The notes under the pieces are model-generated. The model saw only the letters and a program-made list of their open reading frames with translations. It was not told where the DNA came from and made no database searches. DNA of 19,453 nt from Azolla caroliniana (taxonomy: Eukaryota > Plantae > Polypodiophyta), in the NCBI GenBank assembly GCA_043228905.1, contig JBHGNT010000604.1:1-19453 (forward strand), read 5' to 3'. Positions 1 through 19,453 of this stretch are shown piece by piece (within the stretch, counting starts at the first letter, position 1; each line of letters opens with the position of its first letter). Both the position numbers and the translations under genes were made by a program.

Positions 1-1534
1 AATCATATCCAATTCTTTACATTTTAGAAACATGATATTTTGATACATCAGACATCATATATTTATTGATCAACATTATGATGTTACCTATGATAAATTT
101 CTTTTATTCTTCATACCTATCCAACTTCGATGCATTCAATCCACATAAACTTTTCAAATTTGGTCTCATTTGGTGTATTGAACTTTACAACTTCCAATAT
201 ATTAAAGTTATTCCTAAAACCATAATATAATATAGCGATGAAATTCCTTATATAATTCTGACATAAATGGATCGCATGAGCATTTGGCATGTCATACAAT
301 TCATGTCTATGCATATCATCATCATTATACATTTTCAGTAATTCTAATTAAATTATCTTTTTCACGAACGACTTTATATGAAATGCATCTATATGAAATG
401 TATTATTTAGGAATGTCGAATGTAAAGTTTCAACAATCAATTTGAGTAATAATATTTGGACTTGTATCTCAATATTTACTATTCTACATGTTAGGCTCTC
501 CGTGCAAGCATGTTAACAAAACAAAATGTGCACCTTATAATAAGGTATTATCGATACAAATGATTTGAATTAATAACCTTCTAGATAACTATTTTAAATT
601 TCCAATATGAAATAAAAATTTAATTACTTGAGGAAGAGTTAAGGTAAGAAAATTACGTGTTTCATACGTCCCATACATTGCATTCGAGAATGTTTCAATC
701 ATTTGAGTATGGTAAACACCCTCGAAGTACGGTAAATACCATACTTTTGTATTCATTATTTTTTGTAAGGTAAAAAGTGTAAAAAAAACATACGAATGTT
801 TTGATAACATACGCATACGTTTGCATTCGTATGAAAAAGAATGTTTGCCAATCAATGCATTTGAGTATATTACGTACTATGGTTTGGTCCATTAGTGCAT
901 ATTTTTTAATTTCTAAATCTAGGAACCAACATTACTTGTCCATGGGTGGTGGACTTATATTCCACTACCTATGTTATACGGTAAATTTTTTCCATTTGAG
1001 TCCTATGACTCTTCTTTCAAAATGTTTTTACAAGACATGTGACATTATGAAAGGCATCGGATGGGTGGGTGTGAACACTCTTTTTCTTAAAAACTATCAC
1101 GGTAAAAACATCTCACCTATACTTAAGACCATCAAATTTTAAAGTTTAGTAAGAAAATACAATACCTATTTTTACATATGATGCATACACATGAGTTTTG
1201 AATGCATTTTCAGACTAATTCCTTTGGACAAATGCACTGCAATTATATACACGATTTCAAATTAGGCATCTTTATAAAGGTAGTTGCTATGCATAGGCCT
1301 AAAGGAATTGAGGACAACGCGACCACCCAAGCATGATTAGCTTAATAACAAACATGATTGGGTTTTGGAAAATCACTAAAATGAAGAAATCAAAGTAAAC
1401 CAAAGGAATGCTCGCTTATTTATATGATTACTAGAATCACACTTATTATGATAGATGGGTCTACTATGGTGGGTGGTTTAACCATTATTTAGGCATGATC
1501 AGAAAAGATAGGGAAGCATGGGTGTGGTGTTTGT

Positions 1535-2600
1535 TCATATGACCCTAGCAATGGTTGGGGGGCTATTCTCCCAAGCAATGGAGAGGGAACCAATGGCTAA
1601 AGCATTAGTTTGGGCAGAAACCCCAGAGCCCGTAGGTAAAATCAATTGACCCGCCCAAGTACTCCCATTCCATATGTTATACCACACCTTGGTGGCATCT
1701 GTAGTGGTTTTCCCATTGAAGAAGCAATAAAGTAGTCCCCCCAAGACCATGACAGAAGGCCCCCCTTGAGATTGCCAGGCCATTCTCCAATGTTAACTTC
1801 TTGTCGCCCACCCAGTTGAGCCCGTCGGATCGGAGGACGAATTATACCACATTGTCCCATCACTTTTGCTCCCTTGGTGAAAGCAGTATATTTGGTCCTC
1901 ATACACAGCTGCCCCTGGCTTGGCTGTCAGGTATGTGTTGGGGACTTGCCTGTCCGACATGGTTGCATTGCCGTTGAATATGTTAATCCAAACACGACCC
2001 TCAAGATACGTCGTGTCTGTTGTGGCTTTGATCTTCCCATTGTACAAGTTGCACACATTGTTCTGGAATAACACGGGGGATGTTATGTTCGGCGTTATCC
2101 CAATATCGTACGTGTTTTGTCCGTCTTCGTTTACTTCAAGATTGATCTCAGTAGGTTTTCCCCATGTATTGGTGCTTGTGTTCAATGTGATGAACGCGAA
2201 TGTAGTCTCATTGACAGGATAGAAGATATGGATCTTCTCCTTGTAGAAGATCGAAGATGGTCCAGCTCCGGCCGCGACTGAAATACCGTCGAGAGGTACT
2301 TTTGTCTCGCCTTTCCATGTAACGCCATCGAGCATGTTGTAGTAGATGGCACTGTTCGCCGTGACCGCGTAGAACAAGTAAATCTTCGAATCCACGAGGA
2401 ATACGGTGCCCTGGCCTCCGATCGTCGCGCTGGTGACGGGCCCCTGCATTTCCGCCCAGTTGTTTGTCCTTCGGTCTAGCAGGGAGAACCACAATTGCTT
2501 GCTGCTCGTTCCAACCTTTGCTTGGTGGAACAAGAAGGCGGTGGAGTACAAGCTTATGGGCAGCGTGTTGTCGACGGCGCTTCGATGGGCAAATGTGTAT
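1535..2600 (-). pseudogene. Last exon of the propeller gene (second propeller, six blades)
   Basis: Acceptor CGCAG|A. ORFs 1793..2620 and 1535..1783. Removing a TCCGA duplication and one extra base restores ...YNSSSDGLNWVGDKKLTLENGLAISGGPSVMV... Stop TGA at 1537-1535. Confidence 0.85.
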
Positions 2601-2707
2601 CTGCGTAACATCACACACATATAGGTCTGTACTTTAAAAAAAACATATTATTAAATATTGAACATGACCAATGAGGCACACTTATGCATACACATGCATC
2701 ATGAATC

Positions 2708-2773
<66 letters not shown>
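2708..2773. repeat. (AGT)22 microsatellite within intron
   Basis: Perfect trinucleotide run of 66 bp. Confidence 0.98.
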
Positions 2774-2869
2774 CACATGGGTGTTTTTCTGACAATGTAT
2801 ACTTATTTATACATGCAGCACAAGAAGAGAATATATGTATATGCATGGATCGTGAAGGTCAGAAGTGAC

Positions 2870-3461
2870 CTGGGTATTTGTTTGGCGGCATGAACAGCCG
2901 TATCATAAGAACCAGTAGCATCAAAAACTTGGGCAATGGCGTTGATAAAGTTGGTGCTGGGATACTCGATGCAGAGCCTGGTGCCATCTCCATATGAGCT
3001 GTACAGAAGTGGTAGCTTGGTGGCAGCGATCAAGTAACCGTGATCGGCTGCGGTTAAGGACTTAACGACTGACGCAAGCTCTGTGAATCCTTGGTATCCG
3101 CTCGAGAAGCCGCCGACATTGTGGAGGGCTGGGTCTGCCCACAGATCCTCCCACGCGAGGGTCCCAGCGGAGAAGGATCTGTAGTAGAGCGACTGTACGA
3201 GGTTGCCGGCGCCTTGGTAGAATATGAAAAGCTTGTCTTGGAAGACGGTGGTGCCGAGGCCGTCCGTGGTGACAGCGTGGGGTGTCCCCCTTCCACAAGA
3301 TGCCATCAGAGGAGGTGTTGAACCATAGCTCGCCCGACGTCCCACTCTGATGGAACACGTAAAGCTTGTCATCGAACGTTACTGCAGACGGCACATCGTT
3401 GATGGCGCTTGTATATGGAAGCTCCACATGGCCGCTCCACTCCCCTGTCGTGGGGTTCAGC
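2870..3461 (-). pseudogene. Exon C of the propeller gene (blades 5-6 and inter-propeller domain), frameshifted at ~3283
   Basis: Acceptor GACAG|G. ORF 3062..3481 (VPSAVTFDDKLYVFHQS...WKGD) shifts into ORF 2803..3372 (PHAVTTDGLGTTVFQDKLFIFYQG). Donor AG|GTCACT. Confidence 0.8.
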
Positions 3462-3605
3462 CTGTCATTACTCAAGCGCAATCAGCACACACAAATCTCA
3501 AGATCATCATTTAACAGAAAGAAAGAACGAGTGGCCTCTTCTTTGGTGATTAGTGAACTAATCTATGCACTAATTCGATGATGAGCATGCATTTTATTAG
3601 ATTAC

Positions 3606-3763
3606 CTGTTTACCAACAGCTTGCTTTGCAATTCGCCCGCTCCCTGGTAGAAACAATAGATTGAGCCCTTGAACACGATGGCTGATGGACTCCCCCCGTT
3701 ATCAGTGTGTCGTTGACTAGCTTGTCTCCTTCCCAGGTGGACCCATCGCTCGTCACGTTGTAC
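3606..3763 (-). pseudogene. Exon B of the propeller gene (blade 4), frameshifted; absent from the ORF track
   Basis: Acceptor CCTAG|G, then YNVTSDGSTWEGDKLVNDTLITG / frameshift in a G6 run / SPSAIVFKGSIYCFYQGAGELQSKLLVN, then donor AG|GTAAT. Confidence 0.8.
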
Positions 3764-3812
3764 CTAGGTATACATATATATTGGCATTAGCATGAATATG
3801 TATATATGTTAG

Positions 3813-3964
3813 TTAGTTCAAAACGTTTACTTGTAACGACAATATGTGCAAGCATATGCATTGCCCCCCACGCAACAAAACGAACTTGTCCTTTTCACAC
3901 CATAAGTGTGTGTCTCCGCGCACATGCACACACATGGTCGTCGTACAAACGAGTTTTGAGCCAA
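3813..3964. mobile_element. Possible degenerate MITE/foldback element in intron
   Basis: Left end TTAGTTCAAAACGTTT..TGTAACGACAATATGTG resembles the reverse complement of the right end, TTGGCTCAAAACTCGTTTGTACGACGACCATGTG. No clean TSD. Confidence 0.45.
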
Positions 3965-4067
3965 TGTAGTGTGACGTGTGATGTTAGGAGGAAGTACGCA
4001 TATTAGAGAGGGCTAAAGGATAGAGCATTCTTATATATATGCAACCTTTGAGTTGTAGCATACTTAC

Positions 4068-4819
4068 CATAACTCATTGTCGTTATTAGTGTATCCTTGA
4101 TGGAAGACATAAAGTTTGCCATCGTGTATGACTGCTGATGGGCCACCCGTGATGCGGGTGTTTGGGATTCGGGCATCGGGTACCCAGCTCGATCCATCGA
4201 ACACCGTGAACCACACCTCGTGCCGGCTCGCGTTACCATTATGGAATACATAGAGCTTGTCGTTGAAGACCACATCATTGGGTCCATCGGTCACGGTGAC
4301 ATCGGTCACTGTCGTCGGCAAACTCCAGGCACTAGTGGTGGGATCGTAGGCGACATACCTTAACTTCTTTTGGTTGAATCTGTTGCCTTGGAAGAAGCAG
4401 TAGAGCTTGTCTTGGAAAGGGATAGGGGAGGGCCACTTGGTGTTGCCCACATTAGCCACTTGGGTGCTTGGGTGGATGCCGATACTACGGTTCCAAAATT
4501 CAAAGACAAGTTTCTAGGCGGGGTAGCTATGAGATAGTGAGAGCAAGCCAGCCATTACTTTAGCTGTAACTGCGGCAAGATCCTCATGGCTGAGTAGATG
4601 TTCTTCTTGTTCCCCGGACACGGTGACGATGGCGACGCCGACTTTACCACTCTTGGACAAAGGGAGGGCTCTCTCGGTCTTCGGTATGGTCATGCTCTGG
4701 AGTTGGGTCCACGCATCCTGAAGAATGTCGGTCGTGTTCTCGAGCCATTCCTCCGCGAGGTTGACTTCCTCATCGGCTGCAAAGATGCTGCTCCCGAGGG
4801 CCAGGGAGGTGGCGACTTC
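4068..4819 (-). pseudogene. Exon A of the propeller gene: N-terminal domain plus blades 1-3
   Basis: One frame reads EVATSLALGSSIFAADEEVNLAEEWLENTTDILQDAW...SHSYPA*KLVFEFWNRS...WPSPIPFQDKLYCFFQG...ELW and ends at donor TG|GTAAGT (4068/4067). Includes ORF 4064..4459. Confidence 0.75.
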
Positions 4820-5614
4820 CTATGTTGTAATTTCTTTATGATGTTTGTGACCTTAGAGGCCGTGAAGAGTGTCCCCACAGTAGGTCGGGGTGTAGAAGGC
4901 ATTGGAATGGGTGGTTGGTTTGGGATTTGGTAAAGTCTCTCTTTATAAGTGTGCCAAGTTTCGGTATCTTCGATGGGTGTTTGTGGTCTTGGTTCTTGTG
5001 ATCTCTTCCATGCAGTGGCACAATCGCTACTCATGAACCATATGGTAGAGTTCCCAATATTGGGATGCCTCCCATGCTCGTCTCTTATGACGTGTCATCT
5101 TGCGCATTTCTTTACGAGCTTGTACTGAGGTAATACTACCACTGAGTTGTGATATTGTAAGTTGTCTATGTAAGCACCTACAATCCTCATCATACCATCT
5201 ATTTTGTGGCATAGATCCTACTTTACCTTGATTGGAGTGTTTCGTGTATGGGAAACTGCTAACTGCTGCAGAGTGAAGGATGTGTGTGAATTTCGTATTA
5301 AGGTAGTACTAAGGCTCTCTAAAGGTAGGGAGGGATCAAGGGAGGAGAGATGGGCTTGAACATGTCGAGCATATATGTCAGAGAGCTCATGTGTGAAATG
5401 TATTGTGATGTCATGGCGTGGTTGACTAGAGTTGGTGACGTTAGAGATATCGCATTTTAGCTCGAGCACAGTTGATTATCTAATAGGACGCCCTGAAGCT
5501 ACCCATATGATTAACTCCTTCCAAGTGGCCCCATGTCCTATTGGTTCCCCTCCTCCATGTGGGAAACATGTGAGCTCTTCCGAACCTGGCCACTTGGCTA
5601 AACCATTATTCATG
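4814..5614 (-). mobile_element. LINE (RTE-like) fragment: end of endonuclease domain and linker up to start of RT; same family as 10938-12946
   Basis: ORFs 5218..5469, 5027..5212 (MPQNRWYDEDC) and 4690..5034 (IKKLQHRKS) are colinear homologs of ORF 10938..11804. Segment 5465-5544 is inverted. Confidence 0.92.
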
Positions 5615-5982
5615 TGTCGAGAGTGCGCCGTTACAATTCCATAAGGTCATCCTAAGAGAGAGGAAGTTAACACTTATGAACAACACAAGATGGGGGATGA
5701 TTAACTCTATATTAAATTAGCATTATCATCATCAAATACAAAAATACCCACAATGAGGTATATATAGATCTCATGTGCAAGGGTGCACATGTGTGAGGAG
5801 AATATAGGTACAAGGGTGTAAGTCCTATATTAAATGTACTTGGGAGTGGAGGATCTAGAATATCCCACTTAAGTACAAGGTCCTATTTAAGGCGTTATAA
5901 TCAACACTTATTCTATCTAGGTAACTACGAAGTTACATGGTTGACTAACTAACTAAACTAAGTTGAGCTTGATCTCTCAACA
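5615..5982 (-). mobile_element. Solo LTR (368 bp), copia-like, no TSD
   Basis: Termini TGTCGAGAG...CTCTCAACA (8/9 inverted match). TATA-like element at ~5758-5767. Its end GTTGAGCTTG...CTCAACA resembles the LTR end at 18762-18782. Orientation inferred. Confidence 0.7.
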
Positions 5983-7319
5983 CTTATACTCCCATGCAAA
6001 ACAATGTGGTGGAATGGATCAACCGAACAATCCAAGAGAGCGTGATGATAATGAGAGCATGATGATAATGCTCCAACAATCCAGTTAGAATTCTGGGCCG
6101 AAGTATTGTAGACGACAGTATACATGATCAATTTGTTGCCGTCGAGAGCAATACGGCTCAAATTGCCACAAGCATTATGGTCAGGCAAATAGCCGACCTA
6201 TGATAGGCTCCATATATTCAGATGTGAAGCCTATGCATTCATCCCCAGGGAGAAAAGAACCAAGGTAGCACCCCATGCACTCAAGTGTATATTTCTTGGT
6301 TATGGAACCGATGGCGATTTCGACTATCGGCTATGGGACCCAGAGAACCGGAAATTGATCCAGAGTAGTGCTGTAGTCTTCAATGAAGACTCGATTCTCT
6401 ATGGACAGAACCAACCGAAAAGGGTTGGCAAAAAGGTCTCTTTTGACATCGACATAGATGCCATAGAAGGACCGACCCATAGGGCCGAATCAGAGATTCC
6501 ACAAGCAATAGAAATCAATGGAGCCATGAACCCCCTTGCCGGATCTGAATCGGTTAGAGGTCCACTAGTCGAAATTGATTCGACTACGAGATTGACAAGA
6601 GGTGAAAGAGACAAAGCCGAAATGACCAAATCACCCAAACATGCCAAAGTACTGAAATGTTGAACAAAACTGACCAAGGCACTAGCCAGTCTGTCAATCC
6701 ATCCTGAAGAAGGGGAGGATGATTCAACATCGCAGAAATCCTATTGTAGGGTCGAGTCATCCAAAAGAAATCCTTAAGAAGGTTCAAGTAATACCGATAA
6801 GCCAACAGAGCCGATCTATGGATTCGAACCAATCAACTCAGCACCGAGGAGGTCCTGACGAGTCGAAGGCCAACAAAGTTCTATCAACTAGGCCTCGACT
6901 ATGTCAACTACACGAATGTAGGCGAACCAAGCTCCTACGAAGAAGCTATAGCCATGCCAGAAGCTAGCCATGTCTACAAGCCATGAAATTCGAGATGGGT
7001 TCAATTCATCAGAATCAAACAGGGGAGTTGGTTGAATTACCAAGTGGAAGGAAGTTGTTGCCCTGCAAATGGATCTTCAGATACAAATATGTATCTGATT
7101 TGGAGAAGCCCAAATAAAAAGCTTGACTTGTCATCAAGGGATTCAAACAAGAACACAGGGTTGACTATGATGAAATATTCTCACCAATAGTCAAGATGAC
7201 CACCCTTTGACTCCTACTTGGGGTCATGGCGTCTAAAGACCTAGAGCTTGAGCAGCTTGACGTCAAGACGACATTCCTACATGGAGATTTGGAAGAAGAC
7301 ATCTATATGTCTCAACCGG
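5983..7319 (+). mobile_element. Old degenerate Ty1/copia pol, part 1 (integrase C-terminal half, linker, RT N-terminus)
   Basis: Motifs YTPMQN...NRTIQE, KCIFLGYG, YRLWDPENRKLIQSSAVVFNE, KGFKQ...DYDEIFSPIVKMTT and DVKTTFLHGDLEEDIYMSQP, with many stops. Confidence 0.92.
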
Positions 7320-7545
7320 TGTCGCGGAAATACGACGAGGATACGTGAACGTTGAGGCAAGACCCAGGGGCCTTTGACTAGAGGATATCAAATTCGTGTA
7401 TTTATGTACTAAGAATTAACAGAAATGAGAAAGATTAACAAATTTCATTAACAAGTAGAAAGAAAGATTACAATTAATCCCAAGATTGGGATTACAAAAA
7501 GTGTGCTAATGGAGATGGCTAGAGTAATAGATTAGAGGAAATTAA

Positions 7546-7706
7546 GATATGAATTCTATAGAAAATTAGGGTTTTTGGCTTTGATAAGAGATTATAGTTT
7601 TATGAATTGAATAGCTTCCGTATGGAAATTTAGGGTTATGAGTAAGATATGGCTTCCGTAAGGAAATTAGGGTTTACTTGAGAGATATGGCTTCCCTAAG
7701 ATAAGG
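7546..7706. repeat. Three to four degenerate ~37-bp repeats with telo-box-like TTAGGGTT(T)
   Basis: Recurring ATATGGCTTCCGTAAGGAAATTAGGGTTT-like unit. Confidence 0.7.
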
Positions 7707-8050
7707 GAGTTGAGAAGGAAAAGAAAAAGAAATATAATATGGAGAGAGCATGAGTGTAAGAAAAAAAATGGAATATATATTGAGTTCTCCCTTGATCATA
7801 GCCTTTCCACTTTTTGTTGCATGGCCTCTACTTTTAGTTGCCTAGCTTTTTCTTTTAGTTGCATCTATTTTTAGTTGCATGGCTTTTTCTTTTAGTTGCA
7901 TGTGACCGTCCACATGACCTTTACTTTTTGCATGCACTCCAACTTTAGTTGCTTGCGTCCACATGGCCTTTACTTTAGTTCTCTTCACTTTACTTTAGTT
8001 TGTTGCATGATCCAATCTTTCGTCCCTCCGCGTCCAACCTCGTTCGGTAG

Positions 8051-8489
8051 CCGGTTCCATTTTGTTTGCCGGCCGGTTCTTGTTCCGGTTTGCTCGCCGG
8101 TTCCGGTTCCGATTTTGCTTACCGATTCCGGTTCCGGTTTTGCTTATCGGTCGGTTTCCGGTTTGCATACTGGTTCCGGTTCCGGTTTGCTTGCCGGTTC
8201 TGGTTCCGGTTTTTGGTTTGCATACCAGTTCCGGTTTTGCTTGCCGACCGGTTTCGATTCCAGTTTTGCTTACCGACCGGTTTCCGGTTTGCATACCGGT
8301 TCCGGTTCCGGTTTTGCTTACCGGCCGGTTTCCGATTTGCATACCAGCCGGTTTCCGATTCCAGTTTGCTTGCCGGTTCCAGTTCCAATTTTGCTTACCA
8401 GTCTATTTCCGGTTTGCATACCGGCCAATTTCCGGATTTGCTTACCGAAACCGTTTTCCGGATTTGCTTACCGGCCGATTTCCAGTTTT
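8051..8489. repeat. CCGGTT-based minisatellite with ~48-bp higher-order unit
   Basis: Units such as TACCGGTTCCGGTTCCGGTTTTGCTTACCGGCCGGTTTCCGATTTGCA. Explains the low-complexity ORFs in several frames. Confidence 0.9.
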
Positions 8490-8803
8490 AGGGAATTTGG
8501 CCACCATCATCAATCAAGACAAAGTGGCCAAAGTACTCTTAGCACAAATGAAAAATGAGGGAGCTCAAGGTGCTTATATAGCCAGGGCCTTAACTTTCCT
8601 ATCTATGTGGGATAGTTCTAATTTCCCTATCTTCTCAAACTTTATTTTAACATAACTTGATATGTATTTCTCCATTTTGTATATAGTAAAATACATTTTG
8701 AAGCTCTTGAATATATATCCATCTTTCTATAATAAGCTACTAATCTAATCTATAATAATTATTTCATTATTTTTTTACATAGTGTGTGAAGATTCACACG
8801 ACA

Positions 8804-10101
8804 CCAACACGCTTCACAATAATGGGGGAGGAAGGACACCTCGTATGTCGACTAAAGAAAAGCATTTATGGCTTAAAACAAGTGCCAAGAATGTGGTATT
8901 AGAAGTTCGATACCTACATTTTGTAGCTTGGCTACCGCCGGTTCGACTCTGGCCCATGTATGTATATTTAGCAATTGGCTAACGAATCCTAGATCTATCT
9001 GATACTATATGTCGATGACATGCTCATCGCCGGCAACGATCGAGAAGAAATCGGAAAGTTAAAGCAGAGCCTTCACGATAAATTCCCGATGAAGGAACTC
9101 GAACAAGCCCGACACATACTAGGCATGCGGATAAAGCGAAATCGGATAGCAAAGACCCTCCAGTTCTCCCAATTCGACTACATCCAAAAGGCGCGGAGGC
9201 GCTTCAATATGGAGAATGTGAAGCCAACACCAACACCGATTCCAACGTCATTCTGACTATCGGACAAAGACTCTCCTTCAATTGATGAGGAGAGAAAGCT
9301 CAATGGAAAGATACCCTATGCATCGGTCGTAGGAAGTATCATGAATGTTATGGTCGCGACCTAACTTGACCTTGCATATGTCGTAGGGGTCATTAGTAGG
9401 TATATGTCAAACCTAGAACGAAAGCATTGGGAGGTTGTCAAGCACATATTTAGGTATCTAAGAGAAACCGAAGTTGTACAACTGACTTTCGGATCAGCAA
9501 ATGCAACCAAAGTTGAAGACTATGCCAGAAATACGGATAATTGGATGTCGACATTAGACTATCTCTTCACCTATGGTGGCCGCACCATATCATGGAGGTC
9601 TAAGCTTCAAGATTACACGACCCTGTCTACCACAAAGGCTGAGTACATAGCAGCATTGGAGGCCGTGAAGGAAGCCATTGAGATGCACCAACTATCAACC
9701 GACTTCTCGTCGACAAGGCGAATTGACCATCGAACGCCGACCATTGACTACGACTCTAAGAGCACAATACACCTCATCCAAAATCTAGTCTATCATGCCA
9801 AGACGAACCACATTGAACTACGGTTTCATCATATCCGAGAGCTCGTAATAGAGAAGAAGCTCGAAGTTCGGAAGATCGACACCGAGGTGAACATCGCCGA
9901 TTGCCTGATGAAGCCACTCCCAGATCAATGCTCCATAGCACTAAGGACAATGATTGGACTACGACAAGCAACCGAGCAGAAGAGAACCGAAAAAATAGTA
10001 GAAGGAAAGTCGAAGATTGACCCGATTAGACGAGCTAAAAAGGTAAAGTCAAAAGAATCAGAATGCCAATAAACTGAAGATGTAGCACTAAGAGAGGATA
10101 T
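8804..10101 (+). mobile_element. Old degenerate Ty1/copia pol, part 2 (RT with YVDD, RNase H, charged tail) and possible PPT
   Basis: LILYVDDMLIAG at ~9000-9033; ISWRSKLQ, STTKAEYIA, HIELRFHHIRE and NIADCLMKPL in ORF 9404..10072. AAGAGAGGATAT-TGT at 10090-10104 may be the PPT and 3' LTR start. Confidence 0.9.
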
Positions 10102-10660
10102 TGTCTAGAGAGGAAACGATTGAGGGCTGAATGAACCCGCAAACAGATCAAAGATTCAGCGACGAGCATTCGAATGAGCGCATACGACTAGTGAGCCTCT
10201 GGTCGGGAGCACATGGTCTTCCTATGCGAGCAGAGGACTTACACCTATCGCTCCAAATTAGCACAAAACATAGCAGAAAACCGACAACGTCTTCTCTTCC
10301 AAAATAGTGGATGCCTAAGGGTTAAAACACGCTACAATGTACCAACTTTTGGCCAAAATTTTTGTACTAATTCGATGAGGAGGAAAAACTTAAAAATGTA
10401 AAAATAATTCAATATTGTTGTTTAAAAAGTTGATCATGACTTGTGTTAAAATTGAAAGTCACATTCAATGAAAATGGATTTCAAATATGAAAAAACATTG
10501 CACATCCTCCCACTATTATGTCTGTGTCCAAGTGTCCCTCTTGTAGTCGGACCATCAGGAAATTTGAGGTTGTCGGTCCACAATCCTAGGCAATGTTGTA
10601 CGGGGATCTTAACTGTACAAGATCTCAAGTAGTCAATCAATCATGAAGATAGTCAGTCAG

Positions 10661-10754
10661 TCTCTCTCCCACACACACACACACACTCTCTCTCTCCTTC
10701 CCCCTTCTACTCGATGATTCCCTAGGTTCATACCTCCTCTCTCTCTCTCTCTCT

Positions 10755-10826
<72 letters not shown>

Positions 10827-10871
10827 TTCCCCCTTCTACTCGTTGATTCCCTACGTTCGTACCTCCTCTCC

Positions 10872-10935
<64 letters not shown>
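10661..10935. repeat. Compound (TC)n/(CA)n microsatellite with a duplicated 45-bp cassette
   Basis: Dinucleotide runs; 10696-10740 and 10825-10869 differ at 3 positions. Confidence 0.95.
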
Positions 10936-10936
<1 letters not shown>

Positions 10937-10937
10937 G

Positions 10938-12946
10938 ATGATCATATATAATGGCTTAGCCAAGTGGTCGGGCTCGGAAGTGCTCACATGTTTCCCACAT
11001 GGAGGAGGGGAAAGCACAGTTGATTACCTAATAGGACGCCTTGAATTACGGGTGGCCCCATGCCCCATTGGTGTAGACCATAGCTTCCTATACTTTGAGC
11101 TAAAATGCGACACCTCCCACGCCATCAACTCTAGTCAACCAAACCATCACACCATAATACATTTCACGCATGAGCTCCCTAACACCTACTCTAGATATGT
11201 TCAAGCCCATCTCTCCTCTTTTGATTCTTCCTTGCCTTTAGAGAACCTGACTACAGAACTCGCACACACCCTTCACTCGGCAACAATTAGTAGCTTCCCA
11301 TCCACGAAACACTCCAATCATAGTAGAATAGGGTCTATGCCACAAAACAAGTGGTATGACGAGGATTGTAAAGAGTTGTATAGACAACTTAAAGTGTCGC
11401 GACTTAGTGGTACTATTTCCTCAGTACAGGCTCGAAAAGAGATGCGCAAGATGACACGTCGTAAAAGACGAGCTTGGGACGTATCCCAATATTTGGAACT
11501 CTACCATATGCTCATGAGTAGGGATTGTGCCCTTACATGGAAGAGACTACGGGAACCGCGACCACAAGCACCCATCAAGGATCCCAATATTTGGCAAACA
11601 TATATCGAGAGACTCTACCATGTCCCAAACCAACCACCCCTCCCAATGCCTTCCACACCCCGACCTAACATGGGGACACTTTTCACGACCTCTAGGGTCA
11701 CGAAGGCCATAAAAAAATTACAACATAGGAAATCCATGGACCACACAGGATTGCAAGCCGAGCACATCATATATGCTCGAGAGTGCCTAGCCCCCCCTCG
11801 CTGAGGGTTTTCCACCACAATGGACCATGAACACAGTGGCCCCTATACATAAAGAAGGGGACTCAATGGACCCAAATACATATAGGACCATTATGATAGG
11901 CCATACACTCGCTAAATTATATGGTGCGGTAATGGAAGCGGAGCTTAGCGATTATATGGAAACATTAAGTCTTCGAGGACCTGAGCAGGCTGGCTTTAGA
12001 CGAGCATTCTCTACTATTGACCATATCTTCACACTTAGGTGCTGAACTGACCAGACGAAGGCTCGTAAGAAGAAACTATATTGTTGCTTTGTGGATTTCC
12101 GCAAAGCCTTTGACATAGTTCCTAGGGAGAAGTTGTTTGATAGACTTAAGAGCTTGGTGATACCAAATGACATGATCTGGGCCATTTATGCTCTATATGA
12201 GCAAGTCTCTGGGTGCGTAAGATGCCCAGGTGGCCTATCCGATTGTTTCACTACCACCATTGGTGTAAAACAAGGTTGCCCCCTATCACCGACTCTTTTT
12301 GGGATCTACATTGATGAGATCACTGATTTTATTGCTCGTAAGGGAGGCAAGGGAGTAGCGATTGGGGATACGCAAGTTAGTCTCTTACTCTACACAGACG
12401 ACATTGTCTTGCTCTCGGAGTCTGAACACGACCTACAAAAGCATCTTAATGCCCTAGATGACTTTTGTACACAACGAGGAGTGGTAGTGAATCTAGAAAA
12501 AACTAAAGTCCTTATCTTTCATACATCGTTCCGAGTTAGGAGTAAATGTCATCTAATCCTCTCTCATAAACTAGTTGAGGTAGTTGGATCATATGTATAC
12601 TTGGGAGTCACTTTTAGTGCTCGCTCAGGTAAATTGCCGATGACCCAGGCAGCCAAAGATAGGCTAACGAGAGGGTATGCATCCCTCTCACTCTTAGAGA
12701 GACAATGTCACCAGACATACTTTCAAGAGCCACGGACTAAGGGATGGCTCTTCGACTCATTACCAACCCCTTCCCTCATGTATGCATCAGTAGTATGGGC
12801 TCCAGGTCTACCATCTTTCATGTGGATGCAATTAGAGAGACCTTTGGTGACGATGTTATCACGTCAACTCCGAAGCAAATCGACAAATAACACATGACAT
12901 TATTAGAGTAGAGTTCAGTCTGCCCCCGATGTTAGTAGAAGCACTG
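10938..12946 (+). mobile_element. Non-LTR retrotransposon (RTE/RTEX-like LINE), 5' truncated and degenerate: endonuclease end and reverse transcriptase
   Basis: STVDYL...DH (APE C-terminus); RT motifs QAGFRR, DFRKAFD, GVKQGCPLSPTLF, LLYTDD, YVYLG. Deletion/frameshift at ~11795, TGA at 12043, frameshift at ~12885. Interrupted by an LTR. Clade assignment is tentative. Confidence 0.93.
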
Positions 12947-13234
12947 TGTGAATATAAACGTACAGAAGTGTTAGACAGACCCGGCTCAGCCAGATAACAA
13001 CAGAGAATAAGATGAAGGTTTAATGGAGAAGCTTAATACACAGAGAATACGCGTGGGAGAGAGAGGGAGGGAGAGAGAGAGCGCAGAACATAAACTCACT
13101 TCGAAATATCACTCTGAAAACTCTATGTACATACAACGTGCTAAACAACACTATTTATACAAGTCCATAAAGTACTGACAGGTACTTCAATATTCCTAGG
13201 TGCGACTGCCACTAACTATGAGACAATGATTACC
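12947..13234 (-). mobile_element. 3' LTR of outer copia element, part left of the nested insertion
   Basis: TG start where LINE homology stops (12945-12947). TATAAATAG on minus strand at 13151-13159. Joined to 18668-18782 through the TTACC duplication. Confidence 0.75.
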
Positions 13235-13236
13235 TT

Positions 13237-13906
13237 TGTTGGGAATCGACGCTTCGATTCACCTTCACCACTCGGCCACAACCGAGGAAGCGCGAATCAA
13301 TGCAGCAGAAAATAGCAAACACGGAGAAAGACACGAATACACAGGGATTAACGTGGAAAACCCTAGACGGGAAAAACCACGGGAGTGCAAGACTCCAACT
13401 ATCACTATACGCTGGGAAATATATAATGGCGAGCTGCAAGGCGACGACCTTGAGCTCGCTATCCTCGCCACAGGCGGCGGTATTACACAGAGGCGTCGAC
13501 CTCTTCCTCCACTCTCTCCCTCTCGGCTGCTCTCACTTCGCTCCCTCTAGGTGAAAACAGAAAAATGAGCAACAACATTTAAACTGTTTGCCCTAAGTCA
13601 TATTTATACACATATGACTTTCGGGCTATTTACAAATATAGCCTCAAGGGCTCTTGGCAAACATATTCACAAATATGTCCCCGCATCCGGATCTCTCTCC
13701 GGGTACATTCGTCATCCGGCTCCGTAGTCGGAGTCTTCAGCATCCGGCTCCGTAACCGGAGTCTTCATCATCCGGCTCCGTAACCGGGGTCTTCATCATC
13801 CGGTTCCGTAACCAGGGTCTTCATCATCCGGCTCCGTAACCGGGGTCTTCATCATCCGATTCCCGGATATCCGACCATCCCATCCGGAGGGACCGTAATC
13901 CCAACA
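13237..13906 (-). repeat. 3' LTR of young copia
   Basis: TGTTGGGA...TCCCAACA; 666/670 identical to 17998-18667. Confidence 0.98.
13713..13852. repeat. Five 28-bp tandem repeats in U3 of 3' LTR
   Basis: Consensus CATCCGGCTCCGTAACCGGGGTCTTCAT. Confidence 0.95.
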
Positions 13907-13908
13907 AA

Positions 13909-13918
13909 CTCCCCCTTC
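13909..13918 (-). other. Polypurine tract of young copia
   Basis: GAAGGGGGAG on minus strand, 2 nt before the 3' LTR, overlapping the pol stop. Confidence 0.92.
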
Positions 13919-16900
13919 ACTTCGGCATGGGATGTCTCTCCAATCCGATCCTTTTCCGGCATGCTTCCAGCTTGTCGGGTGTGAGTACCTTGGTCAGCAT
14001 ATCCGACCCGTTCTCATCCGTGTGGATCTTCGTCAGCATGAACTCCTTGTCTTCTATCCTTTCCCGGATCCAGTGGTATCTACGCTGGATGTGCTTCGTC
14101 CGGGAGTGATAGGCCGCATTCTTCGCAAGGTGGATGGCACTCTGACTGTCGCAGTAGAGTCGGTACTCCTCCTGCCGGATACCGAGCTCTCTAATGAAGT
14201 CCTTCATCCATATTATTTCCTTGCCGGCTTCAACAGCCGCCATGTACTCCGCCTCCGTGGTTGACAACGCAACCGTCTTCTGCAGCCTCGACTGCCACGA
14301 AACAGCTCCCCCTGCATACGTCATCACATACCCTGATGTGGACCGGCTGGTATCTGCATCAGCCGACATATCCGAATCGGTAAAGCCGTCGAGTTCGGGC
14401 TTTCCGGAGCCGAATCGGAGGCACACGTTTGCCGTGCCCTTCAGGTATCGGAGTATCCACTTGACCGCGTTCCAGTGCTCTTTTCCAGGATTGCTCATGT
14501 ACCGGCTCACCACTCCGACTGCATATCCTATGTCCGGTCTCGTACACACCATGGCGTACATCAAGCTCCTGACGGCTGAGGCATACGGCACTTTCATCAT
14601 ATCCTCCTTTTCAGCCTTTGTCTTGGGACTTTGCTTGTTGGATAGCTTGCAGTTTGCCGGGAGAGTCGACCCGACTGGTCTTGCTTCCGACATGTTGAAC
14701 CGGTGAAGCACCTTTGTCACGTACTTCTCCTGTGACAGCCACAACTGCTTCTTCTTCCGGTCCCGGATGATGTGCATCCCTAGTATTTGCCTCGCCGGAC
14801 CCAGGTCCTTCATTGAGAAGGTTCGGTGAAGAGCCTTCTTCAGCATCTGTATCTTGACCTGGTCCCGTCCGACGATCAACATGTCGTCCACGTACAGGAG
14901 GAGTATTAGAAAGTCTCCTCCTTCGAACTTCTTCACAAACACGCAGTGGTCGGACTGCGTTTTGAGGTACCCTTCGTTGGTCATGAAGGAGTCGAACTTC
15001 CGGTACCATTGCCGGGGAGCCTGCTTCAGTCCGTAAAGGCTCTTCTTCAACCGGCATACCAGGTGCTCCTTCCCTTTCTTCTCGAATCCTTCCGGTTGCT
15101 GCATGTAGATCTCTTCTTCGAGGTCACCGTGAAGGAATGCCGTCTTCACGTCCATCTGTTCTACCTCGAGGTCCATGCTTGCCGCTATACTCAGCACCGT
15201 CCGGATGGAGGTCATCTTCACTACCGGGGCAAATATCTCGTCGAAGTCGACGCCCTTCTTCTGCTGAAACCCCTTTACCACGATCCTGGCTTTGTATCTC
15301 GGGGGGTTTCCGGCATCTCCCGGTTTCAGCTTGAACACCCACTTGTTTCGAAGTGCCCGCTTTCCTTTCGGCAACTCCACAAGTTCATATGTGTGGTTCT
15401 CATGCAGGGAATCCATCTCGTCCTGCATGGCACTCAACCACCTGCGGCTCTGGGTGTCATGCTTTGCTTCTTCAAAGCTCTCCGGCTCCCCCTCGTCGGT
15501 TAGCAGCACGTGCTCTGGTTCCGGAAATCTCCGGGGGGCCCTTCTCTCTCTTAGAGGATATCTCCGTTCCGGGGCTTCGGTAACCGGTTCTTCCGTTTCT
15601 TCTTCATCCGAATCCATTTCGGGATCGGGGCCGGTTCCGGTATCATTTTCATCTTCTTCGGCCGGTTCTGTTTCTTCACCGTCTTCGGCCGGATCCTCGA
15701 GTGCTAACCGGTCCCTTGCCGGTCGGGACTGCTCCTCGTAGAGTTGATCCTCACCGGTCGACTTGGAGCTCTTCATCTTCTTCTCCGACTCCCAGTCGGC
15801 GAGTGTCTTGTTCTCCATGAAGATGATATCACGACTCCGGAATATCTTCTTGTCGACCGGGTCCCATACTCGGTAGCCGAACTCGTCATCGCCGTAACCG
15901 AGGAATATGCATGGCCGGGTCTTTGGATCTAGCTTTCCTCTCCGGTCCTTTGCCACATGCACGTATGCGAGACACCCGAACACCTTCAGATGCCGATAGG
16001 ATACTTCCCTACCGGTCCACACTCTCTGCGGCGTGTCTCCGTCCAAAGGTACTGAGGGTGATCTGTTTATCACGTATGTCGCCGTCGACATCGCCTCAGC
16101 CCAAAACCCCTTGGGTAATTCCGCATGCGCCAGCATACTCCGGACCCTCTCCATTATGGTCCGGTTCATCCTCTCGGCCAGCCCGTTCAGTTCCGGCGTC
16201 TTCGGCACAGTAAACTCGAGCCGGATTCCCTTCGAGCGACAGTACTCCGCGAACTGCCCCCGGTATTCCCCTCCGTTATCCGCTCGTATCGCTTTCAGCT
16301 TCTTGCCGGATTCCCTTTCCACTCTCGCGTGGAGTTATTTGAAGACGCACAACACTTGGTCCTTTGTCTTCAACGGTGCCGTCCACAGCTTCCGGCTGTG
16401 ATCATCAATGAATGTTACGAAGTACTGGGCTCCGCCATGTGACTTCGTTTCTACCTGACACACATCAGTGTGCACCAACTCCAATGGTGCGCTACGTCTC
16501 GTCGGTGGCCTTGAGTGGAAGGAGGTTCGGTTCTGCTTACCGGCCAGGCAATCGGTGCACTTCTCCAGGTGCACGTGCTTCACTGGAATAAGGTTGTCTT
16601 CTGCAAGCCTCTTCATCCCCTTCTCACTCATGTGGCACAGTCTTTTGTGCCACAGCTCACCGGCAGTGTCGGCTGCCACATTCAGCTCTTCCGGACATAA
16701 CCGGGCATTCATCAGGTACAGTGTGTTGACTTTCCGGGCCCGAGCCACTATCAGGCTCCCCTTGCTGAACTTCATTACGCCGTTCCGGATGCTACCTGTG
16801 TAGCCTTCATCGTCTAGCCTCCCGGCCGAAATCAGGTTCAATCGAACCTCCGGAACGTGTCGGACATCCTTCAGCAGCATTTTGCATCCAATCGAGGTTG

Positions 16901-17967
16901 GCAATCCGGCACGTACCTTCATTTCCCATCCGAACACAGCCATGTTCACCGGCTGTGTAGGATGAGAAGTATCTTCTTTCCGGGGTCAGGTGGAACGACG
17001 CTCCGGAATCGACCACCCAGGTCGTCTCATCGCCGGCAATGTTTAGTTCACCTTCTTCGGTGATGAGCATGATTTCTTCCTCACTTGCCACGAGTGCCGT
17101 CGTTCCTTTCCTGTCCTGCCCTCGCCAATCCGGACCTCTCCAGTCCGTGGCTCCCCGATATGCACCGTTTCTCTCCGGTGACTTCTTCGAATCGGTGTCG
17201 TCGGCTCCGTTGTCCTTTCGGTAATGCCGATAATTCTTCCGGAAGTGCCCCGGCTTCCCACAGTGGAAGCATGTGGGTCTTCCTCTTGACTGCGACCGGG
17301 TCCCCGACTTCTCCCGTCTTTGCGGACTCTGGTTCCATTGTCTTCCCCGTTCCGATTCGGTAAGCAGCGCCTTCGAGTCGGAGGCCGGTTCTTTATCTCT
17401 CCGACGCGCTTCTTCGTTCAAAATACTTGTCTTTACCGTTTGTAGGGACAAGTTATCTTCGGTGCAGGAGGTGCTGAGAGTCACCACCAGGTTCTCCCAG
17501 CTTTCCGGCAATGTACACATCAGGATGATGGCTTGCATTGCATCCTCCAACGGGAACTTGATCGCCGCAAGCTGGTTCACGAATCCCATGAACGTGCTTA
17601 CGTGTTCCACCATACTCTCGCCGTCCCGGTACTTGAGGTTCACTATCTTCCTCATCAGGGAGGTCCGGTTCAGCGCATTCTTCCTCTCGTAGAGGCCCGA
17701 CAGCTTCCGCCACATCTCATATGCGTTGGTGTCGTTCGCCACATGTTGTAGAACGCTCACGTCGACGTATTGCCGAATGGTTGCAACGGCTTTCCGGTTC
17801 AGAAGCCTCCATTCCGACTCAAGTACCCCCTTCGGTATTTCCGACCTGTCAATCGGTTCGTACAGGTCCCGAACAATCAGAAGATCCTCCATCTTGATCT
17901 TCCAGTCGGCGTAATTCTGCGCATTCAGCACCATCATCCCCGGCTGCCCGCTGCCGCCGCCTTCCAT
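13917..17967 (-). pseudogene. gag-pol: Copia gag-pol polyprotein, disrupted by one frameshift (16899/16900) and one in-frame TAA (16337-16335)
   Basis: ATG at 17967. Gag WKIKMEDLL; knuckle CFHCGKPGHFRKNY; protease VDSGAS; integrase WHKRLCH..CTDC, HTDV, RADNGGEY, NGLAER; RT LYVDD; RNase H TDSD, EAEY, CDSQSA, SDMLTK. Confidence 0.96.
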
Positions 17968-17982
17968 TTTCTGCAGCAGCTC

Positions 17983-17994
17983 GCTCTGATACCA
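17983..17994 (-). other. Primer-binding site complementary to initiator tRNA-Met 3' end
   Basis: TGGTATCAGAGC on minus strand, 3 nt (AAC) after the 5' LTR. Confidence 0.96.
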
Positions 17995-17997
17995 GTT

Positions 17998-18667
17998 TGT
18001 TGGGAATCGACGCTTCGATTCACCTTCACCACTCGGCCACAACCGAGGAAGCGCGAATCAATGCAACAGAAAATAGCAAACACGGAGAAAGACACGAATA
18101 CACAGGGATTAACGTGGAAAACCCTAGACGGGAAAAACCACGGGAGTGCAAGACTCCAACTATCACTATACGCTGGGAAATATATAATGGCGAGCTGCAA
18201 GGCGACGACCTTGAGCTCGCTATCCTCGCCACAGGCGGCGGTATTACACAGAGGCGTCGACCTCTTCCTCCACTCTCTCCCTCTCGGCTGCTCTCACTTC
18301 GCTCCCTCTAGGTGAAAACAGAAAAATGAGCAACAACATTTAAACTGTTTGCCCTAAGTCATATTTATACACATATGACTTTCGGGCTATTTACAAATAT
18401 AGCCTCAAGGGCTCTTGGCAAACATATTCACAAATATGTCCCCGCATCCGGATCTCTCTCCGGGTACATTCGTCATCCGGCTCCGTAGTCGGAGTCTTCA
18501 GCATCCGGCTCCGTAACCGGAGTCTTCATCATCCGGCTCCGTAACCGGGGTCTTCATCATCCGGTTCCGTAACCGGGGTCTTCATCATCTGGCTCCGTAA
18601 CCGGGGTCTTCATCATCCGATTCCCGGATATCCGACCATCCCATCCAGAGGGACCGTAATCCCAACA
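17998..18667 (-). repeat. 5' LTR of young copia
   Basis: TG...CA ends, adjacent to PBS, carries the same 5 x 28-bp array (18474-18613). Confidence 0.98.
18362..18369 (-). promoter_or_regulatory. Putative TATA box of 5' LTR (copy at 13601-13608)
   Basis: TATAAATA on minus strand, downstream of the U3 repeats. Confidence 0.7.
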
Positions 18668-18782
18668 TTACCTAGTAGTCTAGGCTACTACTAGGCTTCC
18701 GGTTCTCGCTCGAATCCGTCTCCCCGATCCGGCTGAGGCTTCTTCAACCGATCTGGATCTGGTTGAGCTTGCTTGCTCAACA
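18668..18782 (-). mobile_element. 3' LTR of outer copia element, part right of the nested insertion
   Basis: Ends GCTCAACA directly beside PPT CTTGAGGGGGAG (18783-18794, minus strand). Confidence 0.8.
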
Positions 18783-19453
18783 CTCCCCCTCAAGCTCAAC
18801 TTGAGGTCGGATCGTAGTGTTAGAGTTCGTGGTAGTCGGCTCTTCTACTCGGCTCCTTTTGGTGTTGCTCCGCCTTGCTCGCGCTCCTCGTTCGGTCCAG
18901 TCCCGTTTTCCGCGACCCTTCTAGTTCTGCGCACCTCGACCTCCTTGGTCGGCTTGTCTGCTCAATAGGCTCATTTCAGCTCCCTTGCTGTTGCGACTCC
19001 GGCGCTTGTCGACCTGTCGGTTCCTCCATGTTGGCGTCGACTTCCGCTACGTCCATGTCCGCTTGGCCTTTAGTTGATCCGGCTCCTTTGAATCGAACTG
19101 TTGAAGCGAATCGGTTGTCTCCGATTCGTTCCCGCTCTTGTCCGAGTCGGGGTTCTCCAACTCGTCTTCCGGTTTCATGCCCTTCACCACATCAGACCAT
19201 GTCCGGGTCTTGGCCTTCTCATTCCGGTCGGCTTTGTCCTTCTTGACTCTACCGCCGCTGCCACTCATTCCGACTTGTTCGGATGTGCCGACTTCCTTCG
19301 TCGACTCGGCTTCCTTGTTCCTCTTGTCTCCCCCTTTGTTGGTTATTTCTTCCTCTCCGGCTCCTTGTCCGGTGCCATCCATTCCCTTTCCTTGTCTCCC
19401 CCTCAAGTGCGGCATGTCAAGATGGTGAACACCAAGCATTTCGGTGAAATGTT
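18783..19453 (-). mobile_element. 3' internal region of outer copia: probable RNase H terminus, long charged extension and PPT; runs off the window
   Basis: Frame HFTEMLGVHHLDMPHLRG resembles copia pol ends and continues to TAG at 19049-19047. PPT lies next to the LTR. Confidence 0.7.

Follow-up and report, generated by a model that had tools for sequence, protein, structure and literature searches.

A broken gene copy in Azolla caroliniana points to a fern family of twelve-bladed propeller proteins, probably derived from a microbial zinc metalloprotease

Introduction

The locus studied here lies on contig JBHGNT010000604.1 of Azolla caroliniana, a stretch of 19,453 nucleotides that was analysed whole and is called the window below. 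A preliminary description, made from the letters alone, had recognized in it the broken remains of an intron-containing gene for two beta-propellers built of microbial-type, lectin-like repeats. The question raised by the locus is what such a gene encodes, and how it came to sit in plant nuclear DNA with spliced introns. The explanation we favour, and regard as moderately probable, is that this locus is a defective copy of a plant gene whose family descends from a microbial propeller-bearing zinc metalloprotease and has lost the zinc site; its product is predicted to be a binder that does not cut.

Results and discussion

Gene structure. On the minus strand, where the parts of the gene given below and the LINE fragment beside it lie, positions 1535-4813 resolve into four exons and three GT-AG introns, and the joined pieces make 847 codons including stops. 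This agrees with the spliced reading of about 850 residues, hidden exon included, of the preliminary description, and confirms a gene in the span 1535..4819 that it had delimited, except that homology begins at 4813 and not at 4819. The GC content is 0.50-0.55 in the exons versus 0.34-0.40 in the introns, and an intact homologue of 891 residues (P0002) is collinear with all four exons. The surviving part of exon 1 (4068..4813, with the donor site at 4067) has lost about 41 N-terminal codons; P0038 aligns with it from its own residue 42 at 4813, without gaps and at 76% identity. Intron 1 (3764..4067, 304 b), exon 2, which is the hidden one (3606..3763), intron 2 (3462..3605, 144 b), exon 3 (2870..3461), intron 3 (2601..2869, 269 b, with an AGT microsatellite inside) and exon 4 (1535..2600, with the stop at 1535-1537) follow in this order; exons 2 and 3 were placed by collinearity with P0002 and by contigs from public runs. 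Contigs from four such runs (three studies) join across introns 1 and 3 in all four (joints 3760-4065 and 2600-2870) and across intron 2 in two (joint 3460-3605).

The encoded protein starts with the remnant of an N-terminal domain common to microbial proteins (4661..4813; alignment A1 and a fern-only profile), and the fern-only profile matches bacterial N-termini at E 5e-9. We infer that this domain, in fern-type and microbial proteins alike, is likely a prodomain. An Atlas search with the N-terminal 165 residues gave no match, and no signal peptide was evident in a crude hydropathy scan.

The two propellers. Propeller 1 (3154..4456, exons 1-3; blade profile and model) has six PLL-like blades, and exon 4 encodes propeller 2, with six more diverged ones. 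This count of 6+6, also that of the preliminary description, was obtained with a non-plant blade profile, in which nine of the 12 blades score 22-53 bits and three of propeller 2 are weak (2.0-5.1 bits, against a background maximum of 3.4 bits over 200 shuffles). The same profile finds six blades per propeller in P0002, L093 and P0024. The AlphaFold model of the fern homologue P0019 (pLDDT 87.9, pTM 0.81) likewise contains a six-bladed propeller at about residues 152-449; a single-sequence model of P0002 reached a pLDDT of only 32 and was set aside.

The assignment to the AAL/RSL type of fucose lectin was not supported. The best sequence matches in the PDB are PLL/PHL lectins (PLL2 at E 7e-9), the Foldseek ranks 1-21 are PLL lectins (best E 1e-15, 20-23% identity), and P0002 carries a precomputed Pfam PF26607 (Beta-prop_PLL) annotation; used alone as a phmmer query, P0002 matched no PDB chain. 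Structure comparison ties sialidases (Z 27.1) with AAL (Z 26.6; rmsd 2.9, 264 aligned), and the fold therefore tells no function. GH33-type sialidases have a catalytic arginine triad; the sialidase matches are 9-14% identical, and column counts show no conserved Arg in the blades. Viral fold matches were rejected as generic propellers only.

Because the register of the window blades to the AAL sites is one that we assume, a column-free residue count served as the test for the triad of these lectins, which is absent: any column of the 12 window blades holds at most one Arg and at most three Glu. AAL-type lectins need an Arg-Glu(Gln)-Trp(Tyr) triad per site (PMC8352872). In PHL, the fucose site is made up of Thr and two Trp, and the galactose site of Arg, Glu, Gln and two Trp (PMC5584973). 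With the site residues taken from that source and the register from the PDB sequence alignment, the first Trp of the fucose site is found in 7/12 window blades, the Thr in 1/12 and the second Trp in 0/12, while the Arg, the Glu and the stacking Trp of the galactose site are each found in 0/12. The predicted ligand of the fern-type propellers is possibly a glycan, with neither the PLL/PHL sites nor the AAL fucose site kept.

In microbes the repeat is fused to varied partners, which among 40 long matches comprise GH30 (3), GH18 (2), papain-type proteases (3) and ricin-B lectins (2), besides a ConA-like domain, a tail collar and a delta-endotoxin N domain. These partners bear on a rather unlikely alternative, namely that a protein of the same microbial origin is a protein-binding scaffold, whose propellers take proteins as their partners, in the manner of Kelch domains, and serve housekeeping or development rather than glycan recognition or defence. 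The scaffold would account for lectin residues that are not conserved, for the Kelch domains among the structural matches (Z 21-23), for weak Kelch Pfam scores and for a protein without an evident signal peptide. However, PLL lectins are closest by sequence and by Foldseek, many of the fusion partners in microbes act on carbohydrates or bind surfaces, and the transfers into ferns reported in the accessible parts of PMC9477723 and PMC12448838 are tied to defence.

The split protease domain. The N-terminal stretch and the linker, where the preliminary description overlooked some 150 codons of a split protease domain, together make up, as judged from sequence, a zinc-metalloprotease domain of the microbial HExxHxxGxxD type that propeller 1 splits in two. 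The N-terminal half (4475..4660) was delimited by profiles and by the strand-helix-strand of model residues 95-151, and the C-terminal half (2899..3153) by profile and by BLASTP. Built from 33 unsplit protease domains of microbes, a profile matches the genome only at 2923-3156 (E 3e-6), and BLASTP of the C-terminal half against the bacterial L014 gives 35% over 77 aa. Profiles are reciprocal, the non-plant C-half finding the fern-type P0021 (E 3e-13) and the fern C-half finding L014 (E 5e-15). In the P0019 model the protease halves have a pLDDT of about 80-95 and the strand-helix order that, we presume, is expected of the zincin fold; protease folds are missing from the fold-search lists because propeller matches filled them, which is not evidence against the fold. 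Large MAFFT alignments (A3), in which unsplit proteases fell onto the propeller, were dropped in favour of A4.

The closest protease sequence in the PDB is 1c7k (E 0.004), a zinc endoprotease that we take to be snapalysin. M12 models are matched by 30 of the 33 microbial members, all below cut-off, and the microbial domain, lying below all Pfam and NCBIfam cut-offs, thus belongs to an unnamed family. Matches of the protease profile to T4 lysozyme (E 0.07 or more) were taken as chance.

What corresponds to the zinc-binding helix is degenerate in the window: alignments to microbial copies place it at 2902..2952, and it has no His, Glu, His or Asp where these copies read HExxHxFGxxDEY. The HExxH motif and the third zinc ligand, Asp, are missing in all 14 fern-type proteins that span the zinc site and kept in P0022, P0024, P0041, P0048, P0090 and P0125. 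A Met (M202) is invariant in the 33 microbial domains, and the Cys-rich Met-turn segment is missing in fern-type copies; intron 3 lies just where this Met-turn-like microbial tail is absent. The microbial relatives with HExxHxFGxxDEY and a Cys-x-Met turn were chosen by that pattern, and would, on the strength of the motif, be proteolytic.

Among fern-type paralogues, the dead C-half and propeller 1 are conserved to 79/80, 44/43, 56/57 and 49/64%, and the N-half poorly (23-55%). A synonymous to non-synonymous count of 17 to 21 came from 38 of about 300 listed differences, a biased sample, and was set aside.

The dead protease might also serve as a decoy or trap, its cleft still binding peptide and sequestering substrates or inhibitors of attackers while the propellers anchor it. 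We judge this unlikely. The strands beside the cleft, TKLPLxYxxYxD.xRLC[IVL]xYP, are strongly conserved in all fern-type copies, the C-half is as conserved as propeller 1, and the accessible part of a study on Hordeum (PMC13520124) reports expressed pseudopeptidases after transfer. Against this, the Cys-rich lower part is deleted in ferns, so that one wall of the cleft is gone, and the conservation may have no other cause than the need of the domain to fold round propeller 1.

Breaks in the window copy and transcripts. The window copy is a pseudogene, and in this respect the preliminary description was right: there is an in-frame stop codon in exon 1 (4514..4516), where both runs that cover it (X1, X9) have a different base at 4516, and there are four frameshifts, near 3692 in exon 2, near 3276 in exon 3 and near 1825 and 1760 in exon 4, and the first codons, about 41 in number, are replaced by a fragment of a LINE retrotransposon that abuts exon 1 (4814..5609, from similarity and depth). 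The fragment is 78% like a LINE piece at 10948-11734, and the depth of run X1 is about 1e4-1e5 on it versus about 100 on the gene. The missing 5' piece found no match in the window, nor in the genome with a 52-residue query, by which absence is not proven.

Spliced transcripts free of the breaks of the window copy are present in public runs, in line with the intact, expressed relatives that were anticipated, and continue past 4813 into sequence other than the LINE fragment. The evidence for transcription is the spliced joints, since none of the listed runs that contain the gene is recorded as RNA, and read depth was left out of any expression ranking.

It is quite unlikely that the gene is live and that most of its breaks arose as assembly errors on this small contig. 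The copy is the sole one found in the assembly, while the runs contain intact forms 96-99% alike; and none of the run contigs compared shows the stop, the 3276 break or the LINE junction. Yet the 3692 break recurs, gapless, in a contig of run X3, which may be the source sample, and the C-terminus of the ENA protein P0173 is the out-of-frame peptide that the 1825 break produces. Plain homopolymer errors would also not look like the combination of a stop, multi-base indels and a LINE junction.

Microbial relatives and origin of the family. The call of microbial-type repeats was supported. Bacterial and fungal genes have the same order of prodomain, split protease and two propellers, and are intronless and with the zinc site intact. 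Bacterial L093/P0022 (896 aa) has this layout beside bipA and a lysyl-tRNA-synthetase-like ORF, the fungal-looking L094/P0024 shares it, as do P0041 and P0048, and all of these keep HExxH; the copy on the fungal contig is a single ORF, 41-45% like the bacterial copy in the protease parts, and P0090, a further fungal relative, is from Xylariaceae. Unsplit versions are common: of the 321 matches to the pattern in GTDB genomes, 223 encode a relative, and seven phyla are represented in the tree. Where propeller 1 is inserted, just 5-16 residues separate the halves in 137 of the 142 microbial proteins in which both were scored, and tectonin propellers occupy the same site in other bacteria (three of four split proteins scanned). 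Word-index homologue searches were insensitive (2, 2 and 1 matches).

Among the best 150 of 2172 matches, the named plant relatives are ferns only (Pteridium and Adiantum; four records, two species), and a complete HMMER pass over 1.84 billion representatives places eight plant-type clusters among the best 150, the four named ones being ferns. In two unrooted trees the fern-type rows form one clade among microbial sequences (support 100/99 and 100/100). Their backbone is open, AU tests reject neither a fungal nor a bacterial sister (p-AU 0.43 and 0.29; 0.53 and 0.12 in the second tree), and the donor may have been a bacterium or a fungus. Introns occur only in the plant copies among those examined and the microbial counterparts have none. 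The family is likely a horizontally acquired, intronized pseudo-protease family. A gene of the common ancestor of fungi and plants, needing no transfer into ferns, would fit the fungal copies (P0090; the context of L094) and a fern-fungus clade that the AU tests do not reject, but is very improbable given that the four named of the eight plant-type clusters are all ferns, that on the fungal contig the gene is one ORF closely resembling its bacterial counterpart, and that many independent losses would be required.

A possible history and its meaning. What passed horizontally to ferns would have been a microbial gene for a zinc metalloprotease whose protease domain was already interrupted by one propeller and which ended in another. 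Microbial propellers may be interchangeable modules for targeting, which bring the protease to a surface. The dead fold of the fern proteins may have been kept as a scaffold holding propeller 1, and their twelve blades would engage a ligand in many copies; a glycan on the surface of microbes or herbivores is the most likely candidate. As no signal peptide is evident, we propose that the protein might accumulate in the cytoplasm and come into action when the plant is wounded or invaded. The full version of this history is tentative: the microbial lectin-guided protease would have been taken whole, disabled once in a common ancestor, intronized, duplicated and constrained for defence, its twelve blades serving as a decoy or as a lectin whose sugar site is of a new kind.

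The window copy, a pseudogene, has its value as a pointer to the family. This is an apparently undescribed case, and its fate is unusual: a catalytic site was lost clade-wide while the domain is still transcribed and conserved, so that the evolution of a pseudo-enzyme after gene transfer can be tested directly; a literature search, with subscription journals and supplements outside its coverage, found no description of the family. The locus leads, further, to a metalloprotease family of microbes, widespread and unnamed, that takes different lectin-type propellers at one site within the catalytic domain. Should the disarmed defence lectin or decoy be real, a horizontally acquired weapon would have been domesticated by disarming, and a swappable lectin slot inside a catalytic domain exposed.

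Comparison with known systems

A standard plant Kelch or WD40 repeat had been excluded from the start, and Kelch models indeed score at or below cut-off: among plant Kelch and F-box-Kelch models, Kelch_FKB95 reaches 67 bits versus a cut-off of 70, Kelch_1 is marginal, with no stretch passing alone, and a Pfam scan found no F-box or BTB partner with the window gene. AAL/RSL fucose lectins (PropLec6A) share the six-bladed propeller and Trp-ended blades, but with 12% identity, no PDB sequence match at E up to 5 and no conserved Arg/Glu column. The PLL/PHL lectins of Photorhabdus (PropLec7A) share blades of about 47 residues, LW and W-x-x motifs and blade homology; they have seven blades, whereas the fern-type proteins have six in each of two propellers, one of which is inside a protease domain, and have conserved neither of the two PHL sugar sites.

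Snapalysin-type (M7) and M12-like zinc metalloproteases have HExxHxxGxxD in common with the microbial relatives, whereas the fern-type copies are split by a propeller and lack the zinc ligands, the catalytic Glu and the Cys-rich tail.

Tma12, which protects cotton against whitefly, is among the fern transfers from microbes tied to defence in the accessible part of PMC12448838. Tma12 and the aerolysin-like, PAD and fungal fruit-body lectin genes of ferns have a microbial origin, a patchy plant range and duplications, as the present family probably has too; this family is not mentioned in the accessible parts of PMC9477723, PMC11906373 and PMC12448838; their folds are unrelated, and none is described there as an enzyme that was retained once its active site had been lost. 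The accessible part of PMC13520124 describes in wild Hordeum a transferred C1A peptidase that was duplicated, took transposon insertions and gives expressed pseudopeptidases. That case, however, is a recent plant-to-plant transfer of a cysteine protease of which active copies persist, whereas the loss of the active site is common to the whole fern-type clade.

Gene structure and breaks

Four pieces on the minus strand make up the gene: the surviving part of exon 1 (4813-4068), exon 2 (3763-3606), exon 3 (3461-2870) and exon 4 (2600-1535). They sum to 847 codons and are separated by three introns, every one GT-AG; the exons are richer in GC than the introns. All four exons are collinear with P0002, an intact homologue of 891 residues encoded on a 3.2-kb Logan contig (48% identity in exon 4). 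A scan with a blade profile built from non-plant proteins only found 12 blades, six plus six, of which nine scored 22-53 bits and three, in propeller 2, 2-5 bits (maximum in 200 shuffles, 3.4 bits). Exon joints, collinearity and blade profile thus bear out the intron-containing double-propeller gene of the preliminary description.

The suspicion that this is a dead copy was also correct. On the minus strand, exon 1 carries an in-frame stop (4514-4516), frameshifts lie at approximately 3692, 3276, 1825 and 1760, and the 5' end, about 41 N-terminal codons, is lost; exon 1 directly abuts a LINE fragment (4814-5609) that is 78% similar to another LINE piece at 10948-11734.

Plant-type retroelements surround the gene. 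They include a LINE piece with a reverse-transcriptase domain (10948-12900, plus strand) and a near-complete Ty1/copia LTR retrotransposon (13235-18667, minus strand) with readable gag and pol ORFs, whose insertion appears recent because its two LTRs (13235-13906 and 17996-18667, 672 bases each) are 99.4% identical. A tandem array at 8050-8490, GC-rich and made of units of about 12-24 bases, interrupts decayed copia-like pieces (6193-10070, plus strand).

Intact spliced copies and plant relatives

Contigs from four public sequencing runs of three studies, whose status as RNA is a guess only, join the exons precisely (across introns 1 and 3 in all four runs, across intron 2 in two). The four frameshifts are absent from the spliced contigs of every run, the stop position has a different base in both runs that cover it, and contigs of three runs extend beyond 4813 into non-LINE sequence. 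Most spliced contigs are 96-99% alike to the window gene, with a second form at about 87-93%. Because these contigs lack both introns and breaks, the same plants or close relatives of theirs must carry intact, spliced copies. Beyond this assembly, the 3692 break recurs in one contig of run X3 (possibly the source sample) and the 1825 break in the ENA protein P0173; neither the stop nor the 3276 break nor the LINE junction was seen to recur. No second copy was found in the assembly, the window copy being the sole one recovered; since the window is an entire small contig, intact copies may be absent from the assembly.

A full HMMER search with P0002 returned 2172 proteins with E no higher than 0.001. 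Among the best 150, plant-type members were three Pteridium aquilinum transcripts (P0019, P0028 and P0129), P0021, and three ENA single-exon ORFs (P0038, P0053 and P0029; identity to the window up to 83%) that end at the intron positions of the window gene. The same 150 include an Adiantum nelumboides member (P0122, MCO5569324.1) much closer to the microbial form, with a gene model that diverges immediately ahead of the zinc helix; candidate explanations are an intermediate that has changed less, a second transfer and contamination. The Pteridium and Adiantum names among the relatives, together with the plant-type retroelements, suggest that the host is a fern.

A split protease domain without its zinc site

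The linker-like stretch between the propellers aligns with the HExxHxFGAxDEY and Cys-rich tail region of microbial proteins, and is the C-half of a protease-like domain. Four homologues of the same length and layout (P0022, P0024, P0041 and P0048) carry this motif and tail; in P0125 the domain is uninterrupted. Motif scans, from each of which the best 80 were kept, gave relatives in 223 of 321 matches for GTDB genomes and 463 of 600 for metagenomes. Both halves were scored in 142 locus proteins; the gap between the halves was 5-16 residues in 137 and 214-289 in five; a motif-distance count gave 17 proteins with an insert. Tectonin repeats occupied the insert in three of four insert-bearing proteins scanned by Pfam. 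Since most relatives are unsplit and others hold tectonin there, propeller 1 is an insertion at a site accepting different propellers.

Bacterial members with other inserts at this site are L021:4001-6328, L026:2323-4581, L050:4001-7432 and L033:4001-8305; three contain tectonin repeats, and L033 a longer repeat insert. P0058 combines a prodomain-like N-terminal part and a propeller with another C-terminal domain in place of the protease.

Independent profiles, in both directions, and BLASTP show that the plant halves are homologous to the microbial ones. When 33 unsplit domains from microbes were made into a profile, window 2923-3156 was its only match in the 523-Mb genome (E 3e-6). The closest PDB sequence to the microbial domain is 1c7k (E 0.004), and models of M12 (30/33) and M7 (22/33) match it below cut-off. 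Judged by sequence, it is an unnamed zinc-metalloprotease-like family; a HEXXHXXGXXD motif has been described (PMC3890501). HExxH is gone in the window and in all 14 fern-type proteins that cover the helix, where alignments reveal a four-residue deletion; the Cys-rich, Met-bearing tail is missing as well. The plant copies are, on these alignments, pseudo-proteases. Between fern-type paralogues, conservation of the C-half nevertheless equals that of propeller 1 (C-half/propeller 1 identities 79/80, 44/43, 56/57 and 49/64%), and the N-half is less conserved (23-55%).

Origin of the plant genes

Locus L093 has the full layout in one ORF and is taken as bacterial because bipA and a lysyl-tRNA-synthetase-like ORF adjoin it. 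L094 encodes P0024 in one ORF (L094:3977-6703) amid genes judged fungal-looking, and P0090 is a Xylariaceae protein. The fungal or fungal-looking split proteases (L094, P0090 and P0157) keep the zinc motif, one being a single intronless ORF; fungi possibly received the gene in a transfer of their own.

A tree of the non-propeller parts (50 rows, 230 columns; 35 of 153 locus proteins left after thinning) united the eight fern-type rows in a single clade (100/99) among bacterial rows from seven phyla, but its backbone was poorly resolved; a full-length tree of 20 rows recovered the same clade (100/100). AU tests rejected none of the placements, either in the 50-row tree (fungal sister p 0.43, bacterial 0.29, P0122 with ferns 0.59) or in the 20-row tree (fungal 0.53, bacterial 0.12). 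The fern-type clade thus lies among microbial rows, but the tests pick no bacterial or fungal sister. The family very probably reached plants by transfer from a microbe, because bacteria hold diverse and intact members, the examined microbial loci have no introns, and plant members are rare; the trees are unrooted, and the donor may have been bacterial or fungal. Intronless microbial loci against spliced plant copies likewise make the proposed later intronisation likely.

Propeller fold and possible ligand

The AlphaFold model of P0019 (input alignment of 52 rows; pLDDT 87.9, pTM 0.81) is a six-bladed propeller at about 152-449 with well-predicted alpha/beta halves on both sides, in agreement with the fold first proposed. 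The assignment to AAL/RSL-type lectins is not supported: PHL/PLL lectins rank first by Foldseek (E 1e-15, 20-23% identity) and by sequence profile (E 7e-9), and the AAL-type Arg-Glu-Trp triad (PMC8352872) is absent, with at most one Arg and three Glu in any column of the 12 window blades. VIA-align ties sialidases (Z 27.1), AAL (26.6) and SapL1 (26.3) at 9-14% identity. As for the PHL sugar-site residues (PMC5584973), 7/12 and 11/12 blades retain Trp at the two structural positions. At the fucose site, Thr is rare and the second Trp occurs in no blade, and the same absence holds for the Arg, Glu and stacking Trp of the galactose site. The blades have a conserved set of their own (H/Y-Q-G, L-W-Y, D-G, W-x-G-D).

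In 40 long hits scanned, the repeat is fused to GH30, GH18, ricin-B, ConA-like, tail-collar, papain and delta-endotoxin domains, and for 12 of the 40 Pfam gave no match at E 1e-8. The six-bladed repeat is a mobile module, for which the local Pfam copy holds no fitting model; P0020, P0073, P0030, P0031 and P0045 join it to phage tail collar, delta-endotoxin N-terminal domain, papain-type proteases, GH30 and GH18. Propeller lectins have been classified (PMC11186620) and reported on injection-system fibres (PMC12923769). Glycan binding by the fern protein, proposed because of the relatedness to lectins and these fusion partners, may hold or fail with roughly equal likelihood.

Discussion

Beyond the observed layout, homology, zinc-site loss, splicing and breaks of the window copy, we propose that the microbial ancestors were proteases targeted by their propellers. 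The fern protein would be unable to cut, its dead domain retained as a scaffold, perhaps a decoy, while its blades would bind, probably to microbial or herbivore glycans. No N-terminus resembled a signal peptide in a crude scan, which suggests cytoplasmic storage. A defence role falls just short of an even chance.

We found no description of the family in the literature, although fern genome supplements may list members under gene numbers. The words 'protease' and 'peptidase' do not occur in a review from 2025 on gene transfer in plants (PMC12448838), nor 'lectin', 'peptidase' or 'propeller' in the Ceratopteris genome paper (PMC9477723). Fruit-body lectins are reported in ferns (PMC11906373), and a transferred peptidase of wild Hordeum yielded pseudopeptidases (PMC13520124). 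Each of the three elements, transferred fern genes, PLL-like propellers and pseudo-proteases, is of a known kind by itself; their combination appears new. AAL-type lectins match in structure but differ in their triad, and PLL/PHL lectins share the blade repeat but not the sugar-site residues, so that the window blades are, by sequence, a PLL-like repeat belonging to neither lectin family.
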